Origin: Picochlorum sp. SENEW3
Taxonomy: Eukaryota
Length of the DNA: 64,000 nucleotides
Assembly: GCA_034226945.1 (NCBI GenBank)
Contig: CP120454.1
Coordinates: 1,240,001-1,304,000, forward strand
Direction of reading: 5' to 3'
Shown: positions 1-64,000 of the stretch, piece after piece
Layout: each line of letters begins with the position of its first letter
How positions within the stretch are numbered: position 1 is the first letter of the stretch
The notes under the pieces: model-generated
What the model was told of the DNA's origin: nothing
The model's input: the letters and a program-made list of their open reading frames with translations, nothing else
Databases searched by the model: none
Program-made: the position numbers and the translations under genes

Positions 1-129
1 GGTGGTGGTACGCTACAGACGTGGAAAGTGTCGGATTTGGTGTACAAGTCAGAGGAGCAGCTCATGTCCGAATTAGAACCATATCGTGATTATATTGTTA
101 GTGGCGATGAGTCTCAATTGCCAAAATGA
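1..129 (+). CDS. MSI4: 3' end of WD40 histone-binding protein MSI4/FVE-like (partial, runs off the window)
   Basis: Frame 1 reads GGGTLQTWKVSDLVYKSEEQLMSELEPYRDYIVSGDESQLPK* (TGA 127-129). This resembles the MSI4/FVE C-terminus GGGTLQIWRMSDLIYRPEEEV. A TGTAA poly(A) signal follows at 138-142. Absent from the ORF track. Confidence 0.8.
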   Translation, partial: GGGTLQTWKVSDLVYKSEEQLMSELEPYRDYIVSGDESQLPK

Positions 130-1478
130 ATAGATTATGTAAGAAAGGGATGCACTGTGTGAAGGCGAAACCCAGAGTTTCTTCTGGGGCGATGGAATGC
201 CGCGGATTTCTGCAACTTAGACGAAGAAAATACATGTGTGATCGATCGACGATTGAGACGGCGAATATGCCACGCACTATTGCACGAGGGACCGACGGGT
301 TGGTGGTGGTTGAGACAGAGGACCCACTGACGACCTGGATGGCGTTAAGTGTATGTACGGCTCTAACATTGCATATGGAGCGGCACTCACGGATAGGAGC
401 GTTCTTGTCGAGTCCTCTACTAGCCATTTTACTGTCATTTGTTGCTTCTGGTGTGTTGCATGTGCTCCCTGTGGGTGCTAGTTCTGTGTACTCTGCTTTA
501 TCTACATGGCTGCTGCCTCTGGGCGTGGCCATGTTTGTGTTGGAGGTTAATGTTTCAAAATTTTTTACCAAGGAAATGTCGACCATGCTGTTGGCATTTG
601 TGCTTGGGGCGTTTGGAACGATTGTTGGGACGCTGGTGTCTTGTTTAGTTTTTCTAGAGCATCTAGGGATTGATGGTCCTCACGTTGCTTCGGCGCTATG
701 TGCGAGTTATATTGGGGGCTCCGTAAACTTTGCGGCAGTCATAGGTGGCCTTGGTACAGTGCGGGCAGAAACGATTCCGACTGCAATGTCTGTTGACAAT
801 CTGGTCATGTGCCTGTATATTGCTTGTTTGATGTTTCTCTCCTATTTTGTGTCTGAGGAGGAGGAGAAGCAACAGCAGACCACGAATGAACCCTGTGATA
901 CTGCAGAAAATACGGCATCTTCATACAGCCTGGCAACAGCGATCGCGACAGGACTTGTATCCACACGCATTGCATTCACATGTGCAACATGGTTGGGAAA
1001 TCCTTCCCTTGGGCTTGCTCTCGTGTCCCTTGTGGCCTGCCTTGCCGCCCCATTATCTTCTTTTATTCGCTCTACATTGAACATTCAAACAACTAAGGAT
1101 ACTAGTGGAGTGTTTGGTGGCTCAACGAGCCTTGCGGGTGTCTTGATGACTCTATTCTTTTGTACTATTGGAGCTCAGGCTGGACAAATCCACATGGGCA
1201 AGGAATCACTGTTTCTTTTTGGTTTCATCACATTGCAATTAACTGTTCAACTGCTTATATCATTAGGACTTGGTAAGGTATGTGGTGTACCGCTAAGAAC
1301 AATGTTGATTGCGTGTAATGCCAACGTCGGCGGTGCAGCAACAGCTGTTGGCATGGCTGTGAGTAAGAAATGGAAAGACTTGTTCCAACCAGCTTTACTA
1401 GCGGCATCTTTTGGCTACGTCATAGCCAACGCGTGTGGATTTGCCATGTCAATATGTATTAAAAAGTATATTATTTAA
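126..1478 (+). CDS. DUF819 family multi-pass membrane protein (YjcL-like); true start probably a downstream ATG
   Basis: About 11 hydrophobic segments; motifs ASYIGGSVNF and ACNANVGGAATA are typical of DUF819. Confidence 0.8.
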   Translation: MNRLCKKGMHCVKAKPRVSSGAMECRGFLQLRRRKYMCDRSTIETANMPRTIARGTDGLVVVETEDPLTTWMALSVCTALTLHMERHSRIGAFLSSPLLAILLSFVASGVLHVLPVGASSVYSALSTWLLPLGVAMFVLEVNVSKFFTKEMSTMLLAFVLGAFGTIVGTLVSCLVFLEHLGIDGPHVASALCASYIGGSVNFAAVIGGLGTVRAETIPTAMSVDNLVMCLYIACLMFLSYFVSEEEEKQQQTTNEPCDTAENTASSYSLATAIATGLVSTRIAFTCATWLGNPSLGLALVSLVACLAAPLSSFIRSTLNIQTTKDTSGVFGGSTSLAGVLMTLFFCTIGAQAGQIHMGKESLFLFGFITLQLTVQLLISLGLGKVCGVPLRTMLIACNANVGGAATAVGMAVSKKWKDLFQPALLAASFGYVIANACGFAMSICIKKYII

Positions 1479-3438
1479 GACCATCCGAATATACGAGAAA
1501 CAACACTGCTTGTACTGGTTGGCTGCTTGAAACCCCTATGGTCCAATGAGGGTGGCTCAATGCCCATTAGCGCAGTATCAAGAATGATTGGGCGTACTGG
1601 AAGATATGGAATGGCGGGCGGAATTCGAGATATTTTCCCTGGACCGTGGCCATCTCCAGCAAATGATGTCCACGATTCGAGTTGATCAACCATGGTATCT
1701 GCATCCTTCCTTGATGATGAGGGTCTACCCTCCTGGAGAGACATGGATCCGACTGCATGGGATGCCGTCTGCGCCTGTTGCAGATCTATTCCTCGATACT
1801 CTGCGACGCACACCAATTGAAATGCTTTTGATTTAACCGATACATCGCCCATACGTTTCTTCGCAGCGTCATCAACATTCACACACTCTTCAATCTGGTT
1901 GACAGCAGTGGCACAGCGTTTTTGTGTTCTTTCAAACAGAGCATATGCTTCTGCAAACATTGAATCGCCCAGATATTTGTGCGCAATATAATAGCATCTA
2001 AAAGCCTGGAACTGTGCAATCTGTGCAGCGCATTCATCCATCAGTACTTCGCCCTGTGCACCTCCACTCTCTGCTGCCAAGTCATTTAACGTGGTCACAT
2101 TGGCAATTAGAGTCTCGTAGATTCTGACCAACTCCTCCGGTCGAGCTGGTTTTTCGCTCTTCTCTTTCAACTTTGAAGGTACTAATCTCCGTTTAAGAGC
2201 CCTGTCTAATCTACTCTGAATCACCGTTGCCAGCAGACTATTTCTCCTGATTGTCCACTCTTGTTCCAACCCATGGGCAGCCATCTCCAACGACTTGAGC
2301 TCCATTTGCTGTTCCTCCGACATTGTGCCGAGCTGGGAGGCAGACTTGGCCGCGCTTCTAACATCCATATACCCATTCACCACTTGATCATACATTTGTA
2401 TCATTGAATCGACACTGTCGTCCTGTTCCTTGTCCGACTTGTCCAGAAATGCTGCTGTGGACTCCTCCAACGCAGAAGCAAGTTGCATGGCTGTCACCAC
2501 TTTCACCTTGCACCGCTCCTCGCGAACTGGGTACGTCTCCCCATTCCACTCAATCTCAGATACTGCTCCAGAATCCTTCGCTGCAGCATTCTCGGCCGCA
2601 AGCTCCTGCAGCTTGGAGGCAAGCGTCCCAGACCCCTCCACATGCATGGGGACAGACTTGCCTCCCAATTTATACTCACAAAACCGAGCAGACGGCTCCA
2701 CCTGATCCAATAAATGGCGAATACTCACTCGTTGATCATAATCACTCACTTTAAACAGCTCGCTCAACAATGAGCTCGATTTCTGAAAATGAGACAGAGC
2801 AGTATCCCAGTCCCGTCCCTTTTCCAAATACATAGTACCAACCATCCAAGCACAGTACGCCTCTCCCTCCAAATTCGATCGTGTATCACACCTCTGCGAC
2901 ACAATTGAAGCCATCTCCTTGGCATGAACAGCAGCCTTGGTGACCCTTCGAATCATATGATGCCGCTTTTGAGGAGCATTACTTTGCTCCACCTCGTTCT
3001 TCAAATCCATGGCATACGCCCAGGCCCTCTCCGCCGACACAAGCGGCATATGAAGCAATCTGCATATTCATAAGACTGTAAAAATCTCCAGAACACCCCA
3101 TATCGCAGGTTACTTGATCCCGTACCGTTCATCGTGAATCATGTCCGCTGTAAGCGTCTTTTTCTGATATCTACCCCTTCCATGCAAGAATTTCATCCCT
3201 TTATAGATTCTATGTAATCTTCTAGCACAGTATTGCCTACAGTACACACATAATATGAGTTATACTGTAAGATCAGCCCATGGCCTGCGTCGAATGGCGG
3301 TGGACAGTACCTGTATCGTGTATACTCGGAATGCTTCAATCCATGAATCGATTGTGATTGTTGAATGATTTTTAGCACAGGAAATGTTATTGGCTGGAGC
3401 TCGATGGCACCTTCTGCCTCTGGAACAGCATCGCCCAT
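1475..3438 (-). CDS. SRP68: Signal recognition particle subunit SRP68; exons 3438-3311, 3236-3126, 3059-1475
   Basis: Splicing two GT-AG introns gives HGLKHSEYTRYRQYCARRLHRI...LVSAERAWAYAMDLK. The C-terminus has a PVRPIILDTA motif. Confidence 0.92.
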
Positions 3439-3504
3439 GACTCTTGCTTTCCGTCCAAATTCAGCCACAAAAATGCACTCTTACGAGTCTTTCAAAAATA
3501 TAAA

Positions 3505-4821
3505 TTAATTATCTATGAGAGAATCATACATTTGGGAGTACAAGGCGACTTCATCATCTGTTCGAATGTATTCGTCTAATTCAGAGTCTGCAAAATCATC
3601 AGCTTCACAAGATGATTTCGTATGCTGATCGACAATCTCTGCATCATCTGTCATATCTATCACTGCTGTATGATGTTCTCGACAAGGCACGATGCCGTGG
3701 GGACGAGAGTCTAGGTGTCCATCTTGGCCTTGTTGTTTCAGTAACAGTCCTGGTGGTGACCCTGTTGATGGCAAATTTGTCACCCGGATGATAATAGCGG
3801 CGTACGAGAAGACATTTGATAGCGTAATATTGTCACTGAATGACAAATAGTCAGAATAGGAAAGTAATCGCTGCTTAACATCGTGCACCTTCTTCCGTAG
3901 AGCACTGTGGCTGGTTCCAATGGCATGTGCTGCCAGTTCTAAACCAACATGAATTCCATTCATTTCCATGGCAGCAATGATTGATGCCCCTGCAAGAGTC
4001 AGTGGATGGGGTGCTCGTTCGTCTCGTTTCATCATCCAGTCATGCACCAGCTCTGCATCATGCAGAAGTGCATCTCCAGGCCAATGCCAGCTCGGATCAT
4101 CCCTGGTGAGCTGCAGGGTCTCCAACAGCTTTGGTAGCAAAACCTTGGCGTCCATCCTGGGTATTTCTAATTTCAACATAGCCGCTGCCGCTCTATAATA
4201 CCTACCAATCAAAAAGACGCTCAGTCCAGTCGCAGCCGTCACATCCAGCAGAGTGAGGGGTAATCGATTCAAACGAATGGCAATGTACAGTGAGGATGCC
4301 ACTATCAAATCCCTCCTCCAAGACCCCTTCAACGCCTCTGATAACTGCGTCGCATGCACCTCAGCCTGGTGTATGATGGTCGGAGATACAGACAGGCTAT
4401 TACCAAGAGACTTTAGCAATTTCTTCAGAGGGATGGAAGGGTCGTATGGCTGTGCTCTTTGGACAGCATGCCTGGCCCTAGCACTCTGCATGGTCCATGC
4501 TCCTACACCCGCTCCAGAATCCTTCATCTCCACAAACACTCCCTCTGGTTTCCCATACTGATCGAACGATACGGATGGAACGAGATTATCATCATCTCCA
4601 TGCCTGGCGCGACCAGATGCCCCGCTCACTGCGCCACAGGCCTCACAAACCAACATTCCATGGACATAGTCCATCCAGACGGTGTCTTGTCCCCCACATG
4701 CAGAGCACCCTCCTCCTTGCTCTCGAGAGTCCTCACCGTTCCATGTATTTCCCTCAGCCTTTGAAGTATCCACTGGAGTATTCCTTTGTCGTTTCTTCTG
4801 TCCACTGCGAGTGCCACCCAT
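3505..4821 (-). CDS. TFIIB-related RNA polymerase III factor, BRF2/PTF2-like
   Basis: Zn ribbon CSACG...VCEACG, cyclin-fold repeat (ASSLYIAIRLNRLPLTLLDV), and C-terminal DSELDEYIRTDDEV resembling the Brf TBP-anchor. Short length fits BRF2 better than BRF1. Confidence 0.8.
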   Translation of the reverse strand: MGGTRSGQKKRQRNTPVDTSKAEGNTWNGEDSREQGGGCSACGGQDTVWMDYVHGMLVCEACGAVSGASGRARHGDDDNLVPSVSFDQYGKPEGVFVEMKDSGAGVGAWTMQSARARHAVQRAQPYDPSIPLKKLLKSLGNSLSVSPTIIHQAEVHATQLSEALKGSWRRDLIVASSLYIAIRLNRLPLTLLDVTAATGLSVFLIGRYYRAAAAMLKLEIPRMDAKVLLPKLLETLQLTRDDPSWHWPGDALLHDAELVHDWMMKRDERAPHPLTLAGASIIAAMEMNGIHVGLELAAHAIGTSHSALRKKVHDVKQRLLSYSDYLSFSDNITLSNVFSYAAIIIRVTNLPSTGSPPGLLLKQQGQDGHLDSRPHGIVPCREHHTAVIDMTDDAEIVDQHTKSSCEADDFADSELDEYIRTDDEVALYSQMYDSLIDN

Positions 4822-5163
4822 GTGGCAAGGGAGTAACAAACAATTTTTTCTTCTCCAACCAAATACGTGACGGGGTTGTTCTACGTATACGCTTTATTAA
4901 TATTCCATAATTTATCTCGATATATGTACATCATTTTTTATCAAGTCTACAGCCATGTATTTTTCAAAACGTGCAGAAATTTCTTAAAAGAGACAATAGA
5001 AAACATTTCCTCCTTCAAATGGATATTAGCGTCATCAACCGACCGAGAATTACATTTATTATAGAACAAAACTACCACCTGATAATAGTTATCATACCCG
5101 TACCTAATAGGAACAAACCACATTCCTGTTTCATTCGAATCACAGACAAAAAAAAAAGCAAGC

Positions 5164-6045
5164 ATGGAGTCTAAAAGAATTGGTTTTATCGGAGCCGGAC
5201 AGATGGCCGAAGCTCTTGCACGAGGATTTATCAACAAAGGTATTACAAAAGCAGAGAATATCTATGCCACGGATATCATGCAAGTGCGCAAGGATGTCTT
5301 TGCATCATTTAATGCAAACGCAGTGGACAGCAATTCCGAGGTATGTTGTCCTTGTAATGGATTGTTTCATGACATATATTAAAATATATACTCCTCTGTG
5401 TTGTAGGTTGTGGCCAACAGTGATGTGGTGTTCATCGCCGTGAAGCCCCAATACGTGTCCCTTGTTCTGAAAGAGGTTCAGCCAGTGCTCAAGCCAAGCA
5501 CTGTTATTGTCTCTATCGCAGCAGGAGTGACCTTGGATACCTTGCGGGAGGCTGCTGGTCAGGATGCTCGAGTGATCAGAGTCATGCCCAACACACCATG
5601 CTTGGTAGGGGAGACTGCAGCAGCCATGTGTTTGGGAGGAAAGGCTGATGATGGGGACGCTGACGTTGTGAAGCAGTTGTTTGATGCTGTCGGAACCATC
5701 TACAAAGTGGATGAGAAGCTGTTGAGTGCTGTCACTGGTCTCAGTGGAAGTGGTCCAGCGTATATCTTTGTCATGATTGAGGCATTGTCTGATGGAGGTG
5801 TCAAAGCAGGACTGCCCCGAGATATTGCCCAGCAGCTTGCTGCTCAAACAGTGCTGGGATCCGCCAAAATGGTTTTGGAGACTGGAAAACACCCAGGTGT
5901 GTTGAAGGATATGGTGACGTCACCCGCAGGCACTACCATTGCCGGTGTTCATGAGCTTGAAAAGGCTGGCATCAGATCTGCATTTATCAATGCTGTGACA
6001 GGAGCTGCAGCCAGGGCTGACGAGCTTGCCAAGCCAAAGCTTTAA
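5164..6045 (+). CDS. P5CR: Pyrroline-5-carboxylate reductase; exons 5164-5340, 5407-6045
   Basis: IGFIGAGQMA Rossmann motif, RVMPNTP, TGLSGSGPAY, VTSPAGTT; intron 5341-5406 is GT-AG and in phase. Confidence 0.97.
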
Positions 6046-6854
6046 GTCATGCATCACGAATAAAAATGATTTATGTGTTCGAACAGTATACGAACAATGA
6101 TATCAATAATTGGATGGCCCGAGGGACGTGTATGCTGCGGTCTTTTCCATTCCACACAATGCAAGGTGTGTGTACAACCACCATCTCTGCATCAAGAGAG
6201 GAGAAGAAACTCTTCTTGCAGTGAAGGACATCAATCCAATTGGTTTCCTTGTGCATCTGTAATATGATCATCATCTATACTTGTTGTTGAGGAATGCCTC
6301 ACCTCCCTGAGCAATAGTAATACGGCATGTCCCAAGAGCAGCGCGGTGGCGCCCAATCTGGGTTGACCAAGGACGCCTTCCATGATGCGCCCGTGGGGCA
6401 AGCTCCCCAAGGTGTTTGACTCCACCTATATCTCCCGATTCCATATAATTTAGCCCTAGAATATTACATATACATTATTGTTTTGGTCATGAACTAGGGT
6501 AGGGATGTGTTTGGAGGAAGTATCACCGGTCGTCCACGAGAACGTGCTCTAGGGAGGTATTTACATACAGCGATATAGCAGAACGGTACGGCATACAGAG
6601 GCATCGTTGTGTGTTTAATATGTTTTTATCCTAAAGATGAAGTATAATTAACGCACATCCCCTGGATATACGCAACGGTATGTAGGAATTTCAAAGGTTC
6701 CCGCGTGGAAGACCCAAGAGTCCGGGAGGTGCTCGAGGCAGTCAATTGCATCGATTTCTGGGCTTGTTTCCCATATACTACGCTATATATCTATAGATTT
6801 AGTTTTTCTATACATCTGTGAGGGGTAGGGTGTGTCAGATCTTTGTGTATCAGG

Positions 6855-8477
6855 ATGAGTGAGCTGCAGCACGGTCAGGTCTGCGAGACGCATGCTGGCA
6901 CAGAAGCATCCAAAGAGCCCCATGATACTTCTAGAGTAACGAATGAATTGAAAGACATGCATCGGCATGGCAGTGACGGTATTGCTATTGTTCAGGTGCT
7001 TGGTCAACGTCCACCTGGTACTGTGGAGGACAAGCATCCTCAGGGGACGGCAACCATCCCTGGGACGACTCAGACAAGGAAGCGATCGTGCGATGTCCGG
7101 GCGGAGCAGTATCCGAAGAAAAGTAGGAAGGCAAATCCTGCTTCGTCCACTGGGAAATTCTCATCGATGTATAGAGGGGTGACACAGCACCGTTTGACCA
7201 AAAGATTTGAGGCGCATTTTTGGGATGCCAGTTACCTTCGTCCAAAACCAGTACGTCAGACACCATGCATAGGTTTTTAATGAAACATGAGTGACTGTTG
7301 GCTTGTGTGCAGGGAAAGAGGACAAAGGGACGACAGGTGTATTTGGGTGGATATACAACTGAAGTTGAGGCAGCGCGAGCGTATGATAAAGCTGCCATTT
7401 CATTCCTAGGCTTGCGGGCAAACTTGAACGTACGTATATATATGTGTGTATGCATTGTCGTGGACATTCATTATTGTATTGCCCTGATACAAACACAAGG
7501 CTGAATGTACTGACCATGATATTCACCTTGTTATGGTGCAGTTTCCATTCGCTGAATACCATGACTTTGTGGAGGAGATGGGGAAAAAGACGCCAGATGA
7601 AGTCGTCGCTGAGCTTCGGAGAGATTCAGTTGGTTTTGCCAGGGGCCAAAGCCAGTATCGTGGTGTGACTAGACACCACAAACAAGATCGATGGGAGGCT
7701 CGGATAGGTAGAATTTGGGGGAACAAATACATTTATTTAGGTACATTTGAATCTGCAAAGGAAGCTGCTATAGCGTACGACAAAGCAGCGGTGAAATTCA
7801 AAGGAAGAAAGGCCATGACAAACTTTCCACTGGATCATTACAATGACATTCTAGTGAACCCAGATTCACATGAAGTTCCATTGGTCACAGACAAGAATAA
7901 GGATATGCCGACTCAGCATCATGCGAACAATAATCAGGGGCTTGGAAATCATCAGACACCATTCAATGAATATCTTGAGGGTATGATGATGATGCATCCA
8001 AAACCTGTATCTCTTGTCCAGGTGCCACAGCAGCAGGTCACCATGCAGCCACCACGGCAGAATATGATGATGGGAGCGACAGGTGGATCACAGCCTGGAC
8101 ATACAACGATGAGTGTAGATTTTGCTGGGAATACAATGGGAAATTGCCAGGCACCTCCCCACACTGGTGGGTTGAGTACTATAGACCCGCAATCTTTATC
8201 CCCGTTGGCTGGCTAGCTACTCTCTCCTTTAGGAATCCCTCACTCAAAAGGGAATGAGAATTTATGTAGATCAGGGGATGCTGTTTCTACGGATTTGTTG
8301 AGAATGTTTGGTGCATCTGATCCTTTCCCACAGCCAGATCCAAGTGCTGCTGCCCAGAGTGCACAACAGATTGAAGACGATGTTCAACGCTTTCTGGAAT
8401 CCATGGATGCCTCCGACATCAATCAATTCCTCACATTGCTGCAGTCCGCAGCTTCCCCAAACGGACCTAGTCGTTAA
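6855..8477 (+). CDS. Double-AP2-domain transcription factor (ANT/WRI1-like); exons ~6855-7250, 7313-7429, 7542-~8166, ~8275-8477
   Basis: AP2-R1 [21 protein letters not shown]...[10 protein letters not shown], linker [23 protein letters not shown]2-R2 [15 protein letters not shown]. The first two introns are canonical and in phase; boundaries of the last intron are uncertain. Confidence 0.9.
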
Positions 8478-8578
8478 TATAGATCTCAGGAAGAGAGCTG
8501 TCGGCTTGAATTGTAGATTGATTACATAGAAAAACAAACTCTTACATTACTGTCTTGTAAGGTTGTATACATAATTAT

Positions 8579-8935
8579 TCAGAACATGAATGCAGCACAT
8601 AGCATTATCAAAGTGGAAATCAGATGCGATGGTGCCCATGCGAATGAGGTAAAGGCATCCTGAGCAGCGTTTCCAATAGCCTCCCCAGCACTGGTTACTC
8701 CAGATGCAATAGCTTCCCCAGCACTGGTTGCTCCAGACGCAATCGCCTCTCCAGCACTGGTTGCCCCCGAAGCAATAGACTCACCCACTTCCTTGGCTCC
8801 AGATCCGACAGTGTCGGCCGCGTTCTTCACATCATCGACCGCATTTTGGGCAGCAGTTGTTCCCGCCATCAATACGACGGTGAGGAGGAGAATACCAAAA
8901 GATTTCCTGAGCTGATACATAGTTCTGTATGGCAT
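8579..8935 (-). CDS. Small secreted, possibly GPI-anchored protein with 11-residue repeats
   Basis: Signal-peptide-like N-terminus (GILLLTVVLMAGTTAA), about 3.5 copies of GEAIASGATSA, hydrophobic C-terminal tail. Confidence 0.7.
   Translation of the reverse strand: MPYRTMYQLRKSFGILLLTVVLMAGTTAAQNAVDDVKNAADTVGSGAKEVGESIASGATSAGEAIASGATSAGEAIASGVTSAGEAIGNAAQDAFTSFAWAPSHLISTLIMLCAAFMF
8672..8786. repeat. 33-bp coding tandem repeat (about 3.5 copies)
   Basis: CCAGCACTGGTT recurs at 8685, 8718 and 8751; differences between copies are mostly synonymous. Confidence 0.9.
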
Positions 8936-9373
8936 ATATTTATGCAGAAATTATCAGTTGTCTGCGGATAACTCTTGATATCTTTGGGTTTTCTAACGAT
9001 TACGACACCCATTTCGACACGTACCTGGCGTTAAAGATTCTGTTGGTAATTTCAGTCGATATGCTTCTCTAAATACTACTTATTCAGAAAAGAGTAAAAC
9101 TTTACCCCAGCATGAAGCCAAGAAACACGTTATACCACCTGGGTGATCTCTGTGTGTTGCGATAGAGAATCGGATTCCTATCAAAGGGTGCTTTTAATGG
9201 GCCATGTACATGTGAAGAACAGGACCATCCTTGGAACAAACACGTTCCTGCATTTGGAACATATGACGTCCGGCCTGTGTGCATTTGAGAGAAGACAGAA
9301 GGCGGCAAAAAAACCCACTGTATGCATAAAAGAATGATCATCCCAGTGCCACGATTACAAAGAATATTATCAT

Positions 9374-10897
9374 TCAATCATCGAGAAAGAATGGATGCTT
9401 CAATGCTTCAACAAATGTGCATCGTTTCTCCGGAAGCCAGTGGACCATCCGTCTAGCCAAATCCAAAAGGTCTCTAGTCTCTTTGCCGTCTTCTCTCAAA
9501 CTTGGATTCACATCACTACAAAAATAGCCTTCTAGCTTCATTGTCTCCCAATACGCCCGTCTTGACGTTTCACTGGTGCTACTATTCGGGTATCGAAGGG
9601 TCCCATTCTCTCTAAAAAAGTACTTGCCCTTTTCCGCTTGCACAGATTGCTCCACCAAGACGCGTGGAATTGTCCCCACAGCCCTCTCAATCATTGCCAA
9701 ATGTTCTAAATCTTTAGTCTCTGGAGATGCATTATAATCTTGATTGTAAAAAAACGTATCTCCCATAACGAGCTCGAGCAACAAGCATCCAACGCTCCAC
9801 ACATCAATACTTGATGACCAAGGTAGACCCAACAGCACCTCTGGTGCTCTGTAGTGTCGCGTGCTCACCACTTTAGGATGCGATCTCTCCTTTAACTGCG
9901 CACTCCCAAAATCAATGAGAGTAAGTCGATCCGACGTGGGAAACTCTGATGCAAGACCAGGGTGCTCAGACTTGATCACCTCATACTCCACATCATCATG
10001 GAGCACATTCTCAGGCTTGACATCCGTGTGCACAATGCCAAGGCTATGCATATACGCCAACGTCTGGAGCAAGCTCTTGAGATACTTTCGAACCATATAT
10101 ACAGGAAAAGGATTGTCGTTTCGCTCCATCGTCTCATACAGGCTCGGTCCCAGCTTTGGGAACACCATTGTCGCATGACCACCCCGTGAATAATGAAACC
10201 AATGTTCCAGCCGCACAAAATCAAACAAACCCATCGGATCGTACTGCATCATCGTCATAATAACTATAATTTCATTCATAGCAGCCATTGTGTATTTGCT
10301 TGTATTCCTCACAATTTTGACAGCAACATCCCTCTTTGTTTCCACATCAAAGCATTCAACAACCTTGGCAAATGTCCCTTTCCCGATCACTCGCGTAATA
10401 CGATACCGTGATGTAAGCATATAATGAGGACAAACAATAAGATACCCCTTTTCATCAACACCTTTTGACAGGATGAATCCATGCTCGTTTGATTCTCCTT
10501 CTTCTCCTCCTCCTCCTTCTTCTTCTTGTTCTGCTTCTTCTTCTGTTTCTTCTTCTTCATGAGAGGTGCTGCCCTTCTCTGGCGAATGCAAACTCCCTAT
10601 CAGTCTACACCGAGGTGCCAACGCATCTGGCCACTTCCGTCGCAGTTTTTCTATCAACTGCAATCGAGCTGTATCGCCATGCTCTTGATTGTCTTCTACA
10701 ATCGCTCTGCCATGCAATGACTTTTTCCTCCCCTTCTTCCCAAAAGCACCTCCATTCTCACCGGAATGAAGGTCATCTAGTTCATTCCCAATAACTTGAG
10801 AATCAAGTTTTCTCTTTGACTGACGCGTCAGCATATGAATCGCCTGCGTGTATTGTTCAATGTCTAAATTCCTTTCCTTCTCCAACGACACCGCCAA
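9374..10897 (-). CDS. LAMMER/CLK (AFC-like) dual-specificity protein kinase; 5' end uncertain
   Basis: GKGTFAKV, VAVKIVR, HTDVKPENVL, IDFGSA, STRHYRAPE and the EHLAMIER signature; TGTAA just after the stop. Confidence 0.88.
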   Translation of the reverse strand: MAVSLEKERNLDIEQYTQAIHMLTRQSKRKLDSQVIGNELDDLHSGENGGAFGKKGRKKSLHGRAIVEDNQEHGDTARLQLIEKLRRKWPDALAPRCRLIGSLHSPEKGSTSHEEEETEEEAEQEEEGGGGEEGESNEHGFILSKGVDEKGYLIVCPHYMLTSRYRITRVIGKGTFAKVVECFDVETKRDVAVKIVRNTSKYTMAAMNEIIVIMTMMQYDPMGLFDFVRLEHWFHYSRGGHATMVFPKLGPSLYETMERNDNPFPVYMVRKYLKSLLQTLAYMHSLGIVHTDVKPENVLHDDVEYEVIKSEHPGLASEFPTSDRLTLIDFGSAQLKERSHPKVVSTRHYRAPEVLLGLPWSSSIDVWSVGCLLLELVMGDTFFYNQDYNASPETKDLEHLAMIERAVGTIPRVLVEQSVQAEKGKYFFRENGTLRYPNSSTSETSRRAYWETMKLEGYFCSDVNPSLREDGKETRDLLDLARRMVHWLPEKRCTFVEALKHPFFLDD

Positions 10898-11685
10898 ACA
10901 CCGGTGGTGATTGCTATCTCTCCATCACATGGGTTACACGTATCATGTCTTTTTTTTGTTTCATGGTCTCCCTCGTTGCGTGGTAGATTGACGTACTACT
11001 AGAAACCATTTTTCAATAATATTGTACGGACACTTCATCTTCGCGATGGTCAGATCCCTCCGGACGGATGCAACATCCGACCGTAGGTACGGTTCATGAA
11101 CCTCTATAGAGGTTCTGACCCAATTGGCACTTCTTTGTATAGCAACAATTGGTTGGTCTCCCGAGGATGGTCCTTCTCAGTGAAGAAACCAACAAAGGAA
11201 ATGATACAGCGGAGATTATCCACACGAGCATGCATAGTAGAAAAGGTACTGGGTGGTGTCCCCCCAAGAAGGGACAGGCCTGTCATGGATAAAAGAAAGT
11301 CGGAATACATTTTGAATTCGCAAACGTCAGAAGATGTACCTATTCTCCATCTGAAACTCTCAGTGTCATATTTTACAATCTGTAAATCACTTTTAGTATA
11401 AAGGTGCGATTGAATGTAAAAATTAAGCATCGTTGGGCATGAAAATGATGAGAATCCCTCCGTTCTTCCGATGAGCGACATTTCAAATTCCGAGTGATTT
11501 TTCTATGCAGGCCACCATTCATAAATGAATTCCCTTAGAAGTTATAATTAAATACTGTTAAATCCATATAGATTGGATAGATACGGATTGGGTGCATCGG
11601 CTCGAGAACGGTTTCGTGATTGAGGTGCTGGTTGGCAACTACTCTTTCTTTCTTTCTCAACGTTGGGCGATTACTAGTAGCATAC

Positions 11686-14600
11686 ATGAACGTGAAACGC
11701 ATATATATTGTTTTGGACCTCTCGTTGCTCCGAGGAGGAGATCGAGAGGAGCACCTGGGACGCGTTATTCGGGTTGTCTCTAGGACCTGGTTGCACTGTG
11801 CCGGTCAGAACGACGATGTTAGCTTTGGATTCACCCTGTATGACTCTGATGTGGGTGGGTATATGCTCAGCTATCAGATGAATATGGTAGCTCAAGGTCT
11901 CGGTACGTTTCATTTTTTTTTCTGTGTGTGTGATGGATGCTGTGCTGCGATGATGATGTTGGTTGGTGATGTGTAGGCATACCAAAAAATGTTGCGGCGA
12001 CATCTGGGTCCGACTTGAATGGGAATGACTTGGTCAACTTTTTGACGTTGATCAAGTTGGTGACGGATAAACAGGTGATGGATGAACTCAAGCTTAGGAC
12101 AAGTAGGAATTCCCGCTCCAGTGATATTCCAGCTGTGGAGACGTGTAAAGTGCTGCGCACTGTGATGAAGACGTCATATATGCAGAAGATTGCGTGTAAA
12201 GATTCGTCTAGTAGTACGGATGAATCTAGTGGCCTTCTTTTGATGTTTACTCCATGTCTTGGATCACAAGAAGGGCTGCATGGGTATGTTGGAAAAGAAT
12301 GTTTGGAGAGGTTTGGGACTGTTGCGGCTGCATTTATGCACCATCTGCCAAAGGCGATGTGGAAGTCAATGGCGTCGTATAACATGGCCTGCACGTGGAT
12401 ATGTGGGAACACGGTAGATGAAGTTTCAGACATGTTCTCACAGATTCAAGAGGAGGTTAGTTTACTATTTTCACGATTCTTATTGGTTTCTATCGATACT
12501 GTATCGGCAGAAGATATCTCTAGAGAAGATTTTGTACGTCGCATTGGTTTGCGAGTTGAAGAAGAAGTGACATCATCACAGCCAGCTGAAGGTCAGTTGG
12601 ATGACTTGTGGGAGAAGACTGCTCCACAGACTAGTCTCGAGCAATTACAAGCCATTTTGGTGGGTGTATTGCCACAGAGGTCTCCATTCAAAGGAGGTTC
12701 AAAATTTTCAGCGTTGGCGGGTGGTCGTAGGAGAAGGAGTGGTAGAAAGGCACATGTGGATAGAAAGAAGGAGCCACTGGTTGGAAGGGGGCAGAAGGCT
12801 TTGAAACACGCACGGGTCGTAGGTCAAAAGGCTTCTGAATCCGAGCAGAAAGGTCATCAAAATACGTGTAGTACCGTGAATCAAGGGAACCCTGCAATTG
12901 TGGATGTTGCTACTCTTGAGAATATTTCCCCTGTGTCTGTAGAGGATGCAATCAGGAATGCACGTGAGCATGTGTCCATGTTGAAGGACTCGAGTGTGAG
13001 TAAAGTTCAATCTGGTCAGGATGATATGAAGACAGCTTCTGATGCGCTGCAAGCGATCAATATGTTGGTGGCCAGGACTTTTTATGGTGTGGACAAGCAC
13101 ACGAAGCAGTGTGGCTCTGCCATGGATATGGATGACTGCAGGCGACAGTGCATGGATAGCATCCCTATTCCTGTTAAGAGTATTCAGGAGTTGCATAAGA
13201 GTACAAAATTTGAAAGAAAGTACGAAGTTGTGTGGACTGCAGCGATACAGATATTGCTTCGTTTCTCTTTGGGAATATTTGTGAGGAAGGAGGATGAGAG
13301 ACCAGAGGGCCTGTCGGCACAGCAATTTGAATCTATAGAAGATATGATGCACATTTTGATTGCAACCATGTCTCCTATTCCTTCTCAAGGGCAGCGATTC
13401 TTCCTGGAGATACTCAAGCCTGCTTTTAGTCCTGTTGCCAAGGAAGATATCATGGCACTCGAGAGGTCTATTTGGGACGAGGAAGATATTGGAATGGAAG
13501 GTGATGGGTCGTTATCAGAGCATCGGCTGGCAGCAGTGTCTTTGGAAGAGAGTGGTGAGACTCCTGGTGATTCAGCAGAAGAGTTGGAGCGCCAGAAACA
13601 GGATGATGAGTTGCCGCATGATGCAAAGCCATTTGGTGTAGACAGGGCGTTGAGGAAAGTGAAAAGTTATAACGAACAATCTGTGAGTACATCCCAAGGG
13701 CCCGCAGCTTCAGCTGATGGATCAGGTATTCATGGCACAAGTTCTCGAGGTATTGCTGCAGCCTCTGGACCAAGAAGTAGGGTGACATCGAGCAATCTGA
13801 TGTCTCGAAGGTTTAATAACTCCAAACAGTTCAAAATGCAAGTCAAAGCTAATCCAAATAAACTGAAGAAGAGGGATCCACCGAAGAGGAAAGATACAAA
13901 GGAATCAGAAAAGAAGGCGGCCAGAAAAGCCACAAAGGAGCAAGTTCCTGACACGCCTCTCCTGAAAAAGCAAGGAAATGAAAGTACATGTGAGCAGCAG
14001 GAAAAGATCTGCACGACTCCAAACATGTTGGATGCGAAGGATGGTGCGGATGTGATCCCAAACACATCCCCCCGAGAGCAAGGAAGCAAACAGAGCCCTG
14101 CAAAGAGGATTGGTAGCATCAGACAGCCCTTGTTTGACGACGTCGCCCCTGGTGTAATTTTACCAAATTCTGAGCCAGAAAAGAAACAGGTGGATGAGCC
14201 TCTCAAGGTCCCGAGCAACACATGGCTCTCTGGGGCAATCATTCGAAGGAAAAGGACTTGCACGGATAGTGGTGCATCAAGGTTGGCAGATATGCAGACA
14301 ACGATGCCATCTACTGGTTTCCATAAGAAAGAGTGTGATGATATGAATAAAGAAATTACATCTCCTTTGAAGATTAGAAAAAGCAAGCATGTGGATGAGC
14401 CACCTGAAACAGAACCCTCTGCAATGGATCCAGTAAAGAGTGCAGGAAAAGTCGAGGTACAAGATGGTAGAGACAATCAGAACGCAAACGTAGATGCCCG
14501 TGAGAATGATATAGAGATTTTCTTGTCACCGGCATGTACTGATGCGATGAATCCACCGCGTGAAGAGTGTGGCCAAGGGGAGGACATGTCTGACCATGCT

Positions 14601-16277
14601 GCTGCTGAAGATGACTCAGGCCTCTTCAAAGTTAACAGCGATATACAACATAATTTCAACGATGATTCTATGGCGGCTAGAAATCAATGCACTTCACAGG
14701 GTTGCTCATCCAGTCACTTGCACGGTGATGATGATGAAGGCATTACATCCCCTGCCGCAGGATGTGCTGGAAAAGAGAATCGTGGTGACCAGACACCACA
14801 GAAGGGTGCACTCACTGTATCAGATGAACTGGTGAAGAATATCAGCCCGCTGGAGAAGAGTAATGAATGCAATAAGAAGGCCCCAAAGAAGAGGAGTGGA
14901 CGGCTGGCTAAGATGCTTGCTGGACCAATGGCAACAAAACAGACACCACCAAGTGCAGCCTATGCCAAGAGGACCACCCCCAGCCCCAAGAAAAAGATTG
15001 GCATTACTGTGGAGGATAGAGGATCTCCGTGTAAGGCATCACCAGGATCTGGTTCGAAAGGTTCATGGGCCAGGCAGCAAGATTATTCTGGACCTCCAGA
15101 CTACAGCTCAGACACCGACTCCTGCATAGGGGACAGTCCTGATGCCGTTGTCGCGATGAAACCGTTAATCCAACCAACCCCGGGGGATGTATCTGATGAA
15201 GAAGATACAGCAATCTTGAACGCAGCAGCAACCGGTAGTTTGTCACCCGTAGAAAATCAGAATAACAGTGCTGTGACTCTCCCCCGTAGGAAGCGGAGGA
15301 GGTCGTTACTGGCAGTTGCCAGATGCATGAATGACCCTGAGCCTCTGAAAAAGGTGAAGAACAAACACGATACGATGAAGAAAGATGATAAAACTCCAAT
15401 GGCTGATGAAAATCAGACACGGAGTGAGCCAAAACAGCAACTTCACCTTACAGATGGAGCAGCACCTGCAAAGAAAGCAAAGAGGAAATCAACAAAGCCA
15501 AAAAAGTACGAATCCGCCGTGATGATACAGCATGCTGCGTCGACATGCCCACCTCACAAAAATATTTTTGATACCTGCAGGATGCCATTAGAAAGGGATG
15601 AAATCATCTGCTTTGTTCCATTCCACGGAGGAAGGCATCAGGTCCACTGCGTCATTGAGACGATTGAGCAGGCCCAACTGACCAGGAAAGGATGGGTCTG
15701 CACAGTTCTCGCTCGTCCTATGGATGAAGCAGACGGGTTGGAGCCAGCAACTGTGAAATTAGACTCTTCAAAAGAAGTTACTGTTGGATCACCTCTGCAA
15801 GATGCCGCTGCATGGTGCAGGGTTGATTCCAACTCACCCAGAGGAGCAACCATCCTCCAACACACCTTCAGTGCCACGGTTGCCCACAACGAAGCCGTGA
15901 AGAACGCGGGGAAATTTTCACCTCAGGATAGCATCACGGTTCTGAAAAAGAGCGAAAAGAACTCTAGGGTCGTGTTCAGTCCTCCTCGTCGACAATTGGA
16001 TCCTTGCCATCTGCAGTACAGTGGCCAAGCCTTGGCATCTGCTGAGAAGATACAAAACACACCACCCCTTGGAAACCACACGAAATCAAACATGGGCGAT
16101 ATTTCAGGTATTGAACTGTTCCCAGAGAGGCCTCAGGCCAGCCAGAAAGTTTCACCAGAAGCCAGGGCAGCAGCTGGGGAAATGCTTGGGGCTCTGTACG
16201 CAGGAAGAAATCCTCTCTGCTCGACAACAATCGATAAAGTGCTTGGCAGCCCAATGGGCAGCCCTGACAAATTCTAG
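11686..16277 (+). CDS. Treslin/TICRR (Sld3)-like replication initiation factor; exons 11686-11902, 11977-16277
   Basis: Intron 11903-11976 (GTACGT...TAG) joins the exons in frame. N-terminal RIYIVLDLS...SFGFTLYDS resembles the Treslin N-terminal domain, AIQILLRFSL resembles the Sld3-Treslin domain, and the long tail is rich in S/T-P sites. Confidence 0.65.
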
Positions 16278-16436
16278 ATAGTATTCTAGATGGTATTTAT
16301 TTGTAAAAGCATTGTATACCTCTCCTGTACTCGCATTTTTTGGTTTTGAACGAATTTCGACGGGCCACTTTGCCCACTATCAAAAATGCAGATGTGCACC
16401 GGATTCTCATGGATCTAGCTCTGTCAAGCGATATGT

Positions 16437-17273
16437 ATGGATAGAAAAGAGTTTCCATTGCTTGTAGTGCTATCTGGATTGCCTGGATCTGGCAAAACCA
16501 CGATTGCGTCTGGCCTGGCAAAGACAGCACAAGCCAATGGATTTTCCGTCCGATTGATTCATTTCGATGACGCGCTGCGTGATTCTTGCGAAGGCTTTGA
16601 TCCCAAGACATGGAAGGAAACCAGAACACGCTGTATGAAAGAGGCTGAAGAGGCTTTGAAGTCGAACAACATTGTCATTTTGGATGATACAATGCATTAT
16701 CACAGTATGAGAATACAGTGTTGGAAAATGGCCAGGCGATATGGCGCATGCTATGCGCAAATATACATGGATTGTGACTTTGATGTATGTAGTGAGAGAA
16801 ATGCTCGTAGAAAAGAAATAGCTCGGGTTCCAAAGCACGTTATGGATAGAATGAAACAGGTATTTGAACCGCCAAGGGTGGCATCATCCAGGTATCCATG
16901 GGACGAACGGACGTGTGTTGTTCCCAGGCAGCAGAAGAGTATTGATGATGTGTGGATAGATGTATTGGATTCTTGGAATACTCCTGCACCGCCGTTGCGC
17001 GAGGCTGAGATCGAGTCTGCCATGAAGCGATCAACGCACGAGTCATGGCTCCATCAGCTAGACATTGTCACGAGGAAGATCTTGGGCCAATGCCTGTCCA
17101 CAGTAGAGGAAGAAACACGAAAACGGTTTTATGCGGAATCCATGAATAAAGAAAGGAAGCTATTGTTGGCGTCCAGTCGGCAGTCTGATGCTCGTGATCA
17201 GGCCAGTATGGATGCTCAGGTACATCAGTTCCAAACCATGTGTGAGGATATTGTACGACATTCTAACGACTAA
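16437..17273 (+). CDS. PSTK: O-phosphoseryl-tRNA(Sec) kinase (PSTK/KTI12 family)
   Basis: P-loop SGLPGSGKTT, ILDDTMHYHSMR (PSTK-type DDxxyyxSMR), RNARR lid, HQLD C-terminal helix. Confidence 0.8.
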   Translation: MDRKEFPLLVVLSGLPGSGKTTIASGLAKTAQANGFSVRLIHFDDALRDSCEGFDPKTWKETRTRCMKEAEEALKSNNIVILDDTMHYHSMRIQCWKMARRYGACYAQIYMDCDFDVCSERNARRKEIARVPKHVMDRMKQVFEPPRVASSRYPWDERTCVVPRQQKSIDDVWIDVLDSWNTPAPPLREAEIESAMKRSTHESWLHQLDIVTRKILGQCLSTVEEETRKRFYAESMNKERKLLLASSRQSDARDQASMDAQVHQFQTMCEDIVRHSND

Positions 17274-17386
17274 TAATATACATGTATATCAAGACCTGTT
17301 ACATGAGAGAAAAAAAGCGATGAAAACAGGGTCATATATGTCAAACATGTTCAAATCATCAGATGTGAATGCGTCAGTCCATTGTA

Positions 17387-18553
17387 TCATGCAGCTACTG
17401 TGCTTGGTCCCTCAGACTCGCCACCACTTCCAGTGATGAGGGATTTGATGAACGCAAAGCACGCTTGGATCATTGCTACTATTCTCAAAAAGAATAGAAC
17501 GATTGGATTGGCCTTTTTAATTGCCTGTTCTTTCTCCGCGGCAGCCATTTCCTCCTGATTCACAGTCACCGTTTCTCTGGGCAACATGTTCTTCTTCCTC
17601 TCCTGCGATGCGTTATAGTTTGAGAGAAGGGAGTTGATCTTTGTTTCATACTCGGCCGTAATACTCACTCGTCTCTGTTTCGGGACGACTTCTGTTTCTT
17701 TCGTAGTTCCAGATGAAGAGTCTTCCTTTGTTGCAGACACCATGGCTGGAGCATTTTCTTCCACCACTGGTGTGCTGCGCTGAACACCAACTGGAGTATC
17801 CTCAGTCATCTCTTTGATCACAGCAGCAGCCATACCAGGATTTGGAGCGAGCGATGGAGCCGCAGCCGCAGCAGCTCTTTTGGCGCTCGCTTCTCTCCAG
17901 GAATCAATCCAAGCCCTCACATGAGCAACCCTCTTCTTCCTGTCCTCCTCTGCTTCTGCCCTTGCCAGTTCTTTCTCTGCTTCCAACACACGTCGCTGTG
18001 CCTCTATTGCCTTTGCCTCTGCTTCTTTCGCCTTTCTTTCAGCTTCTGCTGCCAGTTGAGCGGACTTGTCCTTCCATGCCCCAATCCAAGCCTGCACCGT
18101 ATTGACTCGGGCCTCCACCTCAACAGGGTCTGGAAGCACAACCTCCTTTTCCTTTTGCTCGTGACTGGTCTCATCTTTCTGTTCGGCAATTGGAGCGGGT
18201 GACTCTGGCTCGGCAGCCTTGGCAGTGTCCACCACATCAGTGACAACAGCAGCAGGCTTTGCCTCCTCCTTCAAACCCATCCTTTCCGCCATCAGCCTTT
18301 CATCCCTTTCATCGAACCCATTCGCATCTCGGATGGCCATGGCTAAACCACACAACGCTGCTCCAGATAACGCAACACCGCCAAAAACAGCTGCCAGCTC
18401 TGCAGTGGCAGCATCGGCCAGGATGGCTCTTGGCGGCAAAACTGCTCGGTCATTTCCACGCCGCCTAATACCCCGTCTCTCGCTACAAAAAGATATAAAA
18501 CGTATTTATCAATACTTTTGGCTGCATATATCGATATATGCGTGCAACATCAT
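17387..18553 (-). CDS. Uncharacterised, probably plastid membrane protein with coiled coil and duplicated WIxxW motif; first exon uncertain
   Basis: 350-aa ORF with hydrophobic segments at both ends. Acceptor TTTTTGTAG at 18483; ATG 18553 would join in frame through a 33-nt intron (18515-18483), giving an Arg-rich transit-peptide-like start. Confidence 0.65.
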
Positions 18554-19006
18554 GATTGGGTTCCGTAGAACATGAGAAATTCGAATTCGAACCAAAATTC
18601 TCGGCCACAAACCGCCCTGCAGGAACTCGTAAAACATACCTTGTAATTTTTAATATTTTTGGATGCTGGAATCCAGTCGATTTGACGACGGGTGTAGACA
18701 GATACATCATGCCAGCAAATAGTCAGAATTGCAAGGAAACTCAATCGTGCGTTGCTACGACCACTCTTTGAATAAGAAAAAAGCGCCAGAAAATAAAAAT
18801 ATGCAGCATTATAGGAAAGGCGCTACCGTGCAGCCTGTAAATACAATTCCAAGGCTACATGTGCCTCGAGACAATCGCCTCTCAATCCAGTCACTAGGAA
18901 GAAGAAGGGGGAAGAGACAATTGCAATTGCTCTGGCGAAGATCGTTACAGTACAATCTGTGCTATCAAAAGAATGCATATATCAGGTTCTACCTAGAAGT
19001 GCAAAA

Positions 19007-22000
19007 CTATGTGTGGGAGCTATGGTTGAAGACCTTGACAGATTTGGCACGAGCCCAGATATGTGTCAAGGTTGTCCTCAGAGCCGAGTTTGTGCGAGGA
19101 AGCCGTATAAGGAAAAACAGCAGCGCGAGAACGGCAAATCCATAGTATACGCCAACTAAGACACCAATATCTCTGGTGGTGTCATTGCAATTAAATCCCA
19201 AGGTGGTCAAAAAGGTCTCACCACTGATATCTGGAATCTCCAAGGTCTCTGATGTTGGACCAGATTGGTACAAAAATGTAAACGACTGGCCTTTGAGTTC
19301 TGTCGACATCATCGATTCGAAGGCATAGAAAAAGACTGACAAGTAATGGATCCATCGGAGGACTGCTGGGATGGAGTTGACGTTGACCAGGAACCCTGTG
19401 AACGCGAGTGAAAAGAGCAAGATAAAGTTCATGATGAATGATGTCTGTCCCGCGGTGTTGCATGCTATTGTCACTACCATGGATAACGCTCCCACTGCGC
19501 AATTGAAAGAAATGAGGATGAAGAGATAGCTTGCTGCATATGCAGAGCCATATTGGAAACCTGCCATATAGTAAAATGGCAACCAATACAAAATTGCTGG
19601 TATGACTCGCAAAAGCATGCCGTCGAGTGCTATCTTTGATATCAAATAACTCGATGGACGATAGAATTTTGATCGAACTTCCCTCATCACCACGGTTCTT
19701 TCATTCATCAGCAAGTCCACTGTTGTCAGAGATGTAAAGGCCAAAAATGCCAGGGCAAAGAATGTCCCACCCATTCTGTTTTGAACACCGACGCTTGTAT
19801 CATCAAGTTCATAGAATATTGCACCCGCGACGACACCAGTGCATGTTGACAGGATAACGTGCAATGTCAGAAGAGTAGGATTGCGAATGATATCAACCAA
19901 TGTTCTCCAAAACATGACTGACAGTTCTCTCCGTACATCATGTTCTGCTCGATTTTTCTGAGTCGTGTTTTCTTCTGACATTCTATCATCCGCAGATACG
20001 GTGTCGACGGTGGGCGATGGCTCTTCAGATTGGCATGCAGCCATGTCTTCATGAAGGATTGCTTCCCTGCCTTCAAACTTGATCTTTCCTGGGCTGCCCA
20101 CGGAGGAATTCTTTACTACGGCCTTGTCTCGCATCTGCTTTGTTCGCAACATGGCAATCACGCTCTCTGGATTGCTAGCAACTTGTAACATATGCTCTGC
20201 AGTTGGAGTGTTTCTTGCTGGTGGAACCCCTGCATCTGTCATAAATTGGCTTGCCTCTTCTGGTTTCCCCATGTACAAAATTCGACCATGACCCATCAAA
20301 ATAACCGTATCAAGGCCAAAGTACATGTCCTTCGAAGGCTGATGCAGGGATGCAATAACAACCCTGCCAGCTGCAGCTACTTGGCGTAAACAACGTGCCA
20401 ATGTCATTGCAGTGTAAGAGTCCAGCCCGCTGGTTGGCTCATCTAGAACGATGATTGATGGATCAGTCACAAGTTCCATCGCAATGGTGACTCTGCGGCG
20501 TTCACCTCCAGAGACACCGCGAATCTTACCAGACCCTCCAACCTGTGAATCACCCAAATGCTGGATGCCTAGCTCAATCAGGACATTTTCCACACGCTTA
20601 TTGATTTCATCTGGACTCGTCTCTGTTGGCAGCCTCAAAAGTGCGGAATACTTGACGCATTCACGAACTGTCAGGGTGGGAATGAGACAGTCTGTCTGAG
20701 GCACATAGGCAACCTGGTGTGCTTTGCAGGGCTCTCCATTGATCAAAACACTGCCCTCCAACACAGCACTACTTCCAAGGTCAATCGCAGATCCTGTGAT
20801 ACTACCCAAGAGTGTTGTTTTACCACAACCAGATGGTCCAAGAATACCGACAACTTGCCCTGCATTGATGACGCCATTGCAATCTTTCAAAACACACCAC
20901 TCCCCCTTGTACCTTCCATCATGCAATTCAACAACTTTTTGTGCGGCATCCATATGATTGGTCTTTTTGGGACGAGTAAACTCTTCTGGTACTTCTACAT
21001 CATCTGATGTCTTCAATCCAAGCTTTTTCTTCGCCTTTTTCACCACCGAATGTGTCACGCCATGATTGGGTGATGAAAATGTGTGCATCGTCCCATGACG
21101 CACCAAAGCCTTCCCTCTCAACGAATGCCGTTTTAATTCAGCAACTTCCTCAGACATTGGAACATACACTGCTAGATTATGAAACTCAAACGTGTCCACC
21201 ATGGCCTTGTCAGACTTGACATTCGTCCCAACATGTCCATTGCACGAAAAGCCAGTCTTCCAGTACTCTTTCATTTTATATGAATGGAACCCAACAAACC
21301 CAATAACAACAGCCAGAACTATGGTAGGTATTGACGCAATGAAACCATTCAAGTGGAGGTTGTCGACTGGTTGCTCTAATTCACTCGGCGGAACAACCAC
21401 TTCTGACTGCTCAATTGATGATGTCGATGGAACCAAGCACTCTCCTGTAACACACTGCGTCTCAATCCGTGGAACAACAAACCCTTCCAGTCCAAGAATG
21501 CACGTCCCATTATCTTGACACTCCCAAGTCACTTGATCATTCGCTGACTTGACAATGTTATCGATGAGCACATCATTATTGCACTCTCCATTATCAGAGC
21601 ACTCGCACACAATCTTTTCACACACGACATTCTTCCCACCTGGTGTCATCGAGCACGCTGTCGCATCACATTCCACTCCAATTCGAGGATCATTAATATT
21701 GAATGCAATGTAACAGTATTTATCCCCATCCTGCTGCAACAGTCTCCTCCGTCCGAATAAACCCTGCTGTGACCCATCCACTGCAGGTGCAGCATTGTCG
21801 TCCTTGAATCCCGTAAAACACTGCACTTTCACACTATCAGGCTCTAATAGATTAACAATCAAAGGAGGGCCACTTGGATTGCATTGATACGCCTTGATCG
21901 TGCTGGTATTCGCAAATGCAAAGTCATTTGAGCAGGTTGCCAAACTGTTCCCTAGGGACTGAACGCATTGGTCATCACTTGTACACACACCACACCCTGG

Positions 22001-22358
22001 ACCCGGCAGGCCTGGAGGACAAGAATCTGCCTGTGCCTGTACAGCTATATCACAAGAATGCAACCCTGCATAGCATCACGTCATCAATGTGAGAAGAATA
22101 AGAACTAGTCCAACAACAGGTTCGTCGCGTCCTAGAACACGTTGGTTCCCCGAACAATACCCAATTTTTCACAAAGCAACCCCTCCAAGAACCCATATTT
22201 CTGTTAAACGAGTACTTAGACCCCAAGGAATCCGCATATCCGATAGCAATCGAACCCACGCGGTTCCAACGCCCTCTCATGTCCAGGCACGCACCCAGTA
22301 CAACTGCAAGAACAAGCACAGCAACCCTTGAGACTCCATTCGCATGGTATAGTCTCAT
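19007..22358 (-). CDS. ABCG half-transporter with Cys-rich extracellular N-terminus (ADP1-type); exons 22358-22295, 22065-19007
   Basis: Intron GTGCGT...TGCAG gives signal peptide ...VLAVVLGLHSCDIAVQA. Then a Cys-rich ectodomain, TM, GPSGCGKTT, VSGGERRR, LDEPTSGLD and an ABC2 membrane domain. Confidence 0.92.
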
Positions 22359-22812
22359 CCTAAAGTAATCTTTCTATGAAATGACACTCTTATTTTGTTC
22401 TATGTCTGGTTGTAGCAGAGGAACCTCGGTGTACCGACTGACGGAGAGCAGTTCTCGAGACACCCAGCACCACCACCACCACTATGATCTCTCTGTACCA
22501 ATGACAAAATAACTTTATGAACAAAAAGTTAAATTAATGAGTAATAGAGGGGGTTCTGGGATGTATGGGGATATCTGATCATGATGTAGGGTGGACCACC
22601 AGTACGTTTGGTTGGTCATCGTACATCCGAACGACCGGTCATCGCCCCATGGCATGGATTTGATTGATCCTCTTTGAATACATTTTTTTTTCAATCGATG
22701 CATGGTGTCTTCTTTATCTCTCTCTCTCTCTCTATACATACATACACATAGTTTAATATCGATGGGCACATGGCTTTGTAGGTTTTCAATCAGGCAGTAC
22801 TTGGTATTCTGG

Positions 22813-23862
22813 TTATTCCTGCTGCTGCTGCTGCTGCTGCCCTCCTGCAGGAGAGGGCAACAGTGGTGAGGTGAGGTCTTGACCATCATTGACTTGGTCT
22901 TCTTCTCGGTCCGTTGCAGGACGTCCATCCTGCCGACGTTTCTTCTTCTGAAATATTCCAGACAGTGTGGAGAGGATTCTGGAAGACAGGGATCCTCTGC
23001 TCTTTTTACAGATCAACTGATGGGCTGGCTGGAGTCTGTGTCTGTTGTCACAGAGACAAAATACCGTCATGTATACAGTCATGATGGAACTCACGCTGGA
23101 TGATACTGCAACTAAGAAGAAGATTATGATTTGGTAGCGCGCTGCGACAGCTGGGTCTGAGCCTCCAAGGATTTGACCAGTCATCATGCCAGGGATGGAG
23201 ACAATCCCAACCACATTCATGGTATTTATTAATGGCGTCATGGCGAGCCTAAGAGATGTATACACGACGTCTTGTGTGGCTTCCATTCGTGTAGCTCCTA
23301 ACGATAACAAAAGCTCAATACCGTCTCGGCCATTGGCAAACTCGCTTAGAATGGATGTCAGGCCAACAGAGACTGATGAACACGCATTCCCCAGCAGCAT
23401 GCCTAGCAGGGGAATAAGATACTGAGGTTCATACCATGGGGATACGCCGATCACAACGATGAGACCAAATGATATCACTGCTGCACATGTAACGCCAATA
23501 CTAAAAAACACCGCCATGAATTCCCACGAGTATGCATGCTGTGGTCGAGACACGGCTTCTGCTGATGCCACAACTATCATAATGAGGCAGTACCCTAGGG
23601 TCATCCACCATAGATTCGAGGTAAATATAGGGACGAGAATCCACCCTAATACAGAGAGTTGAGATGCACAGCGGATTGCTCCAATTGCAAGTTTATTATG
23701 CAGATGTAGCCTGAGACGGAGAGAGAGCAATGCAACAGCAACAAGGGGCACCACAGCAAAAGCCAGGTAAAGAGGGCTAATGGCTATCGGGCCCCCAGGG
23801 TCTTCCTGCGGCACGTGGCTCATATTGTTTTGGATTGAAGAGGCTACTGGGGCTGCCACCAT
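22813..23862 (-). CDS. UPF0014 ABC permease (FetB/YbbM, ALS3/STAR2 family)
   Basis: IRCASQLSVLGWIL, PQYLIPLLGMLLGNA, LSLGATRMEA, VGIVSIPGMMTGQILGGSDPAVAARYQI. Confidence 0.93.
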   Translation of the reverse strand: MVAAPVASSIQNNMSHVPQEDPGGPIAISPLYLAFAVVPLVAVALLSLRLRLHLHNKLAIGAIRCASQLSVLGWILVPIFTSNLWWMTLGYCLIMIVVASAEAVSRPQHAYSWEFMAVFFSIGVTCAAVISFGLIVVIGVSPWYEPQYLIPLLGMLLGNACSSVSVGLTSILSEFANGRDGIELLLSLGATRMEATQDVVYTSLRLAMTPLINTMNVVGIVSIPGMMTGQILGGSDPAVAARYQIIIFFLVAVSSSVSSIMTVYMTVFCLCDNRHRLQPAHQLICKKSRGSLSSRILSTLSGIFQKKKRRQDGRPATDREEDQVNDGQDLTSPLLPSPAGGQQQQQQQE

Positions 23863-24682
23863 CCTCCGAATTGTCCAAATCCTTATCTGATTCTACAAAT
23901 GTATAGGCACCCTGCAGACCTGGCAAGCTAGACTGAATATATGTTTCAGGTGATAATGGCGGGGTACCCGCGACTGCAAAAGAACCGCTAGGTATTTCTA
24001 ATATAGATCCGCCGACACGGCCCGGCTGGTATTGATCGTGGCTCACCCACACCAAACCACACCCAGATGATTTCAACAGTCGTTCAACCTTTCTAGCAGA
24101 CTCTGGATCCAATGCAGATGTTGGCTCGTCGAGTAATAGAAACACAGGATTCAACGCTAAAGCAATGGCTATATGAACTCGTTGGGCTTGACCACCAGAC
24201 AGAGACGCCCACGACTGATGAAGTATTGATTGTTCAAGCCCCAAGTAGTGAATCAGTTGAGGCAAGTCACCTCGAGGCCTCCTTCGCTGCGCAGCAAATT
24301 GCTGCACTTTGAAATAGAATTCGGCCGGAGTATCCGTAAATCCAGTCCTAGACTGCGATATATAGCTCACTTGAGCCCTCCAATCTGGCAGACGGATATT
24401 CTCTTGCGATACGCCGTTGAAAAACAGGGTACGTGGCTCAACCCTGTCCAACCCAGCTAAACTTCGAAGCAACTGACTTTTTCCAGCTCCGCTCGGACCA
24501 CGAATGAACAGAGTCTCTCCTCGTCGGATAGAGAAGGATATATTTGTAAACAAAAGTTTATCACCCACTTGTTTGGACAATCCCCGTACCAGCAACTCCT
24601 CCCGAGGCTCGTGCTTGTCTTGTTCAATATCAAACTCCTCGTGGTTATGGAGGCCTTCAACTTGCCCCACAGACATTCGCAT
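23777..24682 (-). CDS. Stand-alone ABC ATPase (FetA/YbbL, STAR1-like)
   Basis: Walker A GPSGAGKS, Q-loop YISQ, signature LSGGQAQR, Walker B LLLDEPTSALD, H-loop WVSHD; no TM segments. Confidence 0.92.
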   Translation of the reverse strand: MRMSVGQVEGLHNHEEFDIEQDKHEPREELLVRGLSKQVGDKLLFTNISFSIRRGETLFIRGPSGAGKSQLLRSLAGLDRVEPRTLFFNGVSQENIRLPDWRAQVSYISQSRTGFTDTPAEFYFKVQQFAAQRRRPRGDLPQLIHYLGLEQSILHQSWASLSGGQAQRVHIAIALALNPVFLLLDEPTSALDPESARKVERLLKSSGCGLVWVSHDQYQPGRVGGSILEIPSGSFAVAGTPPLSPETYIQSSLPGLQGAYTFVESDKDLDNSEDGGSPSSLFNPKQYEPRAAGRPWGPDSH

Positions 24683-24977
24683 GGAATATTTGTGTGATGA
24701 TACGATTGGATCTGCAAGAAGGAGGCTTCATACGGCAGAAATGTACGTTTGGGTTTGAACATGGAATCTTTTTTGAACACCTAGTTCCGTAAAAAGAAAT
24801 AGAATGTTCTTCTTTTTATGGGTATTCTACAACTGCATGTTCAATCATGCGGCGCACCATACACGTAAAAGTATCTAAAAAAGATGTATTAAAACAATAT
24901 GTCCGTCTGCCTGGCTGAGACGTACAGGCCTATCGATTCGGTCTTTTTTTCTTCAAAGGAACATGTCTTGAACGAAC

Positions 24978-25748
24978 ATGGATGAAGCCGATAGGAAGGC
25001 ATCCATGCGCGCTGTATGGAGTAAACGACAGAAATATAAATATGATGTGACTAGAAGACGACATTCTACTCGGGATGCAGGAACAGGAAGAGCAAGAGGA
25101 GGAGCAAGAGGGAGGCCTGGGGCTCATAGAGTAGCAGAGCAGCGTGATCGATATGATGACATTGTCGAAGAAGGGACGGTAGAAAGAGGAGAGGATTATG
25201 AAGAATGGTTGGCAATGTGCCCGAAGGAGCCTCCCGACGTGTTGGTTCGACAGCGTGCCCTGTTGCCTGATGTGGATTTTCTGCGCAGGACTTTACTAGA
25301 GGAGCATGTCACATCGTCTTCGGTAGACGACACGGGTGGATTGAATCTACAGTATATAGCATCCGTGTTGAGTTGTATCCCAAGTATACAGGATGTGCTT
25401 GATGTGCCAGATGAGACCATGCTGGTCATGTTTGGTCAAAAAAGAACTAGGCAGTATTCTTCTGCAGAAGGGTACCCGCCCCAGTCCACTCCAGATGATG
25501 CCTCTGATGCACAAGAAATGACACACGCTCTTGCTGAGAAGGAAAAGATTATAGCAACAGAAAGAGTGTCGCAGGAGAGTGCTATTCCCCATGGAAGGGA
25601 GAATGTTGGTGAAACCAACAAGCAGGTCTCTGTGGATGATGTTCTTGCCGCTGCCATGGGCGACCACTTGTCACTGAATACAGCATCAGATCACCCAGTA
25701 AGTCGAGAAGAACAAGACGATTTAGACGCTTGGTTTGAGAACTTATAA
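24978..25748 (+). CDS. Uncharacterised protein, possibly Aven/CER16-like
   Basis: Basic RG-rich N-terminus, DRYDD motif and terminal DDLDAWFENL. The family link rests on short motifs only. Confidence 0.55.
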   Translation: MDEADRKASMRAVWSKRQKYKYDVTRRRHSTRDAGTGRARGGARGRPGAHRVAEQRDRYDDIVEEGTVERGEDYEEWLAMCPKEPPDVLVRQRALLPDVDFLRRTLLEEHVTSSSVDDTGGLNLQYIASVLSCIPSIQDVLDVPDETMLVMFGQKRTRQYSSAEGYPPQSTPDDASDAQEMTHALAEKEKIIATERVSQESAIPHGRENVGETNKQVSVDDVLAAAMGDHLSLNTASDHPVSREEQDDLDAWFENL

Positions 25749-25798
25749 ACAAAAGAAATAGTAAAAACAATGAAGAACCATATATGTTAACATACTGC

Positions 25799-27010
25799 CT
25801 ATGAGTCTGGATCTATGACTGCATGTCTCAATGGCACATCACGAGCCGCTTGGAACAAACGCGTATATGTCCTAGAACCATGTGTCGTCAAGTCAATTGG
25901 GCGTAAAGACATGCTATTTATACAGTATGGGTCGGCTCCGGCATCAAGCAACATTGACACACAGTCAAAGTGATCCCCACGAACTGCATTATGCAGCGGC
26001 GAATCCCCATCATTATCCGACGTATGCACACAATCTGGAGCCTTGTCAAGTAGTAACCCAAGAATAGATACATAACCACCGGCTGCAGCGTCATGGAGCG
26101 GTGTTGCTCCATCCTCATCTACCACATTCGCTGCATGTCCCATGTCCAGGAGAAATTGCGCAATTTCATAATGCCCATGCAAGCACGCCAAATGGAGCGC
26201 AGTGTCCCCAGTAGGCCCAACCATACCCAAGGGCGACCGCATGATTGCAGCCGTCTGAAACACAGCAGTGAGATTTCCTTCCTCAATTGCTTGATGGAAT
26301 CTCTCCAAAATCTGCTCTGAACTGGTATGCATCTCCCATCTCCAAATATCCATTAATCTATTCGCCATATACTCCACCGAATAACTTCTCATCGGTGAGT
26401 ACTGATTATTATTCAAACGCGGATTCATATCAAAGCGATCCAGATGCCCCACCATCACCTGTATTGCACGAAACGCAAATGTACATTCATCCGACCGCCT
26501 CGCCCGGGACAATGACCCGACCCTTCGATCCACATTCCTCAAATATGTATGACGAATATGCTCTGCCAATCTATGACACTCCCTACGAATGCGTTCCTCA
26601 TCCAGCTCCCCTTGCACCTCGTTGACCACCACCTGACCAGTACCTTGCACCTCCCCCTCACCCATCCGACGTCTATGCACATGAATAATCGTCTCAATCA
26701 AACTATCATGCTCAGACAAGGGTTCTTGTCCCAGATTATCAGCAAGAAAATCAGGCTCCTGCAATACCCCATGCCCACCTACCACTCCAGTATACCGGTC
26801 CGCCTCCTCCTCCGCGATACTCCGCCGGTACATTTCCATCCCTGCTTGTAAATTCCGCAAATTCCTTTGCTGTTCGTCGAGATGTCGCTGGCTCTGACGC
26901 TCTCCATCACGAAAACCATGCCGTTGATTCAAACGCGGTCCTTCCTCTTTGACTCGCTCTTCTAAAACAGAATCACGACTATCCAAATAGCCTCGAAATG
27001 GAATCCCCAT
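25799..27010 (-). CDS. Ankyrin-repeat protein
   Basis: Three ankyrin repeats (GDTALHLAC, GATPLHDAA, GDSPLHNAV); first in-frame ATG at 27010. Confidence 0.85.
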   Translation of the reverse strand: MGIPFRGYLDSRDSVLEERVKEEGPRLNQRHGFRDGERQSQRHLDEQQRNLRNLQAGMEMYRRSIAEEEADRYTGVVGGHGVLQEPDFLADNLGQEPLSEHDSLIETIIHVHRRRMGEGEVQGTGQVVVNEVQGELDEERIRRECHRLAEHIRHTYLRNVDRRVGSLSRARRSDECTFAFRAIQVMVGHLDRFDMNPRLNNNQYSPMRSYSVEYMANRLMDIWRWEMHTSSEQILERFHQAIEEGNLTAVFQTAAIMRSPLGMVGPTGDTALHLACLHGHYEIAQFLLDMGHAANVVDEDGATPLHDAAAGGYVSILGLLLDKAPDCVHTSDNDGDSPLHNAVRGDHFDCVSMLLDAGADPYCINSMSLRPIDLTTHGSRTYTRLFQAARDVPLRHAVIDPDS

Positions 27011-27272
27011 GCTTGGAAATAATAAAACAACGAAGACAAAGGAAGCTGGGCTGGAAAATGTGTCTTGATTCGTTAACGAATTCGCCCTATTGATATAGAG
27101 TACGGTCAATGGCACCGTTGGACCGAAGACCGTAACCAAATGGACAACGATCGGTCGGGTCTGGTCCCATAGGTCGGATATTCTGCTCACGTATGACTAT
27201 TGAACACAAAAACTGCATATAAAATAGTTGATTGACGTGGAGAGAAGGCGTATCATCGTAGGAGAAGAAACC

Positions 27273-28034
27273 ATGGCACCTTCGGCAACGGTCAAGAGGG
27301 AAATCACAGCAGCCCAAGGGTTTCTGGCCAAATCAGATGGGAAAGATAAATTATTAGCGACATTACAATATGCAGCCATGTTCCTCTCTGCGGGTTCCCC
27401 TGGGGCTGCGAAAAAAGTGCAAGTGTCTCTGGCAACAGCTCGAAAGGCGTTTCGTATTATGAAACCCGTCGAGTCTATTCTACCGGTAGTGATGAATCCA
27501 TCATTAGATTGGAGAAGACCTGTGTATGTGGAGATCTTGAAGAAGCTGAAATGTATTCTGATGGCCGTGTACTTTGGAGGGGACCATATTGTTTGGCTGA
27601 AACTGTCTGGGTTGATTGCAACAGACCCAAAGAAACAGAGCAGGTTTATAGAATTGGCTCAAAAGGCGTCTTTGTATGGATGGTTTGGAGGGTCTCTATG
27701 TGGTATATTGACAGAAATATATGATATACAGAATCTGTTGTCGAAAAAGTATGGAGAGACGGATGAGGCGTATGTCAAGAGGCAAAAAGAGCTTGAGCCA
27801 GAGTTGCGTCGGAGGGCGATTGTGTTGGTCCATGGTGTGTTCCAAGCGTTGTTGGCGGTAGGGTTGTTGGGATTGAGGCCGTGGAAGCCTCGCACTGTTG
27901 GTTTGTTTGGAGTTGCTGCCAGTGCGATCAACTGCTACATGTTGTACCCTGCTGTGGATCGGTCTAGCTCTGTTATTGCTACTGGAGCGGGAGCAGGAGC
28001 GGGAGGGAAGAAGGATGATAAGAAAGCGGCGTGA
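27273..28034 (+). CDS. PEX11: Peroxisomal membrane protein PEX11
   Basis: FLAKSDGKDKLLATLQY, SLATARKAFR, YFGGDHIVWL. Confidence 0.92.
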   Translation: MAPSATVKREITAAQGFLAKSDGKDKLLATLQYAAMFLSAGSPGAAKKVQVSLATARKAFRIMKPVESILPVVMNPSLDWRRPVYVEILKKLKCILMAVYFGGDHIVWLKLSGLIATDPKKQSRFIELAQKASLYGWFGGSLCGILTEIYDIQNLLSKKYGETDEAYVKRQKELEPELRRRAIVLVHGVFQALLAVGLLGLRPWKPRTVGLFGVAASAINCYMLYPAVDRSSSVIATGAGAGAGGKKDDKKAA

Positions 28035-28460
28035 TTTTCGTACCACCAGGGAACCAAAGGAAATGCGTATTCCGCGCAGTACGGTACATCTTTGTACTGT
28101 GAGTGGAGGCCTCAATGTTCATTTGACTTGTCATACATCATATAATTATGGACAGCGGCGTGGCATACAGCGTCATCGTTTGAACTCGTCTGTAGTAATA
28201 TTTAAAAGAATACCCGAGTCGAGTGTCGAGGACTCCATCAGAGGTTATATTGAGCCTCCCCACAGACGTTCGTTTGCAAACAATGGCAATTGCCCGGTCA
28301 AAATGGATACTGGAACCCCGGGCCCGGGGCCCCTCGGATGCGACATCCTGTTGTCCACGCGTGGATGCCAGTTGCTTGAGATGCCATTTCGCCAGGCATA
28401 CCCCTTTACTTCATAAATAAAATAAAAATTTGCCCATATTTGGAAAGACAGAGCGCCAAG

Positions 28461-28880
28461 ATGAATATTATCGTCAGGGTTCTGCACCTGGTAATCGCAA
28501 TCGTATTGCTGTCGCCTCTGGTTGACATTGTTTTGCCAAATTGTGGCATGCAATCCGGAGATATCAAAAACCAACTGCTTTTTAATATTCCAAAGGTGCT
28601 CTTTGGAGGGATGCCACCGCCTCTAGAGGCTGAGAACTGGTTTTTCTACAGCGTGTCCGTAGCAGTTGGTTCTTGTTACCTCCTCTGTGGTGCCACTGGT
28701 GACGAGGTCCTGGCCAGGTATCTCTGTTTCGCCAGAACCGTCGTTGGAATTATGAATCTTTCAATTGCTCACATGAGTCATCGCTCCAATTATATTTTCG
28801 CAGTCATTGAATTTGTGTCTGCATTCGCTGTCTGGAAGACTCTGCCAGTACGGGGAGCCATGCACCACAAAAGGAATTAA
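28461..28880 (+). CDS. Small orphan membrane protein (about 4 TM)
   Basis: 139-aa intronless ORF with four hydrophobic segments; no family recognised. Confidence 0.6.
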   Translation: MNIIVRVLHLVIAIVLLSPLVDIVLPNCGMQSGDIKNQLLFNIPKVLFGGMPPPLEAENWFFYSVSVAVGSCYLLCGATGDEVLARYLCFARTVVGIMNLSIAHMSHRSNYIFAVIEFVSAFAVWKTLPVRGAMHHKRN

Positions 28881-29327
28881 TAATCAGACTTTTGCAAGTC
28901 GTGCAGTGTTTGGTACTTTATATTTTTATCAATCATAGGCTGCGGTGTCTCCTCTTTCTTTGCCAAAATGTGCAGACGTACCCATCTCAGCAGGTCCTAA
29001 CAATCCACCTAGGTGGATCCAGGCATGGGCATTCATGTGAGTGATTTGATCAAAAAAATTCCATCAGGATATCAGGCGCTTCATTTTGTAATAATATGGA
29101 GCTGACACGAATAAAAGTGTGATACATAACTACACTTGTTGTCCTTTACCGATGAGGAAGCTCCCTTAAGGGTCTACTGGAGACTAGCCTAGGGCCGCTA
29201 GTAGTTTGCAATTGCAATTGCGAATTGGGCCCGGGCCAACGTGGCCATGGGGACGCATGTTTGGTAGATACTTTGTCCATACCGATTCAGCCTGTATTTA
29301 TACTAAATTAACATTTGTAGTAACAGT

Positions 29328-30152
29328 ATGAGTGGAATCCGTTTAGATTTGAGTCATGTGGCGCCGAGGAGCGTTCGACAACACCATCGTGATGAAACCC
29401 ACGACCTGTCTGTGTCAGTAGATCGGTTTCAGATGCCTGATGTGGATGATTTTGATACATTTGAACGTGAAGTAGTGGAATATGTCAAGCCAAATCACGG
29501 AACGACGACGCTTGGGTTTATTTTCAACGGAGGGATCATCATAGCTGTTGATTCCCGTGCGAGTCAGGGATCGTATATTTCTTCTCAATCTGTGAAAAAG
29601 GTTATTGAAATTAATCCATTTTTGCTGGGAACGATGGCTGGTGGTGCTGCTGACTGTCAGTTTTGGGAGCGTAACTTGGGGAGACAGTGTCGGTTGTATG
29701 AATTGAATCATGGGAAGAGGATTACTGTGCGTGCGGCGTCAAAGTTGCTGGCAAATACAGTGTATTCGTATAGAGGAAGTGGTTTATCTATGGGTACAAT
29801 GGTTGCGGGGTGGGATGCGACCGGGCCTGGGTTGTATTATGTGGATTCAGATGGACAGCGGACTGGTGGCAAGGTGTTTTCTGTAGGGTCTGGTTCCTTG
29901 TATGCGTATGGTGTGTTGGATGAAGGGTATTCGTGGGATTTAAGTGTGGAGGATGCGATTGAGTTGGGACAGAGGGCGATTTATCATGCCACGTTTAGAG
30001 ATGCTGCGTCTGGTGGGTGTGTGAGTGTATATCATGTGACGGAGAATGGGTGGACAAAGATGCGTGGGGAGGAGGTTGGTGATTTGCATTACAAATATTA
30101 TGCGACGCCGGAGGATCATCCAACAAAGATTGTGGATCCATTGCGTATATAA
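29328..30152 (+). CDS. PBE1: 20S proteasome subunit beta-5
   Basis: Propeptide then [47 protein letters not shown]. Confidence 0.97.
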
Positions 30153-30188
30153 TAATGTACTATATGTTGTAGTAGATGTAAAGATGCT

Positions 30189-32375
30189 TTATCGTTGATA
30201 GATGGAGTAGACTCGGAGCATGCGTGCAGCTGATCTCAGTTTTATTTCTGGGCTCATCTGGGATGCTAATGCGAGCATGTCTGCTCTCAACCGCATCCAT
30301 TCTTCGTTGGCGCTGCGTCGTAAGAGTCCCTTGTGGCGTTCAAACAAGAGTTCTGTTTCATCAAATGCGACTGCAAGTCTATACCAGAATTCTCCAATCT
30401 GCTCCAATGATGGCATTGTTGATGGCGATGGACCGATGTCTCCGACATCGACTCGTGTGTTACTCTGTTGTGGAACGAGGGATTCCAGTGACCGTTCCAC
30501 GTCAATCATCGCAAGCCTGGATCCGGCAGCTTCTCGCCGAGGATCTGGTGGAGCAGGCGTCAAGAATCGACCGAGGGCATACAAGCACGCGCCTCCCATG
30601 ATGAAGGCGGGAATGGCAGCCACCAGAGAAATGGAAAGCTCATTTGCTTTTAAAATCTGATCAATCTCTAGCATGGCCGACTCGGTATCAACCTTCATTT
30701 TCTGCACTTGGATGAGCAAGGACCGCATCAAGTCACCTGCAACAAGGTTTTTGATGGGCCGTTTTAGCTCATTTTCATATGAATGCATCATCACCTCCAT
30801 GCCTTCGAGAACAGAGTCTTCGCCATCAACAGAATTCGAAACCGCTACTGGTAGAGCAGTCTTCTTCTTCCTCTGCATGTCTTGTTTGAACTCTTGCAGC
30901 ATTCTTTTTAGACTGTCTCTGTCAGCTTCATATTCTTCAATGGACACAATCGAGGGGCGGCGACGGAAGGTATTAAACAGCTCACCCTGTAAGTTCTCAA
31001 GTGGTTCGATAACGTGAGATGACCATGCTGATTGGACGGCTTTTGCTGATGTTCGGACCCAGTTTTCCAAATCTTTGCTTCCACACACTGGGCTGTGTTT
31101 GATAACAAATACACATCCATACGCGCACCCTAAGGCAACAGCACTATACCGTATCCAATGTTGTTGCGCCATTGTTGGCATCTTCATCCATTTGGGTATG
31201 TTGACCAGTGGGCGGGTTCGCTGCAGTTGGAAACACACTGCATGAGCAGACCACAGAGCATCATGCACTGTCAATGTTGTGCTCTGCTGTGGTGGCAGAT
31301 ACCCGACGGTACGTTGGGCCTTCCTCAAAACAGCATCTGACGATTGATCGTGTATATATCCAGACGTTGCCCGAGTTAGCACACTCATTTGTGGAGACAA
31401 TGGATGCGTGACATCAGTTTGTGTCCAAATCTTTTTCAATTTGGTCACTCCCAATGCCTTCAACAATGTCTGAGAGAATATTGCTCTATCCTCTGCATTT
31501 TCGGCAGGCCTGTGAACCAAAGATTGAGCCTTTAGAACATCATCAGATTTGCTCTTCAATGTGTCAAATGTATCAATGACTGACAGCATGGCGCATCTCA
31601 CAGCATGCTCTGTACGCCCAAATAGTGTCTCATCATCGCCTCCTGTGCCCATGGACATGGCATCATCATTATTACTTGGACTCTGTTCTGACGGAGGCGC
31701 ACTCTCCGCCGTATCTTCCAACTCCTGATTGCGATCGTCATACTCATCAAGTCCAGCCTTGTTCAAATACAGACTTGATGCAGATTCATGCACAGATGCA
31801 ACAGCCTCACACAATGCCGCTCTCAACACTCTAAACAACAATACCCGGGCCTCTACCAATTCAGTATCATACGATTCAGCCTGAGGATGCGACTCGTTCC
31901 CCTCCGCAGAACGCCCCCTCAATCTTGATGCAAGCTGCTGTATCATGTAGACCATCTTCTCAGCAAATGCAACAGGACCTCGTCGAAGCAACGCAAACCA
32001 AAAATGACCTCCTCGTTCAAGACGACGGTTCCAAAATTCGAGATTCTGATCAACAATTGACAACTGGGCCAACAGTCGCCCAGAGGCCACCTGTGCAACT
32101 TGCAATGCATGCAACCAGCTTGCTGCAACCTGCTCCTCCCTAGGCGTCGTTGCAGCTCGCTGCAAGGCAAAATATATGCTCTGAGCTTTACTCTCATCTA
32201 TACCAGATACTGGTAAATTATACCGAGCCCTCCCATCTCGTCCAGTCAGAGGATGCACCGTCTTCAGAACGATGAACCTAGCAAAGGTCAAGGGGAGCTT
32301 TATCAGGCGGAACGGGATAAGTATAATTGTCGCCGCTCCATTGGCCCCCCGTCGTCCAAAACCCCCTGATGACAT
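30189..32375 (-). CDS. DGS1: DGS1/NCA2-domain mitochondrial outer membrane protein
   Basis: YENELKRPIKNLVAGDLMRSLLIQVQKMKVDTESAMLEIDQILKANELS is the NCA2 core. Confidence 0.9.
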   Translation of the reverse strand: MSSGGFGRRGANGAATIILIPFRLIKLPLTFARFIVLKTVHPLTGRDGRARYNLPVSGIDESKAQSIYFALQRAATTPREEQVAASWLHALQVAQVASGRLLAQLSIVDQNLEFWNRRLERGGHFWFALLRRGPVAFAEKMVYMIQQLASRLRGRSAEGNESHPQAESYDTELVEARVLLFRVLRAALCEAVASVHESASSLYLNKAGLDEYDDRNQELEDTAESAPPSEQSPSNNDDAMSMGTGGDDETLFGRTEHAVRCAMLSVIDTFDTLKSKSDDVLKAQSLVHRPAENAEDRAIFSQTLLKALGVTKLKKIWTQTDVTHPLSPQMSVLTRATSGYIHDQSSDAVLRKAQRTVGYLPPQQSTTLTVHDALWSAHAVCFQLQRTRPLVNIPKWMKMPTMAQQHWIRYSAVALGCAYGCVFVIKHSPVCGSKDLENWVRTSAKAVQSAWSSHVIEPLENLQGELFNTFRRRPSIVSIEEYEADRDSLKRMLQEFKQDMQRKKKTALPVAVSNSVDGEDSVLEGMEVMMHSYENELKRPIKNLVAGDLMRSLLIQVQKMKVDTESAMLEIDQILKANELSISLVAAIPAFIMGGACLYALGRFLTPAPPDPRREAAGSRLAMIDVERSLESLVPQQSNTRVDVGDIGPSPSTMPSLEQIGEFWYRLAVAFDETELLFERHKGLLRRSANEEWMRLRADMLALASQMSPEIKLRSAARMLRVYSIYQR

Positions 32376-32865
32376 ATTTCCACCATGTATCGTAGATCCT
32401 TGCTGTGTTGCTTTCGTTTACTGGAATGAACGTTGCTTTTCCTTCGACCAGTTGGCATCAAGACTAAAACCCATGGTGTATCCTGCTCTGAGAGGAATTC
32501 CTTGTCTCCGCAGTAATCTATATGGAAAATTAGTTTTCATGAAACGAATTTTGGTGCATCAGACTCTGAGAGCCTGTAGCAACCGTAGAATTCCGATCAA
32601 ACATCCAATATCGAAATACGGAATGATCGGAAGCAAGCTATTCCTATATAATGCGGAATTCTGTCACTACAGAAATATTCTTCACAGTATTATTTCGTAG
32701 TATATCCATATAAAGGGTGTTCGGGGAATATTGTGGCTTGTTATTGAAAAGTCGTTGGGTGGTCGTTGTTGTTTCAGAACAAGAGTCGCTTACGCAGTAT
32801 CCTATCTACCTAAATTGACTCGTACGAGAACTTATTTAATATTCTCATATTGAAACGCCGGCAGA

Positions 32866-35376
32866 ATGATGCGAGAACATTCTAGGCAGGGTGGTTTAGC
32901 AACGACACGCGTGGTGGCCACCCACGCTGTTCCAGACAAGAGCATTATTGACTTGGCATACGATCTCTCTCACCTGGATGACACCAACATATGGCCGTCG
33001 CAGGCGGAGATGATTGTGCCGGAAGGCGAGGTGATGGATGAGTTTGTTCAGAGATCCATTCTGGATTGGATGGACCATGGGTGCCATGCAAGCATTGTGC
33101 CTCTTGATGGCAGAGATGGGGATCAGATGGAGTGGATGGTATCCATGATTGAAGCTGCTGCTCGTGGGATGATAATCCGAAAGGTGAAAAAGGCAACGAG
33201 GGTGGGGTCTGGGAGTCGGCAGAGTGCGCCTGGGGAGTTGAAGGTTGGCATTGTTTGGAAGCGGGCTGATGGACAGGATTCTGACGCCATTATAGGGCGG
33301 AGTAGAAATTCAAGTGGGAGTAGCAGTGGTACGAGTACGCGTGGAGTGCAGGATGCGTGGCCGAGGGCTGTTGTCCAGGTGGGCAGTGCAGTGTCAGGAG
33401 GAGGAAATGAGGATGATGAACGCAGAGCGAGTGAGAGCATTGGCCATGTGATGCAGTTTCTGATCGATTCTAAGAGGAACAGGATACGAGAGGATTCTGT
33501 CATCTCGTTGGTGATGTATGATGAAGGGGACTGTGTGTTTGCCATGCTTCACTTTGTTGTTGCTCGGACACGAACTTCTTTCACAAACATGGTTAGTTTA
33601 ATCGAAGAAATAGGAGCTTTACACTCGAGGAAAAAAGCAGGAGATTATGTTCTAAAAATTGCGCAGTATTCTCCGTTGAATATGATTGCAGCACCGATTG
33701 TTGGGGGGAATACAAAACTTTTTATTGCACCATACAGTAAGAGTGATGGGGATGACATGTCGTTCGTCTCCAGCATTCTTTCGGTATGCTCGAGCTCACA
33801 GACTCTTCGAACAGATATTATATGGTGTGATGCGTATTCGTCGGTGCCATCGATTCCGGCGACAGGGAGCCCCCAGCAGAGTGCATACACCCCAGGAAGT
33901 GATTGGATTACTGTTGATGTTGACGGGCAACATGAAACAACGACAAAGAGCTTGCAGACGGCGTCTTTCTTGCATTCTCCATCTATCGAGTCCATGAAAG
34001 AAAGTTTGAAACTTCGATCATCTCAAACGTTGAACGAAGCGGTGAAAAGTGCCATGAAGCAAATGGCAAAGGAAGAATCTCCTACCCTGGCTGCCCGCCT
34101 TGATCATGAGCAGCCTGGCGATGATGTGCATGAGAAGAGGACCCTCGAGTTTCCATCGTTACGATCGTCATGGAACAGCAATGGTGATGTACATGGGCGT
34201 CGAAACCCTTTGGGACGGTCCTTATTCGGAGGATCTTTCAGAAAAGCTCCATGGAAACCCACGCGGGAATTCTCACCACATAGGATATCAAGGGACGTGT
34301 TCAGTAATATTCCAAGTGCAGAAGATGCTCGCCAGGAATCAGAGACATCCTTATCATTGAATAAGAATGCATCTACACAAGCTGACAGTGAAGATGATGG
34401 AGTGCCAGAATTCGTCGAGTCTGAGTATCTTGTGCATAGTGCAACACCATCAAAGGCCTCTGACGACCACGCTGATGCGCCTTGCTCATGTGAGGAAAAG
34501 GAAGAAGAACCACCATCATGCGATGTTCGAGACGAAGTACGGTTGGAAATAGAGCGACATGTGAATGAAAAATTACTCGAGACGATTCAAGAGCTGGAAC
34601 GGAAATTAGAATGGTCTGAGATTCAAAGGTTCCAGTTGGAGCACTCCAATCAGACGTCAGAGGATGTCATCCTTCAGGACATGGAATGCCACGACGCTAC
34701 ATCCATGTTGAAAGCGCTTCGCGAGGAAAGAAAGTCTTCAAAAAAGATGGAGCAAGAAGTTGCGTCTGCCAAGCATGACAAACTTGCCCTGGAAGTTGAG
34801 ATTGCATCAAAGGATAAGGAAATCTCGTTGCTGAGAGCACGAGTACATGCCCTTGAAAACCAGTCGGACCTTTCAGTCGCATTCAAGCTTTGTGAAGATG
34901 CCCTCGAGTCGGCACAGGAAGAAGCGAGACGACTCCGATGCGAAAACACCCATCTGAGCCAGCAGTTCATGACCCTTGAGGTGTCAAACATGCTCTCCTC
35001 GTACGCACCAATCCTCCCACAAGATGAAGACTATGATGTCGACAGCGCAGAAGGAAGAATTATTTATGAATTGAGCGAGAAAGTAAAATCAATGCAGCAG
35101 CAGCTGGCCAAGGTTGAGCAGCAAAAGGAAGACACAATGCAACAGCTGGAGCAATGCCAACGACAGGCCAGAAGCGTCCATGTGAATAAGAAAATGGCGA
35201 ACGAGGCACTCCGACGAGCATCACAGCTTCAGAAAAAACTTGATACTGTACAAGAGGAAGCACGTAGGCAAGGCCTAGCAATGGCAGACACAATAGCCAT
35301 GTATGAAGAGAGGATGCAGCAGCAACACATGGCCTACGCCCTGCCACACCAGCCAACCAACGGCATCACCGTATGA
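32866..35376 (+). CDS. Coiled-coil protein with a degenerate kinesin-like N-terminal domain
   Basis: SPLNMIAAPIVGGNTKLFI resembles kinesin SKLTxLLxDSLGGNxKTxMI; no P-loop or DLAGSE; long C-terminal heptads. Confidence 0.6.
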   Translation: MMREHSRQGGLATTRVVATHAVPDKSIIDLAYDLSHLDDTNIWPSQAEMIVPEGEVMDEFVQRSILDWMDHGCHASIVPLDGRDGDQMEWMVSMIEAAARGMIIRKVKKATRVGSGSRQSAPGELKVGIVWKRADGQDSDAIIGRSRNSSGSSSGTSTRGVQDAWPRAVVQVGSAVSGGGNEDDERRASESIGHVMQFLIDSKRNRIREDSVISLVMYDEGDCVFAMLHFVVARTRTSFTNMVSLIEEIGALHSRKKAGDYVLKIAQYSPLNMIAAPIVGGNTKLFIAPYSKSDGDDMSFVSSILSVCSSSQTLRTDIIWCDAYSSVPSIPATGSPQQSAYTPGSDWITVDVDGQHETTTKSLQTASFLHSPSIESMKESLKLRSSQTLNEAVKSAMKQMAKEESPTLAARLDHEQPGDDVHEKRTLEFPSLRSSWNSNGDVHGRRNPLGRSLFGGSFRKAPWKPTREFSPHRISRDVFSNIPSAEDARQESETSLSLNKNASTQADSEDDGVPEFVESEYLVHSATPSKASDDHADAPCSCEEKEEEPPSCDVRDEVRLEIERHVNEKLLETIQELERKLEWSEIQRFQLEHSNQTSEDVILQDMECHDATSMLKALREERKSSKKMEQEVASAKHDKLALEVEIASKDKEISLLRARVHALENQSDLSVAFKLCEDALESAQEEARRLRCENTHLSQQFMTLEVSNMLSSYAPILPQDEDYDVDSAEGRIIYELSEKVKSMQQQLAKVEQQKEDTMQQLEQCQRQARSVHVNKKMANEALRRASQLQKKLDTVQEEARRQGLAMADTIAMYEERMQQQHMAYALPHQPTNGITV

Positions 35377-35398
35377 TTTTTTGTTCGCATACAATATA

Positions 35399-36447
35399 TT
35401 ACAGGGTTGCTTCTACTTCATCTAATGATAAATATCCAGCTTTGACTCTATTTCTAGACACGCATTCTCTATCATTCGCAGCGCATGGCTCGCAATGCCC
35501 ACATGCATGCCGACATGTTCCCAAGTGAAACGCATCTCCCAACATGTACTTGGGATTCCGTTCGCACTCACCCTGCTTTGCCCACAATTCACACGTGTCA
35601 TCATAATCTTCGCAATGATCAGGGAAACGAGGCACATCTATATCCTTTCCTAAAGATTCCGGCCGAAATGGTGCTGTGTGAATCCAAATAGTCCCAGTCC
35701 ACTTGACCCCCGTGATCACTGGACACCCAGTGTGGAGTCCAGCTGGATCGCTCGACCCATCCGGCTTCAAACTATAAAACAACAGCGCATCACCCTTTTT
35801 CGGCTTCACAGCAACCGCACCTTCTGCACACGCACTGAGAGACTGCCTCTGGCCTGGTGCTGTCCTCACACCCCCACCTCCATTTCGTGTCTGCACACAC
35901 ATTCTTCTTGTATTATTATTACCAACAACAATCACCACATCATGCATGCATGGAGATTATCACTGCATACCTTTGGAAACGCCGTCTCGCCACCCTCCTC
36001 CACATCACTCAAATATAAAATCACAGTAGCCATCCGAGGCGTATCCTCAATCAAAGAATCATAGTGCTCTCCATACTTTTGGCCATGAGCATACCGCAAC
36101 ACCTGCATATCCTCCTGATGCGACAGATTCAACTGCGTCCAAAACGCAACCCTCTTCTGAACCTCTCCAATGATTGGATCCTGCAACCGAGACAGAAACG
36201 TCCCATAACTTGTCCGAATACTATCCTCAACGTCCCCTCCGTTCCTCCCAACCACCGTGGACCGGTGCATCATCGGCTTTCCTACTCGTATAATATGGTC
36301 CGCTTCCTCCATAGATATAAAATTATGATATAAAAAAGCCCTTGGAGACCAAGACAACGTCTCTATCCAAGGCGCTTGTGACGAATCACCCAACCCTGTT
36401 GTCACAGCGAGGCTCACTGTCATCAACAAGAATGTCAACCAAACCAT
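35399..36447 (-). CDS. P4H: Prolyl 4-hydroxylase with C-terminal ShKT domain; exons 36447-35971, 35890-35399
   Basis: LSWSPRAFLYHNF, RTSYGTFL, HYD, YLSDVEEGGETAFP, LHTGCPVITGVKW; ShK CELWAKQGECERNPKYM...CRHACGHC. Confidence 0.93.
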
Positions 36448-36775
36448 CTCTACTAGTAAATTTCTACATGAATTCAACGTTGTTCATCTGGAGATGGAAT
36501 CCCTGTGGTCTATTACTCTCTGTATCGGAGACACGTGACACCGAGTGAGCCCCGTGCTTATTATTATTTACGTCTGCAAAAGATTCCTTATTCAAGGGGC
36601 GTCGTCGTTCGACTGAAATATTACAGAAAAAGGTGAATCTTTTTTTAAAATACAGGAACAGGGATTTTCATACATACAGTTTCCAAAAATGATGTCACAC
36701 TGCATGAAGACTCACTGGCCAGTGCCATGGCATGATGGATCTGATGATCAGTGATGATGGCATTGTTCCAATCCT

Positions 36776-37267
36776 CTAATCATCATCGTCGTCGTCATCA
36801 TCGTCGTCATCATAATCATCATCGCGACGACGGCGATCGTCGTCATCTCTGCAAATGTCATTCAGCTGTTCAAAGCGTGGTCCTCCATCTTCCTCATAGA
36901 TGCGAGCCTGGAGCAGAATGGCATCCCTGTCGGTTTTGTAGCATGGAATGCTGACATCAGCAACGAGAGCATACGCTCTCGACTGATACTCATTCTCACA
37001 GACGATCAAGACATCATTGACAGTCCCTTCACAGTCCAATCGTCTCCTCCTGATAAACTCCTTGAGAGCGCCCTCTGCCCATGCGTCAGCATCGGATGGG
37101 TTGGCATCTCTGTATGCCGACAAGGACTCGTAGTTGCATTTAGAAAAGGATTGGGGAAGACCGGTTCCTCCAGAACAGGCACCGCCTCCATTATTGCCAT
37201 AGGCGCGGCCCAAAAAGGAAACCCCTCCCACAAGGTAGAGCGCACAGAGCGCTGTTGTTGTCTTCAT
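36776..37267 (-). CDS. Small secreted Cys-containing orphan protein with acidic tail
   Basis: Signal peptide MKTTTALCALYLVGGVSFLGRAYG, six Cys in the mature part, poly-Asp C-terminus. Confidence 0.7.
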   Translation of the reverse strand: MKTTTALCALYLVGGVSFLGRAYGNNGGGACSGGTGLPQSFSKCNYESLSAYRDANPSDADAWAEGALKEFIRRRRLDCEGTVNDVLIVCENEYQSRAYALVADVSIPCYKTDRDAILLQARIYEEDGGPRFEQLNDICRDDDDRRRRDDDYDDDDDDDDDDD

Positions 37268-37754
37268 TGTCTTTTGTTTCGATCAATACACGTGAATGAA
37301 TTTGTCAAGGGTTTCAGGATTGTATTGGTATAATGATTATAGGTATGGCTTGCACAATGCTTAACCCTACGATGATTGTGATATTTCTTGGATGGCTCAA
37401 CCTCGTCAGATCTTCCAACACATGCAGCCTTCCCGCTTCTCTTCTTGCAGTTTACTCGACCCACCTCCCACATCGCGAGTAGCATGCTAAACATGGTACA
37501 TACATGATATATAGAGAAGTAAAGAGACATTGCCGATGATAGATAGATATGTGCAAAGGTATCGATGATTGCTACACTTCTTCTTCTGGAGCATGACTAT
37601 GGTCCAACAACATTGCATGGACGGAACCCCGCGGAGGTATCCAGCTGGATCGCAACACAGTAATATTACAGTATTGCGGACATCAGGTCGACCTTCTCGA
37701 GAATCTTTTTTCTTCATTTTTATATGGAGCGTAGTACTCTTTAGAATTAAGGAT

Positions 37755-39245
37755 ATGCCGTATTGCAACGGCTCGGGAGGACTCGACAACTTGTGGCGCT
37801 TTCTTTTGCCCGGCGTATGCTTCTTTCTCGGGGTTTTGTTGGCATGGCATATCAGATTGGAGTATCACGATGGAAATATTAGATTATTCTTTGCATCAAT
37901 TGAATCGGAACAATGCTCAGGCACAGTACGTCATCTTCGGGACAGAGACTTGCGTTATCCACAGCACACACCCAGTCATCATGATGTAAACATTGATATG
38001 GGAATCGTGTCATACGGCGACACAACCAGAATGCGAAAATTCGTTAGAAAGCTTGCAGCCAATAAACCCGTCACTGTAACCCTCGTGGGCGGCTCCATAA
38101 CTTGGGGGCAGGGAGCCTCTGATAGGAAGAAGACCTCATGGGGAGGACTTTTCTTCACCTGGATAAACACCACATATCCTCACGCAAACCATATTCTCGT
38201 GAACGCAGCAGTACCTGGAACTCCCAGCTCCTACATGGCTCTATGCTGGAGATTTTATATTCCACGAGACCCGGATCTGATCATTGTTGAATACAATGTC
38301 AATGATGGTGGAGACAAGTCAAATGATAGCCCCATGCGGCGGGCCCATGAAAGGCTGTTAAGATCGTTGCTATCACTAGAAAGCAAGCCGGCTGTGATTG
38401 AGAATGTGGTTATGAGAATCCCAGAAGAGACGATACCAGAACCTCGGTACAAGAATGCTGGTGGAGATGATCAGATTGGTACATTGGCCCAATACTATCA
38501 CCTTCCCTGGATTTCCACGCGATCTCTCATGTGGGCCAGCATGTATCACGCCGAAAAAGCCAAAAGAATAAACTATACGGATTGGATGGCAGATCGAGAT
38601 CACCCAAACGATACCGGGCACAGATATATCGCAAACCTCCTCATTGCTCTTGTACAGAGGACTCCAGCAACTGTTTGGGCAGGTGACGAGAAGAGCCTTG
38701 CAGAGCCTTTGCACCTTCCATTGTATGCAAATAACTTTGAGACTATCAATAACACGTGTATTGTGATGGGGGAATTCATGAAGCATGTTACTACGTCGAA
38801 AGGTTTTGAATGGAAAAATGAAGGCACTCAACAGAAGCAAAAGTATGGCCTCATTGGGATGCAGCCGGACGCATATTTTCATTTCCTGTTGAACACAGCT
38901 GAGAATATAGAATATAATACCCGAGGAGATTTCTCAAAAGTTTCAATCGCGTATTTAGCATCGTATGAGCATATGGGAATGTTTGAAGTCAGGTGCATCT
39001 CTGGCTGTCGCTGTGAGAATCTAGTCGTAGACGGCCATAAGAAGGAGCATAATTCTCAACTCTTCACTGCTGCATTGGATGTATCGAAGAGTGATTCGTG
39101 TTTGCTGAAATTCAGAGTTTTGAATTCGACCAGCTCTGGTGCTTGGAAGGTCAAAGTGGCAGGAGTCATCCTGTCACCAGAGCATGATGACCCCTCTGCT
39201 TCAATGTATTTTGCAGTTGAACATCATGGAATTTCTAATGAATGA
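37755..39245 (+). CDS. SGNH/GDSL hydrolase-family type II membrane protein (CAP64-like)
   Basis: Blocks VGGSIT, NAAVPGT, VEYNVND, DRDHPNDTGH; N-terminal TM anchor. Confidence 0.85.
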   Translation: MPYCNGSGGLDNLWRFLLPGVCFFLGVLLAWHIRLEYHDGNIRLFFASIESEQCSGTVRHLRDRDLRYPQHTPSHHDVNIDMGIVSYGDTTRMRKFVRKLAANKPVTVTLVGGSITWGQGASDRKKTSWGGLFFTWINTTYPHANHILVNAAVPGTPSSYMALCWRFYIPRDPDLIIVEYNVNDGGDKSNDSPMRRAHERLLRSLLSLESKPAVIENVVMRIPEETIPEPRYKNAGGDDQIGTLAQYYHLPWISTRSLMWASMYHAEKAKRINYTDWMADRDHPNDTGHRYIANLLIALVQRTPATVWAGDEKSLAEPLHLPLYANNFETINNTCIVMGEFMKHVTTSKGFEWKNEGTQQKQKYGLIGMQPDAYFHFLLNTAENIEYNTRGDFSKVSIAYLASYEHMGMFEVRCISGCRCENLVVDGHKKEHNSQLFTAALDVSKSDSCLLKFRVLNSTSSGAWKVKVAGVILSPEHDDPSASMYFAVEHHGISNE

Positions 39246-39595
39246 TCTCAGAATGACTCATGACTATGTATGCTCATATATATTTGGCTCCGTCTCTGTA
39301 ATGAAGCGCAACCCAAGGTACCATGCAGCTTGACTGACTCATTTTGAAAATGACATTTTTCATGAAAACCTCTGAACAGGTCATCCACCGGTGGAGGCTC
39401 ATGCATGCCAATCAACCACCTGTTCACCGGTGGCGCAGCATCCAAGACGACACATAATATATATAAAATAGCAGATATTGTTGACTCTCGCAGCATACGC
39501 CCCTGGTTTTAATAGTACGACCGACACGTTCGCGATCGTGACTCACGAGTCGTCAACTTGATTCTTCTTCTTGACGAGTGTGGATTCCAGTAGAT

Positions 39596-40246
39596 ATGAC
39601 GAAAAAAGTGTGCGCTGATTTACTGTTGTCGGCGAATACAAGGAGACAAAGGGGAAATGCTCTATTTAGGCAAGGACAGTATGAATTGGCTTTAGAGGCG
39701 TACCAAGACATTGTCGATGATATGGACGCGTTCTTCAAGGACAATGCTGTCGCTGAGAATGGTATCATGGATTCTCAAGATCATATGGAGATCATGATTG
39801 CAAAGGTTCCGGTGGAATTGAACATTTCTGCATGCTATTCCAAACTGGAACGACATGAGGACACCATTCGCATATCTACACGGGTCTTGTCCTATAATAC
39901 CATGTTTATCAAGCGGCTGCAGCATGCAAAGATGTATTATCGACGTGCACAGGCTTTTGCTGCGCAGAAAAAGTATATGGATGCGTTTGCTGATTTCGAC
40001 AAGGCCATGCTTGTTGCTGCCGAGGACCAGACCATACGGGATGCGTCCAAAAAGGTTACTCGGGAGTGGGCTGAGAGGGTGAAAGAATCTGGGTGTGTGA
40101 GTGATGCGGAGAGGGCAGAATATGAGTATTATTGTGCGAAAGGGTTGCGTCCTGGAGAGGATAGATATCGTAAGGATGCTCCATATACAACGGTTCTCCC
40201 AGGGATGGGGGAAGCTCTCAGAAAGAGTGGTGCTTTTAACTACTAA
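39596..40246 (+). CDS. TPR co-chaperone-like protein (FKBP/Cyp40-type 3-TPR domain only)
   Basis: RQRGNALFRQGQYELALEAY, LNISACYSKL, KMYYRRAQA carboxylate-clamp pattern. Confidence 0.8.
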   Translation: MTKKVCADLLLSANTRRQRGNALFRQGQYELALEAYQDIVDDMDAFFKDNAVAENGIMDSQDHMEIMIAKVPVELNISACYSKLERHEDTIRISTRVLSYNTMFIKRLQHAKMYYRRAQAFAAQKKYMDAFADFDKAMLVAAEDQTIRDASKKVTREWAERVKESGCVSDAERAEYEYYCAKGLRPGEDRYRKDAPYTTVLPGMGEALRKSGAFNY

Positions 40247-40705
40247 TGTACTTTTTCGTGAGCGAAGGAACTGAGTGATTTAGGAGTGTGTATATAGAAG
40301 AACAGTCAGTTGTATTGATTTATACATATATACAGAGGAAACAAGAGAGCATTGGATGCTTCACATGCATCCACGAGTGCTGTTAATGTATCAACGATAT
40401 GAGAAGATGAGTCTGAAATGCACGCCCTGTATGCAGAGTGATTCGTTCGTGTTTGCTGACTTGTTTTTGTTTCATCGAGGCATTCACCTGAACAATGGTT
40501 GTTGCCCACGTGTCATAATACACGACGACTACGATCAATGGCGTTTTTTAATTTCTATTATATGTATTGTATCATACATATCCAATGCATGCATTCTTTC
40601 AGTCAGTATTTTACAGCAGATTGAGTAAACTGATTTGGTCAAAAAATATTCATATAGGTAGTTCCTCTGCAAAAGGCAACTTCAGCAGCCGTGAATAGGT
40701 GATGA

Positions 40706-41227
40706 TCACTTCTTCTTTTTGCACTGGCCGTTTTTCTTCAACTTGTACCCAGAATCGCACTTTTTGCACTTTGTACCTTTGGAGTTGCATTTGGTGCAGT
40801 TTTTCGGGCACTTGTTTCGAGTTTTGATATCTTTGGCGCAGATATCCTCATCATCTTTGGTTCTGTACAGAGAGAAACCATCTTCACACTGGTCACAATA
40901 TTTTGGTGATCCATCTTCACAGTTCTCTGGAGGCTCGTCCGTTCCATAATTGATACACATTTCCCTGTCTTCACGTTCCTCGTCAAAGAAACACGTGTAA
41001 CACTTTGTGTCGGAGCATTTTTGGCAGGTTTTGCCTATAGAGCCAAACTTTCCCTTCTTATTGGCGAGGCCGTAACCAGGTGCACATCCTCCACACAACC
41101 CATTACTTGCATTACAGCAATTTTTCACAGAACCGTCTCCTCCGTCGCAACTCTTTGGTTCTGCCTGGCAACCAGCTGTCGCCAGTAGCATCAACATGGC
41201 ACCCAAGAGCAAAAAGATACGAGACAT
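40706..41227 (-). CDS. Secreted Cys-rich protein with furin-like/CxxC repeats
   Basis: Signal peptide; repeated CxxC..CxxCxxG(Y/F)xL units. Confidence 0.8.
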   Translation of the reverse strand: MSRIFLLLGAMLMLLATAGCQAEPKSCDGGDGSVKNCCNASNGLCGGCAPGYGLANKKGKFGSIGKTCQKCSDTKCYTCFFDEEREDREMCINYGTDEPPENCEDGSPKYCDQCEDGFSLYRTKDDEDICAKDIKTRNKCPKNCTKCNSKGTKCKKCDSGYKLKKNGQCKKKK

Positions 41228-42779
41228 GTTCGGTTTGACTTATACCGCTTTCGAATACAAAAGAGACAATCTTTTATATGAAAAAAGATTTAGTATTACC
41301 AATAAATATATATGCATGTGTATCTGTCTTGGGATATTCAGGAGAGATGCTGATGTAGATCTGCTCTAGAGTCCCTTGTGGGCTCATTACAATTAGAGTA
41401 CAATATAATACACAGGTGCGCCATCCTCCCAATCCTTTGATTCTATCATCACCAGATACACCCATATGGATGCAATCAAGGATATGCACGTTACACGAAC
41501 TATGAATGTAAAACTCGGATGTATCCAAAATCTAGAGGGGACTTTAGTCACTCTCCTAGGGGCTGTCCACACAGTGCATGCATGTATGGACGATATATCG
41601 CTGACGTCCAGATGCGCATAATATAGATGGTTCCAGTGGCGCCTCACCCTGGCGAATGCCACAACTGCAGCGCAGCCGACGTTGAGCCGACTCCCTCGAT
41701 TGATTGATCATCATGATGAGCAGGCTCCTGGTCCCCACGTGCGAACGTGTGGCATACCTGCAATGGGAAGACAGTGCATCTTGTATGCGCAACTCATTCA
41801 TATTCAATCCTGCATCCCATCGGTCTTGCTTGATCTGCGCGTAGCAGTCGTCGTTGCACTTTTCCATCAGGTGCGAGGCCTCAACCAACCCCATGCAGAG
41901 CTTCTTCCTGCTCATTCTTGTACCACGACGCTCCCCATGTGCCCTCCTCCAAACATCACACCACTATCAAAGTCTCAGGCTCGTATCCGACGGCATCCCC
42001 GCGATCGACATTAACATCGCCCTACCCTTTCAAGTCTGGGGCTGGTTGCTCAACCACCTTCTCATTCCCACCCGCTGCTGAGGGCGTCGTCCCACCCTGT
42101 CCACCCGAAGTATTATTTCTACGGTTTTTACGAGCCTTTTTCTTGGTGGGTTGCGGTTTGGGAAAGCTGATGTCGCGGTATTTCCTCCCGTATCTGATCT
42201 CTTTCCACACCAGTTTTCGAGGTCTCGGCATCCTGATCACGTGCGCTCACACTCCTCCCATTACTATGTCTTCTGGGAATCAGAATATTCTGTCCGTATT
42301 CGAACGAAGAGACGAGGAGGTCCCAGAAACGTGATTTCCGAATTACTCCGTCCACATGGGCCTCCACAACAACGAGGATCTACCCACTTTATACAACGTT
42401 GCCAGGGGAGGAATACAGTTGTATGTGCTCAAAATTATTTCCTAGTAGCGAAAGTATACTACTATCGAGGTATGGATTCATGAGATGATACATTCAAGAG
42501 CTGCGACGTCGACAACATCACAATCGGATCGTAACTGACCAGTTTAAAATTCTGGCCACTATACACTCTCGTATGGATATACTAGAGTTTATATGTATTA
42601 TTTATGCATAGTAAATACCATTCCTATGGTATGTATGGCTGAATATCGCCATACGAATGGTCAAGACGTCGCCTTGGTCGAGGACACTCACAGTCTTGTA
42701 TATTTGCTTATGCAGACGAGCGTTGCGCCAAATAGCTGAGATATTCACAGAGAAGTAAGTTTCAGTCAAGGAAGCAAGA

Positions 42780-43179
42780 ATGGACGAGTCCAGTGCCGAA
42801 GTGAAGCCAAAGATTGAGCAGGGAGATGATGGAACCTTGTCCATCAAGGTCAGGGACCAGCAGAATGGAGAAGTTGTGTTCAAGGTGAAGCGTTCTACTC
42901 GGTTTAAGCGAGTTTTGGATGCTTTCTGTAATAAAAAGAGCTGGGACAGTGCTCAGGTGAGGTTTGCATATGAAGGGCAGAGGGTTCAAGAGGACATGAC
43001 CCCTGATGACTTGGGCATGGAGAATAATGATGTACGTGTTTTTGTTTTTGCTGTATATATATATTATATACACGTTTTTGGGATGATGACGAATATATAC
43101 TATGCATGATATATGTATTATACTGCAGTGCATTGATGCCTTCTTGGAGCAGATTGGTGGTGGCTCTTGTGCATGGTGA
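42780..43179 (+). CDS. SUMO: Small ubiquitin-like modifier; exons 42780-43031, 43129-43179
   Basis: EVVFKVKRSTRF, RFAYEGQR, TPDDLGMENND|CIDAFLEQIGG followed by the GSCAW extension; canonical intron. Confidence 0.95.
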
Positions 43180-43269
43180 TTGGTATTCTTTGAACAAGGT
43201 GGCATAGCTTTTTTCATATTTGCATGGTATATAGATATCTACATGTGACGCATTCATTGCACGTATCAA

Positions 43270-44166
43270 CTACTCAGAACACATTGAAAGATTCTGAGCA
43301 GTCCTAATATCTCTGTTTGGAGGACTCAATGGGAATTTCTGAGAGCTCAATCCCAGACCGATGCCTAGCGTATAGAGCATGGATTTGCAACTCTCCGCAT
43401 CAAACTTGTTGCCGTCAGGCATGCAAATACAGAATGTGAAGAGCCTTCCCGTTCCCTTGTAGCTAAACATGAGGCTATTGTTTGTCATTGTCTCACCGCC
43501 AAAAGAGTCGCTCCCCTGAATCAATCCTTCCATGATGCGAATATTCAACCCACTCAGTATGGACGCAATGGTCAGCATTTGACCTGGTGTTCGAGAGCTT
43601 TCTTCTACGCTAAGCACAGTATACTGCGGGTGTTCCGAATTCGAAATCGTAATAGGCCCAAGGATGAATTCAGTCTGCATCTCATCCTCTGGTTTTGGTG
43701 AACAGTAGGCAAGGTAATCACTCAACCTCTCCACGACTGTCTTCGCTGCAGACGTACTCAACTTTTTGCCAGATATCGTTCTAACCCAGAATGAATTATA
43801 CGCCACATTCTCGTCATCCGTGTGCATGGTGGCATGATCAGCAACGACATCCAGAGCATTTAGACACCATGCAATCACCCGCATCAATCCAGGATAATCT
43901 AAAATCTCGATATTCACAACCGTGTATTTATCATTGCTTTCATTATCCACTGAAACGAGTGGTGTCACGCACCAACTATCATCAGGACTGATGCTAGCTC
44001 TGAGAATACCCAATAAGGGTCTCTGTGCACGTGTCCTATTCACCTGCAGGTGGTCGTGCCTTCTTGGAGCCACATACAGGTTCTGGCGGTATTGGCCAAT
44101 ACCTGGAGCTGCATGTAAAGTATGCATCGTACTTGATCTTTGTTGCAGTATTGAGACTATAGACAT
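43270..44166 (-). CDS. Plastid ACT-domain repeat protein (ACR11/12-like)
   Basis: Transit-peptide-like N-terminus; two ACT units (VDNESNDKYTVVNIEILDYPGLM and ISNSEHPQYTVLSVEESSRTPGQM). Confidence 0.8.
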   Translation of the reverse strand: MSIVSILQQRSSTMHTLHAAPGIGQYRQNLYVAPRRHDHLQVNRTRAQRPLLGILRASISPDDSWCVTPLVSVDNESNDKYTVVNIEILDYPGLMRVIAWCLNALDVVADHATMHTDDENVAYNSFWVRTISGKKLSTSAAKTVVERLSDYLAYCSPKPEDEMQTEFILGPITISNSEHPQYTVLSVEESSRTPGQMLTIASILSGLNIRIMEGLIQGSDSFGGETMTNNSLMFSYKGTGRLFTFCICMPDGNKFDAESCKSMLYTLGIGLGLSSQKFPLSPPNRDIRTAQNLSMCSE

Positions 44167-44503
44167 GGCGATTCTGTAGGGTTTTGGTTTCTTTGTTTTT
44201 TCTGTCAAATGTCGCAAGAAAATGCTTCTTCTTTTTTTGTTTTTGTTTCTCTTCTTCAATCGGAAAGAGTCGCTCCTTCTTCTTTTTCTTGGTATTTTTT
44301 TAAAAGCAACAAATATATTTGCAGTAAATTGTTAGAACAATGCACAGGATGGATGGTGATGAACTGGAAGGAAACATAAGCCAGATTTCTTTCTTTCTTT
44401 TGAACGAGATGCTACGTAGCATCTCGATGCTGATGTTACAACACGCATCAAGAACAAGAAGATCATCATCATGTCAGAATAGATAGTGTAAAGGATGGAT
44501 TGC

Positions 44504-46663
44504 TCATCGTTTGGCCGAGATCATGGCCAAAGAATGTGTATCTGAGCACTTGTGCTTGGTCAAGACACGGTGGATTCTGTGCAGTTGGTGTCCTGAGAAG
44601 CTATTGATGTGGGATACTGCTGCTGCTGCAGATGCATCGACGAGTGAACTGCATCATGGAATTATATAATTCAATCATATGTGTTTCTTTGCTACAGATG
44701 TCGATGACGATGACAATGATGATACCTACCTGGGGCATGATTCCACAGTCTCAAATGCCTGAATCAGACCAAACAGTGATGGGGGCTCCAAGGTGGTAAT
44801 TTCCTTCTTTTGAATACATTTGATGATTGGTACTGTCACATGGAGGCCAGTGTTTTTCATTCTTGAGAATGCAAATGCTGCGCGGGCCTTATCTCTGCTG
44901 GAAAGTGAGTCGAGGCGGGGTACCAGGCGAGATGAGAGAGCCTGTGATACATCTGCACAGGGCGTTTTGAAGGATGCAAACGCATACGATGTCTGTACAA
45001 GAGCTTCTGGTGATAGCACGCCTGCTTTGTATATAGTGACTGCGGATAGACTTTTGATGACGGAGGGACTCCCAAGTTTGAGCTTGGCAATGGAATATGC
45101 AAGCTTGGGCAACAGGGCTGTTGCAACAGAGTCCATTGTCGCTACCATTCTTGCCTGAAGTCTCTGTGCTGTTTTCGGGGTAATATCTAAATCCATCGTT
45201 CCCAGTGCGACGATCAATGATGTGGTTTCCCAGACAGAGACAGACTCGATACCCCGAGACATGTGCTCTAGAGCCTTGGTCAAATCTCTGGACACGGCAT
45301 CCAGTTCATCGTTTCCGATCGTTCCCGCCGATTTGCTCCGGTTGAATAGAATCGATATGTACCGAAATCCTTGTGTTGATCTATGCGATATATTTTGTGT
45401 CTCTGCAAAGGAAACCTGTGCAGAGGCAAACCTGCCCAAAAGGCCCTGTGGTAGTTTGAGATCCAATCGACAACACGCCCACATGATTGCCACCAAATCC
45501 TCTTCCTTATGATCCGATACTCGTTTATTCACATATTGCAGGCTTTTCGCTGCGAACGCAGTCCTCTTAAGACCAAGCCTGGCAAAAGACCATAGCACCA
45601 ATGCATTCAGGTGCACATCAAAGGCATCTTGGTTTCTCCCATCATTCTCCGCTACCAACTCTTTGGCACGTTTTGCCATTGCTCTACAAAACACAATAGA
45701 GGGCTCTGCCACCAATTTACCCAGCGATACGAAAAACAATGCCAAATCCTGAGCAGAGAATTCATCAAGCCTCTTTTCGAAATGGGTTGTGATTAGCACA
45801 AGGAGTTTATGCGGATTGTACTTGAGACATGAAAACCCATGCATGATTCTAGATACGTCTTCTGAGGTGAACGATGTAATTTTCGCTTCGCTCTCTCGCT
45901 CAGCTGCTCGCAGCAGAGCTGCATCACTAAAACCAACATGCCCAAGGCTCCACACTAAGATTGACAAATCTCTTGCCGTAAAATGATCCAAACCCATCCC
46001 GCTCTTGACGAGCTGCGACAGTGATTTGAATAGACCGCGACTTTCGTCCTTGTCCATTCCCGGATGGGATGACAATGCCCATAATACCATGCACAACTCT
46101 TTTGGTTCAAACTGAACCATCCTTGTCTGAATATCCTGAGATATGCGGATAATATCAGCAGCTGTGCCTGAATTTGTGGCTACCATGACTCGTGATATCA
46201 TCGATACCTCGGATGGAGTGAACTTTGATACCAGAGGCATGGTGTGCTCCATCAGAAAACCTCTCAATTCCTGAGCATCATCCACAGAACCCTGCTCTGT
46301 CAGTCTCTTGCTCAAAACGACATCCCACGCTAGAGCTATGTATCGTGTATCTTTCAAAATCCAATCCGAATCAGCGCGCAAGTAGCGAAGCAATTGCGAC
46401 GATGTCCTGCTGGCCTGTATTCTCTCAAACAGATAGGAGGAATCTTGCCATTCCTCCTGCCCACTGGCTTGGCTTTGGCACACATAGCTCGCAGATATGA
46501 ATTTATCACTATATTTTACGTTACAGAATGGGCGCATGGGCAAGGAAACAGCAGGAACATGCTCTACTTTGGCTCTTCCATGTCGAAAATGCACCTTTTC
46601 CAAACCCAACACCAACGGACTTGGCAAAACCCCATTCCAAAGTACTGTTTGGATTGTATTCAT
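44504..46663 (-). CDS. Organellar helical-repeat RNA-binding protein (OPR/FASTK-like); exons 46663-44730, 44648-44504
   Basis: Repeats of about 36-38 aa (FEPKELCMVLWALS, FTARDLSILVWSLG, FTSEDVSRIMHGFS). Intron GTAGGT...TGCAG adds an in-frame final exon. Confidence 0.8.
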
Positions 46664-47153
46664 ATTTATTTTAATTCATAAACCAGCAAATTCGCTCAGG
46701 AGAACAGACGAGTGTCGAAAACAAAATCTTTAGGAGGATACACTCGTCCTCCAGCAATACCTACTCCTCATCAGGCAAATTCATTTCATACCAAAATGTA
46801 AATAGTTTTTTGCTTGTTTTTCGATGGCATTGGGCGTCGCTTGTGACAGTTCATACATTCCGAAATTCGGATTCTGCCATAAATAGGAATTTAAAATGGA
46901 CCCACGGCCATGCGGATTTGAGAGATCCGATCCTCCGTGGTTGATCTATTAGATATAGTACATGACAATATAAATGCCTAGATCCGGTGGTACATGGCTT
47001 CATACAGACCAATCGGTGTGGCTGATTTGAATCGAATGGCTGTTTGTTTCCAGCTAGACATTGAATACGTTCTTTGAGCACTATTAGCACATTTTGGAGT
47101 CTTATTACTTTTAATTTTCAAATTACGACAGCTGAGGAGATTTATAGAGGAGA

Positions 47154-50135
47154 ATGGGAGGATCTGCGGCCAATGGTAAAAGCAACAAGGCTGGAAGTGG
47201 AGGAGAAGAGAAAAGGGCGTCTCCTTCTGGGAAAAAGACGGCACCATCAGCGAAACGTGTAAAGCATGGTGCTTCAAATGGGGATGTCATGCCTGTGAAG
47301 GAGATGGAAAAGAGCTTTCCCAAGAAGACGTTGAAGTATGCCGTTTTCAAAGTCTTGCAAAAGCATGGGCTTCATGAGGGCATGTCTGCTGATGAGATTA
47401 TTACAAAGGGTGAATCTATGGGATTCTCAAATATGAAAGGCGGGGACGTTTCATGCAAGCGCCAGGTTGCAAAAATTTTGTGCATCGAGCCGAATTTCGA
47501 GAGAATCAAGTTGGGTGTGTACTCCTTGGCCTGCTATCAAATGAATGCTAACCGCCATTCACAGCAGCCAGGTGGCAGTCAGGTGGTGGCCTCAGATCGT
47601 TCAAAGCTTGCGAGGCAGATTGCAGCATGGAAAGCTAAAAGGGATAAATTGAGAAAGGAGCTGGGGAGGAAAGAGGAGGAACTTGCAAGCGTGTCAAAGC
47701 ACTTGGAAGAGGACAAGGAAGCCATGGTGACTCAAAATTCCATTCCTCTAGCACAAGCCATGCAGGTCGATCCTAGTGCATTAAAGCAGTTTGAGATGGC
47801 GGAAGAAGAGAAGATGTTTACGGGTGATGAAAATGATAGAAAAGCGATGCTGGAGCATCGGCAACGGGTACAATGTAGAGCAAAGGAATTGGACCAGGCT
47901 AGGGATACATTCATCCTAGAATATAAGGATGGTATTCTCCGGCAGCGGAAGGAACTTGCAGCAAAAGTGAAGTATCAGCAAAAAGTAAAAGATAATTTGG
48001 ATTCTGAGATCGAAAGCGTGCGGGAGAAGATTGCGGATCTCGATCAAAATATCTCAAGTGCAGAAGAAAAGATGACTGCATGTCCCCCAAAGAAGTCAAC
48101 AAAGAAGGCGGCAAGCTTGCCCAGAGGCCCCCTTGAGGATGAGGATATTCCTGATAAGACGCCTTTGTTTGAACCGGCGTGGCTCGATGCGGAAGCAGCG
48201 TCTCGATTTGCAAAATTGCTGGCAATTTCAGACAATTTGATCCTCATAGGAACACGAAACCTGGGCGTCAAGGCGCCTCCATTTCAGGAATTGCAGGACA
48301 TGCTAGAGTCGTCTACTATGAATGCACCAGAGAGAATTTCGAATTCTCTTGCTCCAGATGCGCTGCATCAGTTGTACAGAAATCTGTTAGAGCTGATTAT
48401 AGGAGATGCAATGGAAACGGGTGATGACTTGAAAGGACCCACGCGATGGAGCAAAGCTCTGTCAGACGGCTCGTGGCCTGAAATTTTGCGTCGTTTCATT
48501 CTACTCCGCGACTCTGACGAGAAGAGTCTGTACGAGAGGCCTGATACGCATGCATCGCTGGCAGCGAGCATGCTTGCGTACAACCCAGTAGAAGATCTTA
48601 CAAATGATCAACATGTCTCTCTTTTACATTACCTCACTGACAATGTCTTGATCGATTCAGCATGCTTTAGGAATGTGCTTCAAAATAGAGAAAATGCCGC
48701 AATGGATGCAAAACGAGACGCAAAGGATGAGATGGCAGAGGAGAGGAAGCGATTGAAGGAGATCCAAGAGGCAAAAAAGCGCCTTGTAGAACATGGACAG
48801 GCCAACGCATCTGAGACCAATCAGACAGACTTTTCTCTGGAGGATGCAGAACTTCCGGAAGAATATAAAGAGTTCAAAGGGAATCCAGTAACTCAGAAGG
48901 AAGAATACGAGGCATTCCTGAAAAGCCAAGCCTCCATGAAGAGAAAACTTGAAAAGGAGAGGGTCAAGAAATTTGCTGACAAGGTTCGAGCAGAACGGGC
49001 AGAGGCTGCTAGGCTGAAGAAGTTGGAAGAAGACAGGCAAAATATGGTAAAAGAGATAGAAGCGGCGGAAGAAGCACTGGAACTCGCCCGTCAGGCATAT
49101 CAAGACAAGGTGGAAAAGCTCAAAATACGAAGAGACCCACTTGGTTTTGATCGCCATCACAGGCGATACTGGTACGGTGTTGGTGGCTATAAAGCTGGCA
49201 TCTTAGTCGAAGGGTCACATGGAAAACTCGCATGCATACAAACGGAAAAGGATCTGGATAGTTTACTCTCCTCGCTTGACAGCCGAGGCGTGCGAGAAAA
49301 GAAACTTTCTGAAGAATTGAAAAGCATCAAGGATTTCGTCGCTCAAGGCATGCGACGCGCGAAGAACAAGCAGTCGGACCCTGACACTGCGCCACCAAAA
49401 GAAGGCCCGCTGCGACAATCATCCAGGCAGTCCCGCCAGGTGGAATTCTTCGACCCATCAAAACCAGCCAATGTTCCAAGAAGACCTCCAAAGGCATCAC
49501 CTCAGGCAATCAGAGATCAGCTATCCATACTCCCTCTCCCCTCCTCTGTTAATATTGCATACTCCGATTCTATATTTATTCTCATAGAAATCAAGCGGGA
49601 TGCAATCGAAGCTGGTATCTCTGGACCTCCAGGCGACGAAAGTTGGGAGAAGTGGACCAGAGACACAACCACATTTGGACACGAGTATGGCAGCACAGAG
49701 TACAAGAGTACACCATCGAAACGCATCATGGATATCCTCCGAGGAAAAGCGTTCGAGCTCGAATCAGTGCTCAACATGAAATCTGAAATTCTTCAGGGAA
49801 AACGCCAGGAAGAAGAAGAAGAAGAAGAGGAAGGATCAGAGCCAGACAGCAGCGACCAATCCAATGCTCCTTCCTCGCCAGTCCCACATCAGTCAGACAT
49901 TGACAGCATCCCACTCACCAGTCCTTCCAAATTCACGGAAACCATTGACACAGCATTCGTTTCAAAGAAGAATCCGAAGGAATCCAAATTCCTATGGCAT
50001 ACATTGAGAGAACGAGTGGCATGGATGACTGATTTGAAATCCACTGCAACCCCAGCACGTTTGGCTTTCAATGTCAATCTTCTCAGACTCCAATCAAAGC
50101 CCATCTTCAGATTCATGGCCAACCAAGATAAATAA
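47154..50135 (+). CDS. DDT/WHIM ISWI-partner chromatin protein with HARE-HTH domain (RINGLET-like)
   Basis: TLKYAVFKVL (HARE-HTH), DDT-like region ending SWPEILRRF, WHIM1, RRDPLGFDRHHRRYW and SLDSRGVREKKL (WHIM2/3). Confidence 0.85.
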   Translation: MGGSAANGKSNKAGSGGEEKRASPSGKKTAPSAKRVKHGASNGDVMPVKEMEKSFPKKTLKYAVFKVLQKHGLHEGMSADEIITKGESMGFSNMKGGDVSCKRQVAKILCIEPNFERIKLGVYSLACYQMNANRHSQQPGGSQVVASDRSKLARQIAAWKAKRDKLRKELGRKEEELASVSKHLEEDKEAMVTQNSIPLAQAMQVDPSALKQFEMAEEEKMFTGDENDRKAMLEHRQRVQCRAKELDQARDTFILEYKDGILRQRKELAAKVKYQQKVKDNLDSEIESVREKIADLDQNISSAEEKMTACPPKKSTKKAASLPRGPLEDEDIPDKTPLFEPAWLDAEAASRFAKLLAISDNLILIGTRNLGVKAPPFQELQDMLESSTMNAPERISNSLAPDALHQLYRNLLELIIGDAMETGDDLKGPTRWSKALSDGSWPEILRRFILLRDSDEKSLYERPDTHASLAASMLAYNPVEDLTNDQHVSLLHYLTDNVLIDSACFRNVLQNRENAAMDAKRDAKDEMAEERKRLKEIQEAKKRLVEHGQANASETNQTDFSLEDAELPEEYKEFKGNPVTQKEEYEAFLKSQASMKRKLEKERVKKFADKVRAERAEAARLKKLEEDRQNMVKEIEAAEEALELARQAYQDKVEKLKIRRDPLGFDRHHRRYWYGVGGYKAGILVEGSHGKLACIQTEKDLDSLLSSLDSRGVREKKLSEELKSIKDFVAQGMRRAKNKQSDPDTAPPKEGPLRQSSRQSRQVEFFDPSKPANVPRRPPKASPQAIRDQLSILPLPSSVNIAYSDSIFILIEIKRDAIEAGISGPPGDESWEKWTRDTTTFGHEYGSTEYKSTPSKRIMDILRGKAFELESVLNMKSEILQGKRQEEEEEEEEGSEPDSSDQSNAPSSPVPHQSDIDSIPLTSPSKFTETIDTAFVSKKNPKESKFLWHTLRERVAWMTDLKSTATPARLAFNVNLLRLQSKPIFRFMANQDK

Positions 50136-50321
50136 TAATTATAGTTACACACATGTGTTTAAGATAAGGGTATCATGATATGAGTGGAGTATTCGTAGAA
50201 AAAATCGACAATTTTTTAATCATCTTGACTACTGGCGGAATACATTTCATGTCCCATTTTTTTACTCAAATTAGCCATTTACAGAATATTATATGCCAAC
50301 ATGAATAATATACTGGGAATA

Positions 50322-51466
50322 ATGCGTCAATGGACGTGCCTGGTGCTGCTGCTGCTGGTAGCCCAGTATACTACTGCTCAAGCACAGGACTCTTCTTCTT
50401 CTTCTTCTTCTTCTTCTTCGAGGTACGTTGGTCCTTTTGATTGGCCACGGCCAACTCATCAAACGTCACCAGGCATGCTTTCCATCCCAGTTGATTCATC
50501 ATTGTATAAAGAGGTACATATATGCTGCACTGCAGTGCCATCACCTGCAAGAATACCAAGAATGGAAGGCACTATCTGACAGATACCAGTGGGCGAGTGT
50601 GCTCCCGTCAGCAGATGGACTTTGCTACAGGCTGTTGCCCAGATTCCATAGATCCATATAGCTGTGAGACATGCAAAGATCTGGATGGGTGCTGTAGCTC
50701 GTATGAACACTGTGTGTCGTGCTGCATGGCACCCAAGCATGTTCCAAAGGAGCGAATGGCTGAGACATTTATTGGTCTCTTCAAGTACGTTTTACATACA
50801 TATTTTGTCGTCTCTTCATTCTCCATATACAATGATGAATGAATGAATAGAAGGGATAGAATCATGGATATCATACACTGTTGCAGGGCAGACACTGGGC
50901 ACTGGTCCAATGAATTTGATTACTGTAAATCGGCATGTAGAACGACATCTAGAAGCACGCAGAATGAGAATACGTATATAGGTGAGAGAAAGTACTGTTA
51001 TTCGGAGGAAAGACGACCGAGAGATAGCGAGCCTGTAACGTTTCAAGATGGCAGGTTTGTTGCAAAAGGTGCTGCGGGCGCATCCTGCGAGGATGCGTGT
51101 AAAGCGCAGAATGCCGTCTGCGCTGATGAGGATACCTCACCAATTAATACATGCGATGAGCTTCGAGCTGCTTTCATGTGTGAAGCAGGATGCAGCCCCA
51201 CAGTACAGTCGGGGGAGTCAGACGAGTATCCAGGGTATGTTGGCGTGAAGGCTCCAAAGAATGATCAACCTGGCACATGCTTTATACAACGTTATTCCGC
51301 GGATTCCACCAGTCCTGTGAGATCATTGTTGGAAGGAACTGGCCCAAAATGCGATGCGAAATCAAAATTCGTCCATCGCTTGTGCATCTGTCGTCGTGCC
51401 AGTAGCAGTGGCATGGTTCCAGCATCCGGACAATCCCATAGAAGCTCCGAGGAGGAACGACGATGA
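50322..51466 (+). CDS. SPRING1/C12orf49 (UPF0454)-like Cys-rich protein; exons 50322-50422, 50536-50784, 50887-51466
   Basis: CKNTKNGRHYLTDTSGRVC, CCSSYEHCVSCCM, FDYCKSACRTTSRSTQNENTY; both introns canonical and in phase. Confidence 0.88.
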
Positions 51467-51535
51467 CGATTCCTCAAGGGTTCTGGCCACAATGGCCGTA
51501 GCTATTCCAGCTAATCGATTTTTTTCTTTAGTAAT

Positions 51536-52159
51536 ATGACGTCAGCTGCGCCTCCCCGCCCCGATCTTTCGGCGAAAAAGTCTCCGAGACGACAGCCAGG
51601 GTGGCTGTCGAAGAAGAATTTTTTGGGCATCTTTGACGTGGCGGATTGCCAACATACTCTGAAATTGAGAAATAAATGGAATGCTTCTGACCAATTTACA
51701 ATTGAAATCGGGGCAGATTGTACCACGTCAACCTGTACGCCTTGGGCTGGAGTCAAGCTCTTGTTGGACAAGGATGAGCCAGATGGATGGGCCATGGAAG
51801 TGAACACTGATTGGGCTCTGTTGCAATCTCCAGCGGTAGATTTGTGTCCATTCACGGATTCATTCTCGCTTCCAGTGAATGCGCGCATAGGTACCAATTT
51901 TTATGATGATAATTCTCCACACATTGAAATTGGCATCAAGAACAAGGCTGTCATCATCACCATGTTGGTGTGCTCCCTCATTCTTCAAAAACCAGCAGCT
52001 CTTCATGTAAAGAGAAAAGAAATCGGAGGGTTTGATTTTTCTGTGCCCGTGTCGAAAATGATGGCGTCATCAGTGGAAGTGGATGCAAGTGTGCGTCGCA
52101 AAGGGTGGAGATTATTGGTGAGCTTTTCCAACATGAGTCCAGTCTTACGACTTCATTAA
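51536..52159 (+). CDS. Uncharacterised beta-strand-rich protein
   Basis: 207-aa ORF with alternating hydrophobic pattern; no family recognised with confidence. Confidence 0.65.
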   Translation: MTSAAPPRPDLSAKKSPRRQPGWLSKKNFLGIFDVADCQHTLKLRNKWNASDQFTIEIGADCTTSTCTPWAGVKLLLDKDEPDGWAMEVNTDWALLQSPAVDLCPFTDSFSLPVNARIGTNFYDDNSPHIEIGIKNKAVIITMLVCSLILQKPAALHVKRKEIGGFDFSVPVSKMMASSVEVDASVRRKGWRLLVSFSNMSPVLRLH

Positions 52160-52170
52160 TCCATGATATT

Positions 52171-53502
52171 TTACAGTGTTGATATCAATGTATACAAAAA
52201 TAATCCCGCGCCAAAGAGGATCAAAAATCCCCCCGATATACTAAACAATATTCTGATATTCTGTTGTTGGTGATCCCTGGCCTCGTGCAGCAAGAGTGCA
52301 CCCGGAATAATGAATATAATCACCGTTCCTGACGTTCCCCCGACAAGAGAAAACACGGTTCCAAGTTCAGTGAATGACAAGGCTAATATCAAGCTAAGTG
52401 TGAAAAAGACACTCGTCTCAACAAACACAAATCCATTGCCTGACGGCTCCTTCTTCAGTAACGGCATAATGATACCCTCAGAAAGCGCTTTACGCGCCGG
52501 AAAATGATTCACAGGGTATGATGCAATCTGAAGAACGCCGACAATGAGCCTCGCTGTGCTGATAATCACGCTATCATAACCAAATGTGTTGAAGATATTA
52601 CTTTGAATAGTTTTGGGGAATGCACTATATGACACCGCCCCAACCAGCAAATATCCAATCGCACACGTTAGCATTGATTTTAAAATAACATCGAGCATGA
52701 CGAGAATCTTGGACGACCCTTCAAATCTCTTGATCACTTTAAGATACCGTGGAACCTGGGAGTCTTCCAACTCATTGAACACAGCAACCACTTGCGAGTG
52801 GCATTGAAACCCAAACACAGCGATCGATATGGTATCAAATATACCACCAACATCACCATACAGGACAACGCCATCAAACCGTGCGGCAGCAGGGAGCCCA
52901 AGTATATGCTGTATGGAGTATAAAATAATGCACAGTACAATGCCAACAAACGCAACTAAATTCAACAAAGACACAAACGCTGACCCACTCAACGTCTTTT
53001 TGTAACACTGAGGCAATATGCATGTACACCCAATGGCAGCAATGACGAATTGGCGACTCGCCAACCAACCATCCTTGCTGCCATACTGAAACACATGCTG
53101 TAAAATATATCCCCACAATGTCTCAAAACTGTCACCCACAATCAATAAATACGCCACTGAGGACCCAAATAAATACAACAGCATGCTCACGTTGAGTGCA
53201 ATCGACGCATGCCGTCCCAATTTGGCCATCACAAGACCACCATAGCTGTGTGAGTTTGTGACAGAGGCAGCTCGACTCAGTACACCCAGCGTGTACGCCT
53301 GAATCGATGCAATGCACACGATGATTAGAAATCCATTCAAAAGACCATTTCTATAGAATATCATCGGCATCGATAGCACACCAGCTCCAACAGCACTATT
53401 AATAAGCAAAAATGTGGCCTGGCTTCTACTTGATTTTTTCTCATATTCCTCCACGACAACTGTCGTATGAGACGGTAATCTATCGTACTCGTCATGAGCC
53501 AT
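52171..53502 (-). CDS. SLC38/AVT-type amino acid transporter (Aa_trans)
   Basis: LINSAVGAGVLSMP, FGFQCHSQ, SYPVNHFPAR; about 11 TM segments. Confidence 0.9.
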   Translation of the reverse strand: MAHDEYDRLPSHTTVVVEEYEKKSSRSQATFLLINSAVGAGVLSMPMIFYRNGLLNGFLIIVCIASIQAYTLGVLSRAASVTNSHSYGGLVMAKLGRHASIALNVSMLLYLFGSSVAYLLIVGDSFETLWGYILQHVFQYGSKDGWLASRQFVIAAIGCTCILPQCYKKTLSGSAFVSLLNLVAFVGIVLCIILYSIQHILGLPAAARFDGVVLYGDVGGIFDTISIAVFGFQCHSQVVAVFNELEDSQVPRYLKVIKRFEGSSKILVMLDVILKSMLTCAIGYLLVGAVSYSAFPKTIQSNIFNTFGYDSVIISTARLIVGVLQIASYPVNHFPARKALSEGIIMPLLKKEPSGNGFVFVETSVFFTLSLILALSFTELGTVFSLVGGTSGTVIIFIIPGALLLHEARDHQQQNIRILFSISGGFLILFGAGLFLYTLISTL

Positions 53503-53821
53503 ATCAAGAATCCTCCAATCATAATACAACAATGATGGTCCGTTGACCTGAGCATGACAAAACCCTTGATTGATTCCCGAGTGACGACACTCTCCCTAAT
53601 AACGATATAAAAAACACATGTTCGACATGAGCAGCTACATGGATCTGACGATCACTTGATCCTCAGGCAGAAGAATCGAAAAGATCTTCGTACACGATTC
53701 AACCAAGAATCGTCGATACTAGCAGCCTGTGATCTGACGGACAGTGCCTATTTATTACTACACGACGTAGCAAGTATTTCTTCTTTCTTGTTTTGTTGAG
53801 GCAAAAAACAAGCAGACAGGA

Positions 53822-56246
53822 ATGGCAACGCCGTCTCCGGTGAAAATACCTCCTGGTATAGCAAAAGCGTCTAAAGAAGAGTTGGAAAAGCTATTGGTGA
53901 ATGCGTTGCATAAAATAAAGGCACGAGATCGGACCATTGCGGAATTAGAAGGCCAATCTGATACAAGCGGCGTAGAGCAGCCCTCTGGAGATGACTCAAA
54001 GGTTGAAGAATTAGAAAATACTGTTCAGGGATTGCAGGAAAGGTTGGTTGATGGGGAGAAGAAGTATCAGGAGAGGTTGCAAGCTGAGACTGAGGTTCTT
54101 TTGAAGGGGTTTGCGGAGGAACGGGAGCGTCTTCGGGATGGATTTGAGGCGGAACGGCGGAAGGAGCATGAGAAGATTGTCAAGCTGGATGCGGATCATG
54201 ATCGACAGGCGGCGGAGATTGAGAGATTGACTGGCCTGGTGGAGCGGTCTGAGCAGGTGCAGATGGATGCAGAGAACGAGCTTGGTGAGGAGAAACAACA
54301 GTTGTTGAAGGAGATTGGTGATTTGAAGGCGCATAATGAATCGTTGACGAGTCGATTGGATGAGATGGGGAAGGATGTGGAGAGGCGTATGGAGACTGGA
54401 GATGAGGCTGTGCGTAGCCTTGAGAAGGCACTTTCAGAGTCAAAGAACGACGTGGGTGTTGAGAAGGAGAAGAATGAAGTTGCCGAAAAGGAGATTCAGA
54501 GTCTGAAAGATGAATTGGAGAAGATGAAAGGAGAGCAGTCGAAGAGGATATCTGAGGAGATTGCAGGTTTGAAGAAGGAGCTTGATGATGCAAAATTAGA
54601 ATTAGAGAATAAACCGGCGCCGCAGGTTCCCGCCAAGATTGAGTTTGATGAATCTAGTTTCGTAAAGATTGAAGATTATAAGGCTCTGCAGAAAGAAATG
54701 GGTGATATGAAGAAGAAATTTGCGCAGTCTTTGAAGAAGAAACAGGCAGAATCTGAGAGCACGTGCGTGTGGCTTCACTTTGTGTTGGCGATTGATGGGT
54801 TGATGCCGTCTGAGGGATGTTTTTTGTTATTGTAGGATTGAAGAGTTGAAGAAAGAATTGGAAGCTGCCAAGACAGCTGGGAGCGGTAAAGGTTCTTCTA
54901 CTGGTGAAGTAGCTCAGATTAGAAAAGAAGTTGAGGTGGAAAGGAGCAGGTTCAAAAGAGCATTAGGGGAGCTTAAGAGAAGGAATGAAAGCTTATCCAA
55001 GTCCAAAATAGACCTTGAGAAACAAGTGTCAGATTTGGAAGTGCTAATTGAATCGTTAAAGGCGGAAGGAGCTGCTGCTGCTCGTCAGGCTCAAGAGGCT
55101 CGAAGTCTTGCAGAGCAATCGTCGAATGCGTTCAAGGAGTACAAGGCACGGGCACATAGTCTGTTGAAAGCAAAAGAGGATGAAATAAAGGAGGGTAGGT
55201 CGACAGCGAAAGAGGAGTATGAAAAGCAGATTGAAGAGGCCCGTGCAGAAAAGGTTCAGGCTGAGACACGGTTGAAGGATGTTGTTGAGGAATTGGAGAA
55301 ATTAAAGTCAGAAAACCTTGAACACGTGTATTCAGTGGAGCAAAAGTATGAAGGGAAAATTGCAGATATGGAGAAAGAGTTGAAAAACGCCAAAGAATGC
55401 AGCAAGGCATCCAATCGGCAATATGAACAGTTGAGAGTCAGGCTAGAGTCATATGATGACCGCTTCCAGTCTCTCAAGCGACAATTGGAGGAGTCGAAGC
55501 AGGAGTTGCTGGCAGCAAAATCACATCACCCTGGTTCTTCCATCTCTGAAAGCGATTATGAAAGCCTCAGAGCAGCCTTGTCGAGATCTGAGAAAGAAAA
55601 GCTTGCATTGGAGGAGGTAAAAGTTGTGATGGAGGGAGAGATTGCAGACTTGAAAGCAATGATCAAGCAATTGAAGATGACGCTTGCGATGAAAACAAGC
55701 CTTCCAAAACCTGAAATAGATGTAGATATGTTGCATCATAGACCTAGCAGTGCTGATTTCGTCGTGTCGCCAAAAGTTTCTGGGTCACAGAGTGCAACGG
55801 CCTCTGTGGCCGCGGATGATCTTGAGAACCTCCATCAACAACTTGCTGCTGCAAATAGAAAGGCGTCTATTGCGGAACAGGAGGTTGATGATTTAGAGAA
55901 GGAGGTAGAACTCCGGAACACTCAGGAAAAAGCTCTGAAAGAAACAGTGCGTGAGTTGGAACGAGAACTTGAAAGAGTCAAATTGACATCCAAGGGTGTT
56001 GATATGGAATACTTCAAGAACATCCTGCTCAAGCTGTTCGAGACGGGCGAAGAAGAGAGTTTACTCCCGGTCATTGGTACAATGTTGAAGTTTAGTCCAG
56101 CAGAGCTCGATCGATGTAGGAAGGCGCTCGCGATGAGACGAGAACAACACGCTGACCTGCTGCAAGGGGCTGGGGAGGCATCTGCAAATGTGACGTCATA
56201 TCTGACTGATCTGCTCGGATTTGGGACGACGACCTCCGAGGCGTAA
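53822..56246 (+). CDS. GRIP: GRIP-domain golgin; exons 53822-54762, 54836-56246
   Basis: Long coiled coil; GRIP domain VDMEYFKNILLKLFETGEEESLLPVIGTMLKFSPAE; intron GTGCGT...TAG in phase. Confidence 0.92.
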
Positions 56247-56320
56247 AGTAATTATTTATCAATGTGTTGAATCGATCTCGCACATGTACATACATGACCA
56301 TGAAAGAATATTTAATCAAT

Positions 56321-59300
56321 CTATTGCTTGGTTTTGAGATCGTGCCTAGCCACTGTCAAGTTCTGGGTGAACTTGTCTCTGTTCTTTGCATCCAATGTTC
56401 TCTTCACATCAGTCATCAACTTATCCAAGCAGGTTGCTACAGCTGGTTGACGATCAGCAGGTTGACTTTGGATGACCTGCTGCCGAATCTGGCTGTAGAC
56501 TGACTCGGTCACGAGGATCAGAGTAAGCATTGGCCTTGACAAAGACCACTGATTTGAGCAATCCTCAAACAGGACCACATCAAAGAGCGTGGACAAGACC
56601 CGCGGGAAAGCATCAGGATGCCGTGCTAGATGTTCTTGGAGCTGCAGTCCTGTCTCATTCGGCTTGGGACCGTCTGGCTTGTGCTTGAAATAGTACCCGG
56701 CCAAGTTGTCAATGGCAGATGCACACTGAGAACTGATGCTGACATCCAATGATTTGATTCCTGCCTCCAATGCAGCGATAATTGATGCAAAAATGCTATC
56801 GTCACGCTTCGCAAGCGCTGGGACGTGGTTATGACATAGCGAATCCACAAACGCATAGTATGCTTTGGCAAGCTTTTTGTACCCCAAGATATCCTGCGTG
56901 CTGATTCCCAAGAGCATCTTCAGACACACATCCAGCGCATCCCTGAGTGCTGGGTCTCCATAGAGATCAAAGACACCAAAATTCACATAATTTCCACTCA
57001 AAGATTTTGTCAGTATGGAACAGCTGATCCAGATTCCTTTGAATCGTTGACCATATGGATCGCTTGATGGTGGAGGAAGACTCAGAATTCTATTTCCATA
57101 GGCGCACAGCGCTTTTGAAACCTCTCTGAACAACAAAATACCATTTGCAGAAGAGGAATCAAATGTCAAACGTTGCGTTTTATTGTGAACGAATTCAGCC
57201 AAAAACTTGAGTATGGCATTAGAAACCTCTGGCGTGTCTGCCCAGGCATCCAAACAGGCGATGATGACTGGAAAATGGGTCGGATAAAGCCACTCAAACA
57301 CCAATCCGTATGTTCTTCGATTCGTCGTCGCTGCAGTAATACCTCTTAAATCTCTGAATATACCCACGACTGTTTCTTTAGGAACCGACGCTTTGAGCGC
57401 CTCGACAGAACTGGCAGCAGCACTTGCAGATGCAATGGCTGACAAGACCTGCCCCAAAGGCTGAACGAATGCATCAAACGCCCCCGGTGTATCTTCCATG
57501 AAGAGTAATCTTCCTAACGTTAAATAATAGGTTGTTCGGCATTTTGAGTTTGGAGCACATGATAAGAAGGGGAAATACTCGGATGTATGGTGCTGCAACA
57601 GCATGGACACAGCATCCAACTTGAGCATGACCTTCCCACTCATGTACCCGGCCGCCAAATCCTGAAACAATCCCAAAGTAGCATTAATAACCTCTTCACA
57701 CGATCCATACACTTTCAAGTTGAAGCAGATCTTCCCCAACAGTGCATTCATCACTGCAATGTGATCAGCAATACCACATTTTTCTCTCAATCGTGTGTAC
57801 ACCTTACTACTATGAACAACCTGTTCACCGATATACGCTCTTCTAAAACTCTGTAAAAATGATATCAAAGCCAATTCCAAGCGCTGCTTGGACCTGATCG
57901 AGTGCCTCTGCGAGTGCACGGTCGATTCTGACGCTGCAATAATGGTGAAAACCCTGGCTGCCAAGTCTCCATCCAACTGCTCATAGGCCTCAGCGCCAGA
58001 TGAGCTCACCCTTCCCCGAATAACCGCAGATACTATATGTACCAACCATGTAAGCTGACTTTCTATAACATCAAGCTGACCGCTGGTAGAGGAAGACTCT
58101 GCTTGGTACTGTGACAAGCAAGGGTCCATCCAGTGCGTGATAAAAGCAGCAGTCTCTGCATACTGAAAACGGCACAGGTATGGCAGCGAGTCCAATTGAT
58201 CTTCCAAATGCTCTTCTTCATCAAGCGCATCTGGCCCTCCGCCTTGCGCCGTGACCGACAACAGACGAGATTCGATGTATGCCTGCGTAATTCTGGGGAC
58301 CTGTGCCTCCAACAAGGATGGCTTATCGCCCTTCAAATATGGCATACTACTCACCAACCGAGACCATAAACCGAGCAAATAAAATACCGATGCAGACGCC
58401 CATTGCCATGATTTCAGCGACTGAATTGTAAAATCAGCCACCAAAGACGTCCATTCAGGATATGCTTCCAAGCCAACCAATTCACTCAACTGATAATTTG
58501 TCTTCAACCTTCCCAACAGTCTACAAAACTCGTGGTAATTTTCATGATGTTGCAAACCACGCTGTGAAGATAAAATATCCCTCGTCCCTCGTATCAAACG
58601 GCCCAAAAACGCAATCCTCTCTACCTCTGATGAAAACAACGATCGTCGCACAGATGCCATCCTCACCAGACATTCCAAACACTTGTTCGACAATGGCGGC
58701 TGGCTATTACTGTAATACTCAAAATACGTCTCCAACGTCGACGCATCTTCGACCACAGACCTCCATGAAGAAGGAATCTGTATCGTTCCCAAATCCTCTG
58801 TGGAATCATCAATACACGTCCCCACAAAATCAAACGACAGACAGGCCAATGACAACGACATTGCCTGCTCCATCAACCTCACATTATCAGACGACCGTTT
58901 CAAATACGCCAAAGCATTCAAAGACATCTGGTAGATCTGGAACAAGGACCGATCCCGAAAGCTCACCGCCACCTTGCGATGCTGCGTCAATGTCCTCCCA
59001 GGACACGGACAATTCATCTCAGACACCGCCATTGTCAGAATCTTCAGCCCTAAAAAGTAGTGCATCTCCGATGTCTCCGACACGCCTTTATCTAAAAACA
59101 CTTTCCCTTCGTCCGCAATCGGCCGCATAGCGTCATCCTCAAACCACCCCAGCTTTGTCATTCGACACAACAATTGAACCAACGATGTCACCACATACGG
59201 CTCCAGCGATGGCCCTCTCTCATCCAAATACCGCAAGAAATACGCCCTCATCTCAATTCTAGCACTCAGAGACAACGTATGCTCCGTCACAAGCTTGAGC

Positions 59301-59500
59301 ATGCTCGACGCAGCAAACACCTGAGCATACGGTGAGGAAGAATTATCAAGAACAGTCTTGCAATGCGCCATGTACTCTGGCAATGTACCAAACACCTTTA
59401 GCGCCTGATCAGCTTGACTACGCTCCTGAGGACTCTGCGACGTATACAGAACCGTACACATAGCCTCCAATTGAGGCAACTGCTGCGCAGAAAACTCCAT
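56321..59500 (-). CDS. XPO7: Exportin-7 (RanBP16/17)
   Basis: HRKVAVSFRD, NYHEFCRLLGRLKTNYQLSELV, GNYVNFGVFDLYGD, NQWSLSRP, KNRDKFTQNL. Confidence 0.96.
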   Translation of the reverse strand: MEFSAQQLPQLEAMCTVLYTSQSPQERSQADQALKVFGTLPEYMAHCKTVLDNSSSPYAQVFAASSMLKLVTEHTLSLSARIEMRAYFLRYLDERGPSLEPYVVTSLVQLLCRMTKLGWFEDDAMRPIADEGKVFLDKGVSETSEMHYFLGLKILTMAVSEMNCPCPGRTLTQHRKVAVSFRDRSLFQIYQMSLNALAYLKRSSDNVRLMEQAMSLSLACLSFDFVGTCIDDSTEDLGTIQIPSSWRSVVEDASTLETYFEYYSNSQPPLSNKCLECLVRMASVRRSLFSSEVERIAFLGRLIRGTRDILSSQRGLQHHENYHEFCRLLGRLKTNYQLSELVGLEAYPEWTSLVADFTIQSLKSWQWASASVFYLLGLWSRLVSSMPYLKGDKPSLLEAQVPRITQAYIESRLLSVTAQGGGPDALDEEEHLEDQLDSLPYLCRFQYAETAAFITHWMDPCLSQYQAESSSTSGQLDVIESQLTWLVHIVSAVIRGRVSSSGAEAYEQLDGDLAARVFTIIAASESTVHSQRHSIRSKQRLELALISFLQSFRRAYIGEQVVHSSKVYTRLREKCGIADHIAVMNALLGKICFNLKVYGSCEEVINATLGLFQDLAAGYMSGKVMLKLDAVSMLLQHHTSEYFPFLSCAPNSKCRTTYYLTLGRLLFMEDTPGAFDAFVQPLGQVLSAIASASAAASSVEALKASVPKETVVGIFRDLRGITAATTNRRTYGLVFEWLYPTHFPVIIACLDAWADTPEVSNAILKFLAEFVHNKTQRLTFDSSSANGILLFREVSKALCAYGNRILSLPPPSSDPYGQRFKGIWISCSILTKSLSGNYVNFGVFDLYGDPALRDALDVCLKMLLGISTQDILGYKKLAKAYYAFVDSLCHNHVPALAKRDDSIFASIIAALEAGIKSLDVSISSQCASAIDNLAGYYFKHKPDGPKPNETGLQLQEHLARHPDAFPRVLSTLFDVVLFEDCSNQWSLSRPMLTLILVTESVYSQIRQQVIQSQPADRQPAVATCLDKLMTDVKRTLDAKNRDKFTQNLTVARHDLKTKQ

Positions 59501-59828
59501 TCTATATATACTGTAGTACTACACTCGTGTTGCTGTTTGTTGATTGATGGAAGGAGAGCAGTTGAACAGAAAATCGGCTCGACAGGAATACAAATCACCA
59601 CCGCAGCACGAATCAACTATCGCACATATACATCCATTACAATAAAACCATCACTGATACAATAGCAGACGTGAATCCAGGCAACCAATCCCGAGCCAAT
59701 GCGTGTCTTCTTCGTGATCACACTATCCTTCGATACCAGTCTCTGCCCAATCCTGCTATTTTTACAGTATCAAATTCTAAACAATCAGATAATATTCAAT
59801 AGGAGAGAACAGCTGTGCCAATGAACGA

Positions 59829-59834
59829 CACGTG
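59829..59834. promoter_or_regulatory. G-box (GACACGTGGC context) between divergent XPO7 and ycf49
   Basis: CACGTG core about 250 bp upstream of a plastid-protein gene; motif match only. Confidence 0.3.
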
Positions 59835-60078
59835 GCGATCAATCCATTTGATGCATGGTTCGATCGAGAGATCTTGTCATGTAAGATTTCGTAATTAAGA
59901 TATTAGATACACTGCATATATCTCATCGCTTCAACCCATGAAACAATCCTTGGATGGGAAGAGAGAGATCTCTTTTGGCAATCATTCCATAATGCCATCT
60001 GCCATGTCCCCTCGCCTCTCTTCATCCCCAGATACCATTTCAATCCATACTACTAGTATTCAATACGATTGTTATACC

Positions 60079-60720
60079 ATGCGTGGATGGTGTAGACCGC
60101 AGCCTGGGACTCTCAGGTCACTGGTAGGAGCAGATGGGCAGCAGAGACGTGGACGAGGCCAGTGCAACCATGGTTGCATTTCCCATGCCAAGAGGCCCAC
60201 CATGCCCATTGTCACGACTGCACGAGTCAAGAACAGTGACCAGATGATCAGTAGTACAGACTCTCCCATTGGAGCACATGCACAGCAAGAGTATAGAAAC
60301 ACAACAAGACGACCAAGGGCAGTATCCCTTGGTGGAGGAGCGTTGCTCCTCCTGCAGGTAGCAGCACTCTCGTCCCCCGAGGTTGGACACGCAGCAGGAC
60401 TCCTCGCAGGAGAACCATCGAACGCTCTGTCTCTGCCGACATGGGCGATTCATACGTCCTCTGTGATCGAGTGGGCTATTGCCATGTCTTTGATGTGGAA
60501 GTATGGAGAGGTTTCTGGAAACGAGAGGTGGAAGGGAATGACATGGGGCATGCTGCCCTGTCTCGGAAGTGCCATGTGCGCGTGTACGTGGCATTTCTTT
60601 TACAATGCGCCAGAGCTGGAGTTTCTGGTGGCACTTCAGGCATTTCTGACGATTGTAGGGAATACCACCTGCTGGATAGCAGCATACAGGATTTATCAGT
60701 CCTCTGTCCAGCAGCAGTAG
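60079..60720 (+). CDS. ycf49: Ycf49-like (DUF2499) plastid membrane protein
   Basis: NALSLPTWAIHTSSVIEW, SAMCACTWHFFYN, LVALQAFLTIVGN; transit-peptide-like leader. Confidence 0.9.
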   Translation: MRGWCRPQPGTLRSLVGADGQQRRGRGQCNHGCISHAKRPTMPIVTTARVKNSDQMISSTDSPIGAHAQQEYRNTTRRPRAVSLGGGALLLLQVAALSSPEVGHAAGLLAGEPSNALSLPTWAIHTSSVIEWAIAMSLMWKYGEVSGNERWKGMTWGMLPCLGSAMCACTWHFFYNAPELEFLVALQAFLTIVGNTTCWIAAYRIYQSSVQQQ

Positions 60721-60820
60721 GGATGGCAAAAATCTGTCAATCTAGAGCATTGTTTTTTATTTGTAATATTTTTCATTAGAAGAACACGTCGTAAGGCGAT
60801 TGTAGCAGTATATCGATACT

Positions 60821-61543
60821 ATGGCGGTGAACTCGTGCAGAGCTATCGTAGGGCAGCAGTTGACTGCGTCTCGCGTTGGTACGGTCTCTTGCATAGCACA
60901 TTGTACTATATATGTTGTATATAGTAGAGTATTGGTGCTCATGGTGTGGATGGATGTGTGTGTGTAGTGAGGTGTTCGAGAAGGCGGTCCTTGGTTCAGA
61001 GGGTGCAGGCTTCTGGGGCGTCGTTGGATGTGATCAAGGTATGCATTGTGATTATTACTGTTTTTTGTGGTTGTGGTTGTCGTTGGGAGGAGAAGAGCAC
61101 GATGGTTGCGCCAAGTCTTACTGCCTGACTGCCTCCTACATACATAATATACATGCATCTGATTCATACAAATCGATGCAGATGTCCCCTCTTGGAGATA
61201 GAGTGCTGATCAAGCCAAAAGAAAAGGAAGAGGTGCGATGGTGCTATGTGATGATGATGCCGTCTCCAGTATATATATCCACACACACAAATGTTGTTCT
61301 AACATGTCTTTGCAATTGCAGAAGAGTGCTGGTGGTGTGATTTTGACTGGTGGATCTTCTGGTTCCAGTATGGGAGATTCTACCCTCACTGGAACAGTTG
61401 TTGCTGTGGGAGAAGAGGTTGATGTTGGTGTGGCTGCTGGAGATGTGGTGTTGTTTACCAAGTATGGGTCCAGCGAGCTTGAGACTGATGAGGGCAGTGT
61501 CAACTTTGTGGTGCAAAAGAGCATTCTTGCAAAATTAGAGTAA
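60821..61543 (+). CDS. CPN10: Plastid 10-kDa co-chaperonin; exons 60821-60878, 60968-61038, 61182-61232, 61322-61543
   Basis: Three canonical in-phase introns give a transit peptide plus PLGDRVLIK..EEKSAGGVIL..GTVVAVG..GDVVLFTKYG..ILAKLE. Confidence 0.92.
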
Positions 61544-61637
61544 ATTTATTGCAATGATGATGATGATGAGATTCATTTGTGCTGTAAAATTCCTTCCTGT
61601 TCATGTTTCCTTCTGAATTGTACCATGATGAATATTA

Positions 61638-63650
61638 TTATTCATGCCGAGACTGAGGGGAATTGGAACCAGAATCCGATGGACCTCCCTTTGATGCAAG
61701 TGGCCGTCCTGATTGGCTCGGAACACTTGCATCGTTATTAGTATGGGTGGTCTTGTCGTAGGATGCTGACGCCATGACACAGTCCTGCCCTTGGACACGC
61801 TTGTCCTGTTCTTCCCGCTCTGCTGTATGCAATGATTTCGTTTGATATGCTTGTTCTGAAGATTCATTCCTATTTTTCTTATTAGATCCTTGCTCGCTGG
61901 TGGACTGCTTTGCAACTTGAACAAACTGACCACGGACCCGCGGTCTAGCATCAGCAAGAATCTTTCGACTCTTGTATCGAATTTTTGTCGATGTGTCTGC
62001 TTTTCTTCTCGTTCTCTTCTCTTTGTATTTCTTCACAGCTTCCAATCTGGCCAGCTGGGATCTGGTCGTGTCTGACATGGAAGGGGACGCCATCTGTCTC
62101 GATCCAGATGCATCAGAAAACGTTGGTTTTTGATACTTGGCTGGTATACCAGGCGCTGCCCATCCACCGTACGAATATGGAACATTCATCGGTGGCCAGT
62201 TCCCGGCAAACGGCCTCTGTGCACCTTGCATTGCATAGTTCATTTGCATTGCATGGTACTGCTGCTGCCAATTAAACCATGCTTGTTGGAAGTCCATTGC
62301 TTGTCTCTGAGCTTTCCCTTCCTCGGTATTTTGTTTTGAAACATCAGTACCAGGCCAAGGGAATGGATATTGTCGATAATTCACGACAGGATGACCTGGC
62401 ATAAATGGCATGGACATTAAATTCTGCATCCCAAATTGAGTGGATCCTCCAGAGCCATCCTCTGTCTTGAGAGTCTTTTGCTGTCCAGTGGCCGTATTTG
62501 CTGCATCCTTTGGTGTCATGTGTTTATCATCTGAAGACTCGTTTGAACGATGGCTTCGCATAGACGTAAGTGCTGCAGCAACCTCTGCATCCATGGGGTC
62601 TGCTGCAGCAGACTTGACGGATGGATTTGATGATTCATTCTTCTTGATAGGAGGCTTGGCCGCACCCGCAGCAGACTTTTTCGTGAGAACAGTGCCAGAC
62701 TGTTTTCCAGAGCTGCCATTTCCGGGCGTCATCTCCTCATCGGGCACCCCTGCAAGGGCCTTGCTTGCACGAGGTGGTTCTTCTTCCTCCTCCTCCTCTT
62801 GTTTTCTATGATGATGATATCTCCTATGATGATGATGACGGTGATGGTGATGGTGGACATCTCCATCAGGAATTGAAGGAGTATCCTCAAACACTGGCTT
62901 ATTTTCAGCAAGTCTCATTGCAGAGCTGGCATCTGCCCCTCGCTCCTTCTCAGCCATGCCACCCGCATTCTTGGCCGACAGTTGCCCCGCATGCTTCTGT
63001 TGCCACACTCGAGTCCAAATGTTACACACTTCATTCCTTCGCAAAGGCTTGACCCACCAATCCACAGCTCCAAGAGACAAACATTCAGCCATTGCATCCC
63101 TATCATCACACCTGTCCGAGTACACAATCACCAAAATATTGGTATATTCTTTGTGAGAACTCCGCAGGCGCTTCAAAAACTCGACAGCACTTGATACTGG
63201 TGGTTCGTGCGCTTTCAATATCACATCAACCGAGACGCCCTTGTCGAACTCTCGCACCAGCATTTCAAATGCAGCAGATCCCCGCGAGCAAATCAACACC
63301 TTGTATCCACACTCCTGCAACAACCCAACAGTCTTCAAGCGAGACTGCCTATCAGAATCAACAACAAGCACATGCATTTGACCTAATTCAGGAATATCCA
63401 TATCATGACGATGATCCGACGCCGTCGACACATGACCAGCAAGACCATTAGGCATGTGCTTTGAGCCAGGTGTTCCAGCCATCAACACAACATCATGCTC
63501 GTCAGCCATCGCATCCGTACTAACCCGTCGTTTCTTGGTAGTATCATTGTATTCATTCGTATCATCTTGTCGAGTCTCTGGTACTGGTTCTATCGCCGCC
63601 CCATTGCCAGGGGCGGCATCATCATCTGTACCCAATCTTCTCTTGTTCAT
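61638..63650 (-). CDS. TOC1: Pseudo-response regulator with CCT domain (TOC1/PRR)
   Basis: Receiver-like domain (VLVVDSD..GAVDWWVKPLRRNEVCNIWTRVW); CCT domain KIRYKSRKILADARPRVRGQFV. Confidence 0.88.
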   Translation of the reverse strand: MNKRRLGTDDDAAPGNGAAIEPVPETRQDDTNEYNDTTKKRRVSTDAMADEHDVVLMAGTPGSKHMPNGLAGHVSTASDHRHDMDIPELGQMHVLVVDSDRQSRLKTVGLLQECGYKVLICSRGSAAFEMLVREFDKGVSVDVILKAHEPPVSSAVEFLKRLRSSHKEYTNILVIVYSDRCDDRDAMAECLSLGAVDWWVKPLRRNEVCNIWTRVWQQKHAGQLSAKNAGGMAEKERGADASSAMRLAENKPVFEDTPSIPDGDVHHHHHRHHHHRRYHHHRKQEEEEEEEPPRASKALAGVPDEEMTPGNGSSGKQSGTVLTKKSAAGAAKPPIKKNESSNPSVKSAAADPMDAEVAAALTSMRSHRSNESSDDKHMTPKDAANTATGQQKTLKTEDGSGGSTQFGMQNLMSMPFMPGHPVVNYRQYPFPWPGTDVSKQNTEEGKAQRQAMDFQQAWFNWQQQYHAMQMNYAMQGAQRPFAGNWPPMNVPYSYGGWAAPGIPAKYQKPTFSDASGSRQMASPSMSDTTRSQLARLEAVKKYKEKRTRRKADTSTKIRYKSRKILADARPRVRGQFVQVAKQSTSEQGSNKKNRNESSEQAYQTKSLHTAEREEQDKRVQGQDCVMASASYDKTTHTNNDASVPSQSGRPLASKGGPSDSGSNSPQSRHE

Positions 63651-63952
63651 TCAGATATATATCGTCAGATTCAATGCCAACACAAACCGTGTCGTCCAAT
63701 CACATGTCTACACTGAGCATGGTATACGTGCTTTCAAAGATCCACGAGACTATCAATACTGCAGGTATATAGAGTACCAAGGGCGAAATCGTTTCCCTGA
63801 GAAATTCCTTTGGACTACGCAAGCCGTCAGCCACCACGTTTTCTCGCGTACAATAGTACTTTATATATTTATAGCACTAGTTTCTACCCTGTATTCTGTT
63901 CAAGACACGTGCTGCTGCTCCCTAGAACAATTGTTCCATCCACGGGCTGCGT

Positions 63953-63958
63953 CACGTG
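63953..63958. promoter_or_regulatory. G-box upstream of TOC1/PRR
   Basis: CACGTG about 300 bp upstream of the ATG; motif match only. Confidence 0.3.
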
Positions 63959-64000
63959 GTTTCCGTCGCTCTCGAAAAGACCTCTAGGTCGATAACTGTA

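What the first reader, a model, noticed from the sequence alone, without database searches (positions are those of the whole stretch)
22813..24682. Operon-like overlapping ABC ATPase + permease pair with an 811-nt ATG-free stretch: candidate leaky-scanning bicistronic transporter gene
Seen: the FetA/STAR1-type ATPase ORF (24682-23777) overlaps the FetB/ALS3-type permease ORF (23862-22813) by 86 nt on the same strand, in the +1 frame, leaving no intergenic promoter space. By manual scan there is no ATG in any frame on the coding strand from 24673 to 23863 (811 nt; about 13 expected at 1/64). The 301-aa ATPase has Met only at residues 1 and 3. Those two ATGs are in weak context (tccATGc, cgaATGt), while the next ATG is the permease start in strong context (aggATGG; A-3, G+4). 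No TGTAA follows the ATPase stop. Established: fetA-fetB (ybbL-ybbM) is a bacterial operon in this order; land-plant STAR1 and STAR2/ALS3 are separate genes whose products form one complex; green algae have bicistronic nuclear mRNAs attributed to leaky scanning. Inference: one mRNA makes both subunits, with their ratio set by start-codon leakiness and maintained by selection against internal AUGs.
Basis: partly seen in the sequence, partly recalled or inferred. Interest (0 to 1): 0.93.

Follow-up and report, generated by a model that had tools for sequence, protein, structure and literature searches.

The report
Two-subunit ABC transporter on one mRNA
A green alga encodes the ATPase and the membrane subunit of one ABC transporter as two overlapping reading frames, with no start codon between them, so scanning ribosomes can reach the second gene; this arrangement is real but is already catalogued for the same gene pair in a related alga.

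Summary
On the minus strand a 301-aa ABC ATPase ORF (24682-23777) overlaps a 349-aa UPF0014/FetB-type permease ORF (23862-22813) by 86 nt. No ATG occurs in any frame from 24673 to 23863, where about 22 are expected from the window's other genes. Four sequencing runs show no indel here. A colinear contig from a run that holds spliced RNA bridges both ORFs.

ORF1's two ATGs lie in weak context and ORF2's in strong context. The ATPase core lacks methionine in 51 of 85 homologues. The leaky-scanning reading is therefore supported (about 0.8).

It is not new in kind. Duenas et al. 2025 (PNAS) list the orthologous pair in Auxenochlorella protothecoides as a bicistron with zero AUGs in ORF1, colinear in five other trebouxiophytes. 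The window is from a Picochlorum-like trebouxiophyte.

New details:
- The 86-nt overlap puts ORF2's start upstream of ORF1's stop, which argues against reinitiation.
- AUG avoidance reaches the amino-acid level.
- Both genes group with one bacterial fetA-fetB subgroup. This leaves open that the bicistron descends from an operon.

TSS, poly(A) site and translation remain untested.

The parts
23777..24682 (-). ORF1: 301-aa ABC ATPase (FetA-like nucleotide-binding subunit); Met only at residues 1 and 3
   Evidence: ORF. PF00005 90.6 bits against a cut-off of 25; the best NCBIfam model is FetA NF007601, 113.6 bits, below its equivalog cut-off of 292. In other strains 9 of 10 listed SNPs in the ATG-free stretch are synonymous.
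24674..24682 (-). The two in-frame ORF1 start codons (24682 and 24676), both in weak context: T at -3 and C at +4; C at -3 and T at +4
   Evidence: Among the first ATGs of the 24 other long ORFs, 17 have a purine at -3 and 12 have G at +4 (counted by hand from the context strings printed).
23863..24673 (-). 811-nt stretch without ATG in any frame on the coding strand
22813..23862 (-). ORF2: 349-aa UPF0014/FetB-type permease. Start ATG at 23862 in strong context (A at -3, G at +4); second in-frame ATG at 23823 (Met14)
   Evidence: PF03649 239.3 bits against a cut-off of 22.6. TIGR00245 FetB 129.3 bits, below its equivalog cut-off of 410. (context).
23777..23862 (-). 86-nt overlap of ORF1's poorly conserved C-terminal tail with ORF2's N-terminus, ORF2 in the +1 frame
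   Evidence: Three SNPs of other strains here are non-synonymous in both frames. No indel or joint in 4 of 4 runs.
23779..23802 (-). Codons for ORF2 residues 21-28 (DPGGPIAI). G24, P25 and I28 are nearly invariant among 36 permeases. They lie upstream of ORF1's stop, so ORF2 must start inside ORF1
   Evidence: alignment A2; coordinates worked out.
24683..24730 (-). ATG-free leader. The predicted 5'UTR would lie here if the TSS is downstream of the upstream ATGs at 24731 and 24762
   Evidence: This is inference; the TSS was not measured. The orthologous Auxenochlorella mRNA has a 16-nt 5'UTR.
22527..22812 (-). Largest space available for the 3'UTR, bounded by the first exon of the downstream ABCG gene
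   Evidence: spliced contigs of X1 and X7 cover 22293-22460 and 22294-22526. The poly(A) site is not known.

Best explanation
One capped mRNA carries both subunits of a FetAB/UPF0014-type ABC transporter.

Proposed mechanism:
1. Some scanning 40S subunits start at the two weak-context AUGs of ORF1 (24682, 24676) and make the ATPase.
2. The rest pass them and scan 814 nt that hold no AUG in any frame.
3. They start at the first strong-context AUG (23862) and make the permease.
4. Because ORF2's start lies 86 nt upstream of ORF1's stop, ribosomes that translate ORF1 cannot easily feed ORF2. The subunit ratio is then set by how leaky the ORF1 starts are.

Shown:
- the sequence anatomy;
- the statistical purge of AUGs;
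- the absence of a frameshift error or intron;
- a colinear contig across both ORFs from a run that holds spliced RNA;
- AUG avoidance in orthologues;
- orthology to a published long-read-defined bicistron;
- a model that supports binding of the two proteins.

Inferred:
- a single transcript in this organism;
- a short AUG-free 5'UTR;
- translation of both ORFs and their ratio.
For: Anatomy and statistics:
- Zero ATG in 811 nt against about 22 expected. P(no Met) = 1.9e-4, and zero out-of-frame ATGs in 23 of 20,000 synonymous resamplings.
- ORF1's AUGs have a pyrimidine at -3 and no G at +4. ORF2 has A at -3 and G at +4.

Integrity and RNA:
- There is no indel between 22935 and 24880 in X1, X5, X7 or X15.
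- X1 and X7 carry a GT..AG splice of the neighbouring gene (22064-22292), so they hold RNA.
- X1 contig 4 (1551 nt) is colinear with 23303-24782, across ORF1, the overlap and 560 nt of ORF2.

Orthologues:
- The ATPase core is Met-free in 51 of 85 homologues, against 3-5 Met in 10 of 10 fungal relatives and 2-3 in permease-to-ATPase fusions.
- In the tree, the window sits in an all-Met-free clade of 26 rows.
- Met-free cores have fewer dipeptides able to encode an out-of-frame ATG: median 10 against 16.
- None of the 10 listed strain SNPs in the stretch creates an ATG.

Adjacency elsewhere:
- Nine ATPase/permease pairs share a contig length, three of them on contigs of 2360-3369 nt.
- Locus tags are consecutive in Parachlorella and Micractinium.

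Literature:
- Duenas et al. 2025, Datasets S1B and S2B (supplement rows and sheet read): A. protothecoides ORF1 is an ABC ATPase of 729 nt with 0 AUG; the inter-ORF is 147 nt with 0 AUG; the 5'UTR is 16 nt; ORF2 is UPF0014.
- The C. vulgaris orthologue KAI3436587.1 is my hit P0036.

Complex model: ipSAE 0.79 against a best control of 0.00. The runs agree in >=90% of contacts and the partner pLDDT is 81-82. This mark was reached by 51 of 78 solved complexes and 2 of 108 mismatched pairs.
Against: - No long-read cDNA, 5'-end, poly(A), Ribo-seq or proteome data for this organism were available.
- The tool states that a contig across two genes does not show a single transcript.
- No listed run is on record as RNA. 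RNA content is inferred from one splice joint.
- If the TSS lies upstream of 24731 or 24762, the leader would hold two further AUGs. Both are in weak context and open ORFs of 24 and 101 codons. The X1 contig does extend to 24782 and beyond.
- Met-free homologues are related to each other, so the counts are not independent events. The tree needs only 7 changes of state.
- The complex model supports binding but does not show it.
Confidence: 0.8

Rival explanations
1. Two separate mRNAs: the permease is made mainly from its own transcript, which starts at a promoter inside the ATPase ORF. The overlap is then just compact gene packing.
For: The genome is very compact: ORFs of >=250 aa cover 41 of 64 kb. 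No transcript ends were measured. The Auxenochlorella genome preprint notes isoforms predicted to come from internal promoters (passage seen).
Against: This does not explain the total loss of in-frame and out-of-frame ATGs over 811 nt, nor their avoidance in orthologues. The orthologous Auxenochlorella locus was curated from Iso-Seq as found exclusively on one transcript (section read).
Confidence: 0.08
2. Termination-reinitiation: ribosomes finish ORF1, and the 40S subunit moves back 86 nt (or 47 nt to Met14) and restarts at ORF2.
For: Duenas et al. state that post-termination 40S subunits can move both ways over short distances, and that they cannot wholly discount reinitiation (section read).
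Against: ORF1 is 906 nt long. Duenas et al. note that reinitiation efficiency falls with uORF length. The required move is backwards by 47-86 nt. AUGs far from the stop (up to 800 nt away) are purged as well, which reinitiation does not require. The published mutational tests in a related alga favour leaky scanning.
Confidence: 0.04
3. Programmed +1 frameshifting or an unrecognised splice fuses the ATPase and permease into one polypeptide.
For: The ORFs overlap with ORF2 in the +1 frame. True permease-ATPase fusions exist in a related lineage: P0229 and P0065.
Against: No joint or gap appears in the contigs across the overlap in 4 of 4 runs. The natural fusions have the opposite order. The orthologous locus has a 147-nt spacer. 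AUG depletion is left unexplained. The annotated ATPase-permease 'fusions' P0207 and P0237 cut the ATPase right after Walker B and look like gene-model artefacts.
Confidence: 0.02
4. An assembly frameshift error splits what is really one gene.
For: There is a C5 homopolymer at 23792-23796 inside the overlap.
Against: No indel at that site in X1, X5, X7 or X15, which come from four studies. X15 may be the source sample. P0001 and P0002 from other assemblies have the same ORF1 end region.
Confidence: 0.01

Closest known systems
Auxenochlorella protothecoides bicistron UTEX250_A04.07340 (ABC ATPase) / UTEX250_A04.07335 (UPF0014), Duenas et al. 2025 PNAS, Datasets S1B, S2B, S5 (supplement rows read)
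   Same: Same two protein families in the same order, with no AUG in ORF1. It is listed as colinear in Prototheca, two Chlorella species, Nannochloris desiccata and Coccomyxa. The C. vulgaris orthologue named there (KAI3436587.1) is my ATPase hit P0036.
   Different: There the ORFs are separated by 147 nt and ORF1 is 729 nt. Here they overlap by 86 nt and ORF1 is 906 nt. That locus has Iso-Seq support; this one has only a short-read contig. The pair is not discussed in the paper's main text ('ABC' and 'transporter' each occur 0 times).
Green-algal leaky-scanning bicistrons in general (Gallaher et al. 2021, passages read; Duenas et al. 2025, sections read)
   Same: Weak ORF1 context, strong ORF2 context and AUG depletion before ORF2.
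   Different: The typical ORF1 is short (median 291-357 nt) and often of unknown function. Here ORF1 is a full-size enzyme subunit, and its partner subunit is ORF2.
Bacterial fetA-fetB (ybbL-ybbM) operon
   Same: Same families and same order. In 76 of 80 bacterial fetB loci fetched, an ABC ATPase ORF lies directly upstream on the same strand, with its frame running up to or past the start of the fetB match. The algal ATPase and permease both fall in the same bacterial subgroup, 43 of 43 loci shared.
   Different: Bacteria use a separate ribosome entry for each cistron. Here a cap-dependent scanning solution is inferred. The iron-export function of E. coli FetAB is recalled, not tested. The NCBIfam equivalog cut-offs are not met.
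Land-plant STAR1 + STAR2/ALS3 (recalled; papers seen in the search listing only)
   Same: A UPF0014-type membrane protein working with a separate ABC ATPase.
   Different: These are separate genes in plants (recalled). No plant sequence appeared among the best 120 hits of either search, and none was compared here.
Yeast siderophore operon acquired from bacteria (Kominek et al., bioRxiv 10.1101/399394; listing and start of abstract seen) and the Drosophila stoned/Snapin bicistrons (as described by Duenas et al.)
   Same: The yeast case is a precedent for a bacterial operon kept in a eukaryote. The Drosophila cases are precedents for long AUG-poor upstream ORFs.
   Different: They involve different genes and lineages. 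Operon descent is not shown here.

Membership tests
Green-algal exclusively bicistronic mRNA translated by leaky scanning | Two conserved protein-coding ORFs, colinear on one strand, with short or no spacing | tested here: met
   they overlap by 86 nt, and both ORFs have strong Pfam matches.
Green-algal exclusively bicistronic mRNA translated by leaky scanning | Both ORFs lie on one mature transcript, and only there | tested here: inconclusive
   an X1 contig bridges both ORFs without a joint. Contigs cannot show transcript ends or exclusivity, and no long reads were available.
Green-algal exclusively bicistronic mRNA translated by leaky scanning | Weak Kozak-like context at ORF1 and a stronger one at ORF2 | tested here: met
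   ORF1 has T/C at -3 and C/T at +4; ORF2 has A at -3 and G at +4. Of the 24 other long ORFs, 17 have a purine at -3 (counted by hand from the context strings printed).
Green-algal exclusively bicistronic mRNA translated by leaky scanning | AUG depletion upstream of ORF2 | tested here: met
   0 observed against about 22 expected.
Green-algal exclusively bicistronic mRNA translated by leaky scanning | Short 5'UTR | not testable with these tools
   The TSS is unknown. Only 49 nt upstream of ORF1's AUG are AUG-free.
Green-algal exclusively bicistronic mRNA translated by leaky scanning | Both ORFs are translated (Ribo-seq or proteomics) | not testable with these tools
   No such data were at hand.
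Green-algal exclusively bicistronic mRNA translated by leaky scanning | Orthology to a catalogued bicistron | tested here: met
   P0036 (E 3.2e-70 to ORF1) is KAI3436587.1. Dataset S2B names that accession as the colinear orthologue of UTEX250_A04.07340.
ABC transporter ATPase (PF00005) / FetA (NF007601) | Score over the curated cut-off | tested here: met
   PF00005: 90.6 bits against 25. The FetA equivalog model is the best NCBIfam hit, but at 113.6 bits it is below its cut-off of 292. ORF1 is a relative, not an equivalog.
UPF0014 (PF03649) / FetB (TIGR00245) | Score over the curated cut-off | tested here: met
   PF03649: 239.3 bits against 22.6. TIGR00245 scores 129.3 bits, below its equivalog cut-off of 410.
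FetAB-type two-subunit transporter | The ATPase binds the permease | tested here: met
   the model supports binding but does not show it. ipSAE is 0.79 against a best control of 0.00. The runs agree in >=90% of contacts and the partner pLDDT is 81-82. The mark was reached by 51 of 78 solved complexes and 2 of 108 mismatched pairs. The interface joins permease residues 180-194 and 274-277 to ATPase residues 76-132 and 170-177.
Plant STAR1-STAR2/ALS3 | Orthology to the plant proteins | not tested
   No plant sequence was retrieved. The control genomes of the genome search are prokaryotes only.

The most novel reading that the evidence does not exclude
The bicistron is a surviving bacterial operon. 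Under this reading, green algae acquired fetA-fetB together from a Myxococcota/Bradymonadia-like donor and kept the genes adjacent and in order. They adapted the operon to cap-dependent scanning by purging every AUG from the first gene, so a roughly 200-residue ATPase core has had to evolve without methionine. Where the link was broken (Chlorophyceae, and a lineage that fused the genes in reverse order), methionines returned.
Probability: 0.25. Interest if true: 0.7.

Novelty: new member of a known kind. Interest (0 to 1): 0.4.

Why it matters
For annotation:
- Automatic pipelines split, drop or falsely fuse such loci. Examples are the gene models P0207 and P0237, and the many unnamed ATPases.
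- An ATG-free upstream ORF is a cheap, sequence-only flag for them.

For mechanism:
- The overlap puts ORF2's start upstream of ORF1's stop. This is a natural argument for leaky scanning over reinitiation.
- It suggests that scanning can pass a full-size 0.9-kb ORF.

For evolution:
- The expression mechanism appears to have constrained the protein's composition. The core has no Met and few dipeptides that could encode an out-of-frame ATG.
- The pair may be a rare case of a bacterial operon kept as a eukaryotic bicistron.

None of this changes the fact that the phenomenon and this gene pair are already in print.

Tried and rejected
- RNA runs: no RNA holder is listed. All 18 runs were of guessed or unknown kind.
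- TSS: contig ends and depths cannot place it. X1's contig ends at 24782 with 71 unlike letters, and a second contig starts at 24785 with 63 unlike letters. I read this as an insertion polymorphism in that strain, not as a leader.
- Own genome: none is held.
- Orthologous DNA:
  - The one metagenome scan picked generic ABC motifs and returned 80 loci with <=39% identity to ORF1. They were not used.
  - My family-specific degenerate motif found 0 matches in genome contigs and 0 in viral contigs.
  - Out-of-frame ATG counts in orthologues therefore rest on the published Auxenochlorella row and on protein-level proxies.
- Frameshift error and intron: rejected.
- TGTAA as a poly(A) marker: uninformative in this genome.
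- Other long ATG-free gaps (54963-54334 on the minus strand, 40702-41196 on the plus strand): antisense to a Glu/Lys-rich and a Cys/Lys-rich ORF, so compositional.
- Earlier findings of this scan: four look-ups, nothing found.
- Picochlorum with 'bicistronic' or 'polycistronic' in the paper library: no paper describes this locus (listings; passages of PMC12633428 and PMC7826186).
- Solved structures: no PDB relative of the permease at E <= 0.01.
- Plant STAR1/ALS3 comparison: not possible.
Full report
**What is there.** On the minus strand, ORF1 (24682-23777) encodes a 301-aa protein with Met only at residues 1 and 3. ORF2 (23862-22813) encodes 349 aa.
- The ORFs overlap by 86 nt, with ORF2 in the +1 frame.
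- ORF1 is an ABC ATPase. PF00005 scores 90.6 bits. FetA is the best NCBIfam model at 113.6 bits, below its equivalog cut-off of 292.
- ORF2 is a UPF0014/FetB-type permease. PF03649 scores 239.3 bits. TIGR00245 scores 129.3 bits, below its cut-off of 410.
- A structure model of the two cores supports binding but does not show it. ipSAE is 0.79 against a best control of 0.00. The runs agree in >=90% of contacts and the partner pLDDT is 81-82. The mark was reached by 51 of 78 solved complexes and 2 of 108 mismatched pairs.
- The modelled interface joins a permease segment (residues 180-194) to ATPase residues 76-132 and 170-177.
- No solved structure is related to the permease by sequence.

**The organism.** The window is eukaryotic, with GC about 0.47, and is dense in long intron-free ORFs. 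It carries green-lineage genes such as a response-regulator/CCT protein. Its proteasome beta-5 is 99% identical to a EukProt protein labelled jgi/Picre1, which I read from memory as a Picochlorum portal code. The best named permease relative is from Nannochloris 'desiccata' at 59% identity. I take the source to be a Picochlorum-like trebouxiophyte.

**The ATG-free stretch is real and far beyond chance.**
- ATGs on the coding strand lie at 24682 and 24676, then none until 23862.
- The 814-nt gap is the longest on either strand of the window. The next two (629 nt and 494 nt) lie antisense to compositionally biased genes.
- The 25 other ORFs of >=250 aa hold 19.5-37 ATG per kb. ORF1 holds 4.4.
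- From those ORFs, 8.4 in-frame and 13.7 out-of-frame ATGs are expected in 813 nt. None is seen.
- P(no Met in 270 residues) is 1.9e-4.
- Resampling synonymous codons for the actual protein gave a mean of 4.18 out-of-frame ATGs, and zero in only 23 of 20,000 trials.
- Only 8 of 269 dipeptides could encode an out-of-frame ATG at all.
- ORF1's two AUGs have T/C at -3 and C/T at +4. ORF2's AUG has A at -3 and G at +4. Among the first ATGs of the 24 other long ORFs, 17 have a purine at -3 and 12 have G at +4 (my hand count from the context strings printed).

**It is not an artefact.** I laid contigs of four runs from four studies on 21700-25800.
- There is no indel between 22935 and 24880 in any of them, including the C5 run at 23792-23796.
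- There is no joint in the overlap.
- X1 and X7 carry a joint that removes 22064-22292 (GT..AG on the minus strand) from the downstream ABCG gene, so they contain spliced RNA.
- X1's 1551-nt contig is colinear with 23303-24782. It crosses ORF1, the overlap and 560 nt of ORF2.
- The tool warns that such a contig does not prove a single transcript, and no listed run is on record as RNA.
- The runs differ from the window by about 1.5%. Of the 10 listed variants inside the ATG-free stretch, none creates an ATG, 9 are synonymous in ORF1 and 1 is not. The 3 variants in the overlap change both proteins. A further 98 variants were not shown by the tool.

**Orthologues.**
- Among 85 ATPase homologues with a core of >=150 aa, 51 have no Met in the core (window residues 30-235). 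All 10 fungal relatives have 3-5 Met, and two permease-to-ATPase fusion proteins have 2-3. The alignment held the window, P0001-P0092 without seven long double-ABC proteins, and three fused forms.
- I built a tree of 80 of these rows. I left out the two fused gene models and cores outside 170-230 aa.
  - The green-algal clade of 65 rows has 48 Met-free members.
  - The window sits in an all-Met-free clade of 26 rows.
  - Met-bearing forms gather in a Chlorophyceae/Tetraselmis subclade.
  - The tree needs 7 changes of state, against a shuffled mean of 24.6.
- Met-free cores also hold fewer ATG-capable dipeptides: median 10 (n=43) against 16 (n=21), with 6 in the window. The rows are related, so the Mann-Whitney value is not a true probability.
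- Adjacency elsewhere is inferred from three observations.
  - Nine ATPase/permease pairs share a contig length (567075, 59189, 50518, 45149, 17769, 8280, 3369, 2941 and 2360).
  - Locus tags are consecutive in Parachlorella and Micractinium.
  - Two gene models (P0207 from [Myrmecia] bisecta, P0237 from Trebouxia) join an ATPase cut right after Walker B to the permease. I read these as mis-annotated bicistrons.

**It is already known in kind, and for this gene pair.**
- Gallaher et al. 2021 (passages read) and Duenas et al. 2025 (sections 5-8, 13 and 16 read) describe exclusively bicistronic mRNAs in green algae. Their features are a weak ORF1 context and AUG depletion before ORF2. The mechanism was tested by mutation in Auxenochlorella.
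- Dataset S1B of Duenas et al. lists UTEX250_A04.07340 (ABC ATPase; ORF1 of 729 nt; 5'UTR of 16 nt; 0 in-frame and 0 out-of-frame AUGs) followed, after 147 AUG-free nt, by UTEX250_A04.07335 (UPF0014).
- Dataset S2B lists the pair as colinear in Prototheca cutis, Chlorella sorokiniana (PacBio), C. vulgaris, Nannochloris desiccata and Coccomyxa.
- The C. vulgaris accession given there, KAI3436587.1, is my hit P0036.
- It is the longest AUG-free ORF1 among the 43 Auxenochlorella loci.
- The paper's main text does not discuss the pair. 'ABC', 'transporter' and 'overlap' each occur 0 times.

**Mechanism and rivals.**
- The best reading is leaky scanning on one mRNA (0.8).
- ORF2's nearly invariant residues G24, P25 and I28 are encoded at 23793-23779, upstream of ORF1's stop. 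ORF2 must therefore start inside ORF1, whichever of its two ATGs (23862 or 23823) is used.
- Reinitiation would need a backward move of 47-86 nt after a 906-nt ORF, so I rate it 0.04.
- A separate internal promoter (0.08) and frameshift fusion (0.02) leave the AUG purge unexplained.
- An assembly error (0.01) is refuted.

**Open points.**
- The TSS, the poly(A) site and translation of both ORFs are not measured.
- The AUG-free leader is only 49 nt long. ATGs at 24731 (24 codons) and 24762 (101 codons), both in weak context, would lie in the 5'UTR if the TSS is further upstream.
- X1's contig does reach 24782, where that strain seems to carry an insertion.

**A lead on origin.**
- I fetched 80 bacterial fetB loci. 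They were chosen by likeness to the bacterial FetBs that rank nearest the algal permease, so the sample is biased.
- In 76 of them an ABC ATPase ORF lies directly upstream on the same strand, with its frame running up to or past the start of the fetB match. In 1 it lies downstream, 1 has none, and 2 are cut by the contig end.
- The best bacterial ATPase hit of the big search, P0069, is the fetA of one of these loci (L084). It outranks all fungal hits.
- In the trees, the algal ATPases (clade support 97) and the algal permeases (99) each fall inside the same bacterial subgroup. Of its loci, 43 of 43 are shared. Support is 93 for the ATPase tree and 97 for the permease tree.
- The fungal ATPases attach elsewhere, next to Bradymonadales-type FetA (support 97).
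- That subgroup is also the largest one, so the agreement is only weak evidence. No plant sequence could be included.
- Neither PNAS paper mentions a bacterial origin for any algal bicistron ('operon' 0 and 2 generic uses; 'horizontal' 0 and 0).
- Operon descent therefore stays a reading that the evidence does not exclude (0.25).

**Verdict.** The locus is a further member, with overlapping ORFs, of a published class, and an orthologue of a catalogued locus.

Noticed in passing
window 22064-22292 (-), exons to 22526: A 229-nt GT..AG intron is removed in contigs of X1 (depth 342.6) and X7. It joins a short 5' exon (22293 to about 22526) to the ABCG transporter ORF 19007-21649. X15 runs straight through it. 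This bounds the 3'UTR of the bicistron.
   Followed up: partly
window 24782-24785: In run X1, one contig ends at 24782 with 71 unlike letters, and another starts at 24785 with 63 unlike letters. The ends look like an inverted repeat. This is probably an insertion polymorphism (a small terminal-inverted-repeat element?) about 100 nt upstream of ORF1 in that strain.
   Followed up: no
proteins P0229 (585 aa), P0065 (461 aa), P0066: These are true permease-to-ATPase fusion proteins, in the reverse of the bicistron's order. They nest inside the green-algal clade in both trees. Their ATPase cores carry 2-3 Met, which makes them a natural control for the Met-free state.
   Followed up: partly
proteins P0207 ([Myrmecia] bisecta) and P0237 (Trebouxia sp.): These annotated 'fusions' join an ATPase truncated right after Walker B to a full permease. 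They are most likely gene-model artefacts at bicistronic loci. [Myrmecia] bisecta also has a stand-alone permease paralogue (P0206). In Coccomyxa subellipsoidea C-169, the listed permease (P0210) and the ATPase (P0029) lie on scaffolds of different length.
   Followed up: partly
window 23929-23973 (-), ORF1 residues 237-251: A motif TPPLSPE...SSLP follows the ABC domain and is conserved in most of the 27 aligned algal ATPases. Its function is unknown.
   Followed up: no
window 54334-54963 (-) and 40702-41196 (+): These are the second and third longest ATG-free gaps in the window. They lie antisense to a Glu/Lys-rich coiled-coil ORF (53822-54835) and a Cys/Lys-rich secreted-type ORF (40706-41227). 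They are compositional, not bicistrons.
   Followed up: yes
loci L081-L160; fungal proteins P0075-P0092: Mucoromycota and Kickxellomycotina-type fungal FetA-like ATPases group with Bradymonadales-type bacterial FetA (support 97), apart from the green-algal clade. This hints at separate bacterial origins of the family in fungi and in algae.
   Followed up: partly
window 22705-22853: A CAG run encodes the poly-Gln C-terminus of the permease, and a (GA)n tract lies in the 3' region. The read-laying tool skipped this stretch as repeats, so cover there is unknown.
   Followed up: no
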